From positions 9,424-73,423 of the forward strand of contig JANQFW010000135.1 in NCBI GenBank assembly GCA_028277625.1: a stretch of 64,000 nt of DNA, given 5' to 3'. The translations under genes were made by a program, and so were the position numbers. This document shows, piece after piece, positions 1-64,000 of this stretch; the first letter of the stretch is position 1; each line of letters opens with the position of its first letter. The DNA is from Candidatus Gastranaerophilales bacterium. GTDB lineage: Bacteria > Cyanobacteriota > Vampirovibrionia > Gastranaerophilales > JANQFW01. The notes under the pieces were generated by a model. That model searched no databases. It worked only from the letters and a program-made list of their open reading frames with translations, and was not told the DNA's origin.

Positions 1-129
1 ATTTTTTAATTTTGTTCTTACAAAAGCCGAACCTTTGCCTGGCTTTACGTGCAAGAATTCCACAATCGACCAAATGCCATTGTCAAGCTCAACTGTCATT
101 CCTGTTTTGAAGTCACTTGTTGAAATCAT
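1..129 (-). CDS. efp: elongation factor P, 5' end only (start codon at 129, gene runs off the left edge)
   Basis: My reverse-complement translation of 129..1 gives [43 protein letters not shown]. This is the canonical EF-P N-terminus, including the KPGKG loop. It is absent from the ORF track because it is truncated. Confidence 0.85.
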
Positions 130-227
130 TATTTTACAACCTATTAATTACTATCCATACACCGACAATTAAGAAAAGTATACTCAAAAAATTTTCTAAA
201 ATCTACAGTTTTGTCATTAAATTTAGT

Positions 228-668
228 TTATGAGCAGTATAAATAATCTGTCAATGCCCTTAAGCCTAATAAATAGCTATTATGTTTAAATCCACTGATT
301 TGACCAACTGATACGCCTGCAATAAAAGATTTTTGCCTAAACTCTTCTCTTGTATGTATATTAGAAATATGCACTTCGACTGTTGGAACATTAACAGACA
401 ACAAAGCATCACGCAAAGCTACGCTTGTGTGCGTGTAAGCTGCTGGATTGATTAATATACCGTCAAACATGCCATATGCCTGTTGAATTTTAGTTACCAA
501 TTCACCTTCGCTATTAGACTGAAAAGTTTCTATTGTTACGTTTAACTCTTTTGCTAAGTCTTCCAACATATTGTTAATATCTGCAAGTGTTGTTTTTCCA
601 TATTTTTCAGGCTCTCTTGTTCCTAGCATATTAAGGTTAGGGCCGTGTAGTACTAATATTTTTTTCAT
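228..668 (-). CDS. aroQ: type II 3-dehydroquinate dehydratase
   Basis: 146 aa. The N-terminus [24 protein letters not shown] and the [12 protein letters not shown] segment are typical AroQ signatures. Size is right. Confidence 0.92.
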
Positions 669-733
669 ATATTTATCCTTAAATTCTATTGTTATTTTCT
701 TTTAAATTTAGGGTTGAGCGAGCTAGCAAATCT

Positions 734-1891
734 TTAGCGTCCTTTAAGCTTTCTTACAAACATAAAAAACTTTTCAACAGGAGGTTTTGAAAGGTTTATA
801 GCTCCAAAAGGACAAGATTCTTGGCAACAATAGCATTTAATACACTTTGGATATAAAAAAATAACAGCCTTTTTACTTTTCAATTCAATAATTTCTGCAG
901 GGCAAGACTCTACACAGACATTGCAGCCTTTACAAGCTTTTTTATCAATAACAGGCTTGGCCACAATCATATCTGACAGGAAATTTTGTAGCCACATTGG
1001 ATACTTATCCGGTATACTTCTGTTTCTAATAGGAGGTAAGTTAAATTGATAAATTTTTACTTCATCAAAAGCTTTTAATTCAATATCTTCTATTGATTTA
1101 TAGTCTAAAATAGTTGACACTGTATCAATCGGCATCCCCATAATATGACACGCCAAGACATCTATTGCCTGAGCATTCCAACCGCCAAATAAAGCCCCTG
1201 CAAAACGTGGATCTCCATTGCTTGGTCCTTCGCCTTCCATTCCAACTATTCCATCTACAAAAGTAAAAACTTTACCTTCGAGAAAGCCATTAATATCTAC
1301 CAGCATATTAGAAAAAATTCTTATATCCGGCATTGCAAGATGTTGCCTAAACTTAACTACCCCTGGCATAAGCCCAAAGAGGTTTTTTACGCCACAGGTT
1401 AGTCTTGTTAGGGTATGGGTTTTCATTTTGGCAAAATTTATTATTAAATCAGCTTCCATAGCAGGCTTGATAACCAAAAACTTTTTTATAGAGTTACCTT
1501 GCGGATATTCTGCTACTTCATCGCTAAGGTCGTAGTTTAGGCTTACATTCTTTTCGTTTTCTAAATCTTTTAGCTGGCATGTTTGATATAGCTTATCCAG
1601 AATATTTTTATTATAAGGTCCGGCTGGGCTATCACCTACTGTTATATTACAATCATATTGTTGCAGGTTATTTATCAATGCTTTTAGCACAACCGGATGG
1701 GTTGTTATAGCTTTATCTGGAGGCCTGGCGGCTAATAAATTAGGTTTTATTAATACTTTTAAGCCTTTTTTACTTTTTAGGATATCAATTAGTTCCTGAT
1801 TCTCGTTAATAATATTATCTACAGCCCTTTGTACCTCATCAGGATTGTATCCTGAGCAATAAGAATAACTTACTTTATTATTGTTTTTCAT
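734..1891 (-). CDS. DUF362-like protein with C-terminal 2x[4Fe-4S] ferredoxin domain
   Basis: 385 aa. The C-terminus carries two CxxCxxCxxxCP-type motifs (CKGCNVCVESCP and CIKCYCCQESCP). The body resembles DUF362 family proteins. Confidence 0.7.
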   Translation of the reverse strand: MKNNNKVSYSYCSGYNPDEVQRAVDNIINENQELIDILKSKKGLKVLIKPNLLAARPPDKAITTHPVVLKALINNLQQYDCNITVGDSPAGPYNKNILDKLYQTCQLKDLENEKNVSLNYDLSDEVAEYPQGNSIKKFLVIKPAMEADLIINFAKMKTHTLTRLTCGVKNLFGLMPGVVKFRQHLAMPDIRIFSNMLVDINGFLEGKVFTFVDGIVGMEGEGPSNGDPRFAGALFGGWNAQAIDVLACHIMGMPIDTVSTILDYKSIEDIELKAFDEVKIYQFNLPPIRNRSIPDKYPMWLQNFLSDMIVAKPVIDKKACKGCNVCVESCPAEIIELKSKKAVIFLYPKCIKCYCCQESCPFGAINLSKPPVEKFFMFVRKLKGR

Positions 1892-2354
1892 TATTTTGCC
1901 TTTTAAGTTATTTTAAATCCTGCTATTATTGAACTAGTAATCTAATTAAATTTCAACATCAAATTAAAGGATGAGCGATAAATTGAGTGTTTAAAATAAT
2001 TAATAAGTTTAATTTTTTATAATACTTGCAGGCAATTTTTTTGGATTTAATGTTTTTATATATATACAACACCATAATAATCCAAAACCATCAAAAAAGA
2101 TCCGGTTAGCATATTTACCATTTATTAAAGCACCATTTTAGCATTATTATTAAAAGACTTATTAACAAATTAAATATAAACTAATTTAGCCATATTAACT
2201 ACTAAGGATTTATTACATAGCAAGATAATTATAAATAATTAGTAAAAGGTTATTATACTAAATTAATTAAAAATATCTCCCTACCTACCTACTTATTAAT
2301 TCAAAGAATTCTCTAAATTATGGACTCTCTCTCAACTTATTCAATGAAGTTTTA

Positions 2355-2382
2355 AGCCGACTTTAACAGTCAGCTTTTTTTT
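2355..2382 (+). terminator. intrinsic terminator closing repeat unit 1
   Basis: AGCCGACT-TTAAC-AGTCAGCT hairpin (7 of 8 bp) followed by an 8-T run. Confidence 0.65.
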
Positions 2383-2752
2383 GCGCATAAACTGCAAAAA
2401 ATATATTTATTTAAAACTAATAAAAAAGGCAATTTTTTAAGATTTAATGTTTTTATATATATACAACACTAAAAATTAAAAATCATCAAAATCAAAAAAT
2501 TTAGCATATTAGCAATTTATCAAATACCATTTTAGCATTATTAAAAGACTTATCAGCAAATTAAATATAAATTAATTTAGCTATATTAACTTCTAATAAT
2601 TTATTACATAGCAAGTTATAAGTATAAATTATTAGTAAAAGTTATTATACTAAATTAATTAAAAATATATTCCTACCTACCTACTTATTAATTCAAAGAA
2701 TTCTCTAAATTATGGACTCTCTCTCTCTCTCAACTTATTCAATGAAGTTTTA

Positions 2753-2781
2753 AGCCGACTTTAACAGTCAGCTTTTTTTTT
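2753..2781 (+). terminator. intrinsic terminator closing repeat unit 2
   Basis: Identical AGCCGACT-TTAAC-AGTCAGCT hairpin followed by a 9-T run, ending 15 nt before the ATG at 2797. Confidence 0.65.
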
Positions 2782-2796
2782 GTAAAATTTATAATT

Positions 2797-3471
2797 ATGA
2801 ATGAAAATATTTTTAGCCAACATCAACTAAGCACCTGGAATGACTGCGCAAGGCGGTATTATTTCCAATACGTTAAAAATATTAATTGGGCGGAGCCATC
2901 TGAGCATAATATTATAGGTAATAATCTTCATAACTTGATGTATTACCACCTTAACGGGCAAAAAACAGATCACTTGCTAAAAGATGCAGGGCCTAAAATA
3001 ACAGAGCTATGGCAAGTTTGCCAAAATTTAGAGATATTAAAAAATAAAGCATTAGCCACAGAGTATAAGTTTTTAACTCGTCTGGCAAATTCTAATTATT
3101 GGCTGCAAGGGCGTGTTGATGCTATATTTTATGATAAAGCCAGAAATAAGTATATAATTGCCGATTGGAAAACAGGTAAAAACTTGCCTAAAAATTTTGA
3201 CAATAATTTTCAGTGCTTATTTTATTTGTATTCTATACATAAAAGCCAAAGATCATTGCATTTGAATTTTTTTGAAAAGGATTTAGAGTTTCAGTTTATA
3301 AAAGTTGCCGAAGAGCCTGAAATTAAAACTGTAGGTTACTCAAAAAAACAGGCTGTTAAATATGAGCAGACCATGCTTAATGTTATTAATAGCATTGTTA
3401 ACACAGAAGATTTTGTACGAAATCCGGGACAAAAGTGCAAAAGCTGTAAATTTGAAATAATTTGTGAGTGA
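2797..3471 (+). CDS. Cas4-like / RecB-family PD-(D/E)XK nuclease with 4-Cys cluster
   Basis: 224 aa. N-terminal Cys (WNDCARRYYFQY). Catalytic motifs GRVDAIFY and IADWKTGK (D...DxK). QCLFYLY (QxxxY). C-terminal CKSCKFEIIC (CxxCx5C). Together these match the Cas4/AddB nuclease-domain pattern. Confidence 0.75.
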   Translation: MNENIFSQHQLSTWNDCARRYYFQYVKNINWAEPSEHNIIGNNLHNLMYYHLNGQKTDHLLKDAGPKITELWQVCQNLEILKNKALATEYKFLTRLANSNYWLQGRVDAIFYDKARNKYIIADWKTGKNLPKNFDNNFQCLFYLYSIHKSQRSLHLNFFEKDLEFQFIKVAEEPEIKTVGYSKKQAVKYEQTMLNVINSIVNTEDFVRNPGQKCKSCKFEIICE

Positions 3472-3475
3472 TTGA

Positions 3476-5320
3476 TTAAATTCCTAACTCTAAACTTTCT
3501 TTTTGGTCAACTAATGGCAGCCTAAAGCCAAATACACTACCTTCTTCAATAGTACTTTCTACAAATACCTCACCGCAGTGATGTTTTTCTACGGTTACTT
3601 TAACTATATGTAACCCCAGTCCGGTACCTTTAATTGTATGGGTTTTATTTTCAACTCTATAAAATCTGTCAAATATTTTATCTAAATGATCTTCTGCTAT
3701 GCCCATACCGTTGTCTTCTATGGATACTTGCAAATGATTGCCGGTTCGATCTAATTCTGCTGTTATTTTTACTCTTCCGCCTTCATAAGAATATTTGATT
3801 GCATTAGATACAAGATTTTTGATGGCTCGTTCTATGCTTTCTGCGTTAATTGAAATTTTTGGTAAGTCTGGTTCTATAAGTACTGAAAAAGAAAGGTTTT
3901 TCTCTTGGGCAAGTACGTTCATCGACTTAACTGTTAGATCTATAATTGGTCCGATGTTGCAAGATGATTTTTCTAGCTCAACATTTGCTGATTCTAATCT
4001 TGAAAAATCTAATATATCATTAACTAGTCTGTTTAGCCTGTCAGATTCTTCATTCATTACTTCTATAAATTCTGTTTTAGTTTGCTGGTCAAGTTCTTCA
4101 CCACAATTATACAATGTATCAATATAGCTTCTTAATACAGTAACAGGGGTTCTTAGTTCATGGCTTACATTTGAAATAAATGTATTTTTCATCTTATCGA
4201 TTTCGGCTTCTTTGGTTATATCGTGCAGTATTAAGATATAACCTAAGTAGTCCTGGTGATAGTCAAATATTGGCGATATAAATACTTTTATGACTTTTGT
4301 ATCTATTATTAATTCACACTCTAAAGGTTGACATTCGATTTCTTCTAGCGGTGTATCTTTAAATCTGGCGATGTCTTCCTGGAAACATAATTTGCCATTA
4401 GAATCACAAAAATTTAATATGTTAGAGTTAACAAGCTCATTAGCTTTTATCTCTAACATGCCTAGTGCTGAGGTATTAACAAGAATAACCTTGTCATAAT
4501 TATCACAGACTATAACACCGTTTGCTATACTCATCAGTACGGCTTCTAGTTTATTTCTTTCGTAGGTTAATTTGTCAATATTTTTTTCTTCGTACTGTCT
4601 TAATTTTGTAGACATATTATTGAAAGAGTTAAATAATTGCTTTACCTCACCCCATAGTTCTTTTGAGGTTATTTTATAACCAAATTCACCTGTGGAAACT
4701 CTTTTAACTCCATCTAACAGTAATTTAAGTTGTCTGGTAATTAAAAATGTATTAATAAAGACTGCTGCAATAGACAATAGCCATGCAACAGTAAATATTA
4801 CGATCATTAAATTTCTTGTAGCCTTACCGACAATTCGCATTGTATTGCCTGTTAAGCCTAGAACAATTGAACCGGTTACTCTTTTCATTCCGGAATATTC
4901 CGAAATCATTGGGTGGCTTACTTCAATAAAGTTTCTTTCGTTTTCAAAATTGAGTAAACTATTATTGTTTTTACTAGAATATATTATATTGCCGGATTCA
5001 TCCCTGAAAATAACATAAGCGATATCGTCATTTCTTTTGACTATTGCGCTTGATAGTCTTTTTAGTTTGCTGTTCTTCTTTTTAGCAGAAACATCGACTA
5101 TCATATCAGATGCTTCTACTGAAATGGTTTTGGCTAACATAAGCCCAAAGTTATGATAACTATTTATAATAGTTTTTTGCGTGTTATCAATAATAAGCCA
5201 TGCCGTACAAATAATTAGTATAGAGCTTAAAAACGAACCAAATATTATAAGTTTATTCTGGGTACTTAAACCCAAAAATCCCAGCTTATTATTATCTGTA
5301 TATTTAATAAAGTTTCTCAT
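3476..5320 (-). CDS. membrane sensor histidine kinase (TM-sensor-TM, HAMP, PAS-like, HisKA, HATPase)
   Basis: 614 aa. H-box SHELRTP, N-box NLVSNAIKYS, G-boxes DNGMGI and GTGLGL. Two hydrophobic segments flank an extracytoplasmic region of about 150 aa. Confidence 0.9.
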   Translation of the reverse strand: MRNFIKYTDNNKLGFLGLSTQNKLIIFGSFLSSILIICTAWLIIDNTQKTIINSYHNFGLMLAKTISVEASDMIVDVSAKKKNSKLKRLSSAIVKRNDDIAYVIFRDESGNIIYSSKNNNSLLNFENERNFIEVSHPMISEYSGMKRVTGSIVLGLTGNTMRIVGKATRNLMIVIFTVAWLLSIAAVFINTFLITRQLKLLLDGVKRVSTGEFGYKITSKELWGEVKQLFNSFNNMSTKLRQYEEKNIDKLTYERNKLEAVLMSIANGVIVCDNYDKVILVNTSALGMLEIKANELVNSNILNFCDSNGKLCFQEDIARFKDTPLEEIECQPLECELIIDTKVIKVFISPIFDYHQDYLGYILILHDITKEAEIDKMKNTFISNVSHELRTPVTVLRSYIDTLYNCGEELDQQTKTEFIEVMNEESDRLNRLVNDILDFSRLESANVELEKSSCNIGPIIDLTVKSMNVLAQEKNLSFSVLIEPDLPKISINAESIERAIKNLVSNAIKYSYEGGRVKITAELDRTGNHLQVSIEDNGMGIAEDHLDKIFDRFYRVENKTHTIKGTGLGLHIVKVTVEKHHCGEVFVESTIEEGSVFGFRLPLVDQKESLELGI

Positions 5321-5333
5321 TATAAAAATACAT

Positions 5334-5912
5334 TTACTGTAAACCGGATAAAATAAGATTACTTATCGACTTTAGCGTTGCAAATACACCTGAACCATTT
5401 GTTGCTACTGCTTCAAAACTTGGACACCCCAGCTTGTTAAGATCGTTTTCCAACGTTTCCAGAGATAAAATATCACCTTCATCTCTTTTATTGTACTGAA
5501 AAACAATCGGTACATTTTCTAAAGTCAAGTTATATACCTTCAGGTCTTCAATTAAATCTTTTAAACTTTCTATATTTTCTTCTCTTTTTTCTGATCTGGA
5601 GTCAGCTACAAAAATAATGCCGTCGATACCGTTTAAAATAAGCTTTCTAGCTGCTGCATATTGTTTTTGGCCGGGTGCGGTATACAAACTAAAGCTTGTT
5701 GTAAAGCCTTTGACCTCACCCAGGTTTATTGACAAAAAGTCAAAAAACAGTGTTCTTTCGTTAACACCCGCAAGTTTTGTCATATCACTTCTTATGGAAG
5801 GATCTAATTTGCTATAGATATAACCTAAGTTTGTGGTTTTACCGCCTTCGCCTGTACCACAATATACAATTTTACAGTTTACCTTACGATCAGCATAATT
5901 TACAAGAACCAC
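5334..5912 (-). CDS. mglA: MglA-type Ras-like small GTPase
   Basis: 192 aa. It aligns along its whole length with my memory of Myxococcus MglA: NCKIVYCGTGEGGKTTNL P-loop, RTLFFDFL, the characteristic TAPGQ in place of DxxGQ, and YNKRD for NKxD. Confidence 0.85.
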   Translation of the reverse strand: MVLVNYADRKVNCKIVYCGTGEGGKTTNLGYIYSKLDPSIRSDMTKLAGVNERTLFFDFLSINLGEVKGFTTSFSLYTAPGQKQYAAARKLILNGIDGIIFVADSRSEKREENIESLKDLIEDLKVYNLTLENVPIVFQYNKRDEGDILSLETLENDLNKLGCPSFEAVATNGSGVFATLKSISNLILSGLQ

Positions 5913-6390
5913 TTTATCTTACTCTTTCAAAATTAAATAAAACCCAGACTGAAAAAATTGACTTAATTATATTATCCTCAAAATATTGACTATGGACAAG
6001 TACTAAACTAAGCAAATAATTTATTTTTATATTTATACAACTTAAATTATTTTAGAAAAAGCTTATTATAATTATATTTACACGATTGATCTATCAGAAA
6101 ACTAATTTAGAATTAGCAGTAATTGTATTTACAACTTTAAAATTCTTTTCTGCAAATATACTACAACAATCATAAAGTAAGTGCTTTTTAATAATTAAGA
6201 AAATATTATAAAAACAAAAAAAACTTCACTTAAATGTTATTATAAAAATACAAAAAATAAAACTAAATAGCAACAAAAAAATTAAATAATAAAAATAACC
6301 ACCCTTTAAATTTTCTTACACGCTTTACCCCGCAATATATCACGAAGATACTCTCCAAAGCTCTTATAAGCTCCTTATAACGAGACAATC

Positions 6391-6422
6391 AGGTCAGGCT
6401 AAATGCCTGCCTTTTATTTTTT
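6391..6422 (+). terminator. intrinsic terminator oriented on the + strand, at the end of an ORF-free region
   Basis: AGGTCAGGC-TAAAT-GCCTGCCT hairpin (one bulged A) followed by TTTTATTTTTT. On the minus strand the hairpin is not followed by a T run. Confidence 0.55.
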
Positions 6423-6431
6423 AAATTTAAC

Positions 6432-8585
6432 TTAAGATTTTTTCATTAGCTCTAGCGATATTCGTTTTAATTCTGTATCGACAGACAGAACTTTAACACT
6501 TACTTGATCACCTACAGATAACACGTCATAAGGACTTTTTACAAATCTGTCACCCATTTTAGAAATATGTATCAGTCCATCTTGGTGAACCCCAATATCA
6601 ACAAAAGCCCCAAAGTTTGTAACATTGGTTACCACACCATTTAAAATCATGCCTTCATTTAAATCTTTCATTTCGTTAATGTCAGAATCAAATGAAACGC
6701 TACTAAACTCTTTTCTGGGATCAAGTCCGGGCTTTTTTAATTCTTGCAGAATATCTGTCAATGTAGGGATACCAATAGTATCTGTGACATATTTATTTAT
6801 GTTTATTTTGGAAATTAAATCTTGATTGCCAATTAGATCTTCTACATTTGAGCCTGTATCTTTTACCATTGATTGAACAATTTTATAACTTTCAGGGTGT
6901 ATAGCAGAATTATCTAATCTATTTTTACCGTTTTTGATTCTTAAAAATCCTGCGCATTGCTCAAATGCTTTTTTACCTAATTTTGCTACACTTAAAAGTT
7001 GTTTTCTTTCTTCAAAGCTACCATTTTCAGCTCGGTATTTAACAATATTTTGAGCAACACCTTTATTTATACCAGAAACATAAGATAATAAGGCCTCTGA
7101 AGCAGTATTTAAGTCAACACCTACAAAGTTTACACAAGATTCTACGCATAAATCCAAAGATTTTTTTAATTCTTTTTGATTGACATCATGCTGGTATTGG
7201 CCAACACCTATAGATTTAGCGTCTATCTTTACCAGCTCAGCTAAAGGATCTTGTAATCTTCTGGCAATACTAATTCCGCCTCTTACTGTAACGTCAAGGT
7301 CAGGAAATTCCTTTTGAGCTGTCTCTGATGCAGAATAAACTGATGCGCCAGCCTCGCTTACCACTACTGATTTAATTTTAAGATTATTTTTCTTTATTAT
7401 ATTTTTAATAAAAATATCTGTTTCTTTAGATGCAGTACCGTTGCCAATTGAAATTAAGTCTACATTATACTTATTGATTAATTCTAAAACTATTCTCTCT
7501 GCTTTATCAACCTGCTTTTGAGGCTCATGAGGATATATTGCAATAAATTCTTTGTAATTACTGTTATCATCAATAACTACTACTTTGCATCCGGTTCTAA
7601 AGCCAGGGTCTACGCCCATTATTACTTTGTATCCTGCGGGTGGCGATAAAAGAAGATTTCTTAGATTTTTTGAAAAAACATTAATTGCCTCAGCTTCAGC
7701 TTCTTGAAGTTTTGTTGCAAAGACTTCGTTTTCTATTGAGGGATAAATTAGACGTCTGAAGCTATCTGTTATAGCGTCTTCTATATCTTCATAAAAAATA
7801 AAGCTTGTGTTTTTTATTACTTTCCTATCAATAAGTTCGAGCACATCATCTTCGTTGACCTCAATTTTGTAGGATAAAACCTTTTCTTTTTCTCCTCTTC
7901 TTATTGCAAGTATACGGTGAGATGGAGATCTTTTTATTGGCTCTGAGAAGTCATAGTAAGTTTCGAACTTGGATTTTTTATTTACCCAGTCTTTTTTAGG
8001 CTTAGATGCAATCAATCCTCTGGCAGCCGTAAAGTTTCTTACGGTTTCTCTTATTTGCGCATCATCAGAAATAACTTCAGCTACAATATCTAAAGCTCCT
8101 TCTAATGCATCTTCTATAGATTCTACACCTTTTTCTTTATCTATATAGCTACTTAAAACATCTTCACGGGAGTTTTTAGGATTTATTTGCATGAGTATAA
8201 AATCTGCCAAAGGCTCAAGACCTTTTTCTTTAGCTATAGTAGCTCTTGTTCTTTTTTTAGGCTTATATGGCAGATATAAATCTTCTAACTTTTGCTTATC
8301 AACACACTCTACTATTTGCTTTTCGAGAGCAGGCGTTAATTTTTCCTGGCTTTGTATGGATTGCAGAACAGTTTCTTTACGTTTTTGCAGCTCTGTATAG
8401 TATTCCAGCTTATCGCCTATGTCTTTTATTTGGATTTCATCCAATCCACCTGTTTTTTCTTTTCTGTATCGCGATATAAATGGAATAGTGGCGCCGTCTT
8501 TGAATAAAGCCACTGTATTATTAACAGAATCCTGTTTTATGCCTAAATCTTTACTTATATTTTCTAAAATAAACTGTTCGCTCAT
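6432..8585 (-). CDS. tex: Tex-like transcription accessory protein (YqgF/RuvC-like, HhH and C-terminal S1 domains)
   Basis: The ORF track gives 6432..8618. I place the start at the ATG at 8585 (MSEQFILENIS...) because GGAGG lies 8 nt upstream. PFISRYRKE, the YqgF-like GVDPGFRTGCK and a C-terminal S1 domain (GMILNGVVTNVTNFGAFVDIG) are typical of Tex. Confidence 0.9.
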   Translation of the reverse strand: MSEQFILENISKDLGIKQDSVNNTVALFKDGATIPFISRYRKEKTGGLDEIQIKDIGDKLEYYTELQKRKETVLQSIQSQEKLTPALEKQIVECVDKQKLEDLYLPYKPKKRTRATIAKEKGLEPLADFILMQINPKNSREDVLSSYIDKEKGVESIEDALEGALDIVAEVISDDAQIRETVRNFTAARGLIASKPKKDWVNKKSKFETYYDFSEPIKRSPSHRILAIRRGEKEKVLSYKIEVNEDDVLELIDRKVIKNTSFIFYEDIEDAITDSFRRLIYPSIENEVFATKLQEAEAEAINVFSKNLRNLLLSPPAGYKVIMGVDPGFRTGCKVVVIDDNSNYKEFIAIYPHEPQKQVDKAERIVLELINKYNVDLISIGNGTASKETDIFIKNIIKKNNLKIKSVVVSEAGASVYSASETAQKEFPDLDVTVRGGISIARRLQDPLAELVKIDAKSIGVGQYQHDVNQKELKKSLDLCVESCVNFVGVDLNTASEALLSYVSGINKGVAQNIVKYRAENGSFEERKQLLSVAKLGKKAFEQCAGFLRIKNGKNRLDNSAIHPESYKIVQSMVKDTGSNVEDLIGNQDLISKININKYVTDTIGIPTLTDILQELKKPGLDPRKEFSSVSFDSDINEMKDLNEGMILNGVVTNVTNFGAFVDIGVHQDGLIHISKMGDRFVKSPYDVLSVGDQVSVKVLSVDTELKRISLELMKKS

Positions 8586-8684
8586 TGATAAATCCTCCCA
8601 CTCAAAATATATTAACAAAAAAATAAAATAACCAACTAAACAAAATTTATGTTGGGATTATAAAGGGAGAAACCCTTTATCTAT

Positions 8685-8790
8685 AAAAGGGCGGAGGGAG
8701 AGTAGAAAAACGAGAATATTATCTACTTATTTTTGCTTAAAAGGGTGTAGTAAAATATTATAAAAAAAATTAACATTCATAATGTATTTA
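8685..8790 (+). repeat. degenerate copy D of the dispersed structured repeat
   Basis: AAAAGGGCGGAGGGAGAGTAGAAAAACGAG...TTGCTTAAAAGGGTGTAGTAAAATATT aligns by eye with AAAGGGCGAGCGAGTCGGC..AAAACAGCGAG...TTGCTAGGGGCAAGGGGTAGATATAAC of the copy at 22047. The central hairpins have decayed. Confidence 0.35.
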
Positions 8791-8797
8791 TATACAA

Positions 8798-9262
8798 ATG
8801 GAGATTTCTCTGATGCATTTTTACGTAAAAGACATTATGACAACAGATTTAATAACAATAAAACAAGATGACACCATAAGAAAATTAATAAAAACAATGA
8901 GCGATCAAGACGTCCTAGGTGTGCCGGTAGTGGACAGCGATGATTATATAGTTGGCGTGGTTAGTGCAGAAGATATTTTGAAAAACGAAAGCTCTAAAAA
9001 CTTTTATTATCAATATGCCGGAAAAAAATTAGACTTAAAAAACTTTAAAGAAGACTTTTTTGACCAAAATGTAGAAACAATAATGTCTACAGACTTATTT
9101 ACAGTTGAACCCGGTGAATCTATAAATGTAATGGCTAAAGTCATGTATGACAAAAGGATTCATCGCTTATTAGTTATTGAATATAATAAGCTGGTTGGTA
9201 TAGTAACAACTTTTGATTTATTAAAGCTAATAGCCTCAAGCGATACAGAGGTTATAGTATAA
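8798..9262 (+). CDS. CBS domain pair protein
   Basis: 154 aa with two CBS repeats (VKDIMTTDLITI...GVPVVD and VETIMSTDLFTV...RLLVIE..LVGIVTTFDLL). The start may instead be the ATG at 8813, which has GGAG 9 nt upstream. Confidence 0.85.
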   Translation: MEISLMHFYVKDIMTTDLITIKQDDTIRKLIKTMSDQDVLGVPVVDSDDYIVGVVSAEDILKNESSKNFYYQYAGKKLDLKNFKEDFFDQNVETIMSTDLFTVEPGESINVMAKVMYDKRIHRLLVIEYNKLVGIVTTFDLLKLIASSDTEVIV

Positions 9263-9267
9263 TTAAT

Positions 9268-10098
9268 TCAGCTTTTTACAGCACCTTGCGTTGAACCCTT
9301 CATAAAGTATTTTTGAAGGATAGTAAAAATCGTTATTATTGGCACCATAGAAATTATTGCACCGGCGGCAATATAGCGCCAATTTGCGCTGAAAATACCT
9401 TGTAAATGATTTAATCCAACAGGCAAGGTATACATTTCTTGCTTTGTGAGGATAATACTTGGCCATAAAAATTCGCTCCAACTACCTACAAAAGTAAATA
9501 TCGCTAAAGTAACTATTGTAGGAACTGTAAGTGGAAGTAAAATTAGCCGCCATAAGCTGAAGGAATTGCATCCGTCTATAATTGCTGCTTCTTCTATTTC
9601 TTTTGGGATAGCCATAAAGGCTTGTCTCATTAAAAATATTCCAAAAGCATTTACTGAAAAAGGCAATATCAGCCCTGCATATCCTGCCATATTAGATACT
9701 GAATCTACTAAGTTTAGTCTTAGTGTCATTAAGTAAACAGGTATCATTATTACTTGAAATGGTATCATTATTGTAGCCAGTACTGCATAAAATATAAGCT
9801 TTTTTCCTTTGAACTGCATTTTTGCAAGAGGATATGCAGCTAAAGAAGATAGCAAAATATTTAATATAATAGTAAATAACGAAACAATAAAGCTGTTTGC
9901 CATATATTTGTAGAATGGTACAGAATTCCATACATTAATAAAGTTTTGAAAAGAAGGTAGCTCTGGAATTAAAACAGGGGGGTAGCTAAATATATTTTCC
10001 GCAGGAGATTTTAAAGCAGTAGATAGCAACCATAAAAATGGCCCTATAGAAATAATCGCTAAAATACTTAGAAATATATAAGATAAAATTTTATTCAA
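9268..10098 (-). CDS. carbohydrate ABC transporter permease (MalG/UgpE-like)
   Basis: 276 aa, 6 TM. EAA loop EEAAIIDGCNSFSLWRLILLP. Confidence 0.88.
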   Translation of the reverse strand: MNKILSYIFLSILAIISIGPFLWLLSTALKSPAENIFSYPPVLIPELPSFQNFINVWNSVPFYKYMANSFIVSLFTIILNILLSSLAAYPLAKMQFKGKKLIFYAVLATIMIPFQVIMIPVYLMTLRLNLVDSVSNMAGYAGLILPFSVNAFGIFLMRQAFMAIPKEIEEAAIIDGCNSFSLWRLILLPLTVPTIVTLAIFTFVGSWSEFLWPSIILTKQEMYTLPVGLNHLQGIFSANWRYIAAGAIISMVPIITIFTILQKYFMKGSTQGAVKS

Positions 10099-10161
10099 GC
10101 TCTTCTCCTTTTTAACTTTATAAAGGTTTTCACCCTTTATGCCCCCCGTTAAGTTTTTTAA

Positions 10162-11034
10162 TTATATTTTTTCAAATTTTTTGTGTTCTAAAAATTTAAT
10201 ATTTAAAATAGAAAAAATTAGTGTAATAACAAGAAGCACTACCCCTGCTGCTGAGGCAAAACCCAGGTCAAGATTTTCAAAAGCTCGCTGGTATATATAG
10301 TATACGATTGTTTTGCTGGAATTTAGCGGGCCTCCTTTTGTCATAACATATATTTCTACAAATACTTTCATTGCAGAAATTGAACTTATAATGCTAACTA
10401 GAGCAATAGTAGGCTTTAGATGAGGTATGGTTATTAAAAGATGTTTATTTAAGCTGCTGGCTCCGTCAATGTCTGCTGCTTCGTATAAATCTTTTGGTAT
10501 GGTTGTTAAGGCTGCAAGGTATATCAACATATAATATCCAAGGCCTTTCCATACAGTTACTATCATTACAGAAAAAATTGCTATATTTGGGTCTGTTAGC
10601 CAACCTACGGCTGGCAATTGAACCAGGCTTATTAAATAATTTAAGATACCGCTATTTGCATATATCCATTTCCAGGCAATACCTGCCACTACAAGAGATA
10701 CAACTACCGGCAAATATATTATTAATTTGAATATATTAGTTCCCTTGATTTTTTGATTTACCACTATAGCAATAACCAAAGGTAATACAATTAGTGCCGG
10801 CACAACAATAAAAACGTAAAGAAACGTATTAAACAGTGTTTTCCAAAAAATAGGAGAATTAAATAGCTTGGTATAATTTGATAATCCTACCCAGTCTGGT
10901 GAATAGATATTTTGATAGCTTTTAAAGCTTAGTATAAAGGTTTCGATGAATGGAATGAAGAAAAATAAGCTTAAAACTATAAAAGAAGGTATTATAAATA
11001 AATATGGTGTTAGTACTTTATTATAAGTTTTCAA
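10162..11034 (-). CDS. carbohydrate ABC transporter permease (MalF/UgpA-like)
   Basis: 290 aa, 6 TM. EAA loop YEAADIDGASSLNKHLLITIP. Confidence 0.88.
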   Translation of the reverse strand: MKTYNKVLTPYLFIIPSFIVLSLFFFIPFIETFILSFKSYQNIYSPDWVGLSNYTKLFNSPIFWKTLFNTFLYVFIVVPALIVLPLVIAIVVNQKIKGTNIFKLIIYLPVVVSLVVAGIAWKWIYANSGILNYLISLVQLPAVGWLTDPNIAIFSVMIVTVWKGLGYYMLIYLAALTTIPKDLYEAADIDGASSLNKHLLITIPHLKPTIALVSIISSISAMKVFVEIYVMTKGGPLNSSKTIVYYIYQRAFENLDLGFASAAGVVLLVITLIFSILNIKFLEHKKFEKI

Positions 11035-11200
11035 CAGGAACTTCCCCTATGTGATTACTTTAAAAATTCATTAATGTTTGTAAATATTTTATTAAAATTT
11101 TTTGATTTTTCAAATAAATTTAATTACTTTGCTTTATTATATATTTTATCGAGTACATAAAAAAATATAATAAATTGTTGTTTATTAAAATTTTAATTGG

Positions 11201-11725
11201 TTGGGTTATGAGATGGCAACTATAGAAAAAAATAAAACAATAGAAACAAATCAGGTTGAGGATAGAAAATCAAGCAATAACACGAGTACAGATACTGAGC
11301 TTTTGAGTTTAACAAAAAAAATAACTTTAAATGGTAGTTTAGGCAAAAAGGCAATTGTCGCTAAAAGCTCTGTGCCTGAGTCGCATAGAAATATGGCTGA
11401 TAGCTATAGAATAATTAAAAAAATTTTTGGTAGCATAGTTATATTTTGTCCTTTAACCAGAAATGAAAAAGAACTTTTAAGTAAGTTTGACTTTAAAGCT
11501 TTGGAAGTTTCATCAGGAAAGGAAATTAAACGCGAGCTTGACTTATTGATAAAGTGGGCAAGTTCTATAAACTCAGAGTTAAGCTATGCTTCGGAAAAAA
11601 TAATAGAAATAAGATGTAAAGAATTAAAAAATATAATGACAAAAAGTTTTGCGCAAAGACCTAACGGTAATTTTGACGGATACAAACTTTTGGAAACCTA
11701 TTTTGAAAATATTTCAAAATATTAA
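11201..11725 (+). CDS. hypothetical protein
   Basis: Long ORF with no competing frame and no motif I recognise. The ATG at 11213 is an alternative start. Confidence 0.5.
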   Translation: MGYEMATIEKNKTIETNQVEDRKSSNNTSTDTELLSLTKKITLNGSLGKKAIVAKSSVPESHRNMADSYRIIKKIFGSIVIFCPLTRNEKELLSKFDFKALEVSSGKEIKRELDLLIKWASSINSELSYASEKIIEIRCKELKNIMTKSFAQRPNGNFDGYKLLETYFENISKY

Positions 11726-12001
11726 AAAGTAATCACTACAATAGTACATAATTTAAAGAGGAGACTCTATTTGAGAGGTTCTTCTTTAAATTATGTTACG
11801 CTATGTATCAAAACTTATTTTAAAATATAATAAAAAAATATTTACCTGCTTCACTCTTAAATTCTGCGTTTGCGTACTATATTTATATGATTCTTTGGCT
11901 GATTGCATAAAGAAATCTTGAATATTAGCGCATTATAATTTAACATTAAGGAATATTAAGGTGCAATTTAAAAACTTTTTGTTACTTCTTTAAAAGAAAT
12001 A

Positions 12002-14125
12002 TTGGGTGAAGAAATGGGTAGCAGGGGTACTGGAAGTAATTCAACAAAAAAAGCAGTTAAAAGTAATAAAGGAATGATATTACTTTTATTGATCGTGATG
12101 GGCGGTTTTTCTGCTCATTTTTATAAAAATACTGATGAGTTAACAGATTCAATTATTAATAAAGCCAAGAGCACTCTTGAAAGTGTAGTTAACACTAAAG
12201 TTGAAGTTAATTATGATAGAGATAAAGAGGATCTTGAATTTTTAAAAAGCAATGCTACTTTTGTAGCTAAGCTTACTGAAAAATGGCTGGATAAAAACCT
12301 AAAAGATCTTGAATTTTTGGCAAATAACGAGATTATTTCGTCAGCTTGCCCAAAAGGCTTTTTGTATAGGGAAAAAAGAACAGCTGCCAGTACCTTTTTA
12401 AGTGAGTTTAAAAGTTCTGTCAAACATGCTGAAATAGCCTTAATAATTAAAGACAATACAGTTATTGCGGATTCTGAAGATGAGCAACTATACTACAACA
12501 AAGTTACAGAAGAAGCATTTTGGACTGGAGTGATTCCGGGAGAGTCTGGCTATGTTAAGAGTAACAATATTTTATACAAAGATAAGCCTGTCTTGTTTGT
12601 ATATCATCCAATTAAAATTAAACCTGAGGGTAAAGAAGATGCTACTCCTACCCAGATAGCAACATTAGTTGTTGGTTATAGCTTAAACTCTTTTATTAAC
12701 GAATTAGCTACTGATTTTGACGGTAAAGCATTTATTATAAATACAAATAATAGAGTTGTAGCATCATCTTCTGAAAAAGAATTTTCTGTAAAAAATGTTG
12801 ATTCTTTTAATTGGAGTTCTGCTTATAAACAATTGATGTTTGAAAATAATCAGATTTTTACCTCTGAGGATCAGCATTTTATAGTTAATGATATTTTTGA
12901 TAATGCTTATAAGGTTTTAAACATATATAAAAAGCAGCAGCCGATAAATATTCAAGCAGAAAACAAGAATGAAACCATAAAGTTTAACTTTTACAAAAAA
13001 GATCAGTTAAATAATATTATTTTATGTTTTGCTTTATTAACGCTTATTATTGTTATTTTAAACATATTAAACTCTAAAAAATACTTAAAAAACATAGATA
13101 AGCTTACTTTTGATACTAAAAATATTATTAATAATAAATCTAGTGGCAATTTAAAAAAAATTAAATATTTAGAAGATTTGTCAGAATCAGTACAAAGCTT
13201 GTTAGATTCATTTAGAGCCCACGTTACTAAAGCTAAAAAGTCATCTTCTGTTATTGATGAGTCGTCAGATAGCATTTCACAAATTTCTGAAGATTGTATT
13301 CAGATTATTAATAACATACACAGCAGTATAGACAACTTGACTGTTAGCAATGAAGCGCACTCTAAAAGCTTTGAAAAAGCAAAAGAGCAGTTAAATACTT
13401 TAAAAGAAATTATTAGCTTAACAAATGAACATATCAAGACTTCTCTTTCTTGCTCAGAAAATGCTGGGGAGTCAGCTGATAAAGTAAAAAGTACTTTTGC
13501 TGATTTTAAAAAGACTATGACCAGCATTAAAGATGAAGTTGTACTCGCTACGGAAAAAGTTAATAAACTGGGCTCAAGATCTGAAGAAGTTACAAATATT
13601 GTAGATATTATTACAAATATTGCAGATCAAATAAATTTATTATCTTTAAATGCCGCAATAGAAGCTGCCAGGGCTGGTGAATCAGGTAGAGGTTTTGCTG
13701 TGGTTGCGGATGAAATTGGAAAACTTGCTGATGCATCTGCTAATGCTGCATGCCAAATTACCGGATTGATTAATGAAATAAAAAAAGAAACTGATCAAAC
13801 AGTAGCTGTTATGAAGAATAGTAATGATATTGTTGAAAAAGGCGCTAGCCTTGCGGAAGAGTCTACTGCTGTTACTAGTGAGATAATTGAGGCTGTTGAG
13901 CGCACTAAAACTTCTATAATTCAATTGCAAGGGACATCAAAAAAGGTTATTGACTGTACTAAAGACCTTGATAAATTTATTGTAGGTGTAGGCTCTAAGT
14001 CGAGGGAGACCGGTAATAAATTAAGTAATATAAGTAAAGAAACAAAGTCTGTTAAGACATCTGTCAATAAAATATCTAAGGCGGCTTCTCAAATAAAAGT
14101 TTTCACCAAAGAGATTGAACTATAA
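12002..14125 (+). CDS. methyl-accepting chemotaxis protein with periplasmic Cache-like sensor
   Basis: 707 aa. N-terminal TM, a periplasmic region of about 300 aa, a second TM, and the highly conserved signalling hairpin [32 protein letters not shown] likely alternative start is the ATG at 12014. Confidence 0.9.
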
Positions 14126-14316
14126 CACAAGTATAGGCTAGTTTCAATTCTTTCTTAAAGTAAGTCAACATATCTATTTAGAAACATTAATTTTTGTGTT
14201 AAATATTATAAATAAATGTCAATTTTTTAGCTTTAGTGCTTTAATACATATAGAATAAGCGAAATTTTTAGCTAACCGATAATACATTCAGAATAACTAG
14301 AGAAATCCAGGAGGGA

Positions 14317-14841
14317 ATGATGGTATCTATGATATCTAATAATATGGCAGGAGTAAAAAACCTAAAAGCCAATAATCAAGTAAGTACTCAAAAACAAAAC
14401 AGTCAACCATTAAGGTTTACCGGAAGTAATGATAGTGAATATAAAAACCCTGTAAGCAGAGGAACTGAAAGAACATTAGCAGCAGCTGGGGCCGCTGTAT
14501 TTAGTGGTATAGTTGGTACTATAGCAGGATTTGTAGCACACAACTGTTTGCAAGGTAAAAAGAATCCTAAAATGTTAGGAGCTGTTATTGGTGCTGGTGT
14601 TGGCTTAGCAACTGCTGCAGTTACTGTAACTTCTGCAATTTATAATGCTGGTGTTAACAGTTTTATTAAAAAGAAAAATATGGGTGTTTTTTCTAGAGAG
14701 AAATCTGTAGAAACTAATTTATCTGAGCAGATTGATAAAAACACAAAAAATCCTGAAGTACCTTTAAGAGACAATATTGATGATTACTTTAAGTATAAAG
14801 TTGGCAAAAACGGCAATGGAGTAGGATTATTTTCCTCTTAA
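14317..14841 (+). CDS. small two-TM membrane protein, paralogue 1
   Basis: 174 aa. It shares architecture and motifs with the next ORF: RFTG / YKNPVSR, two Gly/Ala-rich TM helices, then KKKNMGVFSREKSVE..EQIDK. Confidence 0.6.
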   Translation: MMVSMISNNMAGVKNLKANNQVSTQKQNSQPLRFTGSNDSEYKNPVSRGTERTLAAAGAAVFSGIVGTIAGFVAHNCLQGKKNPKMLGAVIGAGVGLATAAVTVTSAIYNAGVNSFIKKKNMGVFSREKSVETNLSEQIDKNTKNPEVPLRDNIDDYFKYKVGKNGNGVGLFSS

Positions 14842-14890
14842 GTATTGAATAAGCGAACGTTAATTTATACAAGGACTATATTGGATTATT

Positions 14891-15463
14891 ATGTCTTCAA
14901 TCTCAGCTCAACAACCAAACTTTATTAAAGCTTACCCAAAGCAAAACATTCAACGTGCTTTTACAGGCGAGACAAAAAAGTCTTTAAATAAAAAAGAAGA
15001 TTCTGGTCAAAAAAACCAAGAATATGAAAATCCTGTAAATAGAGTTGGAGAGTACTTTAATGCTATATCTAAAAGTATTTATAGGGCTGCCGGTGTAAGC
15101 TTTAGAACGTTTATACATGCTCTGGCATGCGGGGCGGGTAGTGATGATGATAATCCAATAATACACGCTGCTACAATCGGTTTGCTAGTTGGTGCTGCTA
15201 CATTCGTGTTTACACTGCCTTACAATATTTATAAGGCAAACATTGACTTCTTTAGGCGTAAAAAAGAAATGGATGTCTTTGTAAGAGAAAATAAAGCTGA
15301 ACAAACAATGTACGAGCAAATGGATGAAAAAATTAAGAATGGTGATACGAACCAAAAAGATAATTATATGAAACTTCGTATGGCCAGGTCCAAACCTGCT
15401 GACAGCCTAAAGAAAAATATCGGTTCTAGCGAATTTGCAAAAGGCTTTTTCCTTAGTGCATAA
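14891..15463 (+). CDS. small two-TM membrane protein, paralogue 2
   Basis: 190 aa. AFTG / YENPVNR, two TM helices, RRKKEMDVFVRENKAE..EQMDEK. Clearly related to 14317..14841. Confidence 0.6.
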   Translation: MSSISAQQPNFIKAYPKQNIQRAFTGETKKSLNKKEDSGQKNQEYENPVNRVGEYFNAISKSIYRAAGVSFRTFIHALACGAGSDDDNPIIHAATIGLLVGAATFVFTLPYNIYKANIDFFRRKKEMDVFVRENKAEQTMYEQMDEKIKNGDTNQKDNYMKLRMARSKPADSLKKNIGSSEFAKGFFLSA

Positions 15464-15477
15464 GCTATTTAAAAACT

Positions 15478-16266
15478 TTACAGGTTGCTAAAAAACTCTA
15501 ACATTTTAAAGGCTCTGGGACCATGACGACTAATAGAATCATTTTGCTCTTTTGTGAGTATAATAAACTTACCTTTTAAGTATTTCTTAAGGTATTTTGC
15601 CTCATTTGGACCTCTGGTGATAATAATATCAGGCTTTTGCATTGCAGCATACTCTAAACTTACAAGAGGAAAATCACTATTATAAAAATCAGTTATGTTT
15701 TTATGACCTGCTTTTGTGATAATATCGTGTACAAAACTTTTATTGCCGGCGGCTATAAACGGTTGTGTATTAACTACAAATAATATCTTTTTAGGCACCT
15801 TGGCCTTTGTTGTATTTGTTTTATATTCTATATCTTTTACTAAGCTCTCAGATGCTTTTAAATGATTAGTGATTTTTCCTATTTTTAAAATATTTGCTTT
15901 TATATCTTCTAAGTTTTCGGTTTTAAAATAAATAGGCTTAATGCCAACTACCTTAAGGTCATCAATTATCTGTTTCTGCATATTTAAGCATAATATGTAT
16001 TCTGCATTAAATTTAAGTATAGATTCTTTGTTTACCAAAAAGTAGCTGCCAACTTTAGGCTTGCTTTTAGCTTTTTTAGGATAATTAGAAAATAAAGTAA
16101 CTGCTTTTAGTTTGTCTTGTGCGTTTATTGCATAGAGTATTTCTGTTATGGCAGGTGATAAAGAAATATACGTGCCTTTTTCCGGCATGTATTTGTATGC
16201 TGAAGTGAATAATAATATTGCAATTAGTCCAATTTTATTTAATTTTAGGGTGCGCCAGAATTTCAT
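15478..16266 (-). CDS. btuF: periplasmic binding protein of a cobalamin/iron-chelate type ABC importer (BtuF-like)
   Basis: 262 aa with a signal/anchor segment. Class III SBP features (KPDIIIT, ISLSPAITEILYAI). Last gene of the riboswitch-controlled operon. Confidence 0.75.
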   Translation of the reverse strand: MKFWRTLKLNKIGLIAILLFTSAYKYMPEKGTYISLSPAITEILYAINAQDKLKAVTLFSNYPKKAKSKPKVGSYFLVNKESILKFNAEYILCLNMQKQIIDDLKVVGIKPIYFKTENLEDIKANILKIGKITNHLKASESLVKDIEYKTNTTKAKVPKKILFVVNTQPFIAAGNKSFVHDIITKAGHKNITDFYNSDFPLVSLEYAAMQKPDIIITRGPNEAKYLKKYLKGKFIILTKEQNDSISRHGPRAFKMLEFFSNL

Positions 16267-16960
16267 TATTAACTTCCACTACATTTATATTATAGTTATA
16301 GACATCTGTTAAGTTTTGAGATGAAAAAATCTCTTCTTGCGAGCCACTGCATACTTTACCCTTTCTGGAAACGGAAATAAAATAATCTCCGTACTTGGCA
16401 GCCAAGTTTAGATCGTGCATTACGCCTAATATCGATATATTTTGTGTTGTTAGTTGCTTAAGTATATCTAAAAGCATAATTTGATTAATTATATCAAGAT
16501 TTGAGCCTGGCTCATCAAGTATAATAAAGTCAGCTTTTGAAAGAAGACATAGGCCGGTGTTTGCAATCTGCAATTCGCCAGAGCTAAGCTGGTTCATTAG
16601 AAGATCTTTTTTATCTGCAATATTTAATTTATTTAAAATAAAATATATTTCATTTTCTTCTTTTTTTGAAAGGCTCCACTTCCAGTTAGAATCATAATAA
16701 ATAGAAGATAAATACTCAAAAAGCGTTATATCTTGGGGGTATGATGTATTTTGAGGTATTAATATTGTTTTGGTAAAACTATTTGAAAAAAGCCCTTTTG
16801 ATAATTTGGTAACCCCTCCTATTATATTTAGTAAGGAGGTTTTTCCTGAACCATTAGGCCCTAGCATAAGAGTGAATTTATTTTTAGGCAGTGAAATGTT
16901 AATATTATCCAGGAAAACTTGTTTGTTAAAACAGATTTGTCCGTTTTTTATGTTGATCAT
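16235..16960 (-). CDS. btuD: ABC transporter ATP-binding protein (BtuD/FecE-like)
   Basis: Walker A GPNGSGKTSLLN, signature LSSGELQ, Walker B FIILDEPGSNLD. Confidence 0.88.
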   Translation of the reverse strand: MINIKNGQICFNKQVFLDNINISLPKNKFTLMLGPNGSGKTSLLNIIGGVTKLSKGLFSNSFTKTILIPQNTSYPQDITLFEYLSSIYYDSNWKWSLSKKEENEIYFILNKLNIADKKDLLMNQLSSGELQIANTGLCLLSKADFIILDEPGSNLDIINQIMLLDILKQLTTQNISILGVMHDLNLAAKYGDYFISVSRKGKVCSGSQEEIFSSQNLTDVYNYNINVVEVNNEILAHPKIK

Positions 16961-17943
16961 AAGAACTTTTTTCCTTTTATCAAAATAAAAATAATAAATA
17001 AAGGGGCACCTAATATAGAGATTATTATACCAATAGGTAGCTCAGTTGGATAGACAACAGATCTGGCTACATAGTCAGATAATAAAATAAGGCTGGGTCC
17101 TAAGAGTAAAGCCGCAAAGAACAGCCATCTAAAATCCAGCCCAAATAATTGTCTGCAAATGTGAGGTATTATTATTCCAATAAAACCTAAAATCCCTGCT
17201 GCACAAACGCTAAGCGATGCTAAAGCAGATGATAGTACTAAAAATAATATATTATAGGTTTTTGACTTTGTGCTTATTGAGCTTGCAATATTATGATCTA
17301 GCCTTAAAAAGTTTAATTTTGGTGTTATATAAAGACAAAAGATCATTATCACCGCAAAAATTATGTATAGAGACTCATAAACAAATAGCGAACTGTTTAA
17401 ATTGCCCGACAAAATAAGGATCATATTATGTGCCTTATTTCTGTTTAGGAGGATTAATAGCGATATTATAGAGCTTATTAGCAAATTAACAGAAATACCT
17501 ACCAGCACAAGCTTTGCAAGGCTGAACCTATTAACCCCTACAAAGCAAATAACAAGTAAAGATACCAGCAAGCCGCCTGCAAATCCTAAAACAGGATAGT
17601 AAAAGGGCGAAATATCAAATAAAACTCCTAGCACCAAAGCAATACCAGCCCCTGCTGAAATGCCTGTTATATAAGGGTCTACTATCGGATTTTTGGTTAT
17701 GGTTTGCATGTACAACCCTGAGATAGCAAGACAGGAGCCTGCTATAATAGCCTTTATTGCCCTTGGCAGCCTGAATAATTCGATAATGTAAGCATTATCT
17801 GTTTGCACGCCAAGAAACCAATCGGTTAAATCTTTTAAGCTAATTGGCATTCCGCCGTACATAACAGATAAAAAGAGGCTGGCTAAGAATACTATTATAC
17901 ATATTGTTATCGTTATTACTTTTTTTTGCTGTATTTTTATCAT
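16957..17943 (-). CDS. btuC: FecCD/BtuC-family ABC permease
   Basis: 328 aa, about 9-10 TM. Typical FecCD segments (LRLPRAIKAIIAGSCLAISG, GIIGFIGIIIPHICR). Overlaps the ATPase gene by 4 nt. Confidence 0.88.
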   Translation of the reverse strand: MIKIQQKKVITITICIIVFLASLFLSVMYGGMPISLKDLTDWFLGVQTDNAYIIELFRLPRAIKAIIAGSCLAISGLYMQTITKNPIVDPYITGISAGAGIALVLGVLFDISPFYYPVLGFAGGLLVSLLVICFVGVNRFSLAKLVLVGISVNLLISSIISLLILLNRNKAHNMILILSGNLNSSLFVYESLYIIFAVIMIFCLYITPKLNFLRLDHNIASSISTKSKTYNILFLVLSSALASLSVCAAGILGFIGIIIPHICRQLFGLDFRWLFFAALLLGPSLILLSDYVARSVVYPTELPIGIIISILGAPLFIIFILIKGKKFL

Positions 17944-17996
17944 TTATAATAACTTAAAGTCCTTTAAAGTCTTAAATAAAAACTTTTATTCACCAC

Positions 17997-20024
17997 CTAT
18001 ACCTTATCAGGAGTAGATTTTTTCTTAAAATCAGGTAGATTAAACTTAACTTGCAAGCCTGTTAAAAAACTAATACCGGGGTGCTTGTATCCTTTGTAGA
18101 CTTCGTATCTATCGTTGAGGATATTGTTAAGCCTTCCCCATAAATAAACGTGTGCATTATCTACGCTGAATAATCTGACTCTTGAGCCCAGTGCCAGCTT
18201 AAAGAATCCACGTACTCTATCACCATCATTATTATAGGCCCTGCTTGATGCGGACGAGCCGGCAACAAAGATATTATATCTTTCTTTAGGAGAATATCCA
18301 AGCTTAAAATTAAATCTATTTCTTGGAACGCCTGCAATGTCGTTATTATTTAGGCCATTATTATTTGTTAAAGTGTGGCTGGCTAAGCCGTAAATACCTG
18401 ATAAAAAGTTAACTTTTAAAGTATTTTCAAATCCTGAGGTTTGAGCTCTTGAGATATTGTTATAAGTAGTGCCGCTCCAGCTTATTAAGTCAGTAAATTT
18501 ATTATCAAAATAAGCAAATTCGTAGTTAACTTTATCGTTAAATAAGCTTTGGATAATTCCAACATCCCAGCCACTACATTTTTCCGGTCTTAAATCAGGG
18601 TTGCCGGCGGGAGTACCAAAGAAAACACCACCAAACTGAAATGGGGTTGGGTAGTTAACAGAATACCCGTATGACGATCTTAACTTTGTATAAGAATCTT
18701 CTAAAAGAGGTGTTGGTAAAACTAAAGCACCTGATACATTTGGAGTGCCGTAAGTACCCCATTGTGAGTCCTCTATACCTGTGCCAGCTTTTATTATTAA
18801 TGTATCTTTTATATTGATTTTATTATTAAAGAACACATGGCCTGTTGTGTAGCTCCTTGAAAATCTATCATTATAAGCGAATAATCCATCGCCAAAAGAA
18901 TTTTGATTGAAGTTATTGTGCTCCAATGTATAACCAAAGGAAAATGTTTCTATGTCTTTATATCTTAAGTTGTGTTGTGTTGAAGCAATAAGCCTGTCGT
19001 TTCGTGATCTATTGTTATTATTACTAAAATCTACGCCATAGCTATCTACAAAGTCCTCAAAATAATTTTCAAAACCAACATAGCCGACTTTCAAATTATA
19101 ATCATAGCTATTAAAAGGCTTATGGCTAAATGTAGTTGTATTAATTATTTGAGTATTCTGACTTCTTGCATTAGGGTCAAATACAGTTGTACCCGCAAAA
19201 TAATTTTCGCTTATGCCTACGTTCTTTTTAGCTTCTATATACCTAAAGGTATTTCTAAGTTCTACGGTGTTATCAAATAGCCTTTTGCCTAAGTTAGCAG
19301 ATACAGTAAAGTTAGAGTAATCATCTCTTCTTGATTTACTATCCGAAGTAGTTATCATTCCTCCATTTGTATCAAGTCTTGATATTCCAATGTAATAATC
19401 TGCTGAGTTATTGCCGCCAGAGAATGAAGCATGTTCTTGAAAGGTAGCATATGTTCCAATTTTTTGCTCGTAGTTAATCTTTGGACGGCCATGGCCTCTT
19501 TTAGTGGTTAAACTTATTAAGCCGCCATGAGTGCTTTCTCCATGAATGCTTCCTTGAGGACCTTTTACTATTTCAATTCTTTCCAGATCATTATTTGAAA
19601 AATGAGTTAAATCCGCATAGCCATAGCTGGGATTATCAATTTTTACACCATCAAGGGTAAGGCCAACTCTGCTCCAGCCTCTAATTCTTATTGAACTTGT
19701 CATCCCGGCAGAGCCCAGGTCTTGTGTTGTAATACCTGTATGATCATCAAGGAGTTCATTTAAAGTAACTTTTTGGTCGTTATTAGCATCTTTTAAATTT
19801 ATAATTTCTACACTGCTTGTAGATGTTTTAATATCTTGAGGCATGTTATCTACACTATAAACCTGACAATCTTGTATTTTACCAAACTCAATAAATTTAC
19901 ACTGGTGCGTATCATGTGCATGAGGTTTAATATTATCTACACCTTCAGCAAATGACTGACCTATGCTTAATATGCTAAGTGCTGCTGCTGTTATTAAAAT
20001 CTTTTTCATATTTTTATTTTCCAT
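17997..20024 (-). CDS. btuB: TonB-dependent outer-membrane receptor, cobalamin-type by context
   Basis: 675 aa. Signal peptide, plug domain (DLERIEIVKGPQGSIHGESTHGGLISLTTKRG), long beta-barrel, and a cobalamin riboswitch upstream. The start could instead be the ATG at 20009 (MKKILITAAALS...). Confidence 0.88.
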   Translation of the reverse strand: MENKNMKKILITAAALSILSIGQSFAEGVDNIKPHAHDTHQCKFIEFGKIQDCQVYSVDNMPQDIKTSTSSVEIINLKDANNDQKVTLNELLDDHTGITTQDLGSAGMTSSIRIRGWSRVGLTLDGVKIDNPSYGYADLTHFSNNDLERIEIVKGPQGSIHGESTHGGLISLTTKRGHGRPKINYEQKIGTYATFQEHASFSGGNNSADYYIGISRLDTNGGMITTSDSKSRRDDYSNFTVSANLGKRLFDNTVELRNTFRYIEAKKNVGISENYFAGTTVFDPNARSQNTQIINTTTFSHKPFNSYDYNLKVGYVGFENYFEDFVDSYGVDFSNNNNRSRNDRLIASTQHNLRYKDIETFSFGYTLEHNNFNQNSFGDGLFAYNDRFSRSYTTGHVFFNNKINIKDTLIIKAGTGIEDSQWGTYGTPNVSGALVLPTPLLEDSYTKLRSSYGYSVNYPTPFQFGGVFFGTPAGNPDLRPEKCSGWDVGIIQSLFNDKVNYEFAYFDNKFTDLISWSGTTYNNISRAQTSGFENTLKVNFLSGIYGLASHTLTNNNGLNNNDIAGVPRNRFNFKLGYSPKERYNIFVAGSSASSRAYNNDGDRVRGFFKLALGSRVRLFSVDNAHVYLWGRLNNILNDRYEVYKGYKHPGISFLTGLQVKFNLPDFKKKSTPDKV

Positions 20025-20058
20025 TCCTTTTTATATATAATTAATCAACATAAATAAT

Positions 20059-20158
20059 AAGGCCGAGCGAATCGGCGCTGCCGACGAAAAGCGAGGCCAA
20101 AGAAAATATGCCCCTATGAGTGGTAAGGGGTGGATAAAAAGATTTTTTATCCTTTAAG
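20059..20158 (+). repeat. copy A of the dispersed structured repeat (antisense to the btuB leader)
   Basis: AAGGCCGAGCGAATCGGCGCTGCCGACGAAAAGCGAGGCC..GCCCCTATGAGTGGTAAGGGGTGGATAAAAAGATTTTTTATCC aligns with the copies at 22047 and 58929. Confidence 0.8.
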
Positions 20159-20279
20159 TTTTAAATTTTCAAAATTTTATACAAAATAACAAACCTCATA
20201 ATAGAAGTTTGCTGATATTCATTGCGCTATTCCAGTTTTTTCATCGTTTATCCCCTTTTCTTGTGCATCGCAAGAGTAA

Positions 20280-20375
20280 GATTGAACAGAATATTGGTGT
20301 TCTGGCTTGGATATTATCCTTACAGTTGCGGCACAGCCTCGGAGTTTCACCGATGTTTCCCAGTTATTCTATTTT
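20280..20375 (-). promoter_or_regulatory. cobalamin (B12) riboswitch aptamer
   Basis: The minus-strand RNA reads AAUAGAAUAACUGGGAAACAUCGGUGAAACUCCGAGGCUGUGCCGCAACUGUAAGGAUAAUAUCCAAGCCAGAACACCAAUAUUCUGUU. It has a 9-bp P1 (AAUAGAAUA / UAUUCUGUU), the conserved GGGAA, GGUGAAA.UCC and CUGUGCCGCAACUGUAA cores, and a B12-box-like AGCCAGAACACC. It lies upstream of btuB-btuCDF. Confidence 0.88.
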
Positions 20376-20555
20376 AATATTACTTTTATAAGTCTTAAGA
20401 TTATGATATATATTACATGAAAGAATTTCAATGCTTTTTTATAAAAATTTATTTTTGTTTGTAAAATGAAAAGTAACTAATTTAAATTGCGAAATGTTAA
20501 AAATTAGCCATCTAAAGACCAATAGGTTAGAATTTTATATTGAGAGTTAGTATAT

Positions 20556-21056
20556 GTGAAAATTCTTGGTAGTAATATGAAAGATTCAATATTTTTTAAA
20601 GTTATATCAGGCTCTATAGAGATCGCAAGAGGTATGTTAACAATATTAAAGCATGCCTTTAGGCCATCTGTAACGCTTGAATATCCTGAAGTAAAACCTA
20701 AGCTTAGCACAAGATATAAAGGCCGGCTTGCGCTTTTAACTAATCCTGACGGCTCTTTTAAATGCATAGGTTGCGGTGCTTGCGCCAGAGTTTGTCCTTG
20801 CATGGACTTGATACAAGTTAAGACAGAGAAAGATGAAAACAAAAAGTTAAAAATGACCAACTATGTTGTTGATATAGGCAGGTGCATATTTTGCGGCAAC
20901 TGCACGCAGGCATGTAACTATAGCGCATTAGTAATGACAGATAAATATGAGCTGGCTGACTATTCAAGAGAAAAATTAGTATTTGATAAAGATGACTTGA
21001 AGTTAAGCCCAAGTGACTCTGAAGAGATACTTGGCAAAATGGCTAAAGACAATTAA
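20556..21056 (+). CDS. nuoI: NADH-quinone oxidoreductase subunit I (2x[4Fe-4S])
   Basis: 166 aa. TLEYPE, CIGCGACARVCP and CIFCGNCTQAC motifs. GTG start at 20556; the ATG at 20577 is an alternative. Confidence 0.9.
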   Translation: MKILGSNMKDSIFFKVISGSIEIARGMLTILKHAFRPSVTLEYPEVKPKLSTRYKGRLALLTNPDGSFKCIGCGACARVCPCMDLIQVKTEKDENKKLKMTNYVVDIGRCIFCGNCTQACNYSALVMTDKYELADYSREKLVFDKDDLKLSPSDSEEILGKMAKDN

Positions 21057-21071
21057 GGAGTAAACTTATAA

Positions 21072-21632
21072 ATGGAGGTTTTACAACTATTATTTTTTGG
21101 AATGTTCGCATTAGTGATTGTTGTATCTGCACTAGGGGCAGTATTTTGTAAAAATATAGTTCATTCTATTGTGTCTTTGGTTATCACATTTTTGTCTATT
21201 TCTGGAATATTTGTTTTATTAAATGCGGATTTTCTGGCAATTAGCCAGATTATTATTTATGCGGTAGGCATAACTATTCTTCTTGTATTTTCTATTATGT
21301 TTACAACTACAAAAGATGATAATAACCTTTGGATAGCATTTAAGCCACGCACATTGCTTGCATTTGTTGTTGCCGGCAGTTTATTTATACTTTTGATGTT
21401 TAATATTACTGATAAATTTACTGATTTTAATAAAAATCCAAAATTATTTATTACCAAAGCACCTAAAGAGAGTACGGTTAAGACTTTAAAGGAACAAGGC
21501 ACAACACCAATAATAGGTAAACAGCTTTTGACTACTTATGTTTTACCATTTGAAGTGCTTTCAATCTTATTGCTTGGTGTTGTTATTGGTGCAGCGGTTA
21601 TTGCAAAAAAAGAAGAAATTCCACCTTGCTAG
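21072..21632 (+). CDS. nuoJ: NADH-quinone oxidoreductase subunit J
   Basis: 186 aa, 5 TM. Typical NuoJ/NdhG N-terminus (AVFCKNIVHSIVSLVITFLSISGIFVLLNADFLAISQIIIYAVGI) and operon position. Confidence 0.88.
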   Translation: MEVLQLLFFGMFALVIVVSALGAVFCKNIVHSIVSLVITFLSISGIFVLLNADFLAISQIIIYAVGITILLVFSIMFTTTKDDNNLWIAFKPRTLLAFVVAGSLFILLMFNITDKFTDFNKNPKLFITKAPKESTVKTLKEQGTTPIIGKQLLTTYVLPFEVLSILLLGVVIGAAVIAKKEEIPPC

Positions 21633-21675
21633 GGTGTTAAGAGGGTAGGTACAAAAAACTTTTGTTACTTCCTTC
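21621..21675 (+). repeat. half copy E of the dispersed repeat, overlapping the nuoJ 3' end
   Basis: GAAATTCCACCTTGCTAGGGTGTTAAGAGGGTAGGTACAAAAAACTTTTGTTACTTCC aligns with AAAATTCCCCTTGCTAGGGGCAAGGGGTAGATATAACAAAATTTTCATTC of copy B. The TAG inside TTGCTAGGG is the nuoJ stop codon. Confidence 0.6.
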
Positions 21676-21713
21676 ATAGGATATGACATAAGTTATAGTT
21701 GGAAAGGTAAAAA

Positions 21714-22025
21714 ATGGAACTGGGACTGGCTCATTATTTGACATTAGCGGCAATTCTTTTCTGTACAGGTATACTAGGGCTAATCATCTCCAGAAATATT
21801 GTTAAAATACTTATTTCTATAGAAATATTGTTAAACGCGGTTAACATAAATTTTGCGGCTTTTGCTAACTTTGCTGACCTAGATGAAGCTAAAGGGCAAA
21901 TTTTTGCGATATTTATTATGGCAATCGCTGCAGCTGAAATTGCTTTAGGGCTTGCTATATTAATAGCCTGTTATAGGAATAGGCACTCTGTTGACATTGA
22001 AGATTATACATCCTTGAAAGGCTAG
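21714..22025 (+). CDS. nuoK: NADH-quinone oxidoreductase subunit K
   Basis: 103 aa, 3 TM, with conserved membrane glutamates (ISIEILLNAVN, AAAEIALGLAIL). Confidence 0.9.
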   Translation: MELGLAHYLTLAAILFCTGILGLIISRNIVKILISIEILLNAVNINFAAFANFADLDEAKGQIFAIFIMAIAAAEIALGLAILIACYRNRHSVDIEDYTSLKG

Positions 22026-22046
22026 ATAAAATCCTTAAAGTTTTTA

Positions 22047-22150
22047 AAGGGCGAGCGAGTCGGCTTAGCCGACAAAACAGCGAGCCATAAAAAATTCCCC
22101 TTGCTAGGGGCAAGGGGTAGATATAACAAAATTTTCATTCTAATTCTGAA
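22047..22150 (+). repeat. copy B of the dispersed structured repeat (between nuoK and nuoL)
   Basis: AAGGGCGAGCGAGTCGGCTTAGCCGACAAAACAGCGAGCCATAAAAAATTCCCCTTGCTAGGGGCAAGGGGTAGATATAACAAAATTTTCATTC. It contains two perfect hairpins: GTCGGC-TTA-GCCGAC and CCCCTTGC-TAGG-GCAAGGGG. Confidence 0.85.
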
Positions 22151-22165
22151 AGGTAAGTTTAAGTT

Positions 22166-24103
22166 ATGGAGTTTTTTATAAATAATGTATGGGTTATACC
22201 AGCATTGCCTTTATGGGGATTTTTATTAATTCTGTTTGGAAGAGCATTTAATTTTTATCAAAATAAATATATAAGCTTGGCTTTAACTGTAGGTTCTACC
22301 TTTATTGGCTTTATATTCTCAATTTTTATACTTTTATATTGTATAAATAATCCAGAAACAAACACCCGGTACAATATACTATGGCTGGATGCAGGTAACT
22401 TAAAGTTTTCTGTAGGTTGGCTTGTTGATAATTTAGCTGCAATGATGCTTGTGGTTGTAACCTCAATAAGCTTGCTAATTCAAATATATTCTCACGGATA
22501 CATGGAACAAGATAAAGGCTATCATAGATTTTTTGCCTATCTTGTTTTATTTAATTTTTCTATGCTTGCCTTGGTATTGAGCACTAATCTGTTTCAGACC
22601 TATATCTTTTGGGAGTTAGTTGGTGTATCAAGTTATTTATTAATAGGATTTTGGTTTGATAGGCCATCTGCAGCACAAGCTGCCAAAAAAGCTTTTATAA
22701 TAAATAGGATTGGTGACTTTGGATTGTTAGTAGGCACCTTGGCACTATTATTTTATTCACTTAACTGGTGGACAAGCACTCAAAATGTTTTATTAGAGTT
22801 TGCAACTCTAGGTCAAGCCGGATCATTGGCATTGGCTAATGCAGGTCCTGTATTATTTGGGCTTTTAGCTATAGGTTTGTTGTTAGGACCGATTGCCAAA
22901 AGTGCTCAAATACCTTTGCATACTTGGCTAGCTGATGCAATGGAAGGCCCTACGCCTATTAGTGCGTTGATTCATGCCGCAACAATGGTTGCAGCAGGTG
23001 TTTATTTAATAGCAAGATTGTATCCTGTTTTTGAATTATCAACACAAGTAATGACTATAATGGCGTGGGTCGGTGCGATTACTGCGTTTATTCCAGCTAC
23101 TATTGCTATTACACAAACAGATATTAAAAAATGTCTGGCTTATTCAACATGTAGTCAGCTTGGTTATATGGTTTTGGCAATGGGAATTGGAGCTTATTCA
23201 GCAGGGCTGTTTCATTTAATGACACATGCTTATTTTAAAGCTATGTTATTTTTATGCTCTGGGGCTGTAATACATAGCTTAGCCGATCAACAAGACATGA
23301 GATATATGGGTGGACTAAGAAAAAAAATGCCAACTGTTGCTTATACTTATTTGATAGGAACTTTAGCTATTTCAGGCTTGTTGCTTAGTGGTTTTTGGTC
23401 AAAAGAGGCAATATTATCGTCTTTATATACTCAAGGAAAAGGCTTACTATTAGTTATTGCATTGATTACTGCGTTTATGACAACATATTATATGTTTAGA
23501 AGTTACTTTATGACCTTTGAGGGTGAGTACAGAGGAAAGGCTCATTTTCATAAGCCTTCTAAAGTTATGACTGTACCATTGATTGTATTAGCTATACCTT
23601 CAGCAATAATTGGATTTCTTTTTAGTGGCAGTCTAAAATCTATAGGCATAGAGTCTTTTGACCGTTTTGTATTCAACGTTCATGCTATTCATGGCGATCA
23701 TGGTGGTTTATTTTTACCGATATGTTCTTTGATTATCGCACTTTTAGGTTTTTTACTTGCTGGTGTTATTTATTGGGATAAATTAACAAGTCTTTATTGC
23801 AGTTGCTTTAAAAATATTCAGAAACAAATCACCCCATTGTATAAGCTATCAATTAATAAATGGTATTTTGATGATTTTAATAACTTGCTGATTAAATATT
23901 TAATACTACCTATATCTGAGTTTTTAAGTATATTTGATAAATATGTTATTGATGGGCTTGTTAATTTGTGTGGGTTATCAACTTTGTACAAAGGCAAGGC
24001 TCTTTCTTTATTGCAAAATGGAAATGTTCAAACATATTTAGTTACGGCACTACTTAGTTTTGTGGCTATAATTATGGTTATGATATTAATTTATATAGTA
24101 TAA
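22166..24103 (+). CDS. nuoL: NADH-quinone oxidoreductase subunit L
   Basis: 645 aa antiporter-like subunit (WELVGVSSYLLIGFW, KSAQIPLHTWLADAMEGPTPISALIHAATMVAAGVYL). Confidence 0.92.
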   Translation: MEFFINNVWVIPALPLWGFLLILFGRAFNFYQNKYISLALTVGSTFIGFIFSIFILLYCINNPETNTRYNILWLDAGNLKFSVGWLVDNLAAMMLVVVTSISLLIQIYSHGYMEQDKGYHRFFAYLVLFNFSMLALVLSTNLFQTYIFWELVGVSSYLLIGFWFDRPSAAQAAKKAFIINRIGDFGLLVGTLALLFYSLNWWTSTQNVLLEFATLGQAGSLALANAGPVLFGLLAIGLLLGPIAKSAQIPLHTWLADAMEGPTPISALIHAATMVAAGVYLIARLYPVFELSTQVMTIMAWVGAITAFIPATIAITQTDIKKCLAYSTCSQLGYMVLAMGIGAYSAGLFHLMTHAYFKAMLFLCSGAVIHSLADQQDMRYMGGLRKKMPTVAYTYLIGTLAISGLLLSGFWSKEAILSSLYTQGKGLLLVIALITAFMTTYYMFRSYFMTFEGEYRGKAHFHKPSKVMTVPLIVLAIPSAIIGFLFSGSLKSIGIESFDRFVFNVHAIHGDHGGLFLPICSLIIALLGFLLAGVIYWDKLTSLYCSCFKNIQKQITPLYKLSINKWYFDDFNNLLIKYLILPISEFLSIFDKYVIDGLVNLCGLSTLYKGKALSLLQNGNVQTYLVTALLSFVAIIMVMILIYIV

Positions 24104-24128
24104 AGACAGTCAAGGAGTAATATAAATA

Positions 24129-25664
24129 ATGGAGTTTTTATCTTTAAATATTCTAATATTTGCACCGCTGATAGTAGCGGGAATTATATTATCGCCATTA
24201 TTTCCGAATGATGAAATTATAGTTAGGCGCTTTGCAAAAGGATTTGCTGGCCTTTTATTTATATATTCAATTTTATTTATGATATTTTTTAAACCTCATG
24301 AGGTAGGCTATCAATTTAAAGAAAACATTAAACTATTCTCAGATGCTAACTGGATAGAACCATTAGGTATTTCTCTTAGCTTTGGGGTGGATGGTATATC
24401 TATTATCTTAGTGGTATTAACAACTTTTTTGGTGATGTTGGCATTAATTGCAAGCAAGAAGGCTATAACAACCAAACATAAACTCTATTACTCTTTAATA
24501 TTAGTTTTAACAACTGCAATTTTAGGTATGGTTACTTCGAGAGACTTATTTTTATTCTTTTTATTCTGGGAACTTGAATTGATACCAATGTATTTTTTGA
24601 TTTCTATATGGGGGACAGGCAAAAAAGAATACTCAGCAATGAAGTTTTTTCTTTATACGTTCTTTGGTAGCTTATTTATGCTAGCTGGTATATTAGCGTT
24701 GAACTATTTTCACGTGATAAATACCGGCGTATCAACTTTTAGCATAGAAACTTTAACTTATTCTAGGCATTATGATATTCCATTTATGTTTGAGGCATTG
24801 ATATTCTTTGGATTTTTTATTGCATTTGCGGTTAAGTTACCTATTGTTCCACTTCATACATGGTTGCCTAATGCTCATGTTGATGCGCCAACACCTGTAA
24901 GTATGTTACTGGCAGGTATCTTATTGAAAATGGGTGGGTATGGACTTATTAGATTTAACACACAAATGCTCCCTGAGATGATTAAGATTTTTGCCCCAAT
25001 ATTAATTGTACTGGGCGTAATAAATATAATTTACGCTGCATTTGTGGCTTTGGTTCAAAAAGATTTAAAACTACTAGTAGCTTACAGTAGTATAAGTCAC
25101 ATGGGCTTTGTTTTATTAGGATTAGGTGCTTTAAATGTTGCTGGTATAAGTGGCGCGATGTTTCAAATGATAGCGCACGGACTTATTAGTGCAGGATTAT
25201 TTTTAGTAGTAGGGGTTATTTATCTTAGGACGAAAACAAGAACATTTAGTCAGCTAGGTGGCTTAGGGCAAGTAATGCCCAAGGCATTTTATTTTACAAT
25301 GTTATTGGCTCTTGCAAGCTTAGGTTTACCATTATTAATTGGTTTTGCTGCTGAGGTGATGATATTTTACGGGGCTTTTACTTCTGATTCTTTAGAGGGC
25401 TTTGTTTTATCAAACCAAGTTATGACCGGACTTGCTGCTATAAGCATTATTATCACTGCTGCGTATTTATTATGGATGCTGCAAAAGGTGTTTATGGGCA
25501 ATATGTTTGAAAAGTGGCAAAAAACTTCTGACTTAACTCCGCATGAGGCAATTGCTTTAACATTCTTGAGTATACCTATTGTTTTATTTGGACTATATCC
25601 TGAGGGGATAACATCTTTGTTTTTACCGTTTGTTGATAATTTAGTAAGCCATTTCACTTTATGA
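24129..25664 (+). CDS. nuoM: NADH-quinone oxidoreductase subunit M
   Basis: 511 aa (FLFWELELIPMYFLI, KLPIVPLHTWLPNAHVDAPTPVSMLLAGILLKMGGYG). Confidence 0.92.
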   Translation: MEFLSLNILIFAPLIVAGIILSPLFPNDEIIVRRFAKGFAGLLFIYSILFMIFFKPHEVGYQFKENIKLFSDANWIEPLGISLSFGVDGISIILVVLTTFLVMLALIASKKAITTKHKLYYSLILVLTTAILGMVTSRDLFLFFLFWELELIPMYFLISIWGTGKKEYSAMKFFLYTFFGSLFMLAGILALNYFHVINTGVSTFSIETLTYSRHYDIPFMFEALIFFGFFIAFAVKLPIVPLHTWLPNAHVDAPTPVSMLLAGILLKMGGYGLIRFNTQMLPEMIKIFAPILIVLGVINIIYAAFVALVQKDLKLLVAYSSISHMGFVLLGLGALNVAGISGAMFQMIAHGLISAGLFLVVGVIYLRTKTRTFSQLGGLGQVMPKAFYFTMLLALASLGLPLLIGFAAEVMIFYGAFTSDSLEGFVLSNQVMTGLAAISIIITAAYLLWMLQKVFMGNMFEKWQKTSDLTPHEAIALTFLSIPIVLFGLYPEGITSLFLPFVDNLVSHFTL

Positions 25665-25686
25665 TTTAGCTTGAGGGGATACTGTA

Positions 25687-27168
25687 ATGGATTTTTTACT
25701 TGATATAAAAACAGCTATGCTACCAGAGGTAATTATAACCTTTACTATTCTGGTGTGTAGTGTTTTATGTTTTATGCTAAAGCAGGAAAAGCAAAAATTT
25801 ATATATTTTATAAGTCTTTTAGGGGTTATTATAAGTTTAATATCAATAAACCTATTGGCTGCTAATAAAATATTTACTGGCTTTTATAATTCTTTTTCGT
25901 CTGACTTTTTCTCTATATTAATGAGATTCTTGATTTTATCGGGTACATTGTTTGTTATAGTTATGACAAAGGACTATTCTTTTAAGTTTAAACATAGACA
26001 AGGTGAATTTTATCTATTAATTCTAATAGCTACTTTAGGTGGGCTTTTGTTAAGCGGGGCAAATGATTTGATAATGATTTTTATTGCTTTGGAGACATTA
26101 AGCTTGTTGAGCTATGCATTAAGTGGCTTTTTAAAGAAAGATAAAGCAAGTAATGAAGCAGCGCTTAAGTATTTAATTTTTGGTGGAGCTTCATCGGCTG
26201 TGATGTTATATGGATTTTCTTTTTTGTATGGCATTACGGGGCATACTAATTTGACAGAAATAATTGCTTATTTGACTAATAATAGTAGTAATATGATGTT
26301 TAGTTTTGCATTACTTTTAACTATTGCAGGTTTTTTATTTAAAGTAGCAGGATTTCCTTTTCATAGTTGGGCACCTGATGTATATGAGGGGGCGCCTGTT
26401 CCTGTTGCAGCATTTTTATCTACAGTGTCTAAGGTTGCAGGGTTTGCTATTTTAATAAAGTTTATCGGCTTAGCATTTAATAATACTGAGGCTATAGGTA
26501 TTACACTGGGATTAGTTGCTTTGCTAACTATTACAGTAGGCAATTTTATGGCATTAAACCAGGTAAATATAAAAAGGCTTATGGCTTATAGCTCGATATC
26601 GCAAGCTGGTTTTGTATTGATTGGATTTGCATTGTTATCTTATATGGGAACGTCCGGGGCTGTATATTATTTGATAAGCTATTTGGTCGCAAACTTGGGA
26701 GCTTGGTTGGCTATAACTATATTTGATACTCAAACAAATAAGTCATTAATATCTGACTTGAACGGAATAGCTTATAGAAATCCTTATTTTGCAACTTGTT
26801 TTGCTGTATGTTTATTATCTTTAGCTGGTATTCCTGTTACTGTTGGCTTTGTCGCAAAATTTTATCTTTTTCACACTATTGTACAGATGGGACCTGCTTA
26901 TTTATGGCTGTTAATTATTGCGCTTTTGAACACTATACTTTCACTTTTTTATTATTTAAAAGTAGTAAAGGCTATGTTTGTTTGCAAGGGAGCCGATAAC
27001 GGTTCTAAATTAAACTTTAACATTGGGGTGTTAAGTACAAGTTTTGTTTTTTTAACAGTACTTGTTGTTGTTTTAGGAGTGTTTGTATCGCCGTTTATTA
27101 ATATAGCCAGATATAGTGCGGTTGTGATTGACAATGCTAACACCTCAGCTCCTGTTAGTGTGAAATAA
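25687..27168 (+). CDS. nuoN: NADH-quinone oxidoreductase subunit N
   Basis: 493 aa (FIALETLSLLSYAL, FKVAGFPFHSWAPDVYEGAPVPVAAFLS). Confidence 0.92.
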   Translation: MDFLLDIKTAMLPEVIITFTILVCSVLCFMLKQEKQKFIYFISLLGVIISLISINLLAANKIFTGFYNSFSSDFFSILMRFLILSGTLFVIVMTKDYSFKFKHRQGEFYLLILIATLGGLLLSGANDLIMIFIALETLSLLSYALSGFLKKDKASNEAALKYLIFGGASSAVMLYGFSFLYGITGHTNLTEIIAYLTNNSSNMMFSFALLLTIAGFLFKVAGFPFHSWAPDVYEGAPVPVAAFLSTVSKVAGFAILIKFIGLAFNNTEAIGITLGLVALLTITVGNFMALNQVNIKRLMAYSSISQAGFVLIGFALLSYMGTSGAVYYLISYLVANLGAWLAITIFDTQTNKSLISDLNGIAYRNPYFATCFAVCLLSLAGIPVTVGFVAKFYLFHTIVQMGPAYLWLLIIALLNTILSLFYYLKVVKAMFVCKGADNGSKLNFNIGVLSTSFVFLTVLVVVLGVFVSPFINIARYSAVVIDNANTSAPVSVK

Positions 27169-27185
27169 ATTTTCTCGCTAATAGC

Positions 27186-28310
27186 TTAGACAAATAAGTT
27201 GAAGTATTCAGCAAAAACATAAAGTTGAGTCTTTTTTGTTTTCTTAGATTCTTTTAGCAAATCTAAAGAAATAAAGTCTTTAATCAATTGATTAGATGTT
27301 TGATTTGTAACTTTTAAATGTTCTTGCACATCTTTAGTGCTAATAATAGGCTTTGAATACAGTAATTTTAATAGTTTTTCTGCATTTTCAGAACGTCTGC
27401 CAAGGCTTGAGACTTTAGCCTCAGCCTGATTTCTAATATCTACGATTTTTTCAAGAGTTTCTTTACTTTTTTGGGCTGTATCTCTTATACTAATAAGGAA
27501 AAATCTTATCCATTGATCCATATCATCTGAGCATCTAACTCTTGTTAATGAATCATAGTAATCTCCTCTATATTTTTCAAAGAAATCTGATAAATATAAA
27601 GTGGGTTTAGTTAATATACCCTTTGAAATAAGATGCAATGTTATCAAAAGTCTTCCTATTCTTCCATTGCCGTCTAAAAAAGGATGAATTGTTTCAAATT
27701 GATAATGACTTATCGCTATTTTTATTAATTCTGGGATTTCGAGTTCTTCGTTATGTATAAATAATTCTAAGTCTGTTAACAGTTCTGGTAGATCTTCGTG
27801 TGTTGGAGGTACAAAAAACGCATCTGCTGGACTTGGGCCTCCTATCCAATTTTGGCTTTGCCTAATTTCTCCCGGCAGCTTATTTTTTCCTCTTACGCCC
27901 TGAAGTAACACTGCGTGGGTTTCTTTTAATAGCCTGACTAATAAGGGTAGCTCTTGTAAGCGCTCTATGGCAAAATTCATGGCATGTGTGTAGTTTTGCA
28001 CTTCTTGCCAATCATCGCGCTTTTCAGGTGATATTTCTGATATAGAAAGAACTGCATCATCCATTAAGGTTTGAGTACCTTCTATTTTGCTTGAGGTTGT
28101 TGATTCTTTGAGAATATGCATATGAATAAAGAAATCAACTTGGGGAATTAGCTTTGAATAAGCGTTTAGCTCACCTAAAAGTCTGTTTGCTTCTTCAAGC
28201 AACAAATTTATTCTTACGTCTTCCCACTGATAGTTTTTATTTATAAGTGAGGGAAGGAAGCTTTTATATTTGTATTGTTGTTTATATTTTCCTGCTATAA
28301 ATTTACTCAT
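27186..28310 (-). CDS. Fic-family protein (class II, N-terminal inhibitory helix, C-terminal wHTH-like tail)
   Basis: 374 aa. Active-site motif HPFLDGNGRIGR. Upstream SSKIEG matches the (S/T)xxxE(G/N) auto-inhibition motif. Confidence 0.9.
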   Translation of the reverse strand: MSKFIAGKYKQQYKYKSFLPSLINKNYQWEDVRINLLLEEANRLLGELNAYSKLIPQVDFFIHMHILKESTTSSKIEGTQTLMDDAVLSISEISPEKRDDWQEVQNYTHAMNFAIERLQELPLLVRLLKETHAVLLQGVRGKNKLPGEIRQSQNWIGGPSPADAFFVPPTHEDLPELLTDLELFIHNEELEIPELIKIAISHYQFETIHPFLDGNGRIGRLLITLHLISKGILTKPTLYLSDFFEKYRGDYYDSLTRVRCSDDMDQWIRFFLISIRDTAQKSKETLEKIVDIRNQAEAKVSSLGRRSENAEKLLKLLYSKPIISTKDVQEHLKVTNQTSNQLIKDFISLDLLKESKKTKKTQLYVFAEYFNLFV

Positions 28311-28529
28311 GCTTAAACCAAATGTAAGTTAATTGATTTTTATCTTACATTATAGCAATATAAATGTAAAGATAGTCAACTTATGCTACATTAGACCAGC
28401 TAAACATATAAATAAGATTACAAAAACAAATTATAATACCCCATATTGTTTATGATAAAATTTTTTTATGTTTACATATATATAAATATCATAAACCTGA
28501 GCTGAGTCAGAATGAAATAAAGGTGAATT

Positions 28530-29060
28530 ATGAATAGAGATCTAATAAAACTTATACTTAATCATCTTTGGGAACATTTTATATTAATATTTACAATTAT
28601 TATACCTATTTGGGTAGCTTGGTATCCTGGAAAATTTGACAAACTTGATTCTAAAATTTACCTGACATTTATAATTATAATTCTTGTAACGCTAGCAGTA
28701 TCGATTAAGTTTAATTATACAATTTATAAACATTTTTCAAAACAAAATAACAGGCTACCCAAACTAATTAATATTAAAGGTGAATATTATATTTTTGAAC
28801 CGTGTGACTTTTTTTCATCACAATCAATAGTAACTTTTCATTTTAAAGGTGATACAGAACAATGTATTGGGATTGGAGATCTAGAAACTGTTATATCTGA
28901 TTCTAAAAAATTACAAGTGCGACTAAAAACTATAATTAATAAATCTTTTGATAAAAGATTTATTGAAAAAAATAAAGGAAAAATTGTTTTAAAACCATCT
29001 GTCCCAAATACTTTACTCGCTTTTTTTAGCCAAATTCAAGAGGAAGCAAGCAATGGATAA
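28530..29060 (+). CDS. hypothetical membrane protein (2 TM plus a C-terminal domain of about 100 aa)
   Basis: 176 aa. Two clear hydrophobic helices (HFILIFTIIIPIWVAWY, IYLTFIIIILVTLAVSI). GGTGA lies 5 nt before the ATG. Overlaps the next gene by 8 nt. No family recognised. Confidence 0.6.
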   Translation: MNRDLIKLILNHLWEHFILIFTIIIPIWVAWYPGKFDKLDSKIYLTFIIIILVTLAVSIKFNYTIYKHFSKQNNRLPKLINIKGEYYIFEPCDFFSSQSIVTFHFKGDTEQCIGIGDLETVISDSKKLQVRLKTIINKSFDKRFIEKNKGKIVLKPSVPNTLLAFFSQIQEEASNG

Positions 29061-29454
29061 AACTAATAAAAATACTAATATCGCTAGAGTTGCAAAAGTA
29101 AATAATGATAAAAATATCGTTATAAATAAAGGATCGAATGCTGGAATAGAAATGGGACAAGTCTTTTTAGTTTATAAAGTTGGAGATGAAGTTTTTGACC
29201 CTGAAACAGAACAAAGCCTTGGATATATTGAAATAGTTAAAGGTAAAGGAACCGTTACTCATTTACAGGACACTATGGCTACCATTACCTCCACAAAGGT
29301 AAAAAAAGAAGACAAAAGAATTATTTATAAAACACCTACATCTTTAGGTTCTCTATTCAGTGCTATGTACGGAGGAAGAGAAGAAATTTTAGAGGATTCT
29401 CAGATATTACCATTTGATGGGCCTGAAGTGGGGGACTTTGCAAAACTAATTTGA
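29053..29454 (+). CDS. hypothetical soluble protein, probably beta-rich
   Basis: 133 aa. Translationally coupled to the previous ORF. Alternating pattern IVINKGSNAGIEMGQVFLVYKVGDEVFDPETEQSLGYIEIVKGKGTV. No family recognised. Confidence 0.6.
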   Translation: MDKTNKNTNIARVAKVNNDKNIVINKGSNAGIEMGQVFLVYKVGDEVFDPETEQSLGYIEIVKGKGTVTHLQDTMATITSTKVKKEDKRIIYKTPTSLGSLFSAMYGGREEILEDSQILPFDGPEVGDFAKLI

Positions 29455-29475
29455 GGTAAATTAAAATAAAACGAG

Positions 29476-29844
29476 TTGCAGAAAATCAGATTAATGATAG
29501 TAAAAGAAAAAATAAAAAAAGAAATATTAAGTATTATCTTTAAACACTTAAACCCTAATAATTGCACTATTTTTTTATTTGGCTCTTATGCCCAAAATAA
29601 AGCAAAACAATCATCTGATATTGACATAGGCTTTGTTTCTACTGAAAAAGTATCTCTCAATAATATTTTAACCATAAAAGAAGAGCTTAATGAAGTGGTT
29701 AATGTATTAAGAGATATTGATTTTGTTGACTTTTCAGCAGATAATCTTGATAAAGATTTTATAAGAATTGCACTGAGGGACATTGAAATATGGCACAAAA
29801 CGAAAGAATCATCAAAAATTTTGAACAATTTGCTAAAGCCCTAG
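29476..29844 (+). CDS. minimal nucleotidyltransferase (MNT, putative type VII antitoxin)
   Basis: 122 aa. LFGSYAQNKAKQSSDIDIGF is the GS-x(n)-DxD Pol-beta-type NTase motif. Confidence 0.85.
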   Translation: MQKIRLMIVKEKIKKEILSIIFKHLNPNNCTIFLFGSYAQNKAKQSSDIDIGFVSTEKVSLNNILTIKEELNEVVNVLRDIDFVDFSADNLDKDFIRIALRDIEIWHKTKESSKILNNLLKP

Positions 29845-30224
29845 ATTCCTTAATTGAAACTGCTCAACAAGAATTAAAAAATTCTGTGCAAAATGATTTG
29901 GCTTTAAAAAAAGCTGTAAGAGCAGGTATAATTCAATGCTTTGAATATACTTTTGAAATGCTCTGGAAGTTGTTAAAAGTTATTGCAGATGAAGAGCTTA
30001 TTACCGCAAATAGCCCTAAAGCTGCCTTTAAAGCAGGCTTTAAATTAGACTTGATACAAGAAAGTGAAGAAGAAATTTTTAATGAAATAATAAAAAAAAG
30101 AAACCTAACGGTTCACACCTATAATGAAGATACAGCTCAGGAGGTTCGGAATTTTATTGTAAACGAAGCTGTAAAAGTATTTATAAACATTAAAAATCGT
30201 ATAAATACATATATTTATGAGTAG
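29790..30224 (+). CDS. HEPN domain protein, HI0074-like (NTase substrate-binding subunit, putative toxin)
   Basis: 144 aa. N-terminus NFEQFAKALDSLIE and an Rx4H motif (RNLTVH) are typical of the HI0074 family. Overlaps the MNT gene by 55 nt. Confidence 0.8.
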   Translation: MAQNERIIKNFEQFAKALDSLIETAQQELKNSVQNDLALKKAVRAGIIQCFEYTFEMLWKLLKVIADEELITANSPKAAFKAGFKLDLIQESEEEIFNEIIKKRNLTVHTYNEDTAQEVRNFIVNEAVKVFINIKNRINTYIYE

Positions 30225-30254
30225 TTTAAGTATTTAGTTAATAATAAATGGAGC

Positions 30255-31265
30255 TTGTATCAGTTGTATAAAATCTTTGGCTTAATTCCAGTCAGTATAG
30301 CAGGATCCCTGATAATTAAAGGTCTTATAAAAGGTCTTGAACAAAACGGCTGCATTATTAAAGAATGCCATATAAATGATTTTAATAAAAATACCATGGC
30401 TGAATTTAAGCCTGATTTTATTATTGGTTATGACTATGCACACTTTATGGACTCCGATGTTGAACAAATAATATCTAAGTCCAACATACCTGTTGTTCAC
30501 TATTTTGCGGATGACCCTATGTCAAAATTTTCGCACGGTGGGAACCATAGCCTTTTTAATAAGCTTTCAGATTCTAATGGAATTGTATGTTGCTGGGACA
30601 AACATTATTTGAATGTTTTTAATAATACCTCTTTCTATTTGCCTATTGGGATAGATACGGATGCTTATAACTGTGATAGCTTGTTAAATGGCCATGATTT
30701 ATCAGACAAAATAGTCTTTGTTGGTAGGCCCTTGACGGAAAAAAGGATTAATTTGTTATGTGATATTATTAAAAGGTTTCCTGAAGATTTATTTATATAT
30801 TGCTATAAACGACACTTTGATAGCAGTTTGGACTATATCAAGCAAAATAATTTATTAGATTATAAATATTTAAATTATTATGAAAATTGCTATAGAGGCT
30901 TTTTGAACAATGAAGTCGAACTCGCAAATGTTTACTCGAAAGCGGCTATTATACTTAATATAACTATGCAACAAGGTGTTAGCAGTATAAACTATAGAGT
31001 ATTTGAAGCATTTGCTTGTGATGGATTTTTGATTAGTGATTATACCAAGGATATTGCCGAATACTTTAATGATGGTGAAGACTTAGTCTTTTATAGCGAT
31101 AAAAATGATTTGTTTAACAAAGTTTTATTTTATTTGAAAAATGAATCGTTAAGAAAAAATATCTCTCGAAATGCTAAAAGTAAATTATTGAAACATCATA
31201 CGGTAAAAGAAAGAGCAAAATATTTGATTCAACAGCTAAAAAAATATATTGAATATGATCTTTAA
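30255..31265 (+). CDS. CgeB-family / group-1-like glycosyltransferase
   Basis: 336 aa, TTG start. The C-terminal part (RVFEAFACDGFLISDY...GEDLVFYSDKNDL...LLKHHTVKERAKYL) resembles the Glyco_trans_1_2 domain of CgeB-like proteins. Confidence 0.6.
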   Translation: MYQLYKIFGLIPVSIAGSLIIKGLIKGLEQNGCIIKECHINDFNKNTMAEFKPDFIIGYDYAHFMDSDVEQIISKSNIPVVHYFADDPMSKFSHGGNHSLFNKLSDSNGIVCCWDKHYLNVFNNTSFYLPIGIDTDAYNCDSLLNGHDLSDKIVFVGRPLTEKRINLLCDIIKRFPEDLFIYCYKRHFDSSLDYIKQNNLLDYKYLNYYENCYRGFLNNEVELANVYSKAAIILNITMQQGVSSINYRVFEAFACDGFLISDYTKDIAEYFNDGEDLVFYSDKNDLFNKVLFYLKNESLRKNISRNAKSKLLKHHTVKERAKYLIQQLKKYIEYDL

Positions 31266-31442
31266 TTTATTTAAAATACTAGCAGTAGTTGGATTTATTT
31301 GGTAAATTTAAAACTATATTGCCCCAAAGGAAATTTGGTGATAGTCATCACCTTTCTTATGTCATCGCTATAAACTTCTGATACAACAGCTTAAGTTTAT
31401 TTGAAAACATCAGAATTCGATAGGCCACTACTAAAAATTTAA

Positions 31443-32645
31443 ATGGAGAAATTTATGCAAACTAAAGTAAATATTGTACCGTCTAAAAAACTACAAGATA
31501 TGCCTACATATATTTTTGCAGAATTGGATGAGTGGAAAGCTGAGGCTAGAAAACAAGGAATTGATCTTATTGATTTGGGCATGGGGAATCCTGATGGGGC
31601 AACTCCTCAACCTATAGTTGATGCAGCCATAAAAAGCATACAAGACCCTCAAAATCATGGATATCCCTGTTTTAAAGGGAAACAATTGTTTAGAAAAGCA
31701 ATAGCTGAATGGTTAAAACAAAAGTTTAATATTGATATTGATCCTACAAATGAAATACAAACTCTATTAGGAGCTAAAGAAGGTTTAGCTCATTTGGCAA
31801 TGGCTTATACAAACCCCGGAGACATTAACATTGTGCCGGATCCTTATTATCCTGTTCACTCCAGAGGTACATGGATATCTAGTGCGGATGTTTATCATTT
31901 GCCTTTGAAGCAAGAAAATGGCTTTTTACCTGACTTAGACGCTATTCCTGAAGAAGTTGCGAAAAAAGCAAAAATCTTTTTTGTGAATTACCCTAATAAT
32001 CCAACTGCGGCAGTCGCAACTAGAGAATTTTATGAAAAATTGGTTGATTACTGTATTAAGTATAATATTTTACTTTGTAGTGACTTAGCTTATTCTGAAA
32101 TATGCTTTGATGGATATAAACCAATAAGTATTTTTGAAATACCGAGAGCTAAAGAGGTTGCTATCGAATTTCATACATTCTCTAAAACCTATAACATGGC
32201 CGGCTGGAGAATTGGTTATGCTGTAGGCAACAAAGAGTTTATTAAAACCCTGTGTGCTATGAAAACTAACATCGACTATGGCACCTGCTCTATTATGCAA
32301 GATGCAGGAATTGCTGCAATTAAGCAAGGAAAGCCATATGTGGAAGAAATTGTTAATAATTATCAGCAAAGACGTGACTTTATGATAGATGGTCTAAACA
32401 AGCTTGGCTGGAATCTTGAAAAAATTAAAGCAACAATGTACATTTGGATACCGGTTCCGGGCGATTATGATTCTAAGACCTTCTGTAAGATGGTACTAGA
32501 CAAGGCTGGCGTTGTTTTAACACCTGGTATTGCTTTTGGTAAATACAGCGACAAATACTTTAGACTTTCTTTGGTTGCTCCTGACGAAAAATTAAAAGAA
32601 GCCCTTGAACGCTTTGAAAAAGCAGGTATAAGATATTCTAATTAA
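31443..32645 (+). CDS. class I/II PLP-dependent aminotransferase (aspartate / LL-DAP aminotransferase-like)
   Basis: 400 aa. LGMGNPD, NYPNNPT and FSKTYNMAGWRIGY (PLP lysine) motifs. Confidence 0.85.
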   Translation: MEKFMQTKVNIVPSKKLQDMPTYIFAELDEWKAEARKQGIDLIDLGMGNPDGATPQPIVDAAIKSIQDPQNHGYPCFKGKQLFRKAIAEWLKQKFNIDIDPTNEIQTLLGAKEGLAHLAMAYTNPGDINIVPDPYYPVHSRGTWISSADVYHLPLKQENGFLPDLDAIPEEVAKKAKIFFVNYPNNPTAAVATREFYEKLVDYCIKYNILLCSDLAYSEICFDGYKPISIFEIPRAKEVAIEFHTFSKTYNMAGWRIGYAVGNKEFIKTLCAMKTNIDYGTCSIMQDAGIAAIKQGKPYVEEIVNNYQQRRDFMIDGLNKLGWNLEKIKATMYIWIPVPGDYDSKTFCKMVLDKAGVVLTPGIAFGKYSDKYFRLSLVAPDEKLKEALERFEKAGIRYSN

Positions 32646-32784
32646 TATTTTGTTTCAAGCTTGAGTTTGAATTTTTAACATAAATAATTGAATCACTCTG
32701 TAGGGTGATTTAATTATAACGAAAACTGATATATATTATAGATAATAATTAAAGTAGGTTAAGCATGAGATGGAGTGATTTACT

Positions 32785-33021
32785 ATGAAAATGAAAAGAC
32801 TTTTAGCCAAGCTTAAAAAAGGAGCAAAAAAAGGTCAAAGTTTGGTTGAATATGGATTAATATTAGCTTTAGTATCAGTGGTTGCTATTGCAGTACTTAA
32901 TACAATGGGACAGCATATCAGAAAAACTGTAGATACCGTCAATGTAGAATTAAAAGGTGCTCAAGAGAAATCTAAAACCACTATAAATCTTGAAGAAGAT
33001 GGTAAACCTAAGACTCCTTAA
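32785..33021 (+). CDS. flp: Flp/Fap family type IVb pilin
   Basis: 78 aa. Basic leader ending KKG, followed by QSLVEYGLILALVSVVAIAVL. This is the G/xxxxEY processing motif plus a hydrophobic helix. Confidence 0.85.
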   Translation: MKMKRLLAKLKKGAKKGQSLVEYGLILALVSVVAIAVLNTMGQHIRKTVDTVNVELKGAQEKSKTTINLEEDGKPKTP

Positions 33022-33033
33022 AAGGGCGTAGGC

Positions 33034-33210
33034 ATGATACAATGGGGCTTAATAGTAGCTCTAATATCAATAGTAGTTATTGGATTATTAAAGTTAACGA
33101 TATCTGAGCATATCAAAAATAACTTTAGCACTATCAATGATGCAATTAACATTGAAAGCAAAATAGAAAACATTGAAGAAGAATCTACACCTGAAGACAA
33201 TGAAGAATAA
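33034..33210 (+). CDS. leaderless Flp-like small protein (58 aa, not in the ORF track)
   Basis: My translation is MIQWGLIVALISIVVIGLLKLTISEHIKNNFSTINDAINIESKIENIEEESTPEDNEE. It is paralogous to the mature part of the upstream Flp and lies in the same frame, 4 codons after its TAA. Confidence 0.5.
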   Translation: MIQWGLIVALISIVVIGLLKLTISEHIKNNFSTINDAINIESKIENIEEESTPEDNEE

Positions 33211-35017
33211 AACTAAAGAAAATTATAAAATAAACATATATCCATTAGACATAACCATTGATAATATACAAGGTGAAAGTTTAATGGATATATTGTTACA
33301 CAACAATATACAACTACCAAATAATTGTGGTGCAAGGGGTTCTTGTAGGAAGTGTGTTGTTAAGCTTATTAATGGCGAATTATCTGAAAAGGCTAAGTGT
33401 GACAAGTACTATCTGGCATGTAAAGCACAAGTGCTTAGTGATGTTGATATTGAACTCATCAAGTATAAATTAATCAATAAAAACAATAGTATAACTAAAA
33501 CTGTACCCTTTAAACTGGAGCAGGACAGCTTTGAGTTTAACCCTATTATTGGAAAAAAAGACTTAATGTTAAGCCAGCCTGATGAGGATGATAAAACATC
33601 TGATCAGGACCGAATTTTATCTATTTTGGGTGATGAATACTCTTTTTCTTTAAGCTTATTAAGGAAATTACCTGATAAATTAAGAGATAATAACTGGCAT
33701 GTTAACGCTATTATTGATCATAACAACAATGAGCTGATTAATATAACAGGTAGTAACTCAAATAAAGTCTATGGGTTAGCTGTTGATATTGGCACTACAA
33801 CTATTAACAGTCTTTTAGTTGATATGCAAAGTGGTGAAATTGTTGATTGTGCATCTTGTTATAATAGCCAGATTGCTTGTGGTACTGATGTTATTAGTAG
33901 GATAGTTTATTCTAAAAAAAATAATGGCTTGGAAAAATTAAATAATTTAGTGATAGATGATTTAAATAATTTAATTAATTCTATTTTAAAAGATAAAAAG
34001 ATTAATAAAAAACAGGTTTATTCGGTTTCTGTTGCGGCTAACACAACTATGATGCATTTATTAGCAAAAGTTAACCCTGAAAGCATTAGGCTTGCACCTT
34101 ATGTACCTGTATTTACTGAGTTCCAAGCTAAAGCCAGCAAGCTAGAGTTAAATGTAAATAAAAACGCTAATCTTATTAGTTTTTCTAATGTTGGCAGTTA
34201 TGTTGGCGGTGATATTGTTTCTGGAATTATGGCTTGTGGCATGTGTAAGGATGAAAAAATAAAGCTATTAATAGATTTGGGAACTAATGGAGAGATTGTA
34301 CTTGGTAACAGTGATTGGCTAATGGCATGTGCATGTAGTGCTGGACCTGCTTTTGAAGGAGCTGGTGTTAAATGCGGTACTAGAGCTATTGATGGTGCTA
34401 TTGAAGGATTTTCTGTAGAGAAAGGTATTAAAACAATTAATAACGCTAAGCCTGTTGGTATCTGTGGTTCTGGGATGATAGAAATTATTAGTGAGTTGTT
34501 TGATGCCGGGGTTTTAGATAGGCAGGGCAAGTTTAGGAATATAAATAACAAGAATATTATTGAAAAAAATAATAAAAAAGCTTATTTGTTATGCGACAAG
34601 GATAATTCTGGTACTGGTGAGCCTATTTTTATAAACGAACAGGATATTGAAAACATCATAAGAACTAAGGGGGCAATATTTTCTGGGGTGCAGTCCCTTA
34701 CTGACTATGCTGGTATTGAATTTAATGATATTGATGAAGTTATAATCGCTGGTGGTTTAGGTGAGAGTATTAATTTTGAAAAGGCTGTTAAACTAGGTCT
34801 TTTTCCTAGTATCGCCAAGGATAAATTTAAGTATTTAGGTAATTTGTCTTTAAAAGGCGCTTATTTACGCTTGATTAACAAAGATTTGCAAACAGATATT
34901 GAGCATATCAAAAAAATTATGAATTATTTTGATATCTCTGAAGATACTGAGTATATGAATAGGTTTATTAGTACTCTATTTATCCCCCATACGGACTTGA
35001 GTTTATTTTCTTTGTAG
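33200..35017 (+). CDS. [2Fe-2S] ferredoxin plus ASKHA ATPase (DUF4445 / RACo-like corrinoid reductive activase)
   Basis: The ORF track starts at the TTG at 33173. I prefer the ATG at 33200 (MKNKTKENYKINIY). N-terminal CGARGSCRKC...LAC 2Fe-2S motif. GLAVDIGTTTI and IDLGTNGEI ASKHA phosphate motifs. Confidence 0.8.
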   Translation: MKNKTKENYKINIYPLDITIDNIQGESLMDILLHNNIQLPNNCGARGSCRKCVVKLINGELSEKAKCDKYYLACKAQVLSDVDIELIKYKLINKNNSITKTVPFKLEQDSFEFNPIIGKKDLMLSQPDEDDKTSDQDRILSILGDEYSFSLSLLRKLPDKLRDNNWHVNAIIDHNNNELINITGSNSNKVYGLAVDIGTTTINSLLVDMQSGEIVDCASCYNSQIACGTDVISRIVYSKKNNGLEKLNNLVIDDLNNLINSILKDKKINKKQVYSVSVAANTTMMHLLAKVNPESIRLAPYVPVFTEFQAKASKLELNVNKNANLISFSNVGSYVGGDIVSGIMACGMCKDEKIKLLIDLGTNGEIVLGNSDWLMACACSAGPAFEGAGVKCGTRAIDGAIEGFSVEKGIKTINNAKPVGICGSGMIEIISELFDAGVLDRQGKFRNINNKNIIEKNNKKAYLLCDKDNSGTGEPIFINEQDIENIIRTKGAIFSGVQSLTDYAGIEFNDIDEVIIAGGLGESINFEKAVKLGLFPSIAKDKFKYLGNLSLKGAYLRLINKDLQTDIEHIKKIMNYFDISEDTEYMNRFISTLFIPHTDLSLFSL

Positions 35018-35019
35018 GT

Positions 35020-35286
35020 TTATTCTTCATCCGCTGGGGTTCCGCATTCTGGGCAAAAATATGATCCGTCATCCTGAAACCAGTCATCATATTTCATTTG
35101 ATAGCCGCAGTCTTCACATTCTGGGGGAAGAGAGTCTGGTAGATCAAAATCTTTCTTTTTGATTAGAACTTCATAGCCTTCAATAGAAGTTGCTTGAATA
35201 TACGGTAGTTTTTCTTTTTTTAAATCTTTAACCATTTCTTTAAACTGCGGTGTTAACTTTTTAACTAGCTCTTGCTGTTTAGCCAT
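35020..35286 (-). CDS. hypothetical protein with C-terminal zinc ribbon
   Basis: 88 aa. CEDCGYQ...FCPECG (CxxC-x17-CxxC). Confidence 0.55.
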   Translation of the reverse strand: MAKQQELVKKLTPQFKEMVKDLKKEKLPYIQATSIEGYEVLIKKKDFDLPDSLPPECEDCGYQMKYDDWFQDDGSYFCPECGTPADEE

Positions 35287-35417
35287 TTATAAATCCTCAT
35301 CCAAATATAACCTTACTAAATTCTTGCTGAAAAGCTTTTCTATTTTTATTTTTATATTTGATATTTTGGGTAAATTCAATCTGCTAGTTGGGAGTTTTTA
35401 GGATATTTATTCATAAT

Positions 35418-36752
35418 TTAATCATCAAACTTCAGGCAACATTTCTTATATTTTTTACCACTGCCACAGTAACAAGGCTCATTTCTACCAGGCCTCTTCT
35501 TTGATTCATCCTCGTTTACATCTTCAATGCATTCTTCAATTTGGCTTTTATAATTTTCTATTTCTTCATCTAACTGAGCTATTTTCTCGATAGATTCTTT
35601 AGCTAGCCTAATTAATTCGTCAGCTGTTTTTGAAGTCATATTAAGCGTATAAAATGAAAATTGCTTCACTTCTGAGTGATATTCAGGCTTCAAGGAGTCA
35701 AGTATCTCTAGAAGACTCGAGTTCTTTATATCAGGAAATTCTTCAAATTCATAATCTTCTGAAACTGTGTAAACTATATGTCTTGTAGTAGTGAGAAATT
35801 TTTCTTTGTCGTCCGATTTTTCATAAAGCTTTAAAATCGATTCCACTGAATATTCAACACGTTCTTCAAAGAAGTATTCAGATAAAATATCTTTCTCTAT
35901 TTCTGTATATACCCAGCTAGAAGTCTTTCGTTCATAGATATTTTTCAGTACATTATAGTGTTTTGCAACATAAAGCCCTTTATCTTTTAATACAAAAACT
36001 AGTGTATGATCCGACTCTTTTGCTAAAGCTGCTTCTTCACTTGGTTGTTCTTGAAGAATCTTTATTGCTTCTTCTTTTTTTTCAGCATAGTTACATTTTA
36101 TAAAATCAACAAAAACATCTACTGCTTCTGAAGCAATATCTTCATCCAATAACACTTCGTCATTGCCAAATATATCTATAAACTCAGAATGTATTTTATC
36201 TAAAAGGTTCTTAACTTCTTCTTCTTTTTTAGGATTATCCTTATACATCGCTTCTGAGTGAGTTGATAATAATTCTTTTACAAATAAAAGGGCTTCTCCC
36301 CTATCTTCAAGCAGATCAACAATGTCTGGGATATAGTAATTATCTTCAAATTTGATTAACTTAGTCATAAAATACTTATTTAAAGAGGGATTTAAGGCTT
36401 TTGGATTAATCAAAATTGCTCTATACTCTTTTTCATTTACAAAATTATAAATGCACAAATCATTTTCATTACTCAAAATCTCGAAAGATGAGCCTGCAGC
36501 ACCCTTAGCTGCTTGAATAAATTCTTTTTCTCTTTGGTCAAAAACATCACTTTCTAAACAAATATCAAGAGGATACTTATAAATTTCTGGAATAAAATTA
36601 TTTAAAAACTCTACTTTCCAATAATTTTTTAACTGCTTGTCTCTTGGCAAGTGTTTGTTTATTTCCTTTTTAAAATTATTTTTTATGGCGAAATCATATA
36701 ATTTATTGAGTGCGTTTATGACAAACTCTTTACTATCTGCGCTGTTATTCAT
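35418..36752 (-). CDS. SEC-C motif protein of unknown function
   Basis: 444 aa, acidic. C-terminal RNEPCYCGSGKKYKKCC is a canonical SEC-C metal-binding motif. Confidence 0.7.
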   Translation of the reverse strand: MNNSADSKEFVINALNKLYDFAIKNNFKKEINKHLPRDKQLKNYWKVEFLNNFIPEIYKYPLDICLESDVFDQREKEFIQAAKGAAGSSFEILSNENDLCIYNFVNEKEYRAILINPKALNPSLNKYFMTKLIKFEDNYYIPDIVDLLEDRGEALLFVKELLSTHSEAMYKDNPKKEEEVKNLLDKIHSEFIDIFGNDEVLLDEDIASEAVDVFVDFIKCNYAEKKEEAIKILQEQPSEEAALAKESDHTLVFVLKDKGLYVAKHYNVLKNIYERKTSSWVYTEIEKDILSEYFFEERVEYSVESILKLYEKSDDKEKFLTTTRHIVYTVSEDYEFEEFPDIKNSSLLEILDSLKPEYHSEVKQFSFYTLNMTSKTADELIRLAKESIEKIAQLDEEIENYKSQIEECIEDVNEDESKKRPGRNEPCYCGSGKKYKKCCLKFDD

Positions 36753-36942
36753 TCTTACTTATTACCTTTTTTATGTAACGTCATCGTATTCATAAAATAT
36801 AACATTTCCAATTTTTTATTGAAATTCTTTTTTACTTTTATACTTAATATTTTTTATAAACTCATTACTCTTTTTGGTATTTGGGTGTAAGTTAGTTCTT
36901 ATGTTACTATATTCATTAAACAGGTAGATTATTAGAGGGGTT

Positions 36943-37656
36943 ATGTTGAATATTTCTAAAGTAAAGCGAAGTGTTAGCCGGTTTCTTAGTAATCGTATTG
37001 TTGAGGGATTTCTTTTAACTCTTATATTATTGAATATCCTGGCTTTTATTTTGGAATCGGATAAATATCTATTTTCGGTTGCCAAAGGCTACTTTTTTTA
37101 CTTTGAAATATTTTCTATATCTGTGTTTACCATTGAGTATCTATTAAGATTATTTACTATAAGAAAGATAGCAAGCTTTTTTAGGCCTCTTTTGCTACTG
37201 GATTTAATAGTAATTTTACCGTTTTATCTGTCTTTTATGACTACAGACTTAAGGTTTTTAAGAGCCTTTAGGATTGTTCGGGTTTTTAGAATCCTAAAAG
37301 TAGCAAGATACGTTACTTCAGTAAGAAAATTATATAAAATATTTGCTTCTAAAAAAGAAGAGTTGCTTATTACGTGTTTATTTTTGATGATATCAGTGAT
37401 TGTGGCGTCTTCGCTGATGTATCTAGTTGAAGGGAATGAGCAAGAAGCTTTTTCAAGCATTCCAAATGCTATGTGGTGGTGCGTTGTAACATTTACTACC
37501 GTGGGCTATGGTGATACTTATCCTGTTACGCCTTTAGGTAAAATACTGGCAGCAATTGTTGCAATTCTTGGTATTGCATTGTACGGCATATTAACAAGCA
37601 TACTTGGCTCAGCGTTTTTAGACGAAATTGAAAAAAACAAGCCAAAAAAGCAATAA
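36943..37656 (+). CDS. voltage-gated-type potassium channel (6TM)
   Basis: 237 aa. S4-like RFLRAFRIVRVFRILKVARY. Selectivity filter TTVGYGD. Confidence 0.88.
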   Translation: MLNISKVKRSVSRFLSNRIVEGFLLTLILLNILAFILESDKYLFSVAKGYFFYFEIFSISVFTIEYLLRLFTIRKIASFFRPLLLLDLIVILPFYLSFMTTDLRFLRAFRIVRVFRILKVARYVTSVRKLYKIFASKKEELLITCLFLMISVIVASSLMYLVEGNEQEAFSSIPNAMWWCVVTFTTVGYGDTYPVTPLGKILAAIVAILGIALYGILTSILGSAFLDEIEKNKPKKQ

Positions 37657-37676
37657 TTTAAAAATTTAGAATATTT

Positions 37677-39203
37677 TTAGTGCCAGTTTTTCCAGCCATC
37701 TAAATAATAATCTAGCACTATAGGATTATTTAATGAGCTTGGTTTAATATCTTTGACTTTTGAGTCTTTTGGAAAAACAAATAATGTTTTTACAATCTCA
37801 TTTGAAAGATATTTTGTTTCTTTGCTTAGATTGATATTATTTAAATCAGGCTTCCAGTTTAATGCAAGGTTAAAGCCCCAGTCTCCAAAAGATGGAATGT
37901 AAACATGATAAGGATAAATATTCTTAAATCCACTGCTTTGTATTGTTTGATTTATACACCAAAAAGCTTTTGGCGCAAAAAATGGGCTTGTTGACTGGGT
38001 TACAAAGATGCCTGTTTTACTTAATTTTTTGTTTACAAGCTTATAAAACTCTTTACTGTAGATTCTCGCTATGGAAGTATTATTAGGATCAGGCAAATCA
38101 GCTATTATTACATCAAATAAATCATTATTGCTCTCTAAAAACTTAAATGCGTCTGTGTTTATAATTTTTACTTTTGGATTGTTAAAGCTGTTATTATTTA
38201 ACTTTTTTAGTAGTTCGTTGTTTAAAGCTAGTTTTGTTATAAAAGGATCCAGATCAACTAAAACTATTTCTTTAATTTCAGGATATTTCAATAATTCTCT
38301 CGCTACTAGTCCGTCACCACCACCTAGGACAAGAACTTTTTCTTTGTGCGGTGCTATATTTAAAGGTATGTGCACAAGCGGCTCGTGGTATCTATGCTCA
38401 TCTACAGAGGAAAACTGTAAGTTGCCATCTAAAAAAAGCCTTAGATCGTTTTTGTATTTAGTTAAAATAACTTTTTGGTATTTACTTTGCTTAGAAATTA
38501 TTATTCTATCGGCATATATTGAACTTTCCCAGCCGAAAATAAGTTTTTGAGAGAAAATTATGCCTATTAACAAGACTGCTGCCATTGAGGCTGTTTTGTA
38601 TGAGAGTTTTTTGGTTGTTTTGTTTTCCAGTTTATCTTTGAACCACCAGAGATTAAGACCTGCTATAACTAAGTTTATTAAACCTGTAATTAACGATGTA
38701 TTAAATATACCAAAAAAAGGCAATAAAAAAAAAGGGAAAAGTAGTGTTGCAATTAAGGCTCCAAAATAGTCAACTGATAAAACGTTTGATATATTTAGTT
38801 GCAGAGGATAGTGTTTCTCTAGTATTCGGGTTAAAAGTGGGATTTCTAGCCCTATGAGAATGCCTATTGCAAAGACCAGGGTTATCATTATCGGGTAGTA
38901 AATATCTGTGAAGGCAAAGGCGGCATATAAAATCGGTACACATAGGCCGCCTATTAGCCCAAGCCAAATTTCTACGATAATAAAATTTCTTATTAGGTTC
39001 TTTTTTATTAGCCTTGATAGGTACGTACCAAAGCCCATTGCTGTCATTGCAAGGCCTATGGTTAAAGAAAACTGCATTACACTGTCGCCTAAAAAGTATG
39101 AAGATATGCTACCTATAAGGAGTTCGTATATTATGGTGCATAGCCCTACTACCATTACTGATATTAAAAGGATTAATATTTCAATATTTTTGTTTTTGAT
39201 CAT
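37677..39203 (-). CDS. membrane-anchored spermidine-synthase-like polyamine aminopropyltransferase
   Basis: 508 aa. The N-terminal 200 aa or so are multi-TM. The C-terminal domain carries VLVLGGGDGLVAREL and IIADLPDPNN, the SAM/dcSAM-binding motifs of SpeE-family enzymes. Confidence 0.85.
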   Translation of the reverse strand: MIKNKNIEILILLISVMVVGLCTIIYELLIGSISSYFLGDSVMQFSLTIGLAMTAMGFGTYLSRLIKKNLIRNFIIVEIWLGLIGGLCVPILYAAFAFTDIYYPIMITLVFAIGILIGLEIPLLTRILEKHYPLQLNISNVLSVDYFGALIATLLFPFFLLPFFGIFNTSLITGLINLVIAGLNLWWFKDKLENKTTKKLSYKTASMAAVLLIGIIFSQKLIFGWESSIYADRIIISKQSKYQKVILTKYKNDLRLFLDGNLQFSSVDEHRYHEPLVHIPLNIAPHKEKVLVLGGGDGLVARELLKYPEIKEIVLVDLDPFITKLALNNELLKKLNNNSFNNPKVKIINTDAFKFLESNNDLFDVIIADLPDPNNTSIARIYSKEFYKLVNKKLSKTGIFVTQSTSPFFAPKAFWCINQTIQSSGFKNIYPYHVYIPSFGDWGFNLALNWKPDLNNINLSKETKYLSNEIVKTLFVFPKDSKVKDIKPSSLNNPIVLDYYLDGWKNWH

Positions 39204-39457
39204 TTATTTATACGCCCATCTCTGTCTCTGAATTACTTACCACTATGTATCCGGCCACCGCCTCGGTTGAGGCCCCTTACATCCCGTTCATGATAAAAGT
39301 CACGTGCACCAAAGTAAAAATCTGTTTGCAATTATTAATAAAATCACACCAGCAATAATAGAAAAAATACTAAGTATAATATAAGGAACATTACTAACCT
39401 GCTGCATAGATATGGAATAAGTAATTTCTCCTACTTTCCTAGGAACTGTGATTTTTT

Positions 39458-39754
39458 TTACTTGCCGCCATGATATCCACCGCTCCTTACCCTGCGGTTT
39501 CCATTCACACTGCCTGTTCTGTTGCTTCTTGGATAGTCTCTGTTATAACCTCTATCATAATCATCATAATACCTTCTACCTCCGAATGGTGAACCACCCC
39601 AGAAAAAGAAAGTACTATGGCTGCCATGTGATCTATGATAATGTCCATGACTATCGTAGTATCCTCTTCTGGGGCTACAAGAGCCCATTATCAATAGTAA
39701 AAAGATAACTACGACAAGCACGGTTAATATTATCTTTTTTTTGTTATCTTCCAT
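39458..39754 (-). CDS. small lipoprotein with Gly/Arg/Tyr/His-rich low-complexity tail
   Basis: 98 aa. Signal peptide with a lipobox-like LLIMGSC, then GYYDSHGHYHRSHGSHS..GGRRYYDDYDRGYNRDY. Preferred over the antisense ORF 39448..39708 because of its operon orientation and signal peptide. Confidence 0.6.
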   Translation of the reverse strand: MEDNKKKIILTVLVVVIFLLLIMGSCSPRRGYYDSHGHYHRSHGSHSTFFFWGGSPFGGRRYYDDYDRGYNRDYPRSNRTGSVNGNRRVRSGGYHGGK

Positions 39755-39759
39755 TAGCT

Positions 39760-40611
39760 TTACCCTATAACGCTAAAGTCAACTATAAACAAGTAAACAA
39801 TCGCAATTGAAATTACTGTTATAGCTTCTAAAACACCTACTGTAACATTACCTTGCTTTAACGCATCGTTTAATTTGACTTTAGGTATTAGTATTTTATC
39901 AAATAGAACCCTTACAGTTGGTAACAGAATAATTCCGGCTAAAACCTCGATACCAAAGTTACTTAAGTCAGCAATCCAGTTTGAAAAATCACCGGAAACG
40001 CCTTTTAATAATATTATACTCAACGCAATTAGAGTTCCGCCAAAAGCAATACCAACAGCCACATTGTCTTTTTCTATTTCATCATGAATGCAATATGGTA
40101 AAAGAAGATTGTAAATTTTTGAAAAAAGTATCAAAGCAAGCTGGCCTAGTGCAAAAAATGCCATTGCTGAAATAATGCCGCCACCTTGGCCTGAAATAGA
40201 ACCACCGATAATTAAACCGGATGCTAAAAATGAACCAAATACAACAGCTGCAGTTCCTACGTTTTTATCTTCTACAATTTCTTTTGTTATACAGAATTTA
40301 GGCAGTATAAGCTTGTCATTAATGAATTTGGAAATATTAAGAAGTACAATACCCAGAACTGAATAATACCCAAAGTCCAAAAGATCTTTTACAAAATCAC
40401 CTGCTGAACCTATACTGGCACCTACAATAATAGCAACAATTGCTATAAAATATCCGGCTACACTCACCCCAACGGCTAAGTTATTATTTTTAATCTGTTC
40501 TCTGGGATTATACGGAACGATTAAATAAAAAATTACTTGTGCCAATAAAATTATTATAAAAGAAAGTACAAGAAAAATTAAACTTGAACTAATTATTCCT
40601 ATGTTTTCCAT
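39760..40611 (-). CDS. tandem DUF350 (YjfL-like) integral membrane protein
   Basis: 283 aa, about 8 TM. Four repeats of the DUF350 half-motif (IKNNNLAVGVSVAG, VEDKNVGTAAVVFG, IEKDNVAVGIAFGG, LKQGNVTVGVLEA), comparable to E. coli YjfL NNNTAASLAFSG. Confidence 0.75.
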   Translation of the reverse strand: MENIGIISSSLIFLVLSFIIILLAQVIFYLIVPYNPREQIKNNNLAVGVSVAGYFIAIVAIIVGASIGSAGDFVKDLLDFGYYSVLGIVLLNISKFINDKLILPKFCITKEIVEDKNVGTAAVVFGSFLASGLIIGGSISGQGGGIISAMAFFALGQLALILFSKIYNLLLPYCIHDEIEKDNVAVGIAFGGTLIALSIILLKGVSGDFSNWIADLSNFGIEVLAGIILLPTVRVLFDKILIPKVKLNDALKQGNVTVGVLEAITVISIAIVYLFIVDFSVIG

Positions 40612-40694
40612 TTTTTATCCCTTTCTACTTCTCTCATCAATATCTATTTACATAGAGGGATTAATGGTAAATTCCCCTATATAATAGTTATTTA

Positions 40695-41321
40695 TCAGCT
40701 GTCTAATGAATATATCGTGATTTTGGATGGGCTGATATATTGTCCCCAGCTTACCTCTATTGAGCCATCCCAGTCTTCAACGCTTATAAAATACTCTTCT
40801 TCTTCATCTTCGAATTCCCAGTAATAGAATTCTTCAGCTCTTGACTCATCACAATTTCTTACATATACGGCATCATCAGAATCATCGTAGTTGTATCTCT
40901 GATTATTATAGATAACAGAACCTTCTTCTTCATTATCTATTCTTCTTAGATCGAATTTTGTAATGCCTAAGTCTGAAAGTTTTAGCTTTTCGAGGCTCAA
41001 AGCCAGTTCTAGCTCGTCATCTTGTTCGATTGTAAGCCATACTTTTTTGTCACCGGCATCACATTCAAGCTCGTACCATTCATAGTTACCTTGATAGTAT
41101 TTATGTTTAGCTAGAACCTTGAGATCTAAGTCCTGCATATCAGGCCCTACGTGATTAATTTTAATCACAGCACCCGGCATTATTTTTATTATCTCTTGCT
41201 CTTGATTGCTATATGCTGACATATCAAGCTCTTGTCTTTGCCTTTGCTCTGAATCCTTGGGCTTCCAGATGAAGTATAATATAACGCCGAGGATTATTAT
41301 TAAAATTAAGGCTGAAATCAT
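40695..41321 (-). CDS. DUF4178-like protein with N-terminal TM anchor
   Basis: 208 aa. TM helix, then YQGNYEWYELECDAGDKKVWLTIEQDDE... and an acidic C-terminus (YYWEFEDEEEEYFISVEDWDG). The pattern matches my recollection of DUF4178. Confidence 0.6.
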   Translation of the reverse strand: MISALILIIILGVILYFIWKPKDSEQRQRQELDMSAYSNQEQEIIKIMPGAVIKINHVGPDMQDLDLKVLAKHKYYQGNYEWYELECDAGDKKVWLTIEQDDELELALSLEKLKLSDLGITKFDLRRIDNEEEGSVIYNNQRYNYDDSDDAVYVRNCDESRAEEFYYWEFEDEEEEYFISVEDWDGSIEVSWGQYISPSKITIYSLDS

Positions 41322-41342
41322 TTTTTATAAAACTCCTTAGTT

Positions 41343-42053
41343 TTATTGAGTCATACCTAGTTTCTTTTTCATTTCTTCTAAAGAAGCAGATGTACTAGGA
41401 TGAGCCCCTGATGAAATTGCTTTATCTATTTCGTCATCAATACTGGTATCTATGCTTCCAACATCTTCATAGGCTTGCGATAAAGATTCATCTTCGTCAA
41501 CTCTTTCTTTCATTCGTTCTAGCATGCTGATTGTTCCGTTTGAGTCAATTTTTGCAAGGTGCTTGTTTATCTTTTTAGAAGCTTTTGCGGTTTTAGCTCT
41601 TGCTTTAAGTATTGTCATTTCACCTTCCCAAGAATTTATTTGGGCTTTTAGCTTTTTAATTTTAGATTCAAGATTAGAAATTAACTGTTCTTGATTTTGA
41701 ATATCTGTTGCTAATCTTGTTGCCTGTTGCACAGCTTCTTCTTTTTTATTTAATGCTTCTGTTGCAAGCCTTTCTGCTTCTGCCAAGTCAAGATTACCTT
41801 GTTGTGCTTTTTGGAGCAAAAGCATAGCTTTTTTTTCATAATCAGCTGCTTGATCTTTTGATTCTTTTAATCTTTTTTGATTGCCGATTAATGTTGCTTT
41901 AACTTCAGCAAGGGCTTGTAAGCTTGAACTTAAATCACTTTTTAAATCTCTTATGCCTTGTTCTGCCATTTTGATAGGATCCTGAAATTTATCAATAGCC
42001 GCATTAGTTTCTGCTTGTGCGGTTTTAAATAATCTTTTTAAGGAATCAAACAT
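41343..42053 (-). CDS. pspA: PspA/IM30 family protein
   Basis: 236 aa, all coiled-coil. The N-terminus MFDSLKRLFKTAQAETNAAIDKFQDPIKMAEQGIRDLKSDL parallels E. coli PspA [37 protein letters not shown]. Confidence 0.88.
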   Translation of the reverse strand: MFDSLKRLFKTAQAETNAAIDKFQDPIKMAEQGIRDLKSDLSSSLQALAEVKATLIGNQKRLKESKDQAADYEKKAMLLLQKAQQGNLDLAEAERLATEALNKKEEAVQQATRLATDIQNQEQLISNLESKIKKLKAQINSWEGEMTILKARAKTAKASKKINKHLAKIDSNGTISMLERMKERVDEDESLSQAYEDVGSIDTSIDDEIDKAISSGAHPSTSASLEEMKKKLGMTQ

Positions 42054-42094
42054 ATTATTTTACCTCTCTTTAAGTTGCTATTTTTATTATATAT

Positions 42095-42490
42095 TTATTT
42101 CGCAAATGTTAAAAATTCAGAAGAAAATTCAGCCATTGCTATGGTTAATGAGTCAATTGAACCCTCAAGCTCATTTAGATCTAAATTTTCTAATCTTAAA
42201 GTATCTCTAAATATTATTTTATCACCTTCTTCATCAATAACAAAAGCACCATGAACCAGGTCACGATTCATTTGTAATAATCTGAGAAGAACTTTAGGAT
42301 CATTTTTATCTTTTAATTTAAAAATAAATTGCTCTATAACCAAAATAGAATCTTCGCAATCAATAATAAGATTTTTAATACCCTTTGATTCATCATCAAT
42401 TATAAAAAGGCTTTCTTCAGTGTCTTTTTCTGTGATTTCATAACCTAATTCATAAATGTAGTTTTCTACCATATTGCAGTATTCTGTCAT
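42095..42490 (-). CDS. YbjN/YjfI-like (T3SS-chaperone-like fold) small acidic protein
   Basis: 131 aa. The pattern of alternating beta and helix segments (LFIIDD...LIIDCEDSILVIEQFIF...LLRLLQMNRDLVHGAFVIDEEGDKIIFRDTL) and its position in front of pspA suggest the family. The assignment is tentative. Confidence 0.45.
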   Translation of the reverse strand: MTEYCNMVENYIYELGYEITEKDTEESLFIIDDESKGIKNLIIDCEDSILVIEQFIFKLKDKNDPKVLLRLLQMNRDLVHGAFVIDEEGDKIIFRDTLRLENLDLNELEGSIDSLTIAMAEFSSEFLTFAK

Positions 42491-42631
42491 TTTTCCCTCC
42501 CATAAATATAATTTTAATTTCTAAAAAATTTTATCATATATTATTATACTACTACTTTGTAAATTATGTTTAATAATATATAAAAAGGCTATTAAACACT
42601 TGCCGTACTATTTCTGTCTATTATTAATTTA

Positions 42632-45600
42632 TTAGAATAAAGATAATTGCTGGCTTTTATCTTTATTTTGTGGTTGCTTTTTCTCGAATTTACTGTGTTT
42701 TATCAGCTCATCTTCGATATACTTTAAAAACGGTGACTCGCTCATCTCTTGGACAGAGCCACGCCACATACGCTTTTGTGATCGTGTTAAAAACAAATGA
42801 TTCTGAGCTCTGGTCATGCCAACGTAAAATAAGCGTTTTTCTTCTTCTGTATTATCATCACCCATGCCCCAGCGCAAAGGAACTATGCCATCTTCAAGCC
42901 CTACAATAAATACAACTTTAAACTCCAAGCCTTTTGATGCATGAAGCGTCATAAGAGATATTCTATCAGCTCTTTCATCAAGAGTGTCAAGTTCTGTTAA
43001 CAGGCTTATATTATTTATAAATTGCTCTTTATCATTATTTTGTTGGGCTAAAGAAATTAAATATTGTAAAATATGCTCTTCTCGTTCTTCTTCCATGTTT
43101 GAACATATATTTTTTACTTGAATATCTAAAGATTCAGATGAGTTATCCTCTTGTAATTCTTTAATTAGTTGTTTTACCCAATTTTTATCGCAAATAAGAT
43201 CATTAGAATATTTAACATAAGGCATGCCTGAGCGTTTAAATGCTTCATGCAAAGCATCAGCCTGAGATGAAGTACGATATAAAATAGCAAAATCACAGAA
43301 AGATAGATCTTCTCCATCTCCAGTTGAACGATTGCTATCAATAGAAAAGAAGCTGTGCCCGCCTATTAGATTTTCTATTGTTTTTACTGTGTATTCAGCT
43401 TCAGACTTTTCTGTAGGAGTGCTATGGATAGTTATCTTATCGTAACTATCTTGGTTTATAGCAATAATATCATCTTTATCTATCAATTGGCTTGATGCCT
43501 CAACAATTATATTGCTGGAGCGATAGTTTCGGTTAAGATTTATTATCTCTGCTTGAGGGTAATCATTTTTAAAGTTTTGGAAAAAAGTAATATCAGCCCC
43601 TCTGAAACCATAAATTGCTTGATTTGGATCACCTATTGCACATAAGTTGCCGTTTTGTGGTATCAGCATTTTAATAAGCTTATATTGCTGTGCGTCTATA
43701 TCTTGGTATTCATCAATAGATATATATTTAAATTCTTGTTGATACTGATAAAACAGATCATGATCATTTGTGAATAAATTAATGGTAAGAGATATTAAAT
43801 CATCAAAATCTACCATATTATTTTCTTTTAGTTTATTTTGATAGATAATTAGCAATTCTTGCAGGTCTTCATCACTAGTATTTTGGGTTCTTTTAGCTTT
43901 TGATATTTGATTTAATAATTTATTTGCCTTATTTTCTGATATATCTTTAACATCCATTAATAAAGCTATTTGCTCTTGTTTATTAACAATTTTAAAATCT
44001 TCTTTTAAGCCTGCTTTATTAATATTTTCCTTAAGAATAGAAAGACAAAGTGAATGAAACGTATGAATCTTTATATCTTTAAAACTTTCAGGCAAAAGAG
44101 CTTTTAGCCTATCCTTCATTTCCTTGGCAGCTTTATGAGTAAAAGTAATTGCCAGGCAGTTGTTTGCAGGAATATTTTGCTCCTCTATCATATAAGCTAT
44201 ACGATGCGTAAGCACACGAGTTTTACCGGAACCGGGACCTGCAACGATCAAAAACGTACCGTCAATATTTTTTACGGCTTCTTGTTGGTCTTTATCAAGC
44301 CTTGCCGCGATAGAGGCATCATCTACTATAGGCTCAACTCTTGTTTTTAAATGATTATTTAGTTTTTTTTTAGGAATATCTGTTTTTGTTGTTGATTCTG
44401 TTTTAGGTTTAGTTTGTTTTTTTCTTCTTGGCTTATATTTTTTAACATCAAATAAGCTGTTTTGAATTTTATTATCTAACTCACCTTCTTCAAAGACTTT
44501 TATAACACCGTATTCTCCATCATAGCCAGCATTTCTTATTACATTTCCTTCTCTTAGCTTTGATATAGCTTCTGCGAGTATAGGTGAGTCTGCTTTTGAC
44601 AATTCATCTATTGGAACATCTTGTAGTATAGATAGCTCTGGACCTAGTTTTTGTATTAAAGTTTCATAAGCATTGGTAACAGTTTTACTATTAACTCCTA
44701 CTTGATATATTTCGGAAAGTATTTCTTGCAAAGGTATTAAACTACGCACCTGACCTGCGGTAGCCGGCAGTTGAAACTCACCTTCTTTACGATCTGCCAA
44801 TGCGTTAACCCTATGCATTACGCCTACAGTAACAGGTTTATTACAAACAGGACAAATGCCTTTGTGCTTTACAGTTTCCTCAGGTTCCATACAGATATTG
44901 CAATTTCTATGACCATCCATATGATATTTGCCTTCTTCGGGGAAAAACTCAACTGTTCCAACATAGCCATTGCCTGTTTGCAGGGCATTTTTAACAGAAT
45001 AATAATCAAGTTCTGTATCAAACATTGTAGCTTCTCTACCCAACTTAGATGGAGAATGAGCATCCGAGTTTGAAACTAATCTATACCTGTCAAGGTTTGA
45101 AACTCGCCAGTTCATTGGAGGATCAGAAGATAAACCTGTTTCTGCAGCGAAAACATGTTCTGCAAGGTCACCGTAACATTCATCAATAGTGTCAAATCCT
45201 GACTTGGAACCCATCACCGAAAACCATGGGGTCCATATATGCGCAGGAATGATATAGGCATCAGGGCTTGACTCTAAAACTATTTCTAGTAAATTTCTTG
45301 AGTCTAAACCTAATATTGGCCGTCCGTCAGAGACAATGTTTCCTATTGAGGCAAGCTTGGCATTTATTTTTTCTGCGGCTTCAATATCCGGGGCATATAC
45401 CAAATGATGAACTTTTCTTGTTTTATCACCTTTTTTATAGATGGTGGATATTTCCACGCATAGCATAAATCTTAAGGGGCTATCGTTTATTAAAAATTCT
45501 TTTTTTAAATCATCTCTAAGTTCATAAGCACCGGGGGCAACCGGAACCAGTTTTTCTTTAATTTCTGCAATCCACGCTGGATGAGTAAAATCTCCTGTTG

Positions 45601-45715
45601 CCAGCATATTAATGCCTTTTTTCTGAGCCCATAGGGCAAGTTGTTCCAAGTTTGTGCTTTTACTTGTTGCTCTTGAGTACTTTGAATGAACGTGTAAGTC
45701 TGCATAAAAAAACAT
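42632..45715 (-). CDS. fusion of an endonuclease-Q-like PHP domain (with zinc knuckle) and a UvrD/PcrA-type SF1 helicase
   Basis: The ORF track starts at 45739. I place the start at the ATG at 45715 (MFFYADLHVHSKYSRATS) because AAGGGG lies 7 nt upstream. N-terminal PHP motifs DLHVHS, GDFTHP and NSDAHS, plus CNIC-x14-CPVC. From about residue 500: helicase motif I AGPGSGKT, DEYQD, GDPNQAIYGFRGA, and a C-terminal VGMTRA. Confidence 0.85.
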   Translation of the reverse strand: MFFYADLHVHSKYSRATSKSTNLEQLALWAQKKGINMLATGDFTHPAWIAEIKEKLVPVAPGAYELRDDLKKEFLINDSPLRFMLCVEISTIYKKGDKTRKVHHLVYAPDIEAAEKINAKLASIGNIVSDGRPILGLDSRNLLEIVLESSPDAYIIPAHIWTPWFSVMGSKSGFDTIDECYGDLAEHVFAAETGLSSDPPMNWRVSNLDRYRLVSNSDAHSPSKLGREATMFDTELDYYSVKNALQTGNGYVGTVEFFPEEGKYHMDGHRNCNICMEPEETVKHKGICPVCNKPVTVGVMHRVNALADRKEGEFQLPATAGQVRSLIPLQEILSEIYQVGVNSKTVTNAYETLIQKLGPELSILQDVPIDELSKADSPILAEAISKLREGNVIRNAGYDGEYGVIKVFEEGELDNKIQNSLFDVKKYKPRRKKQTKPKTESTTKTDIPKKKLNNHLKTRVEPIVDDASIAARLDKDQQEAVKNIDGTFLIVAGPGSGKTRVLTHRIAYMIEEQNIPANNCLAITFTHKAAKEMKDRLKALLPESFKDIKIHTFHSLCLSILKENINKAGLKEDFKIVNKQEQIALLMDVKDISENKANKLLNQISKAKRTQNTSDEDLQELLIIYQNKLKENNMVDFDDLISLTINLFTNDHDLFYQYQQEFKYISIDEYQDIDAQQYKLIKMLIPQNGNLCAIGDPNQAIYGFRGADITFFQNFKNDYPQAEIINLNRNYRSSNIIVEASSQLIDKDDIIAINQDSYDKITIHSTPTEKSEAEYTVKTIENLIGGHSFFSIDSNRSTGDGEDLSFCDFAILYRTSSQADALHEAFKRSGMPYVKYSNDLICDKNWVKQLIKELQEDNSSESLDIQVKNICSNMEEEREEHILQYLISLAQQNNDKEQFINNISLLTELDTLDERADRISLMTLHASKGLEFKVVFIVGLEDGIVPLRWGMGDDNTEEEKRLFYVGMTRAQNHLFLTRSQKRMWRGSVQEMSESPFLKYIEDELIKHSKFEKKQPQNKDKSQQLSLF

Positions 45716-45827
45716 ATTAATACCCCTTATTTTTGCCATCTGTGTATTAATTTAATTCAAAAATAGCATTTAAACAAGGGTTATAGTAATCGCACTTCTT
45801 AGATTACCACTATTAAGACTAATACAG

Positions 45828-46664
45828 CTATAAAATTTTATACCAAATATTCATGCTCTCAATATCACCAGAGATATTGGTATTATTAATCAGCGTCCCG
45901 CCAAAAACATAACTATTTTTAGCAAAAGTAATATTCATACCATAAGAAATGCTTCTTGCTATCGTGTAAGCTGTTTTAAAATCAATGCTCTTTAAATAAT
46001 TTTCCATTTCTTTAAGTAAAAATAAAGATAAACTAACGCCTCTATGGTCAGGGTGAGTTGCAAAATCTGTCATTTCTGCATTAAGATTTTCTTTATCCAT
46101 CTCCGCTGAAGATATTGCAACAAGCTCACCTTGTTTTTTTATTCCAAAGTACGCAACATAGTCTTTCATTGTGCTCAAAATATAATCATCAGAAAAAACC
46201 GGGAAAGGATAAGTTTTAAATACACACCTATAAAGCTTTGTTATCAGAGGTATATCATCTTCTTTTAAGATTTCAAAATTGTATACTCTATGCAAAGAGG
46301 GATCTTTAATGCTATCTTTGCTTTTGCATAGAGTTATTATTTTATTAACTTCATCTTTATTTTGTAAAATCTGACGTTTTTCGTCTTTAAAAAAATATTT
46401 GGCGAAGAAAATACAATCTTCTTCGCCTTTAAAAAATTTTTCTATAAGTGCTTCGCTAATAAAATTCCTGTTTTCAAATTCTGCTTTCTTGGATTTTGGC
46501 ACTTTGGCAATGATTTTTGTATAATGTTCTTTAAGAGCAAGGCTTTCTATATAATCAGCAGTTTTTATTATCCTTGATCTATCAAGTTTCATTAAATAAA
46601 CTCGATTATTGTCCTTGCCGTGGTGGATAACAGAATTATAAAATTTTTCAATCTTATCGCTCAT
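45828..46664 (-). CDS. ablB: putative beta-lysine N6-acetyltransferase (GNAT)
   Basis: 278 aa. The GNAT core lies in the C-terminal half. The start overlaps the kamA-family stop by 1 nt (TAATG), which is the arrangement of ablA-ablB. Confidence 0.7.
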   Translation of the reverse strand: MSDKIEKFYNSVIHHGKDNNRVYLMKLDRSRIIKTADYIESLALKEHYTKIIAKVPKSKKAEFENRNFISEALIEKFFKGEEDCIFFAKYFFKDEKRQILQNKDEVNKIITLCKSKDSIKDPSLHRVYNFEILKEDDIPLITKLYRCVFKTYPFPVFSDDYILSTMKDYVAYFGIKKQGELVAISSAEMDKENLNAEMTDFATHPDHRGVSLSLFLLKEMENYLKSIDFKTAYTIARSISYGMNITFAKNSYVFGGTLINNTNISGDIESMNIWYKIL

Positions 46665-47974
46665 TAGTCATCTCTACGCTTAATTCTTTCATTATTTTCC
46701 GGTGTCAAAGAAATCGTGCTATCATGATCAGCTAAAAGCTTTTCTAGACCAATAGCTTTTATTTCTTCAGCCGGATTTGTTTTTAATTCTAAATCACATT
46801 CATTACAATTCAGGTCGCAGTTGATATTATTGTAGTTATCAGGTTCTTTATAAGTGGTAATAACTCCTTCATAGTTTCTTAGGATAATTTTGTTAGTTGA
46901 CCAAGATATTAAATAATTTGGCATAACAGGAATTTTTCCACCGCCTCCCGGTGCATCAACTACATAGGTAGGAATCGCAAAACCACTTGTGTGGCCTCTT
47001 AAGCTCTCCATTATCTCTATCCCTTTTCCTACAGGGGTTCTAAAATGAGTCAAACCTTCTGATAGGTCACATTGATATAGATAATATGGTCTTACTCTAT
47101 TTTTAACTAACATTTGCACTAATTTTTTCATTATCCTTGGGCAATCATTTACCTCTGATAAAAGAACAGATTGGTTGCCCAAAGGGAATCCTGCATCTGC
47201 TAGCTTCTCTAATGCCTCTTTAGAGGAACTTGTTATTTCTCTTGGGTGGTTAAAATGTGTATTTATCCAAATTGGATGATGCTTTTTAAGCACATTAACC
47301 AAATCATCTGTGATTCTATAAGGTAATACAACAGGTGTTCTTGTTCCTATCCTTATTACTTCAACGTGTTCAATATTTCTTAATTCTGTTAATATCCAAT
47401 CTAAATAATCATCCGGCAACATTAAAGGGTCACCACCGGATAGTAATACGTCTCTAACTTCTGAATGTTCTTTTATATAATCAAAACCTTTAGTTATTTT
47501 TTCTCTGCAAGGAATATTATCAACATCCCCTACTTTTCTTTTTCTTGTACAATGTCGGCAGTACATTGCACATACATTACTTACATGAAAAAGAACTCTA
47601 TCAGGATATCTGTGTGTTATTAAATCTATTGGGCTGTCTTTATCTTCAGCAAGCGGATCATTCATATCAAAGCGACAATTTTCCAGCTCTTTTGGATCTG
47701 GAAAAGCTTGCTTGTATACAGGATCGTTTTGATAATTATCGGTATCAATTAAAGAAAGATAATAAGGTGTTATAGAAAGAGGAAAATTATCCAAAGTCTT
47801 CTGTATTTTTAATCTTTCTTCAGGATCAAATTGTATTCCTGTCAATTTTTCAAAAGTTTCTATGTCTTTAACAGCGTTTTTTATTTGCCATTTCCAATTT
47901 TTCCAATTAGATATCTGCTCATCTATCTTTTGTACTATTTCTTTTTGTACATCTGTTAATATCATAATATGCAC
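46664..47974 (-). CDS. ablA: lysine 2,3-aminomutase (KamA-family radical SAM)
   Basis: 436 aa. [12 protein letters not shown] (CxxxCxxC), SGGDPL, and PYYLYQCD typical of KamA. Confidence 0.9.
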
Positions 47975-48189
47975 CCAACCATTCTATTAGAATATAAGAC
48001 TAAAATACCTAAATCAAATCATTTCTATCTTACATACGAAGGCGTTAAAAAAACATCAAATATAAATTTAACCCTATTAATATTATTTACTCATTAGAAA
48101 TTAATTTCAAGTTTCTAAAAACAATTAAATTCTTTTTTATCTTACGTATATCACTATATTCTTTTTATAAAAGGTAATGTAAAAAATTA

Positions 48190-49917
48190 TTACACTAAAA
48201 TGTCTAAATCAACTCGCAGAAGCCCTCTAACCGAGTTGCCACAATAGATAGCATCAGCATTTTGCAAATCTGAATAAATAATTATTTTTTCTACTGCTTT
48301 TTCATTTTTTAATAAATCCTGACGCAAAACCCCGTTTAATAAGCCACTTTCTACAACAGGAGTATATAGTTTGCCATTTTTCTCAACAAACACATTGGTT
48401 CTTGCCCCCTCGCACAGTTCGCCTTTTTCATTAAAAAATAATACATCATAATATTTTTCATCGATAATCTCTTGCATAGCTCTTTTGTACCAGGGGCGAT
48501 AAGTGGTTTTATGATATAAAAAAGTATTCTGGCTATCTAAAACTATATCAGATATTTTTACTAAATTATTATTAGATTTTTTTAATGGCTTATATTCTAA
48601 ATCAAAGTTGCCGTCTTTAGATAAAACCAATCGCAACATTCCATCTTGCACAGGCTGAATATTAAAAATCTTTTCATTAAACTTAAATCCCCAAAACTCT
48701 GCTGAATTTTTTAACCTATTAAAGTGTTCTTTTTTATAAACTATTTGACGGTTTTGAACAAGCATAGTTTCAATCAGTTCAAAGTCAGGCTGAATATCTA
48801 AAAATTTTGCCTTTAGCTCACATTCTTTCCACTCATTTTCTATATCAGAATCCCAAACTACGCCGCTGCCAACGCGATATTGCCAGTTTTCATTTTGTTT
48901 TTGAAGAATTCTTATAGGAACGCTAAACACACTTTTTTGTGGTGAAATATACCCAATTGCGCCGCAATATATATCTCTGGATCCCTTTTCTACTTCGTCA
49001 ATAATTTGCATTGTTTTAATTTTAGGCGCACCTGTCACAGATCCGCAGGGAAATAAAGCATCTAAAACATTTTCAAAACTTATATTATCTTCTAATTCAC
49101 CTTCTACAGTAGAAGTCATTTGATATAGTGTAGGATAGTCTTCTATATCAAATAGAGATTTAACTTTTATACTTCCTCTTTTGCAAATTCTGCCTATATC
49201 ATTTCTTAATAAGTCAACAATCATAACATTTTCAGCTCTGTTCTTTTCATCATTAGCCAAAAATTCTTTATTTATTTTATTTTCTTGTTCTGAACAGCCT
49301 TTTTTAATAGTGCCTTTCATTGGCTTTGTAGTTATTTTATTTCCTTCAATTTCAAAAAATAACTCAGGCGAAAAAGATAAAACAGTATCATCATAATTTT
49401 TTATAAATGCGCAATAATCTGTTTTTTGTGCTTGTCTTAGTGCTAAATATAAGTTTTGTTCAGAGCTACTTGTATTTAAAAGCTTATCAAATGTATAATT
49501 AACCTGATATGTGTTGCCCTTTTCTATATTAAGTTTAATTTGGCTTAGAGCGTCTTTATAATTTTGAAAACAAATAGAGTTATTTACTTGTATAAATGGA
49601 TTATAAACATCTACATAGTCTATTTCTTCAATCAATTCATACTCACCAAATACTCCAAACCATAAAAGAGGCTTAGTGCATTCAATATCTTTATCTGAAA
49701 AATATTCTCTCGCCTCATAACGGATATAGCCGGCAAGATATTTATTTTGTTTTAAATTATCTATTTCTTTTAAAGCTTCAAAAAATTCTTTTTTATTATA
49801 AGCGGTTATTACTTCAGTAGGGCTGTAAAAAAGCATGCCCTTATTATCAATAGCAGAGTCTAAAAAAACGCAAATATCATACTTTGCCAATTTATTTTTA
49901 TCTATAATTCTACTCAT
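48190..49917 (-). CDS. pabB: aminodeoxychorismate synthase component I fused to aminodeoxychorismate lyase
   Basis: 575 aa. Chorismate-binding core (PCGSVTGAPKIKTMQII, YCGAIGY, GSGVVWDS), followed by a class IV aminotransferase-like tail of about 190 aa (PabC). Confidence 0.85.
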   Translation of the reverse strand: MSRIIDKNKLAKYDICVFLDSAIDNKGMLFYSPTEVITAYNKKEFFEALKEIDNLKQNKYLAGYIRYEAREYFSDKDIECTKPLLWFGVFGEYELIEEIDYVDVYNPFIQVNNSICFQNYKDALSQIKLNIEKGNTYQVNYTFDKLLNTSSSEQNLYLALRQAQKTDYCAFIKNYDDTVLSFSPELFFEIEGNKITTKPMKGTIKKGCSEQENKINKEFLANDEKNRAENVMIVDLLRNDIGRICKRGSIKVKSLFDIEDYPTLYQMTSTVEGELEDNISFENVLDALFPCGSVTGAPKIKTMQIIDEVEKGSRDIYCGAIGYISPQKSVFSVPIRILQKQNENWQYRVGSGVVWDSDIENEWKECELKAKFLDIQPDFELIETMLVQNRQIVYKKEHFNRLKNSAEFWGFKFNEKIFNIQPVQDGMLRLVLSKDGNFDLEYKPLKKSNNNLVKISDIVLDSQNTFLYHKTTYRPWYKRAMQEIIDEKYYDVLFFNEKGELCEGARTNVFVEKNGKLYTPVVESGLLNGVLRQDLLKNEKAVEKIIIYSDLQNADAIYCGNSVRGLLRVDLDILV

Positions 49918-50031
49918 AAGCTTATACTAACTCAAAAATACTTTTAAGATTATTCAATCGTATTAAATCTAATAAAATAGTCTAGACTCTGAAAAGAGTA
50001 GTTTAAAATTCAATTTTGAACCAGAAAAAAG

Positions 50032-50979
50032 TTAATATATTTCAACAATTTGAACATCGTCATTTTTTAGCTTTATATATTCCTCAGGCAAAGAATGAGT
50101 AATGGAATCCTGTATAGCATCAATTATACACTTTTTATAAATTTTTCTACTGTAAACAAGCGATATTTCTCTGGATGGTACAGGATTTTCAAATTTTCTT
50201 ACAAAGCCGACTTGATTGTTTGATAGTTGGGATACTGCCATTTTGGGCAATATAGTATAACCTGAATGTTTTAACACCATATTTTTAAGGGTTTCAAAGC
50301 TTCCACTTTCAAATTTCAAATTTTCATTCAGTGCTTGTTGCTCAATTTTTTCAGAGCAAATATTTAAAACCTGATCTCTAAAGCAGTTGCCTTTATTTAG
50401 CAGCCAAATATCTTCCAAATCGAGTTCATCCTGATGAATAAACTCTTTACTGCTAAGTTTGTGATGCGCAGAAACAAATAAATAAAAAGGTTCGTAATAC
50501 AAAACCTTTTCTTCTATAGATTCCACGTGCAAAGGTGTAACAAGAAGAGCCGCATCAATTCTGTCTTCATTTAAATAATCAATGATATCTTCTGTTTTGT
50601 ACTCTTCTATAATTAAATTTACATCTTTATATTGCTCAGCAAAATTTTTGGCAAATATTGGTATTATATACGGCGCCAGTGTAGGAATTACAGCAAGTTT
50701 AAAATCTCCAACAATTTTATCTTTAGATTCCAGCACTATATTTTTTATTTTATTATAATCCCTAATAACAAATTTAGCTTGATTAATAATTTTTTCACCA
50801 ACTTCTGTTGGCAAAATAGGTTTTTTAGACCTATCAAATATAACAATACCAAGATCTTCTTCTAATTTTTGTATTTGCATGCTCAAAGTTGGCTGCGTTA
50901 CACAACATGCCTCGGCTGCTTTACCAAAATTCCTGTATTTATCCACTGCTAAAATATATTCAAGCTGACTGATTGTCAT
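50032..50979 (-). CDS. oxyR: LysR-family regulator, OxyR-like
   Basis: 315 aa. N-terminal HTH (LEYILAVDKYRNFGKAAEACCVTQPTLSMQIQKLE). The NKGNCFRDQVLNICSEK Cys pair is spaced as in E. coli OxyR C199/C208. Divergent from a rubrerythrin gene. Confidence 0.8.
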   Translation of the reverse strand: MTISQLEYILAVDKYRNFGKAAEACCVTQPTLSMQIQKLEEDLGIVIFDRSKKPILPTEVGEKIINQAKFVIRDYNKIKNIVLESKDKIVGDFKLAVIPTLAPYIIPIFAKNFAEQYKDVNLIIEEYKTEDIIDYLNEDRIDAALLVTPLHVESIEEKVLYYEPFYLFVSAHHKLSSKEFIHQDELDLEDIWLLNKGNCFRDQVLNICSEKIEQQALNENLKFESGSFETLKNMVLKHSGYTILPKMAVSQLSNNQVGFVRKFENPVPSREISLVYSRKIYKKCIIDAIQDSITHSLPEEYIKLKNDDVQIVEIY

Positions 50980-51192
50980 TAGTATTATACTCCTACCTAT
51001 TATAAATATTTTCTATCAAATCATAAAAAATATCAATTTCCTTTTTGAAAACCTATCTGATATTATTACAACAAAGAGATGAGAAGAGAAACAGAGACAA
51101 CTAATAAACTTAAGCATTGTTATATAATAAAAATTAAATCGGAAAATTTTAAAATGAGTCAAGGGATTTAGAAGAACGAAAGGGAGAAATCA

Positions 51193-51759
51193 ATGTCAAG
51201 CATGACTACAACAAAAAAATTCGTATGTGAAATATGTGGATATATACATGAAGGCGAAGCTCCTCCAGCAAAGTGTCCTCAGTGTTCTGCGCCTGCAAGC
51301 AAATTTAAAGAGCAAGTTGCAACAGACGGTATGGCTTGGGCCGATGAGCATAGACTTGGTGTTGCTAAAGATGTAGATCCTGAAATACTTGAAGGATTAA
51401 GGGCAAACTTTACAGGGGAATGTACAGAAGTGGGCATGTACCTTGCTATGAGCCGTCAAGCTGACAGAGAAGGCTATCCTGAAATTGCTGAAGCTTACAA
51501 AAGAATCGCGTTTGAAGAAGCAGATCACGCTGCTAGATTTGCAGAACTATTAGGTGAAGTTGTACATGCTGACACAAAAAAGAACCTAGAAGCTAGAGTA
51601 GCTGCTGAGTACGGTGCTTGCGAAGGTAAAAAGGCTATTGCAACAAAAGCAAAAAAATTAAATTTAGATGCTATCCATGACACTGTTCATGAGATGTGTA
51701 AAGACGAAGCAAGACACGGAAAAGCATTCAAAGGATTATTAGATAGATACTTTAACTAA
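51193..51759 (+). CDS. rbr: reverse rubrerythrin (N-terminal rubredoxin-like, C-terminal diiron four-helix bundle)
   Basis: 188 aa. CEICGY...CPQCSAP at the N-terminus. ExxH diiron motifs EEADHA and DEARHG downstream. Confidence 0.88.
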
Positions 51760-51788
51760 TCTAACCTAACCCGCAAACTGCAAAATTC

Positions 51789-51828
51789 AAGGCTATCTTA
51801 AAATAGAGGTAGCCTTTTTAATTTTTTT
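51789..51828 (+). terminator. intrinsic terminator after rbr
   Basis: AAGGCTATCT-TAAAATAG-AGGTAGCCTT (10 bp including one G-U) followed by TTTAATTTTTTT. Confidence 0.7.
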
Positions 51829-51923
51829 AAATTAAGCAATGTCATAAAAAATAATTATATTTATTCAGTTATAATTATTTTTTAGTTACAATGAATTAAA
51901 AAATTAAGTGAAAAGGTTTAGCA

Positions 51924-53129
51924 ATGAAAAATATGGAAAAAAAATCTTCTTATTATATAAATTTAGAAAATGACCTGGGGGCAAAAAACTATAGCCCACT
52001 AGATATTGTAGTAAATAAAGCTGAAGGTGTTTGGGTTCATGATGTTGACGGAAATAAATATCTTGACTGCCTTAGTGCGTATTCAGCTGTTAACCAGGGA
52101 CATTGCAATCCAAAAATTTTAAAAGTTTTTAAAGAGCAAGCAGAAAAAGTTACTTTAACATCAAGAGCCTTTAGAAATGAGCAGTTGCCATTATTTTATA
52201 AAGATTTAACAGAGCTAACAGGCTTTGAAATGATATTGCCAATGAACACAGGTGCTGAGGCGGTAGAATCTGCAATAAAAGCAGCACGAAAATGGGGTTA
52301 CCAAAATAAAAACATCCCCGATAATCAGGCAGAAATAATTGTTTGCACAAATAACTTCCACGGACGAACCACAACGATCATTAGTTTTTCCAGTGAAGAA
52401 CAATATAAAGAAGGCTTTGGTCCTTTCACCCCAGGTTTCAAAATTATTCCTTATGCTGATATAGAAGCATTAAAAAGTGCAATTACACCTAATACCTGTG
52501 CATTTTTATTAGAACCAATTCAAGGCGAAGGCGGTGTCTTGATTCCACCAGATGGTTACTTAAAGCAGGTAGAGAAAATTTGTAAAAAAGAAAATATTCT
52601 TTTAATGCTAGATGAAATACAAACAGGCTTGGGACGAACAGGCAAGCTTTTTGCTTATGAACATGAGGGCATTGATCCTGATGTTGTTATGATAGGTAAG
52701 GCTTTATCAGGTGGATTTTATCCAGTGTCAGCTGTTTTATCTAAAAAACATGTATTATCAGTATTTAAACCTGGAGAACATGGCAGTACCTTTGGAGGAA
52801 ATCCTTTGGGCTGTGCTGTTGCACGAGAAGCTTTAAAAGTATTAACAGAGGACAAACTTATAGAAAACTCTGCTGAGCTTGGTGACTATATCTTAAACAG
52901 GCTAAAGTCAGAATTAAAAAATGGTATTATTAAAGAAATTAGAGGAAGAGGCCTCTTTGTAGGGATAGAACTTACAAAAAAAGCCAGACCGTATTGTGAG
53001 GCTTTAAAACAAGAAGGTATCCTTTGCAAAGAAACCCACGATACTATTATTAGAGTAAGTCCTCCATTAGTGATTACTAGAGAAGAACTTGATATTGCAA
53101 TAGATTGTATTTTAAAAGTTTTAGGATAA
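51924..53129 (+). CDS. rocD: ornithine--oxo-acid aminotransferase
   Basis: 401 aa. Class III aminotransferase motifs [33 protein letters not shown]. Overall RocD-like. Confidence 0.85.
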
Positions 53130-53152
53130 AAACTTTCTAAGGCATAGTTGCC

Positions 53153-53482
53153 TTAAAGTTCCTTATAAACCTCTTGTAGGGGATTATATTCTTTTATAAA
53201 TTCTTTTTTCTTTCCTCCATATAACCTAAATACTTTATCCGTCACCCAGGCTGAAATGGCTAGGGCAACTGTAGCAATACCACTTTTTTTACCCAACCCT
53301 TGAGGCTTATTAAATAGTTTCATAAAACCTTTGTACAGCCCAAACGTAGCAGCTCCTGTTACTGTTGCTTGGGCGGCTGGACGTATATAGGGACAGGTTG
53401 AGTGTTCTGATTTGTCATTGCTATATAAATTATATCCTTTAAAAGATGTGTTAGTGTTAATATTATTGATTCCATAAGCCAT
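53153..53482 (-). CDS. small two-TM membrane protein, possible third paralogue of 14317/14891
   Basis: 109 aa. N-terminal SFKG motif, two Gly/Ala-rich TM helices separated by GKK, then a lysine-rich segment. Same layout as the pair at 14.3-15.5 kb. Confidence 0.5.
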   Translation of the reverse strand: MAYGINNINTNTSFKGYNLYSNDKSEHSTCPYIRPAAQATVTGAATFGLYKGFMKLFNKPQGLGKKSGIATVALAISAWVTDKVFRLYGGKKKEFIKEYNPLQEVYKEL

Positions 53483-53513
53483 TACCTTCCTCCATAAGAT
53501 TATAAAAAAATTT

Positions 53514-53711
53514 TTATACTTGTTTATTTAAAGCATGATCTTTGTATGATTCATCTGAACAAGATATCTGCCCTTTATCATAAGCATCAAGCACTCTTAA
53601 AAGACTTTCGGCATTTGAATAAGAAATGCCTGTATTTGTGTCTATGATACTTCGTAAATTCTTAATATATTGCTCTGGAGTAATCCTAGAATCAACTCCC
53701 CAATTTCTCAT
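53514..53711 (-). CDS. hypothetical small protein
   Basis: 65 aa ORF immediately upstream of 53153..53482 on the same strand. No motif recognised. Confidence 0.4.
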   Translation of the reverse strand: MRNWGVDSRITPEQYIKNLRSIIDTNTGISYSNAESLLRVLDAYDKGQISCSDESYKDHALNKQV

Positions 53712-53895
53712 TTATTTATCCCTTATAATATTATTCCCAATATTATAAAAACAATATTTTTTGTTTTTTTGCCCCCAAAAAAGTTTTTAGTTGCTTGAAA
53801 AGTAAAAAAAATTTATAATTATAAAAAATTAGTTTAAAGATTTCAAATTATTAGTTATAATAGAATATGCATAGTTTGTTATAGGAGGTTCTTGT

Positions 53896-54330
53896 ATGCG
53901 GCTAACAATTAACGGTCGTAATATTGATGTTACCCCATCATTAAAAGAATATGTAGAGGAAAAGATCGGTAGAATTACAAAACACAATGACCAAATTACC
54001 AAGGCAGTTGTTACACTTAGCGTTAATAAAAACCCAAGTGTTTCTAACAGTCAAATCACTGAAGTAACTTGTTCCTTGAATGGAGCTCAAATTCACGTAA
54101 AAGAAGAAGCTGAAACCATGTATGCTAGCATTGACCTTGTTGCTGACAAACTTGACAGACAGGTTAAAAAGCACAAAGATAAAATGCTAAGAGGAAAATC
54201 CGGTAATGGATCGATTAGAACTTCTAATCAACTATTACCAGAAGAAGCTCCTGAGGAAGTTGAAGAAACTATTGTTGACAAAGAAGATCTTGTTGAAATT
54301 AATATTCAAGTAGAAGGCTCTGAACAATAA
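53896..54330 (+). CDS. hpf: ribosome hibernation promoting factor (HPF/RaiA family)
   Basis: 144 aa. MRLTINGRNIDVTPSLKEYVEEKIGRITKH is the canonical S30AE N-terminus. GGAGG lies upstream. Confidence 0.9.
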   Translation: MRLTINGRNIDVTPSLKEYVEEKIGRITKHNDQITKAVVTLSVNKNPSVSNSQITEVTCSLNGAQIHVKEEAETMYASIDLVADKLDRQVKKHKDKMLRGKSGNGSIRTSNQLLPEEAPEEVEETIVDKEDLVEINIQVEGSEQ

Positions 54331-54337
54331 AGTTTGA

Positions 54338-54366
54338 AATACGGGGGATTTTCTCCCGTATTTTTT
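54338..54366 (+). terminator. intrinsic terminator after hpf
   Basis: ATACGGG-GGATTTTCT-CCCGTAT followed by TTTTTT. Confidence 0.8.
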
Positions 54367-54524
54367 AATTAGCACTCCCTCAAAAGGTACACTAGATTCA
54401 TTTTAAAATCAATTAAAGGACCTAATGAAAAATATATTCAAACCTTTAAACTTATGTTACAATAATTTAAAGTAAAAAATAATTGTATATTGTTTGTATT
54501 ATTAAGGTATGAAGGGATTATAAA

Positions 54525-54779
54525 TTGTTACCACTTGTGTCTGAAGAGGTAAGAGATAAAGTTTTTAGAGAAGCTATTCAGGATGTTAATGCCTGGAGAA
54601 AAACTATGATCCACCACATGAAAGAAGAAAATCCTGAAATAAATGCTGCTATTATTGAAATCGCTACAAAAGCTTCAGTAGATGCGAAGGGTGTAGCATT
54701 AGGAGCATATCTTGCATATAAAATGCTGGAAATCGCAGAAAAAGAAGGTGGCGTAGGCATAGAAGGCTTATTAGAATAA
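54525..54779 (+). CDS. hypothetical protein
   Basis: 84 aa, TTG start. Followed by a perfect 14-bp inverted repeat at 54832-54867. No family recognised. Confidence 0.45.
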   Translation: MLPLVSEEVRDKVFREAIQDVNAWRKTMIHHMKEENPEINAAIIEIATKASVDAKGVALGAYLAYKMLEIAEKEGGVGIEGLLE

Positions 54780-54971
54780 CCTCTGAAAAAATTAATCTAC
54801 TTTATTAAAGAATTTGAATTTAAGTTTTAATTTACCCAAATGTATTTTAAGGTACATTTGGGTAAATACGTAGAGCATCTCTTTTTCTAGTTTTCTGATA
54901 AAATTTTGACTTTTTAAAGACCATAAGTAAGATATTAATGTAAGGAATAAAAATCTGTTCAGGAGATTGCT

Positions 54972-55373
54972 TTGTTTATAGAGTTTTTAAAAAGTTTTCT
55001 TTTTAAAGACAGTTGCTCTCACCAGAATTTTGATCATACCGGGGCAAATCCATTCTGCCCTGACTGCGGAAAAGAAGTTCAAGTAACCTTTAAAATAGTT
55101 AGATGCAGCTGTTGTAGTACAAAAAAAAGTGCAAAGTTAATATTCAAAAGAATTATTCCCGATGAGAAATATTGCTCAAAGTGCGGTTCAAAAAATTATT
55201 TTGTTGAAAAAAAAGAAAGGATTGAATTTTTTGACCTGAAATATGCAATTATATTGAAAGAAATTGTTGAAGATTCTAGCTTTGAACACCTAAGGACTCA
55301 AATATGGATAGAAAACGAAAACAATTGGTCAAATATAATCAAGCCTAAACTGATTCCTTCCTTTCCTAAATAA
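54972..55373 (+). CDS. hypothetical zinc-ribbon protein
   Basis: 133 aa with CPDCG, CSCC and CSKCG motifs. A terminator follows. Confidence 0.5.
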   Translation: MFIEFLKSFLFKDSCSHQNFDHTGANPFCPDCGKEVQVTFKIVRCSCCSTKKSAKLIFKRIIPDEKYCSKCGSKNYFVEKKERIEFFDLKYAIILKEIVEDSSFEHLRTQIWIENENNWSNIIKPKLIPSFPK

Positions 55374-55377
55374 TGCT

Positions 55378-55400
55378 GGGGTGCGCAAGCACCCTTTTTG
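55378..55400 (+). terminator. intrinsic terminator
   Basis: GGGTGC-GCAA-GCACCC followed by TTTTTG. Confidence 0.75.
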
Positions 55401-55408
55401 TTTATTAT

Positions 55409-56392
55409 TTATACATGCATAAACGACTGATACAAACAATCTAAGGCAGCTTGCGGTGATACATAACTTTTTAAATTTTGTTTTGTTTTTTCAATTTCGC
55501 TTATTGAATTTATTATTCTTTTTGAAATAAGCGTGTTTTGAGTATTGGCTTTTAAAACTTGTAATAAATAATGTTGAATATTATCAAGAATTTCTGACAA
55601 GCTTAAAGACTCTTCTTTTGCAATTTTAATAGTTTCCTCTGCCAGATATAAAGCTTGTGCTGTTGAGCTTGGTGGAAAATTTTGCAATAAAGCATTTATG
55701 CGCTGCGGGATATGCATATTAGGCTTATAACTTGCAAACTGAATAGTTTGACATCGAGAAACAATCGTATCAATCATATCGTCCTTGTTATTGCTTAAAA
55801 AGAAAAAAGTTATATTACTATTAGGCTCTTCTATAGTTTTTAAAAGACTATTTGCAGATTCTACATTGAGTATTTTGCGAGATAAAGGTGCTGGTATCCA
55901 GTCGCATCGTTCCTCTTCATCATCAATACCGGATGGTGAAGATATTTTATCATTATAACCTTGCCACATTAGCTGGGCATTGTGATGGTATTCCTTACCT
56001 TGCCGTGCATTGGTAAAAATAATTACCCTATGATAAGACGACGTTGACATAAGTATTTTCTTTAAATACTGTGCCTGATCTATTTTAATAACGGTTGCCG
56101 GCTGTGCTTTTACGCCCTCTCTCGTAAAAAGGAAATCTATAGGTGATACTGTAATCACAGCAGGGTGCTTATTTTGTTTTATCCAGCTACAGTTTATACA
56201 ATTACAATCCTTATTTAGTACTAAATCCTTGCAATTTAAAACTCTTGCTATTTGTAGAGCCAAGTAATATTGCTCTAGCGGAGAATTGCCAGTTAAAAGA
56301 TAAGCATGCGCAAGGTGCTTTTTATTTTGAAATAGAGTTTCAAAGTAATTAGTTACAAATTGTTGTTTTTGTTTAAATTCATCACAAAACAT
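55409..56392 (-). CDS. holB: DNA polymerase III subunit delta prime
   Basis: 327 aa. HAYLLTGNS with a degenerate P-loop, Zn module CKDLVLNKDCNCINCSWI, and SRCQ sensor motif (IVSRCQTIQF). Confidence 0.82.
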   Translation of the reverse strand: MFCDEFKQKQQFVTNYFETLFQNKKHLAHAYLLTGNSPLEQYYLALQIARVLNCKDLVLNKDCNCINCSWIKQNKHPAVITVSPIDFLFTREGVKAQPATVIKIDQAQYLKKILMSTSSYHRVIIFTNARQGKEYHHNAQLMWQGYNDKISSPSGIDDEEERCDWIPAPLSRKILNVESANSLLKTIEEPNSNITFFFLSNNKDDMIDTIVSRCQTIQFASYKPNMHIPQRINALLQNFPPSSTAQALYLAEETIKIAKEESLSLSEILDNIQHYLLQVLKANTQNTLISKRIINSISEIEKTKQNLKSYVSPQAALDCLYQSFMHV

Positions 56393-56406
56393 TATTATGT
56401 TCTACC

Positions 56407-57381
56407 TTATGCACTTATTGCCATCTCTAAAGCCATTAGAGAATTAACTTGACCTGTTTTAATCTGTGATTCTGCTTGTGTTAAAGCTTGTTGCATTTTA
56501 ATTAAACTACTTAATTTTATATTTTTAAGTTTTTGCAAATCTTTTTCTACCAAAAATTTATTCATACCAAGTGATTGAGATATTTCGTAGGCATTTTTAT
56601 TTCTTGATTCTGACTTAATTTTTATCCACTTTCTTATGAATGTTTGCAATGTTGCCATAATTTTAAGCTCATGATCAGTTTCCAGCAACTTATGCAATTC
56701 GTTCAACGCCTCGAATTTATTTGCCTGTAACCAATACTCCGCAAGTAAAAAAATATTTTTATGGCTTGAACATAACTCTAGTACATCTTGCTTTTTGATA
56801 AGTTTTTCAGGGTAAACATATAATGCTATTTTATCAATTTCAGAGCTTAGTTTTCTCAAGTCGCTGCCAGTATTGCGCAAAAGCTCTAAAGCTGCATCTG
56901 TAGAAATCTTTACATCTTTTTCTTGGGCTTTTTTTTGTATCCATGCTGCTATTTCTTTTTCCTGATAAAACTTAAAAGGATTAAATGCTTCTATTTTTCC
57001 TATTTTATCAATTGTTTTGGTTAATTTAATTGTAGAATCTATTTTTTTACCTGAATCTCTAGGTATGTGGCATACAAATAAAACGTGAACTTTGTCATTT
57101 ATATTTTCTAAAATTTCTATAAGTTTTTTAAGTAAAGGGTCAGAGCTGGAAAACTTTCTATTACCCCTTAAAAAGAATGTGCTTGCTTCTATTTCAATTA
57201 ACATATGTCCAAAACTCATCGGTAAAGTCTGAAGAGTTTCAGTTAATTGCTGCAAGTCAGGCTCTTTTAACTTTTTATGATTAAGCATGCTCCAAGCAGG
57301 ATCTAAAATTTTATCTTTAAGGGCTTTTATTCTATTATTTAAGTTAAATTCTTCTTCGCCCCAAAATAAATATATAGGCAT
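56407..57381 (-). CDS. holA: DNA polymerase III subunit delta
   Basis: 324 aa. The N-terminus MPIYLFWGEEEFNL and overall layout are typical of HolA. Adjacent to holB. Confidence 0.8.
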   Translation of the reverse strand: MPIYLFWGEEEFNLNNRIKALKDKILDPAWSMLNHKKLKEPDLQQLTETLQTLPMSFGHMLIEIEASTFFLRGNRKFSSSDPLLKKLIEILENINDKVHVLFVCHIPRDSGKKIDSTIKLTKTIDKIGKIEAFNPFKFYQEKEIAAWIQKKAQEKDVKISTDAALELLRNTGSDLRKLSSEIDKIALYVYPEKLIKKQDVLELCSSHKNIFLLAEYWLQANKFEALNELHKLLETDHELKIMATLQTFIRKWIKIKSESRNKNAYEISQSLGMNKFLVEKDLQKLKNIKLSSLIKMQQALTQAESQIKTGQVNSLMALEMAISA

Positions 57382-57610
57382 TATACAATTACTTCTAAAA
57401 AGTATTTTTGAGCTAATATACTGCTTATTTTAGCATAGAAGAATTTTTTTTTCTTACCTCAAGAAAAATCATAAATTTTAGTATAACTAAAAAAGTTATT
57501 ATTCATTACTTATAATTGTTTGTTATAATTACGTATGTAAGATGATAGGAAAGTAATAATTATACTGATGGCTGGGGACAGCGGGTATAGAAGAAATAAG
57601 GAGCAGTTTT

Positions 57611-58912
57611 ATGACAGAGTTTAAACACGTCTACATATCAGAAATATCAAAGTATGAAGGGCAGGATGTTTGCCTTAAGGGATGGCTACACGGAAAGCGA
57701 TCAAGCGGAAAGTTACATTTTTTACAAGTAAGAGACGGTACAGGCCATATTCAAGCAGTAATTTTTAAAGGCGATGTTGACGAAGAAATGTTTAAAGCTG
57801 CTGATGCGCTAACTCAGGAATCTTCAATAGTGATATGCGGTACTGTAAAAGAAGATAAGCGCTCAAAAATAGGTTATGAAATAGGAGTAAAAAGCGTTAA
57901 ATTAATAACAGAATCTATTGAGTACCCTATTACACCTAAAGAGCACGGTGTAGCCTTTTTATTAGAACATAGGCATTTATGGTTAAGAGCTCCAAGGCAG
58001 CAAGCTATTATGAAAATTAGGCATCAGATAATTAAATCTGTAAGGGATTATTTTGACCAAAACGGATTTACGTTGGTTGATGCGCCTATATTTACACCTT
58101 CTGCTTGTGAAGGAACTACAAACTTATTTGAAACAACGTACTTTGAAGAAAAGGCTTATTTAACACAGAGTGGCCAACTTTATATGGAAGCTGCTGCCAT
58201 GGCATTGGGTAAAGCTTATTGCTTTGGACCGACTTTTAGGGCTGAGAAGTCTAAAACCAGAAGACACTTGACTGAATTTTGGATGGTTGAGCCGGAAGTT
58301 GCTTATAATGATTTGAATGATAATATGGATCTTGCTGAAGATTTTGTCGAGTACGTAGTTCAAGAAGTTGTAAAAAATAACAGAAAAGAACTTGAAGTAT
58401 TAGATAGGGATATTTCTAAACTTGAAAATGTTAAAAAACCTTTCCCTCGAATCAGCTATGATGATGCTGTTGAAATTTTGAGGAAAAATGGTCAAACTTT
58501 TGAATGGGGCGATGATTTTGGTGCGGAAGATGAGACTACTATTTCTGAACAATTTGATAAGCCTATTATGATTCATAGGTATCCAAGCGAATGCAAAGCT
58601 TTTTATATGAAGCCTGATACTGAAAATGAAAAGCTTGCGCTTTGTGTAGATATGATTGCCCCTGAAGGTTATGGTGAAATAATCGGTGGTGGACAAAGGG
58701 AAGATGATTTAGATGTATTATTAACCAAAATTAAAGAGCATGAATTGCCACAAGAAGCTTTCGAATGGTATTTAGATTTAAGACGTTACGGAAGTGTACC
58801 TCATGCAGGCTTTGGTATGGGTATTGAACGAGCAGTAAGCTGGATATGCGGATTGCATCACGTAAGAGAAACAATACCATTCCCTAGATTAATGGACAGA
58901 ATTAGACCGTAA
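57611..58912 (+). CDS. asnS: asparagine--tRNA ligase
   Basis: 433 aa. N-terminal OB fold. Class II motifs [21 protein letters not shown] and [27 protein letters not shown]. Confidence 0.92.
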
Positions 58913-58928
58913 GGTAGAAACAATATTA

Positions 58929-59035
58929 AAAGGGCGAGCAAGTCCGCGTAGCCGGCGAAAAGCGAGCCCATATAAACAACTCCCCCTTGCTAGGGGATAA
59001 GGGGGTAGATATAAATAAATTTTTAGTACCTTAGT
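58929..59035 (+). repeat. copy C of the dispersed structured repeat
   Basis: AAAGGGCGAGCAAGTCCGCGTAGCCGGCGAAAAGCGAGCCCATATAAACAACTCCCCCTTGCTAGGGGATAAGGGGGTAGATATAAATAAATTTTTAGTACCTT, lying between asnS and the next + strand gene. Confidence 0.85.
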
Positions 59036-59053
59036 AAAGGAAAGGAAGAGAAC

Positions 59054-59485
59054 ATGGAAAATTTTAAAAACAAAGCTGTAGACTTTTTTAATCAAGGTTA
59101 TTCTTGCTCGGAAGCTATGATACAAGCTGCAGGTGACTGTAACCTCATTGACAAAGAAGATGCTAAAATCTTGAATAAAGCAGCAACTGTGTACTCTGGC
59201 GGAATGGGTAGCGGTTGCCTATGCGGTGCAGTTGCCGGTGTTGAAATTGTTATGGGATATCTTTTTGGCAGAGAAGATAATTCCAGCAGCCCAGATCAGG
59301 CTAAAAAGTTTGCTGCTGATTTAATAGATAAATTTAGAGAAAGAAGAAACGTAACCTGCTGCAAAGCATTGTCTGCAAAGTATGAATTTACTTCGCCAGA
59401 AAGACGTGAAAACTGCAATCATATTGTATATGATGCAGCTGAAATCCTTGAAAATCTTATAAAACCAAATCTTGTTAATAATTGA
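59054..59485 (+). CDS. C_GCAxxG_C_C family protein
   Basis: 143 aa. GYSCSEAM, GSGCLCGAVAG and TCCKAL cysteine motifs in the order typical of this family. Confidence 0.8.
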   Translation: MENFKNKAVDFFNQGYSCSEAMIQAAGDCNLIDKEDAKILNKAATVYSGGMGSGCLCGAVAGVEIVMGYLFGREDNSSSPDQAKKFAADLIDKFRERRNVTCCKALSAKYEFTSPERRENCNHIVYDAAEILENLIKPNLVNN

Positions 59486-59584
59486 AAAAAATATAGTAAA
59501 CTTATATTACAATTTTCTTTTTTCCATTCAAATTTCAAAGAACATACATTATAATATATACTAAAGATATGTAAAATAAACAAT

Positions 59585-60067
59585 TTGGTTAAAATATTGG
59601 AAATGAAAAAAGTAACAAGTCACATTAAAACTTTAATATTTATTTTGTGGAATATGATGGCATTTCTATGCCCGATTATTTTACAATATGCTGTTTTTAA
59701 ACTACAGCCGGTTTATTTTTCTTATACTCAGCTTGTTAGTAAATATTTTTTAGATATATTATTTAATTTTAAAGAATTTATAAATAAAATAATATTAAAA
59801 AATAAAAATAATAACACTGCCAAACACTTAGCAGCCGCTAAGCTTATACATGGCAATCAAAAGTCAATATTAAACAAATTTAATGCCAATATTAAAGCAT
59901 TAAACAATATATTGGAACACATAAAAAACATATTACAACTGGGATTAAAGGATGCGCCAGCCACGCAAAATTTAATTTCAAAACAGCACATTTTCCGCAT
60001 ACAGGATAAGTGTGCCTTTTTATACCCTTTTGCGGTGCAAAACTATCATTGTATCAATTGTCTTTAA
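59585..60067 (+). CDS. hypothetical protein (one TM)
   Basis: 160 aa. The ATG at 59603 is an alternative start. No family recognised. Confidence 0.4.
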   Translation: MVKILEMKKVTSHIKTLIFILWNMMAFLCPIILQYAVFKLQPVYFSYTQLVSKYFLDILFNFKEFINKIILKNKNNNTAKHLAAAKLIHGNQKSILNKFNANIKALNNILEHIKNILQLGLKDAPATQNLISKQHIFRIQDKCAFLYPFAVQNYHCINCL

Positions 60068-60117
60068 TTTTTATGCAACATACATTTGAATAAAAAAATT
60101 TTGATTTCTTTAAGGCT

Positions 60118-60150
60118 AAAAGGACGGGTTTTGTAATGCCTGTCTTTTTT
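60118..60150 (+). terminator. candidate intrinsic terminator
   Basis: GGACGGG-TTTTGTAAT-GCCTGTCT (with G-U pairs) followed by TTTTTT. Confidence 0.5.
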
Positions 60151-60165
60151 AGTTATATAAGAAAG

Positions 60166-60190
60166 GAAAAAAAAGCTGGCAAATGCCAGC
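60166..60190 (-). terminator. intrinsic terminator after glnK
   Basis: The minus strand reads GCTGGC-ATTT-GCCAGC followed by TTTTTTTT. Confidence 0.75.
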
Positions 60191-60260
60191 CTGTTACGTT
60201 GATATTTTGATGAGTAAATTGTTTAGGTATCTGAAATTTATTATTAAGCCACTGTACTAA

Positions 60261-60599
<339 letters not shown>

Positions 60600-60618
60600 T
60601 TATATTCGTCTCCATTTA

Positions 60619-62010
60619 TTACAGTGTATAACCTCTTTCACCGTGTTCACTAAGGTCTATTCCAGTATCTTCTTCTTCTTTTTTAACTCTAATACCAATT
60701 GTAGCATCTAACACTTTTAAAATAACAAAAGTTAAGATAAAAGCATAAGCAACAGCCGCAACTATACTTATTATTTGATTACCTAACAAGCCGGGATTTC
60801 CATAAAATAGACCATTAACACCATCAGGATTAACAGCAACAGTAGCAAATAAACCTGTTGCTATAGCTCCCCAGATTCCACCAACACCGTGTACGCCTAC
60901 AGCATCAAGAGAATCATCATAACCAAGCTTAGTTTTAAGGTTCACCGCAAAGTAACAAATTACACCTGCAACCAAACCTATAAATAAAGCTGGAATAGGC
61001 TTAACAAAACCAGCAGCGGGAGTGATTGCTACAAGGCCTGCGATAGCACCAGATGCAGCACCCAATGCAGTTGGTTTTTTCCTGTGTAGCCACTCTATTA
61101 AAAGCCATGACATAACAGCAGAAGCAGAAGCTATATGTGTAACAACAAACGCGGAAGTAGCTAAGGATCCTGCTGCTACAGCACTACCAGCATTAAATCC
61201 AAACCAGCCAAACCATAATAATGCAGCACCAAGTATTGTCATAATCAAGTTATGAGGAGGCATTGGCTCTCTTGAGTAACCTAACCTCTTGCCTATAACT
61301 AGTGCAGCAGCTAAAGCAGCAGCTCCCGAGCTAATGTGAACTACCAATCCACCTGCAAAGTCTAAGGCACCAAGGTTTAAAATCCATCCACCAGTACCCC
61401 AGACCCAATGAGCAAGAGGACAGTATACTAATGTTAACCAAATTACCAAAAAGATAATATAGGATGAAAACTTAAATCTTTCTGCTATTGCACCTGAAAT
61501 AAGAGCAGGCGTTATAACAGCAAACATCATTTGGAATATCATAAATAACTGATGAGGTATTGTTGTAGCATAGTCAGCACTTGGTTCTAGCCCAACGCTA
61601 TTTAAACCAAACCAATCCAGTCCTCCGATAAAATGGCCTATATCTGGACCAAAAGCTAAGCTATATCCCCAAAGAACCCAAACAATTGTTGAAACACCTA
61701 AACAAACAAAACTTTGCATAACTGTTCCAAGAACGTTTTTACTTCTTACCATTCCCCCATAGAACAATGCAAGGCCGGGTGTCATCAACATGACTAGTGC
61801 TGTCGATATCAACATCCAAGTTGTATCAATATTATTGATTTGCTTTGCAACAACAGCAGCTTCTTCCGCAAAAGAAGCCCCTGTTGTACAAAGCAATAAG
61901 AAAAAAAGGGTTGTGATTGTAAGAGGAATTACTTTCTTTCTTAGGTTCACTAGCCTTACACCTATGAAAAAAGCAATTATCAGGTAAATATAACTATAAA
62001 AAACTTCCAT
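60619..62010 (-). CDS. amtB: ammonium transporter
   Basis: 463 aa, 11-12 TM. DFAGGLVVHISSG and VHGVGGIWG signatures. Confidence 0.93.
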   Translation of the reverse strand: MEVFYSYIYLIIAFFIGVRLVNLRKKVIPLTITTLFFLLLCTTGASFAEEAAVVAKQINNIDTTWMLISTALVMLMTPGLALFYGGMVRSKNVLGTVMQSFVCLGVSTIVWVLWGYSLAFGPDIGHFIGGLDWFGLNSVGLEPSADYATTIPHQLFMIFQMMFAVITPALISGAIAERFKFSSYIIFLVIWLTLVYCPLAHWVWGTGGWILNLGALDFAGGLVVHISSGAAALAAALVIGKRLGYSREPMPPHNLIMTILGAALLWFGWFGFNAGSAVAAGSLATSAFVVTHIASASAVMSWLLIEWLHRKKPTALGAASGAIAGLVAITPAAGFVKPIPALFIGLVAGVICYFAVNLKTKLGYDDSLDAVGVHGVGGIWGAIATGLFATVAVNPDGVNGLFYGNPGLLGNQIISIVAAVAYAFILTFVILKVLDATIGIRVKKEEEDTGIDLSEHGERGYTL

Positions 62011-62050
62011 ACTAATTTTAATCCTTTCTGCTCTTCATTCTATCTTCGAT

Positions 62051-63448
62051 TTAAAACGTTACCTGAGTAAGTACGCCTATTCTTTCGCTATTTTGTGAGG
62101 CTTGATTATCAACATGTACAAAGTCTACAAGCACACAAAAGTTATTCAAAGGAGCATAGTTTACGCCGATAGTGTATTCATTTTGACGATTTTTGCCTAT
62201 GCCTCTATTTGGATCAAAACTGTCTACTCGTCCAACGAGTTGCCATTTATCGTTTAACATATATGAATTATGCAGATACCAACCGCTAGCTTTTAAGCCG
62301 TTTGTGGCTCCATACCCTTTTGCTAAAGAGTATTCACCTTTAATAAAATATTTACCGTATCTGTATCCTGCATATGTGCCCCAGATATTATTAGATACTT
62401 GAGCTCCTCCAGAGTTGCCGAACCTTCCGTTATAAACACCACCACCTAATTCTAGCTCTCCTAACTCTGGAGTTTTATAGAACGGCTTTAAAACGGTCCA
62501 GCCAGTAAATGCAACTTCTCCGTTAATATTATCTAGGTTGTTCGCTCCATCGCCATTGTACACTCCTAGATAATAATCAACAAAATCATAGTTGCCTCTT
62601 ACTTTTATACCTGTATCTCTGGTGTCACCAAAGTTTCTTGAGATTTGAGCTTTATCAATGGTTTCAATTGTTGCAGGAGACTGCGCACCTTCTTGTCCTA
62701 TTGGTATTCTTGTTTGACCGAGGTAAACAGTATGATTTGGAAATATATTAGTAGACACATAAATATCACTTAATTGACTACTGCCTATGTTATATCTTCC
62801 TAAAAATCCAATATTCTCATGAACTTTGCCTTCTACTGTTATGTCGGCAAGTGGAAAGTAAAAATTGTTTGGATATCCGCTATAATCTTTGTTAATTGTT
62901 CCTGTATACTGGGCTTGTAGAGTACCGCCGATTTTGTAATCTTTTCCATATTCATACTTAAAGGATTTTTTGTCAGATTCAGCTAATTTAGAAACATTGC
63001 CTTTTAGCTGGCTAACAGATGATTCTAATCCTGTAACTTTGCTCATTAATGCTTTTGTTTCTAAACTAAGCTCTTCTTTAATAACCTCTATTTTGGCTTT
63101 TTCTACTTCATTGAGTTTTATGTTACGCTCTTCTATTTTGCCTACTAGATTAACAAGCATTATAGCAGCTTCTTTACGAGTTATAGGCTTGCTACTATTA
63201 GATTTTTTATAATCTAATCCAAATTTGCTTGTTAAATTTTCCAGTGTTTTATATGCACCAAATGAATTGCTTTTAGTATTCGTACTGTTATCACTCTGAC
63301 TTAGTGCAACTTGAATATCTTGTAGTAAAACATTATCAGCTAAAGCAGGCAAGCTAAATGCATATAGAGAGGCAAACATTGCCAGTTTAACTATTCGGAC
63401 TTTCTTGCTTTTCATTTTCGGATATTCTCCTTTCTGTCTCTCTTTCAA
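62051..63448 (-). CDS. outer-membrane porin with N-terminal SLH domain and coiled-coil linker
   Basis: 465 aa. Signal peptide, an SLH-like segment (ITRKEAAIMLVNLVGK), a heptad-rich linker, then a beta-barrel with alternating pattern ending in a C-terminal F (GVLTQVTF). Confidence 0.75.
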   Translation of the reverse strand: MKERQKGEYPKMKSKKVRIVKLAMFASLYAFSLPALADNVLLQDIQVALSQSDNSTNTKSNSFGAYKTLENLTSKFGLDYKKSNSSKPITRKEAAIMLVNLVGKIEERNIKLNEVEKAKIEVIKEELSLETKALMSKVTGLESSVSQLKGNVSKLAESDKKSFKYEYGKDYKIGGTLQAQYTGTINKDYSGYPNNFYFPLADITVEGKVHENIGFLGRYNIGSSQLSDIYVSTNIFPNHTVYLGQTRIPIGQEGAQSPATIETIDKAQISRNFGDTRDTGIKVRGNYDFVDYYLGVYNGDGANNLDNINGEVAFTGWTVLKPFYKTPELGELELGGGVYNGRFGNSGGAQVSNNIWGTYAGYRYGKYFIKGEYSLAKGYGATNGLKASGWYLHNSYMLNDKWQLVGRVDSFDPNRGIGKNRQNEYTIGVNYAPLNNFCVLVDFVHVDNQASQNSERIGVLTQVTF

Positions 63449-63510
63449 TGCTATTTCGATTTTAGGTCCAGACTAAATCTGGATAACATTTGCTAAATTA
63501 ATTTTTCTAT

Positions 63511-63552
63511 TAAAAAACCCGCTTCCTTTTGCTTAGGTCTGCGGGTTTTGTT
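63511..63552 (-). terminator. hairpin terminator upstream of the porin-amtB-glnK operon (A/T runs on both sides, possibly bidirectional)
   Basis: The minus strand reads ACCCGC-(18 nt loop)-GCGGGT followed by TTTTTT. The + strand has the same stem followed by TTTGTTTG. Confidence 0.6.
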
Positions 63553-64000
63553 TGTATTAAAAACTAGTTTATAATAACATCACCAATCAACAGACCTACA
63601 AAACTGCTTTTGTTGTTTCTGTATCTGACTCTGTTGTTTTTTGATGTTGTTATTACGCATTAACATTCAAGTTCTGCCTCATCAACGTTTCAACTTAATT
63701 AAAAGTTTATTCTAAGTTCTATTAATTGTAAAGTCTACAGCCAATGTAAATTGCTTTTGAGTTGATTTTGGATTTTACAAAATGAGTAGTTTTTTTTAAA
63801 TTTTTATCGAGTTGGTTTTAAATTTTTAAATTTTCAAATGCAAAAAATCTATTTTTGAACGAGATATTTAAAATTTTATAAAAAAGTAAGATTAAAAAAA
63901 TTTTTTTGAAATGTTAAGAAATGCTAAGAAGATTATTTCAGAAAATTCTTGATGGAGGAGGCAAACTCAGAAAGTTTAAGCATCTTTACGATTTTACTTT

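Follow-up and report, generated by a model that had tools for sequence, protein, structure and literature searches.

What is encoded by two small overlapping genes, termed here A and B, which lie between a Fic gene and an MNT-HEPN pair, and do they act as a unit of their own or as a part of this neighbourhood? In the window, the whole stretch of 64,000 nucleotides of DNA that was analysed, the locus is arranged as follows.

27186..28310, minus strand: SoFic-type Fic gene (Fic_N and Fic domains), outside the module and divergent from A
28521..28526, plus strand: AGGTGA, Shine-Dalgarno-like, 5' of the ORF A start (direct sequence reading)
28530..29060, plus strand: ORF A, ATG start, 176 aa (ORF list), membrane protein of an unnamed family, laid out as two transmembrane (TM) helices, then a predicted cytoplasmic beta-barrel, then a C-terminal helix
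29040..29046, plus strand: GAGGAAG, Shine-Dalgarno-like, for ORF B, within the 3' end of ORF A (direct sequence reading)
29053..29060, plus strand: 8-nt A/B overlap ATGGATAA, comprising the B start codon and the A stop codon
29053..29454, plus strand: ORF B, ATG start, 133 aa (ORF list), soluble protein of an unnamed family, laid out as a putative FlgT_C/TsaP-type barrel, a variable linker and a conserved C-terminal strand
29476 or 29494 to 29844, plus strand: MNT (Polbeta/NTP_transf_2) gene, outside the module (domain profile matches)
29790-30224, plus strand: HEPN (NTase_sub_bind, HI0074 family) gene, outside the module (domain profile matches)
30255..31265, plus strand: Glyco_trans_1_2 glycosyltransferase gene, outside the module (domain profile match)
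31337..31352, plus strand: terminator-like hairpin (consensus scan), the sole one on this strand from A to the next housekeeping gene

The ORF coordinates confirm the arrangement given in the preliminary description, namely A of 176 aa and B of 133 aa with an overlap of 8 nt, and profile scans agree with the Fic, MNT/HEPN and glycosyltransferase flanks named there, the Fic neighbour matching SoFic at 1.4e-114 in PADLOC. The gap from B to MNT amounts to 21 nt with a TTG start or to 39 nt with the ATG start of the public gene call. Both A and B are evidently real genes rather than chance ORFs, because at least 81 unnamed relatives of B with invariant residues were found by profile search, and 40 relatives of A at E <= 1e-3 by phmmer among 1.84 billion representative proteins. 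The 8 nt shared by the two ORFs imply translational coupling. The pair sits in a stretch of lower G+C between SoFic and MNT-HEPN; no tRNAs or flanking repeats were found around this islet, and a promoter scan of the locus gave matches at or below the shuffle expectation.

Since the sole plus-strand terminator-like hairpin is located 3' of the glycosyltransferase gene, the genes from A to the glycosyltransferase may be read as one transcript, and the preliminary description had raised the alternative that A, B, MNT, HEPN and the glycosyltransferase constitute a five-gene operon for the modification of a surface glycan. The common strand, the short gaps and the position of the hairpin all speak for such an operon; the proposal is nevertheless contradicted by the relatives, in which A-B adjoins MNT-HEPN or a glycosyltransferase gene in 0 of roughly 90 other loci, the coupling being seen in the window only, and it is regarded as highly improbable. 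Among the loci examined, MNT-HEPN, a toxin-antitoxin pair of the type VII kind, is likewise adjacent to A-B in the window only, and thus not recognizable as one unit with it, while a Megaera plasmid carries both A-B and MNT-HEPN about 4.4 kb apart.

A and B are genetically linked to each other well beyond the window. In 70 of 86 B loci, corresponding to 56 distinct pairs, the gene directly upstream of B and codirectional with it belongs to the A family, as it does in 25 of 25 informative viral contigs of IMG/VR, and B was found downstream of A in all four loci retrieved using A. Most pairs have junctions between -20 and +47 nt, and candidate ATG starts would permit the 8-nt overlap also in L025-27, L029, L046, L054 and L067. 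Moreover, the matrix of pairwise identities for A correlates with that for B at r = 0.79, a value reached by 0 of 2000 permutations, and A diverges faster than B (mean identity 26% vs 44%). A-B moves as a unit of two. Exchanges of the partner were also encountered: a CAP12/Pycsar-type TIR protein takes the place of A at 19 nt upstream of B in Methanobacterium (L074), a one-TM coiled-coil protein takes it in phage P7.1, and a longer 2-TM protein accompanies B in L071, while in Veillonella (L042) the A barrel occurs without TM helices. B stands alone in L001/L002 and L034/L035, which encode the B proteins closest to that of the window, and decayed copies are present in L039, L069 and L072.

Protein A is composed of a membrane hairpin and a barrel, whose positions in the window are as follows.

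28566..28712, plus strand: transmembrane hairpin of A (hydropathy), with TM1 at residues ~13-32, an outside loop at 33-42 and TM2 at ~43-61
28755..29000, plus strand: beta-barrel of A, residues ~76-157, the best-conserved part (LPKL...YIFEP...IGxGxxETV...LQV...ILKP)

In the AlphaFold model (pLDDT 85.8), a hairpin of two helices (H2-31, H41-72) leads into a beta domain that spans residues 78-156, and pLDDT reaches 91-97 across residues 81-150 of the barrel; hydropathy and model therefore agree with the two N-terminal TM helices and the C-terminal domain that had been noticed before. A cytoplasmic location of the C-terminal domain is predicted from six K/R residues that lie just past TM2, at residues 60-83 (positive-inside rule), and the outside loop is only about 10 residues long and poorly conserved. 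In the A-family alignment (A3), P77, G116 and Q129 are invariant and P156 is present in at least 90% of the sequences. The fold neighbours retrieved by Foldseek are N-terminal barrels of F1/V1-ATPase subunits, FliI and FlgT, all of them weak matches, with E values of 7e-3 to 4e-2 and a TM-score of about 0.3 for the entire protein. A BFVD fold search with A returned generic barrels only, and the A profile gave nothing but noise from membrane helices against PDB sequences.

Protein B can be divided into three parts.

29080..29298, plus strand: barrel core of B, residues ~10-82, with the motifs VINKGSxxG, DPxTxxSLG and LEIVKGxG...HxQ (conservation in the B-family alignment A2)
29299..29406, plus strand: variable linker of B, residues ~83-118, with gappy, poorly conserved columns and pLDDT 29-46
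29407..29451, plus strand: conserved C-terminal motif of B, LPFDGPEVGDFAKLI, with F121 and D128 nearly invariant (alignment A2)

B is beta-rich and devoid of a hydrophobic segment or signal peptide, which confirms the earlier impression of a soluble, strongly beta-patterned protein; L56, E60, G64 and Q72 are invariant in alignment A2. Its AlphaFold model, built from 3 sequences, is of low confidence (pLDDT 52) and places the core strands at E10-82 and the LPFDGPEVGDFAKLI region as a closing strand, E129-132. Foldseek with this low-confidence model found FlgT, TsaP and the N-terminal barrels of F1/V1-ATPase among the structural neighbours. At the sequence level, FlgT_C (PF16538) matches 45 of 80 B-family members at E <= 0.1, the best at 6.5e-6, and the B family profile matches TsaP 3jc8 at E 2.3e-5. 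The similarity to TsaP and FlgT is weak but consistent, and a distant relationship of the B barrel to FlgT_C/TsaP is tentatively suggested. FlgT and TsaP themselves belong to the periplasmic rings of flagellar and pilus machines, whereas B lacks a signal peptide and its family consists of single-domain proteins of 116-148 aa; as no flagellar or pilus genes are conserved beside B among the loci examined, a flagellar or pilus role was rejected. The resemblance between the C-terminal domain of A and B, proposed in the preliminary description, holds at the level of the fold, where the two have common structural neighbours, but not in sequence profiles, since a profile-profile comparison of the entire proteins or of the barrel alone gave a probability below 1%.

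The initial statement that neither protein belongs to a recognized family stands for A, whereas B has a sub-threshold FlgT_C match in the window (16.8 bits against a curated cut-off of 27). Neither protein passed the curated Pfam/NCBIfam cut-offs, neither maps to a housekeeping family in the curated profile searches, and PADLOC-DB 2.0.0 (5027 models) contained 0 families matching A or B of the window at E <= 1, so that no catalogued system was recovered. For 34 A-family members, Pfam scans assigned no family (among the first 25 of 48 families listed) and PADLOC gave only spurious, isolated weak matches to generic TM effector models. PHROGs yielded no match for A and one unknown-function family, phrog_27728, for B (1.2e-8); a word-index search with single-sequence queries retrieved 0 relatives of A and 2 of B. 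The window B had no match in GenBank phages, and a Firmicutes B as query found one cultured phage, P7.1. Literature searches on FlgT_C, PF16538, TsaP with defence, genes embedded in type III restriction-modification (R-M) operons, S-2TM with prophage, and pA27P3 returned no paper on the pair, which, judged from these family, system and literature searches, appears to be unnamed.

The distribution of the relatives is patchy and extends over Cyanobacteria, Melainabacteria, Firmicutes, Fibrobacter, Desulfobacteria, Leptospiraceae, Rickettsiales and one archaeon, with 37 loci among 185,579 species genomes for the pattern used in the search. A-B is present in temperate phages and phage-plasmids, including phages of gut Firmicutes, in which the pair forms morons that are opposed to the lytic genes and adjoin XRE repressor, ImmA protease, Ant and integrase genes, or that are placed between portal and head genes. 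Such a position recalls RexA-RexB of phage lambda, a prophage two-gene abortive system beside the immunity region, which combines a cytoplasmic component with a membrane component, RexB, of four membrane helices. A-B shares with it the prophage location beside the immunity region and the division into cytoplasmic and membrane parts, although gene order and sizes differ and no relation in sequence or fold was seen. Prophage membrane proteins whose genes adjoin the repressor are known to act by exclusion, and it is conceivable that A, aided by B, blocks the injection or transfer of DNA at the inner membrane while the cell survives. This explanation of superinfection or entry exclusion would agree with the orientation against the lytic genes next to repressor, ImmA or integrase, with the membrane anchor of A and with the occurrence of the pair on plasmids. 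However, prediction places both of the conserved soluble domains in the cytoplasm, and the loop of A exposed outside is short and poorly conserved; the cytoplasmic TIR partner in the place of A and the nesting in R-M operons suit a signalling or effector module better, and no annotated exclusion family emerged from PHROGs. Exclusion is consequently judged unlikely.

Three plasmids carry A-B. One is a 7.2-kb Psychrobacter plasmid, and in another the pair comes after a DUF262 gene; a plasmid of a Rickettsiales symbiont and an 11.5-kb plasmid with VapC-Phd beside the pair are mentioned among these carriers. These small replicons, together with the compact and tightly coupled two-gene unit, would fit toxin-antitoxin addiction, in which A is a membrane toxin and B a protein antitoxin that stabilize the carrier phages, plasmids and islands; the faster evolution of A is in keeping with it, and lone B genes could be orphan antitoxins. 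Type II antitoxins typically autoregulate, whereas domain scans of the window B and of the B family found no DNA-binding domain. Addiction moreover leaves unexplained why A-B is inserted between mod and res and why chromosomal copies are linked to chlH; many such pairs act in defence, so that addiction and a defence role are compatible. Addiction is considered unlikely.

The chlH-linked copies bear on a further explanation. At about 11 cyanobacterial loci the pair is located just 3' of chlH, a synteny kept in Microcystis, Microcoleus, Tychonema, Aphanothece and other cyanobacteria, while the genes on the opposite side vary and look ordinary; no defence genes were found among the neighbours checked, and these copies fit vertical inheritance or a physiological role. 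A housekeeping function at the membrane, such as membrane organisation or stress sensing, which mobile elements carry incidentally, would account for this synteny and would be in line with the fold relatives FlgT and TsaP, both structural ring proteins. Against it stand the sparse and patchy distribution, the decayed copies, the dominance of phage, plasmid and R-M contexts outside cyanobacteria and the lack of a match between the family and any curated housekeeping model, and it is considered improbable.

Defence-type surroundings occur elsewhere. Type III R-M operons harbour A-B between their mod and res genes in five groups of loci (L046, L061, L078-82, L089), and the order mod-A is visible in L090, where the contig breaks off after A; in the window, the genes listed from 22 to 35 kb, of which the six nearest were scanned, include no mod or res. 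The gene immediately 3' of the pair encodes an MmeI-type enzyme in L091/L093, and such a gene is two genes off in L083. A-B also shares an island with FRG, DUF4062, AAA_15 and DpnII-MboI genes, to which one copy (L032) adds a Mu-type transposase; AAA_15/21 and HNH genes (L036/37) or AAA_21 plus RloB and DUF6119 (L092) are close to it, and Fic genes occur near it in L078-80 and L089 as well. The first 22 genome loci have mixed neighbours, including ABC transporters, Band_7 and response regulators. Of the three outcomes that the preliminary description had named as refuting (no linkage of A and B, a known housekeeping family, no enrichment near defence genes), none emerged clearly; a defence neighbourhood is suggested by the phage, plasmid, R-M and defence-type contexts, but not by the chlH-linked cyanobacterial copies and the mixed neighbours of the early set. 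The placement of an accessory module inside an R-M operon has a precedent in PrrC of the EcoprrI type Ic locus, which brings about abortive infection upon phage inhibition of the restriction enzyme (PMC12707154). A-B between mod and res resembles PrrC in this nesting; it differs in that PrrC is a single anticodon nuclease of a type I locus, while A-B is without a nuclease and is found in type III operons, and most A-B copies, that of the window included, lie outside R-M operons.

The architecture of A leads to a second comparison. Cap15 of CBASS and OptE of Panoptes are membrane-disrupting effectors of the S-2TMbeta class; in OptE the soluble barrel starts at S73, and the barrel of both governs the membrane-disrupting state (PMC12657218). 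A has the layout of this class, with two N-terminal TM helices and a barrel fused directly past TM2 at residues 78-156; in common are the two-pass TM element joined straight to a small beta-barrel from residue 73-76, the two-gene operon with a small partner and the defence contexts. Nevertheless, the 50 best structural neighbours of A do not include Cap15, and no S_2TMBeta/Cap15 match was obtained for the window A at E <= 1 or among the families listed for 34 members. The conserved neighbour of A is B, with no conserved link to CD-NTase/SMODS or mCpol, and the MNT next to B in the window is paired with HEPN and absent from other loci. Without a profile match and without linkage to a nucleotide synthase, membership of A in the S-2TMbeta family was rejected. 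The partner also sets A apart from Cap15 and OptE, for B is a barrel protein that lacks a cyclase or nucleotidyltransferase signature, so that any signal to A would be a protein contact rather than a cyclic nucleotide.

Genomic context thus suggests a role in defence, and A-B, a horizontally mobile pair, is a strong candidate for a new bacterial anti-virus system, most likely one of the abortive-infection or guard type. We lean towards an autonomous anti-phage or anti-mobile-element module in which A serves as a Cap15/OptE-like membrane effector and B as its protein partner. A would be held in the inner membrane by its two-helix hairpin, with the small beta-barrel facing the cytoplasm, and B, a cytoplasmic barrel protein, would be made in step with A by translational coupling. 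Binding of the A barrel by B may control the assembly of A molecules; a phage cue would remove or alter B, the freed A hairpins would come together and break through the membrane, with the infected cell no longer supporting the phage.

A more elaborate reading, of low probability, combines a portable B sensor, a mixed A/B ring gating a membrane pore and a guard of type III restriction. As a portable sensor, B would be wired to varied killing parts, namely the 2-TM barrel, the 1-TM coiled-coil protein or the TIR enzyme. In the mixed ring, two barrels of the F1-crown type would hold the membrane pore closed for as long as B is not drawn away by a phage protein. Where A-B lies between mod and res, a phage anti-restriction protein would act as the trigger, and this repeated nesting offers a direct route to learn whether guards against anti-restriction exist beyond type I restriction systems.

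If the pair proves protective, it would represent a widespread and compact immune module of about 310 codons, in which a protein partner, rather than a cyclic nucleotide, drives the membrane-effector design of CBASS and Panoptes, a two-helix anchor with a small barrel. The question of function is testable now because cultured sources of the pair exist, comprising [Eubacterium] tenue isolates, Psychrobacter pA27P3, C. estertheticum pCF016-34 and Lacticaseibacillus phage P7.1.

The overlapping ORFs of the window and their flanking genes were borne out, in coordinates, strand and overlap, by the ORF list and the sequence, as the preliminary description had them:

27186-28310, minus strand, SoFic-type Fic gene (PADLOC SoFic, 1.4e-114)
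28530-29060, plus strand, ORF A, 176 aa
29053-29060, plus strand, A/B overlap ATGGATAA, common to both ORFs
29053-29454, plus strand, ORF B, 133 aa
further flanks of A-B: MNT gene; HEPN/NTase_sub_bind gene; Glyco_trans_1_2 glycosyltransferase gene

A Shine-Dalgarno-like motif is located ahead of both ORF A and ORF B. The first 55 nt of the HEPN ORF (29790-29844) lie within the 3' end of the MNT ORF, both in the public gene call and when the longest ORFs are taken. Farther out, ORFs for nuoL/M/N-type membrane subunits (upstream) and for an aminotransferase-like protein (downstream) were named from their translations only; beyond the latter lie two small ORFs of 78 and 58 aa, whose hydrophobic N-termini appear Flp-pilin-like by eye (32785-33210). 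The islet of about 4 kb has a G+C content slightly below that of its surroundings (0.26-0.30 versus 0.31-0.36), and a search of it for tRNA and flanking repeats found neither. Coral metagenome runs contain the identical sequence.

A five-gene glycan operon comprising A, B, MNT, HEPN and the glycosyltransferase had been put forward as an alternative reading. A consensus scan gave no terminator-like site between A and the glycosyltransferase, the sole one following the latter (31337-31352), so that co-transcription of the five genes is possible. The functional reading is left without support, since A-B is coupled to MNT-HEPN or to a glycosyltransferase in no other locus examined; the islet has the look of three independent small modules placed side by side, namely SoFic, A-B and MNT-HEPN.

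A and B are one unit, and the linkage seen in the window was recovered elsewhere. Among the 86 B loci collected, A occupies the upstream position in 70, which represent 56 distinct pairs, while 5 are too short to tell whether A is present and 11 lack an intact A; the last group consists of decayed A fragments (three), a diverged 258-aa two-TM protein (one), a TIR protein (one), degraded B (two) and solo B (four loci, two distinct cases). An A-family ORF, called with an HMM built from independent phmmer hits, is found directly upstream of B on the same strand in 25/25 informative IMG/VR contigs (26 found through B), and B is immediately downstream in all four loci that were retrieved through A and have downstream sequence. 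The 8-nt overlap is seen again in other loci; in most pairs, the junction falls between -20 and +47 nt. The pairwise identities of A and B are correlated (r = 0.79; 0 of 2000 permutations as high), with A diverging faster (mean identity 26% versus 44% for B).

When 1.84 billion representative proteins were searched in full with phmmer, 40 relatives of A reached E <= 1e-3; almost all are 156-191 aa long, and their alignment displays a variable two-helix N-terminus followed by a conserved domain (LPKLK...YIFEPS.LFS...VS.Y...E..IG.G.VETV...LQV...NK..IILKP). The AlphaFold model (34 sequences, pLDDT 85.8) agrees with the architecture first described, two N-terminal helices and a C-terminal domain, and consists of a helical hairpin (residues 2-31 and 41-72), a beta domain (78-156, pLDDT above 90) and a C-terminal helix. 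Because six K/R residues come after TM2, the barrel would be placed in the cytoplasm by the positive-inside rule. Among solved structures, the folds nearest to it are N-terminal barrels, those of F1/V1-ATPase subunits, FliI and FlgT (E 7e-3 to 4e-2). No family had been recognised for A at the outset, and none was assigned among the matches listed from Pfam, NCBIfam, PHROGs and PADLOC (34 members scanned for Pfam and PADLOC).

The B family comprises 81 proteins of 84-148 aa retrieved by profile search, every one unnamed or labelled hypothetical, with invariant residues L56, E60, G64 and Q72 and a conserved C-terminal motif, PF..P.VGD.AK.I. FlgT_C is matched weakly by 45 of 80 members and the MreC barrel by 11 of 80; against the PDB, the family profile hits the FlgT-like barrels of TsaP (2.3e-5), and in PHROGs its single match is phrog_27728, whose function is not annotated there. 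The model of B is poor (pLDDT 52), and its best structural neighbours, FlgT, TsaP and ATPase N-terminal barrels, are largely the same set as for the A barrel. The suggested resemblance between B and the C-terminal domain of A therefore holds at the level of fold class only, as the profile-profile comparison was not significant. A 30-nt direct repeat of 73% identity (28841-28870 and 29193-29222) joins A codons 104-114 (FKGDTEQCIG) and B codons 47-56 (FDPETEQSLG), a position that hhalign also pairs, at a non-significant level. The repeat may be a remnant of duplication or may have arisen by chance.

The partner of B was found to vary. On the Methanobacterium sp. ACI-7 chromosome (L074, 7019-8399; L numbers denote comparison loci), A is replaced by a 313-aa protein that carries a TIR domain of the CAP12/Pycsar type (28.8 bits, cut-off 24.7) and ends 19 nt before the archaeal B-family gene. 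In the cultured temperate Lacticaseibacillus phage P7.1 (OP807343.1; L099, 3646-4405), whose record labels every gene hypothetical, the B-family gene (E 1e-20) begins within the gene for a one-TM coiled-coil protein. On one side of this pair are XRE repressor/ImmA-like genes and on the other an integrase-like gene of 387 aa, all named by eye; a 370-aa protein just upstream has an N-terminus that, by eye, looks HsdR_N-like. The A barrel lacks membrane helices in Veillonella and has one TM in a phage locus (L086), and the B proteins nearest to that of the window are encoded alone. Such a pattern, in which one small protein stays constant and its membrane or enzymatic partners change, is also that of sensor-effector immune modules. 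On entirely comparative evidence, A-B is rated a putative two-gene conflict module with a membrane effector; no curated family or PADLOC system was found for it, nor any paper in open-access text.

The build of A, in which a small barrel is joined to a two-pass anchor, is also seen in the S-2TMbeta effectors Cap15 and OptE, where membrane disruption depends on the state of the barrel (PMC12657218). In contrast to these effectors, whose partner is a nucleotide synthase, the conserved partner of A is a protein, which leads to the proposal, as the most likely mechanism, that B would bind the A barrel in the cytoplasm and gate the assembly of A, until a phage cue shifts the A/B balance and A damages the membrane. 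Both barrels resemble ring-building domains (ATPase crown and FlgT; TsaP for B only), and the two states might be a mixed A/B ring and an all-A ring. We infer this whole mechanism, including binding, gating, cue, ring and the guard role considered next.

Several A-B copies are nested between mod and res, an arrangement likened to that of prrC within EcoprrI, where prrC serves as a guard triggered by phage inhibition of restriction (PMC12707154); by this analogy such copies may act as guards, which is not obviously so for the copy in the window. The order mod-A-B-res occurs in two Melainabacteria genomes (L046, L061), which have the A proteins most closely related to that of the window, and in a widespread gut element (L078-82) with two extra small genes before res; these type III operon genes (L078, 6367-7117, also L079-L082) encode a 166-aa multi-TM protein and an 85-aa protein, neither with a family assignment. 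Further arrangements are Fic-mod-316 aa-A-B-res (L089), mod-A at a contig end (L090), and an MmeI-type enzyme after B (L091/L093) or two genes away (L083). A-B islands carry FRG, DUF4062, AAA_15 and DpnII-MboI genes (a Mu-type transposase in one copy), AAA_15/21 and HNH genes, or AAA_21 with RloB and DUF6119 genes. Adjoining the island of L031, a Bac_transf gene inside a polysaccharide-synthesis cluster is split into 98-aa and 74-aa pieces (8798-9266), which suggests that the island was inserted there. Three unrelated contexts have Fic-family genes near A-B (with Fic_N and Fic in those scanned), namely the window (27186-28310), L078-L080 (about 1400-2540) and L089 (1107-2285); the recurrence may simply reflect cargo that mobile elements have in common. 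The R-M operon containing A-B in L089 has the Fic gene immediately before its mod gene.

In temperate phages and phage-plasmids, A-B is a counter-oriented moron. In L012 it is flanked by two Ant anti-repressor genes, with an XRE repressor and an ImmA protease nearby, and in L028 it separates portal from minor head genes. L086 is a phage that also encodes terminase, portal, DNA polymerase and VapE, L094/95 represent a Rep3/ParA phage-plasmid from isolates of [Eubacterium] tenue, and in L096-98 a serine recombinase is close by. Entry exclusion by A-B would suit the prophage position, though it is at odds with the predicted cytoplasmic domains and the TIR swap. A one-TM ORF of 45-84 aa, convergent to B and overlapping its 3' end by 8 nt, was observed in gut prophages (L005-L013, about 6335-6607; L096, 7347-7484), and the public annotation of L096-98 calls it a gene. 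Three plasmids have A-B, namely Psychrobacter pA27P3 (7.2 kb), C. estertheticum pCF016-34, where the pair directly follows a DUF262 gene, and a Candidatus Megaera plasmid, on which VapC-Phd and HEPN-MNT are present as well. A pure addiction module, a role compatible with defence, would suit such small plasmids. The Megaera plasmid (L076, CP113875.1, 11.5 kb, from the ciliate endosymbiont Candidatus Megaera polyxenophila) holds small modules of the same kinds as the islet.

One context does not fit a defence island. In about 11 cyanobacterial loci of several genera (L039, L043, L044, L049, L053, L055-L058, L060, L063, L070; A-B at about 7300-8400 in most), A-B is found 60-100 nt downstream of chlH (CobN-Mg_chel and DUF3479) on the same strand, with differing, ordinary genes (PTPS, Band_7, ABC transporter, DUF2382) on the opposite side. 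Vertical descent, insertion at a hot spot or a functional link could each account for this synteny, which keeps a physiological role of A-B alive as a rival to the conflict-module reading. In Microcystis, two tandem B-family ORFs follow one A (L053, 6611-7478; L057 and L058, 7508-8366; L063, 7965-8754), giving the order A-B-B'.

Follow-up and report, generated by a model that had tools for sequence, protein, structure and literature searches.

The window, a 64-kb stretch of DNA, contained six minus-strand open reading frames exactly where a preliminary description of the sequence had placed them, together with two pseudogene remnants and a convergent potassium channel gene (Table 1). Profile searches against Pfam and NCBIfam upheld the families proposed in that description for five of the six genes: the calls of PspA/IM30, a TM-anchored DUF4178 protein, a DUF350 protein (two domains, 8 TM), and a multi-TM domain fused to a SpeE-type aminopropyltransferase were all borne out, and the first gene was confirmed as YbjN-like. 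The sixth gene, small1, matched no family in Pfam or NCBIfam. Compared with the nearest relative (locus L007), each of the six genes had a dN/dS of 0.03–0.06; the value was 0.034 for the low-complexity 98-aa ORF small1 and 0.028 for the CesT/Tir-like gene. The TM segment of the DUF4178 protein begins at about residue 6, with a mean K+R count of 0.15 before it and 2.3 after it; a cytoplasmic location is predicted for the beta-rich domain.

Table 1. Features at the operon locus (positions are those of the window).
Feature	Positions	Strand	Evidence
Kv-like 6-TM potassium channel, 237 aa	36943..37656	+	Pfam Ion_trans 1.3e-27
speE: half-MFS-like 6-TM bundle plus 7th TM helix (residues 1-229) fused to dcSAM-type aminopropyltransferase domain (~230-508)	37677..39203	-	NF002956, Spermine_synth
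small2 pseudogene remnant (C-terminal tail, ..DFYHERDVRGLNRGGGRIHSGK*)	39234..39320	-	frames read; comparison with L007
X200 pseudogene remnant (C-terminal TM2 part of bitopic beta-protein)	39321..39444	-	blastn vs L007
small1, 98 aa, N-terminal TM or lipobox-like anchor (..LIMGSC..)	39458..39754	-	orthologues in L007, L008
Tandem DUF350 (YjfL-family) integral membrane protein, 283 aa, ~8 TM	39760..40611	-	Pfam DUF350 3.8e-55, two domains
DUF4178 protein, N-terminal TM anchor, 208 aa	40695..41321	-	Pfam DUF4178 2.5e-18
PspA/IM30 (ESCRT-III-like) membrane-remodelling protein, 236 aa	41343..42053	-	Pfam PspA_IM30 7.7e-42, exceeds cut-off
CesT/Tir-superfamily (YbjN-like) small acidic cytoplasmic protein, 131 aa	42095..42490	-	CesT_Tir_1 PF22550 3.8e-48; YbjN 3.7e-10

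Relatives numbered 438 in species-representative genomes, and the loci of the best 80 of these were analysed. Among the taxa spanned by the best 80 were Melainabacteria, Nitrospirota, Nitrospinota, Bdellovibrionales, and SAR324, as well as Desulfobacterota, Bacteroidota, Proteobacteria, Spirochaetia, and Myxococcota. The gene set is kept together and syntenic in dozens of genomes, and the synteny comparison revealed strong co-conservation over at least eight phyla. Membership was counted in the 57 loci whose sequence extended 4.5 kb or more upstream of speE: PspA was present in 52, DUF4178 in 52, DUF350 in 54, X200 in 56, and the small protein in 54, and the canonical gene order was kept in 46. 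The CesT/Tir-like protein, which forms a dyad with PspA, was found in 24 of the 57; in many other related loci, its position is held by a J-domain protein. Consensus scans of the operon for promoters and terminators yielded no more than chance, so co-transcription is inferred from spacing and synteny only.

Popp et al. (2024, mSystems) have already described an operon of CesT/Tir-PspA, DUF4178, DUF350, a lipoprotein, and a TM-fused spermine synthase, along with its E. coli-type counterpart, a cluster that carries an ATP-grasp ligase. Their text agrees with the statement in the preliminary description that mycobacterial speE-like membrane genes lie beside DUF350 and DUF4178 genes. They had also remarked on the link between PspA and a polyamine enzyme, which had been presented as unexplained. 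The preliminary description was supported in part: most of its gene calls stood, whereas a novel PspA–polyamine link and full collinearity with yjfIJKLMC did not. The operon type is not new, and the window very probably carries a Melainabacteria (Gastranaerophilales-like) copy of the published class, with X200 and the canonical small protein deleted. The class comprises a CesT/Tir-like chaperone, PspA, a TM-anchored DUF4178 protein, a DUF350 protein, X200, a small tail protein, and a TM-fused aminopropyltransferase; the only small-protein gene left in the window operon is the extra paralogue small1.

In agreement with the preliminary description, neither tblastn nor a motif search detected AdoMetDC in the 64-kb window. 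In 11 of the 57 relatives, other Gastranaerophilales included, AdoMetDC is located within the locus, mostly directly after speE.

Deletion of two genes upstream of speE

The canonical operon carries two near-universal genes directly before speE, encoding the bitopic beta-protein X200 and then a small tail protein (small2). Both are described here for the first time as members of the canonical set, and both are lost in the window, whose operon is a decayed version without them. Four of the spacers between the six genes are as short as initially reported (41, 21, 83, and 5 nt); the fifth, ahead of speE, measures 254 nt and is what remains of X200 and small2 after two deletions, one of 423 bp and one of 173 bp, by which the window differs from L007 and L008. 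By blastn, window positions 39444–39321 matched L007 8597–8720 at 92.7% and represent what is left of X200; the rest of the gene, L007 8174–8596, is missing from the window as the 423-bp deletion. Read from its start codon, the X200 remnant reaches a stop after 10 codons. The 173-bp deletion (L007 8721–8893) has its junction at window positions 39321/39320. Small2 is intact in L007 (8763–8981, 72 aa); its remnant in the window has neither a start codon nor a TM segment, and its reading frame differs from that of the X200 remnant. The window speE is under purifying selection although X200 and the canonical small gene are gone; either small1 substitutes for both or the enzyme needs neither.

Gly-Lys and Gly-Gly termini of the small proteins

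The fifth gene had been described as encoding a lipoprotein with a Gly/Arg/Tyr/His tail. A small anchored protein with such a tail, ending in ..SGGYHGGK, is indeed encoded; its family is unnamed, and lipidation is not uniform within it. The defining feature of this family is the invariant C-terminal Gly-Lys rather than lipidation, and small1 is a lineage-specific extra paralogue in it. The last residue was lysine and the penultimate one glycine in all 79 distinct tails (79/79 for each), with zero indels within the last ~22 positions. An unbiased search of 1.84 billion proteins yielded the same terminus in 123 of 128 library-wide representatives, and in three distant family members, speE was directly next in each. 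The arrangement of the two genes is tight: at 71 of 77 loci, the small ORF stops 0–59 nt ahead of the codon aligned to SpeE residue 9, and in called genes, its overlap with the speE start is 11 nt. In natural X200-small fusions, the small-protein tail is on the side of the X200 ectodomain.

The preliminary description gave the E. coli order yjfI-J-K-L-M-C correctly; of the collinearity it drew from this, homology was retained at the PspA and DUF350 positions. The window PspA is weakly similar to YjfJ (blastp 5e-4), and the DUF350 protein is similar to YjfL (blastp 8e-5). YjfK, in contrast, is DUF2491 where the window has DUF4178, and YjfM is DUF1190 where the window has small1, a protein without a named family. 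The first gene had been compared with YjfI, which is DUF2170, a family different from the PF22550/YbjN of the window protein, although both belong to the CesT/Tir superfamily (Popp et al., 2024). YjfC had been called glutathionylspermidine-synthase-like, to which its current annotation as a peptide–spermidine ligase has to be added (Pederick et al., 2023); YjfC and YgiC both have peptide–spermidine ligase activity. The ORF (lipoprotein) directly upstream of a GSP_synth-type ligase ended in GG at 58 of 75 metagenome loci, and in E. coli, YjfM ends in ..HWGG and YgiB in ..SMGG. The Gly-Lys ends and the Gly-Gly ends before GSP_synth-type ligases are both new observations.

The membrane-fused aminopropyltransferase and its putative acceptor

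The speE product matched the NCBIfam model NF002956/PRK03612 over its full length (626 bits, cut-off 472) and Pfam Spermine_synth at 3.8e-44. The catalytic motifs are present on alignment (Q243, Y272-H273-E274, GGGDG 294–298, D317/D319, D351, and D369-L-P-D372-P), and all residues of the dcSAM site and the amine site are retained. The full-length AF2 model had a pLDDT of 89.8 and a pTM of only 0.59. Top Foldseek matches of the enzyme were 1uir/3anx, 7xif, and 6bq2; the nearest solved structures are thermospermine synthase and triamine/agmatine aminopropyltransferases, with which the 'DLxDP' motif is shared. Modelled alone (pLDDT 90.3), the TM domain resembles one half of an MFS transporter; transporters of this class made up nearly all of the top 50 Foldseek matches. 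The seventh helix (194–216) was confidently predicted in the models. Mean K+R counts were 2.3 at the N-terminus, 2.3, 2.6, and 4.7 in loops 2–3, 4–5, and 6–7, and 0.0 in loops 1–2, 3–4, and 5–6. The positive-inside rule, the orientation of the MFS half, and the odd TM-helix count together predict an outward-facing catalytic domain, on the side of the membrane where the small-protein tail would also lie. The half-MFS-like domain and this predicted outward orientation are likewise new, and the enzyme probably pairs as a dimer.

We suggest that the operon encodes two modules. The first, located in the membrane and on its cytoplasmic side, would sense or repair membrane damage. Its components would be PspA/IM30, which stabilises membranes in an ESCRT-III-like manner, the CesT-like partner of PspA, the DUF4178 protein with its TM anchor, and the DUF350 protein with its 8 TM. 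This module would be coupled to a second one of the small tail protein and the half-MFS-fused, dcSAM-dependent aminopropyltransferase. Taken as a whole, operon identity and two-module mechanism together, this explanation has about an even chance of being correct. We lean slightly towards an enzyme that works at the membrane surface, aminopropylating an acceptor there, over one that supplies the cytoplasm with bulk spermidine. The leading candidate acceptor, proposed tentatively from the conserved tails, is the invariant lysine at the C-terminus of the small protein from the gene directly upstream, through its epsilon-amine; the invariant Gly-Lys end of the enzyme's partner makes this idea testable. 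For aminopropylation of other substrates, Popp et al. (2024) cite Li et al. (2019). If the lysine is the acceptor, the product would be a membrane-anchored protein bearing a spermidine-like cationic end. Spermidine ligated to the C-terminal Gly-Gly in E. coli-type clusters would give a comparable product, although there the two partners are in different compartments, with a cytoplasmic ligase and a GG protein predicted to be an exported lipoprotein. Since dcSAM is synthesised in the cytoplasm, a catalytic domain outside the cell would require its export, for which we know of no precedent and for which the half-MFS domain is a purely speculative candidate.

Rather less probable, but still to be taken seriously, is an ordinary membrane-tethered spermidine/polyamine synthase that uses dcSAM to aminopropylate free diamines or triamines. 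Its half-MFS domain would export the product or import the substrate, the free polyamine would stabilise or shield the membrane with PspA, and the small protein and X200 would be scaffolds or regulators. The equivalog model gives the full-length family the name 'polyamine aminopropyltransferase', the Foldseek search groups the domain with characterised polyamine synthases, and AdoMetDC adjoins speE in some relatives. The catalytic and diamine-binding residues are all kept, including both acidic residues for free-diamine binding, so an ordinary diamine may still be the substrate. In some Bacteroidota loci (L064, L070, and L084), the TM-fused enzyme has no small protein in its vicinity; in L064 (Saprospiraceae), it lies with AdoMetDC beside a GSP_synth ligase, which would need free polyamine there. 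Popp et al. (2024) suggest that the system monitors polyamine concentration. However, a tethered synthase explains neither the invariant Gly-Lys, the fixed register, and the close linkage of the small gene to speE in almost all loci nor the predicted outward-facing catalytic domain. TM-fusion enzymes also reportedly do not rescue an E. coli speE mutant, and spermidine is said to be absent in species carrying such fusions.

We give little credence to the terminal lysine being something other than a substrate, namely a pseudo-substrate plug, an activating subunit, or a covalent or non-covalent cell-wall anchor. The invariant lysine and fixed register would suit such roles, and the tight, often overlapping gene arrangement suggests coupled translation and therefore roughly equal protein amounts, as for subunits. 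The anchor variant resembles Braun's lipoprotein, Lpp, whose C-terminal lysine is the attachment site to peptidoglycan, but it fails to explain the constant aminopropyltransferase partner, and the Gly-Gly termini beside carboxylate-amine ligases favour a substrate over a plug. Similarly improbable is a membrane lipid or envelope amine as the acceptor (a phosphatidylethanolamine head group, an aminolipid, or a peptidoglycan amine) of a charge-modifying enzyme: the EptA/MprF-like layout of a TM domain with a predicted outward-facing catalytic domain, the operon's coupling to the membrane-stress protein PspA, and the bulkier amines than putrescine taken by the nearest solved relatives would fit, but no lipid-binding feature was identified in the enzyme, its TM domain is like a transporter half and unlike a lipid-modifying enzyme, and the Gly-Lys terminus is left without explanation.

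The potassium channel gene in the window is separated from speE by a gap of 20 nt. Potassium channels of three different architectures adjoin the operon in 14 of the 80 related loci, in other phyla and mostly on the same strand, and the channel is a probable accessory member of the operon neighbourhood.

Genes of the operon and their conservation in related loci

The operon consists of six minus-strand open reading frames, all located exactly where the preliminary description had placed them (see the table below). The families proposed there were recovered by Pfam and NCBIfam for five of the six genes. The exception was the 98-aa ORF small1, which matched no family in either collection; X200 and the small Gly-Lys protein of the related loci had no Pfam family as well. 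All six ORFs, including small1, are real genes: their dN/dS values against the nearest relative were 0.03–0.06, indicating strong purifying selection. The CesT-like and PspA genes form an adjacent dyad on the same strand with 41 nt between them. The PspA protein matched Pfam PspA_IM30 along residues 5–231 with 143.8 bits (cut-off 33.9) and scored under the NCBIfam equivalog cut-offs for PspA and LiaH proper; therefore, we regard it as a member of the PspA/IM30 family orthologous to neither. A core of this family is common to the classical Psp (PspF-PspABC) and Lia/Vipp1 systems. In contrast to them, the window contains no PspF, PspB, PspC, LiaI, or LiaF, and the partners of PspA are a CesT-like protein, DUF4178 and DUF350 proteins, and an aminopropyltransferase.

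Scans for consensus promoters and terminators revealed 34 and 5 sites, respectively, compared to 40.6 and 4.4 expected from shuffles, which is not above chance; co-transcription is thus argued for by the short spacers and by synteny. No Rfam family reached its gathering score within or before the operon, which rules out a riboswitch or other known RNA there, and no tRNA genes were found in the same region.

Features of the operon, its surroundings in the window, and related loci (L numbers)
Feature	Position	Strand	Similarity or content
CesT-like protein	42490-42095	-	Pfam CesT_Tir_1 PF22550 3.8e-48, also YbjN
PspA	42053-41343	-	Pfam PspA_IM30 7.7e-42
DUF4178 protein	41321-40695	-	N-terminal TM; Pfam DUF4178 2.5e-18
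DUF350 protein	40611-39760	-	Pfam DUF350 3.8e-55, two domains
small1, 98 aa	39754-39458	-	no Pfam or NCBIfam family matched
Spacer before speE, 254 nt	39457-39204		remnant of X200 and small2
TM-SpeE (speE)	39203-37677	-	Spermine_synth 3.8e-44; full-length NF002956/PRK03612 'polyamine aminopropyltransferase' 626 bits
Kv-like K+ channel	36943-37656	+	
Site of missing peptidase gene	42491-42631		
1035-aa protein	42632-45739	-	UvrD/REP helicase 2.6e-76; N-terminal part, weak sub-threshold PHP_C 0.0045, PHP 0.06
444-aa acidic protein	35418-36752	-	terminal SEC-C metal-binding motif 3.4e-08
88-aa protein	35020-35286		zinc ribbon
AdoCbl (cobalamin) riboswitch	20248-20386	-	54.3 bits, gathering score 50
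675-aa ORF	17997-20024		
J-domain protein	L001 3369-3719; L003 4071-4421		
X200-small fusion (SAR324)	L069 8171-8998		
Hybrid cluster (Saprospiraceae MAG)	L064 6227-10533		AdoMet_dc, GSP_synth 2.3e-93
M48-family peptidase	L007 4247-5047		
K+ channels	L055 5835-6611; L024 4677-5435; L015 10488-11915; L060 4242-5279; L031 3249-4292; L083 1002-2054		

An alignment of the enzyme was used to scan species-representative genomes for relatives. This yielded 438 relatives, of which the best 80 loci were analysed; among the candidates scored, more than 6,500 were related to the enzyme at E <= 1e-10. The top two belonged to Candidatus Gastranaerophilales MAGs, with enzymes 93% identical to that of the window, which accordingly derives from a related cyanobacterium of the non-photosynthetic Melainabacteria. 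The remaining 78 of the best 80 loci were from Nitrospirota, Nitrospinota, Bdellovibrionales, SAR324, Desulfobacterota, Bacteroidota, several proteobacterial classes, Spirochaetia, and Myxococcota. The operon class is therefore widespread, these 80 loci alone covering about ten phyla.

According to the tagging of ORFs with HMMs made from the window proteins and their relatives, the canonical layout is [J-domain protein]-[CesT-like]-PspA-DUF4178-DUF350-X200-small-TM-SpeE-[AdoMetDC]. X200 is a bitopic protein of ~200 aa with a conserved beta-rich ectodomain between two TM segments; it was also compared with DUF4178, and this relationship was rejected (hhalign probability 1.7%). The 57 loci whose upstream sequence spans 4.5 kb or more contained PspA in 52 cases, DUF4178 in 52, DUF350 in 54, X200 in 56, and the small gene in 54; CesT (24), the J-domain protein (28), and AdoMetDC (11) were less regular. 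The genes taken as one set in the preliminary description do stay together, since the full order PspA-DUF4178-DUF350-X200-small-SpeE was found in 46/57 loci. The gene of the J-domain protein (~116 aa) often immediately precedes that of CesT or PspA and, in many Gastranaerophilales, stands in place of the CesT-like gene; the window has no J-domain gene. In Chlamydomonas chloroplasts, a J-domain co-chaperone remodels Vipp1/IM30 oligomers together with Hsp70.

The window carries a decayed copy of this layout. Its two closest relatives have the order DUF350-small1 (98 aa)-X200-small2 (72 aa)-SpeE, where small2 is the canonical small tail protein and small1 a lineage-specific paralogue. Compared to them, the window shows two clean deletions. 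The first, of 423 bp, removes codons 10–151 of X200; the second, of 173 bp, extends from the end of X200 through the spacer between the two genes into small2, whose first half is lost. What appears as a spacer before speE still includes the second TM segment of X200 and an out-of-frame small2 tail ending in RGLNRGGGRIHSGK before the stop codon. Only small1 is left, and it has kept its GGK end. Judging by these alignments, the apparent deletions would be either a real loss or an assembly error.

Relation to published PspA operons and to the E. coli yjf cluster

The preliminary description presented the link between IM30 proteins and polyamine enzymes as unexplained. As a comparative-genomic observation it is not new: the operon is the second major group of CesT/Tir-PspA neighbourhoods of Popp et al. 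(2024; mSystems 9:e00847-23; PMC11237479), in which the CesT/Tir-PspA dyad is accompanied by a spermine-synthase domain fused to a 7-TM domain, a YjfL/DUF350 protein with eight TM segments, DUF4178, and a previously undescribed lipoprotein; Shewanella oneidensis SO_3765/SO_3766 with their neighbours are the archetype. These families recur in the window, which has a CesT/Tir-like protein with PspA, DUF4178 and YjfL/DUF350 proteins, a low-complexity protein that may be a lipoprotein, and a Spermine_synth domain fused to TM segments. It differs in gene order, which is CesT, PspA, DUF4178, DUF350, small, SpeE in the window vs. lipoprotein, DUF350, SpeE, CesT-DUF2170, PspA, DUF4178, RHH in Shewanella. 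Further differences are the type of CesT-like protein (PF22550/YbjN vs. DUF2170), the deletion of X200 and of the canonical small gene, and the ribbon-helix-helix (RHH) regulator, which Shewanella has and the window lacks. This terminal regulator is found "in some cases" (Popp et al., 2024) and is thus optional; in the window, no same-strand ORF of at least 60 aa was found between speE and the convergent K+ channel gene. We conclude firmly that the window operon belongs to the published class, represents a new lineage in it, differs in gene order, and has partly decayed. The operon itself is unsurprising to a specialist, and the earlier interpretation was borne out in part and largely anticipated by the literature; in the literature searched, we found no functional study of this class. 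Neither the main text of Popp et al. (2024) nor the term matches in one of its supplements mention a Gly-Lys terminus, a half-MFS fold, or an outward-facing enzyme, all considered below. For the aminopropylation of non-polyamine substrates, the same authors refer to Li et al. (2019).

The E. coli gene order yjfI-J-K-L-M-C (b4181–b4186) is as given in the preliminary description, and its proposed collinearity with the window stood in part. The order of roles is alike, namely a CesT-superfamily protein, a PspA-family protein, a soluble beta-protein, DUF350, a tail (lipo)protein, and a polyamine enzyme, and the PspA and DUF350 pairs are similar by blastp. The families of the other four E. coli proteins, DUF2170 (YjfI), DUF2491 (YjfK), DUF1190 (YjfM), and GSP_synth (YjfC), each matched by its own family only, were not detected in the window proteins. 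DUF4178 was rejected as a counterpart of YjfK, with no similarity by blastp or hmmscan at E <= 5. YjfL has one DUF350 domain, and the window protein has two. DUF2170 has been placed within the CesT/Tir superfamily (Popp et al., 2024).

The final enzymes differ: the E. coli one is a cytoplasmic ATP-grasp peptide–spermidine ligase, and that of the window an aminopropyltransferase. YjfC and its paralogue YgiC, encoded in the paralogous dyad ygiB-ygiC, are annotated as peptide–spermidine ligases, and papers citing Pederick et al. (2023) describe the physiological peptide as unknown. In both systems (yjfMC/ygiBC and the window type), the gene immediately before that of the enzyme encodes the tail protein, whose terminus is conserved: Gly-Gly in E. 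coli (YjfM ends in ARGHWGG, YgiB in SSRSMGG) and Gly-Lys in the window type. Scanning metagenomes with an alignment of GSP_synth yielded 80 loci, 75 of them with a same-strand upstream ORF, the longest of which was taken. It ended in Gly-Gly at 58/75 loci and in Gly-Ser, Ser-Gly, or Gly-Ala at six more. The tails resembled KKSGFFGG..SSRSSFGG before the stop, and a lipobox-like motif was present in 43 of the 54 complete GG-ending ORFs. What was conserved in this sample was the lipoprotein-ligase pair, and PspA was not encoded in its vicinity. E. coli yjfIJKL behaves as a separate co-regulated unit, up-regulated in heat-evolved strains, which fits two modules, one of PspA and one of tail protein plus enzyme.

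The small tails did not match the DUF1190 tails at E <= 0.1. A hybrid cluster from a Saprospiraceae MAG (L064) contains genes of AdoMet_dc, a 137-aa C-terminally anchored protein, the GSP_synth ligase, and a lipoprotein ending in TRSFGG, which matched DUF1190 only at E = 1.7. The AdoMet_dc/GSP_synth/lipoprotein set is divergent to the adjoining TM-fused aminopropyltransferase gene, so that both polyamine enzymes are found in one neighbourhood.

The enzyme, its small partner protein, and candidate acceptors

The SpeE assignment of the catalytic domain held on alignment, where all catalytic and dcSAM residues were present: Q243, Y272-H273-E274, GGGDG (294–298), D317/D319, D351, and D369-L-P-D372-P. 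The dcSAM-binding and amine-deprotonation residues were invariant in 30 relatives and aligned with those of 7xif, 6bq2, and 1iy9. By its motifs and predicted fold, TM-SpeE should be a dcSAM-dependent aminopropyltransferase. Its Spermine_synth domain occupies residues 269–451, and seven helices lie within residues 2–216. The full-length AlphaFold (AF2) model was confident (pLDDT 89.8), with seven long helices ahead of the catalytic domain. Foldseek matched it to 1uir/3anx, 7xif, 6bq2, and 1jq3 with E ~1e-16, target-normalised TM-scores of 0.75–0.80, and rmsd of ~2 Å. The nearest solved relatives by sequence and fold were the triamine/agmatine aminopropyltransferases of P. calidifontis and T. 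thermophilus and plant thermospermine synthase, which have roomier acceptor sites and share the DLxDP motif with the window enzyme. AdoMetDC was missing from the window, as had been noted earlier: neither tblastn with the AdoMetDC of a relative nor a six-frame motif search found it.

The TM domain modelled alone gave pLDDT 90.3 and pTM 0.86. Nearly all of its best 50 Foldseek PDB matches were MFS transporters, aligned to one six-helix half with weak E values (0.03–0.3) and query-normalised TM-scores of up to 0.60, and the enzyme scored 57.6 bits with NCBIfam NF037959 "fused MFS/spermidine synthase" (cut-off 40). Membrane (MFS)-SpdSyn fusion proteins are said to have been linked to AdoMetDC and DUF350 by Li, Kurihara, Kim, Liang, and Michael in 2019, reportedly with no acceptor named. 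The window enzyme, of the PRK03612 subfamily to which the assayed proteins may or may not belong, likewise joins an apparently MFS-like N-terminal domain to a spermidine-synthase-like one. Clustering with DUF350 is also alike; AdoMetDC accompanies the relatives of the window but not the window itself.

Mean numbers of Lys plus Arg over the enzyme alignment were 2.3 at the N-terminus, 2.3, 2.6, and 4.7 in loops 2-3, 4-5, and 6-7, and 0.0 in loops 1-2, 3-4, and 5-6. This matches the orientation of an MFS N-half, in which both termini are cytoplasmic, and the seventh helix would therefore put the catalytic domain on the outer face. The DUF4178 protein has the opposite charge pattern, with a very short outside N-terminus and a predicted cytoplasmic domain. 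The charge bias of the small protein is weak; in natural X200-small fusions, its tail and the X200 ectodomain are predicted to lie on one side, following a strongly basic N-terminus in the cytoplasm. From these patterns and models we infer that the outer face would hold the enzyme domain together with the tail and the ectodomain of X200, and the inner side CesT, PspA, and DUF4178.

The X200-small fusions were found at a SAR324 locus and in 13 library representatives. Fusion proteins of 243–282 aa, all Gly-Lys-ended, are L069, P0136, P0140, P0141, P0165, P0169, P0191, P0197, P0200, P0240, P0255, and P0260. They may correspond to "LipoSIG+Ctha_1186+Low-comp", the Shewanella lipoprotein architecture of a Ctha_1186 domain with a low-complexity tail (Popp et al., 2024).

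The small protein is closely tied to the enzyme. With the distance anchored on the alignment to SpeE residue 9, its gene stops 0–59 nt before the codon aligned with that residue in 71/77 loci, the window being an extreme outlier with 278 nt; among called genes, its stop overlaps the speE start by 11 nt. All 79 distinct tails ended in Lys preceded by Gly. Further conserved positions were -6, -13, -16, -19, and -21 (G, G, S, R, and S, respectively), and the last ~22 residues were without indels. Conservation of Gly-Lys persisted at loci where the small and speE genes do not overlap. When 1.84 billion cluster representatives were searched exhaustively with an HMM, 128 family members were found, 123 of them ending in Gly-Lys; one of the other five ends in GIK, and four look frameshifted or truncated. 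A word-indexed homologue search with the small-protein alignment returned 14 proteins. In the three distant members that we looked up, the TM-fused enzyme directly followed. The family has no Pfam model, and its sole name in any source is "hypothetical protein". A Cys residue close to the TM end occurred in 52 of 80 members and was absent from those of Nitrospirota; the corresponding region of small1, LLIMGSC, is only lipobox-like compared to the canonical [LVI][ASTVI][GAS]C.

In our preferred view, a membrane-maintenance module built around PspA would be coupled to an enzyme which would aminopropylate an acceptor at the membrane surface. Among candidate acceptors, the most specific is the terminal lysine of the small protein, which we rate as possible rather than probable. 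The lysine side chain is, like putrescine, a primary amine on a four-carbon chain. Lysine side chains are extended by polyamine units in hypusine on eIF5A and in diatom silaffins. The likeness, a lysine epsilon-amine with a polyamine-type extension, is an analogy only: hypusine is made by deoxyhypusine synthase from spermidine, whereas a SpeE-fold enzyme with dcSAM is proposed here.

On a wider reading, which we consider doubtful, two convergent routes in bacteria would put a polyamine-like group on the C-terminus of dedicated membrane-anchored tail proteins. In the first, an outward-facing half-MFS-fused aminopropyltransferase would transfer aminopropyl from dcSAM to the epsilon-amine of the C-terminal Gly-Lys, the dcSAM being exported by dimerised half-MFS domains. 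As the solved SpeE enzymes form oligomers, we speculate that a transporter-like unit could arise from the pairing of two half-MFS domains. In the second, the ATP-grasp peptide–spermidine ligase of ygiBC/yjfMC-type dyads would amidate the near-invariant C-terminal Gly-Gly with spermidine; the ligase amidates C-terminal carboxylates of peptides and sits beside a protein with a conserved Gly-Gly end, as in glutathione, and the parallel chemistry matches. Both routes would give a protein with a spermidine-like cation at the membrane surface, possibly acting with PspA and DUF350 in envelope maintenance.

The main objections to the terminal lysine and the two routes are that an outward-facing enzyme needs dcSAM outside the cell, that diamine-binding residues are kept, that some Bacteroidota copies lack the small protein, that the E. 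coli ligase is cytoplasmic while its lipoprotein is predicted to be exported and thus to reach another compartment, and that speE of the window is still under selection after the loss of the canonical small gene, though small1 keeps GGK. The chief rival, an ordinary membrane-tethered polyamine synthase, has to be set against the same data. The kept diamine-binding residues are consistent with it, and it leaves the 79 Gly-Lys tails next to the enzyme without a part in the reaction; we regard it as possible rather than probable. A membrane lipid as the acceptor, or a role of the terminal lysine other than as a substrate, are both improbable explanations.

If the enzyme is an ordinary spermidine synthase, the result amounts to routine annotation of an operon type already published. 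If the two-route reading is true, this would be the first bacterial protein aminopropylation (to our knowledge, there is no known case) and would supply the physiological substrates still lacking for TM-fused SpdSyn proteins, YgiC, and YjfC. An outward topology would imply dcSAM export and polyamine chemistry outside the cytoplasm. The Gly-Lys and Gly-Gly termini turn two substrate questions of the literature, on TM-fused SpdSyn-like enzymes and on the YgiC/YjfC peptide, into simple mass-spectrometry tests in cultured organisms.

Neighbouring genes

Popp et al. (2024) mention a K+ channel for the ATP-grasp group only. A Kv-like K+ channel gene is convergent with speE of the window, with a 20-nt gap, and K+ channels adjoin the operon in 14 of the 80 related loci; these are from other phyla, the channel gene usually shares the strand of the operon, and three architectures occur (6TM, 2TM+RCK, and 6TM+RCK). 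Polyamines are classical K+ channel blockers. Directly upstream of the operon, on the same strand, is the gene of the 1035-aa helicase, probably a separate unit (141-nt gap); it adjoins the operon in the nearest relative, L007, too. There, an M48-family peptidase gene lies between the helicase and CesT-like genes; it is missing from the window, where ~980 bp are absent. Beyond the channel gene are the genes of the acidic SEC-C protein and then of the zinc-ribbon protein, and farther away an AdoCbl riboswitch precedes a 675-aa ORF.
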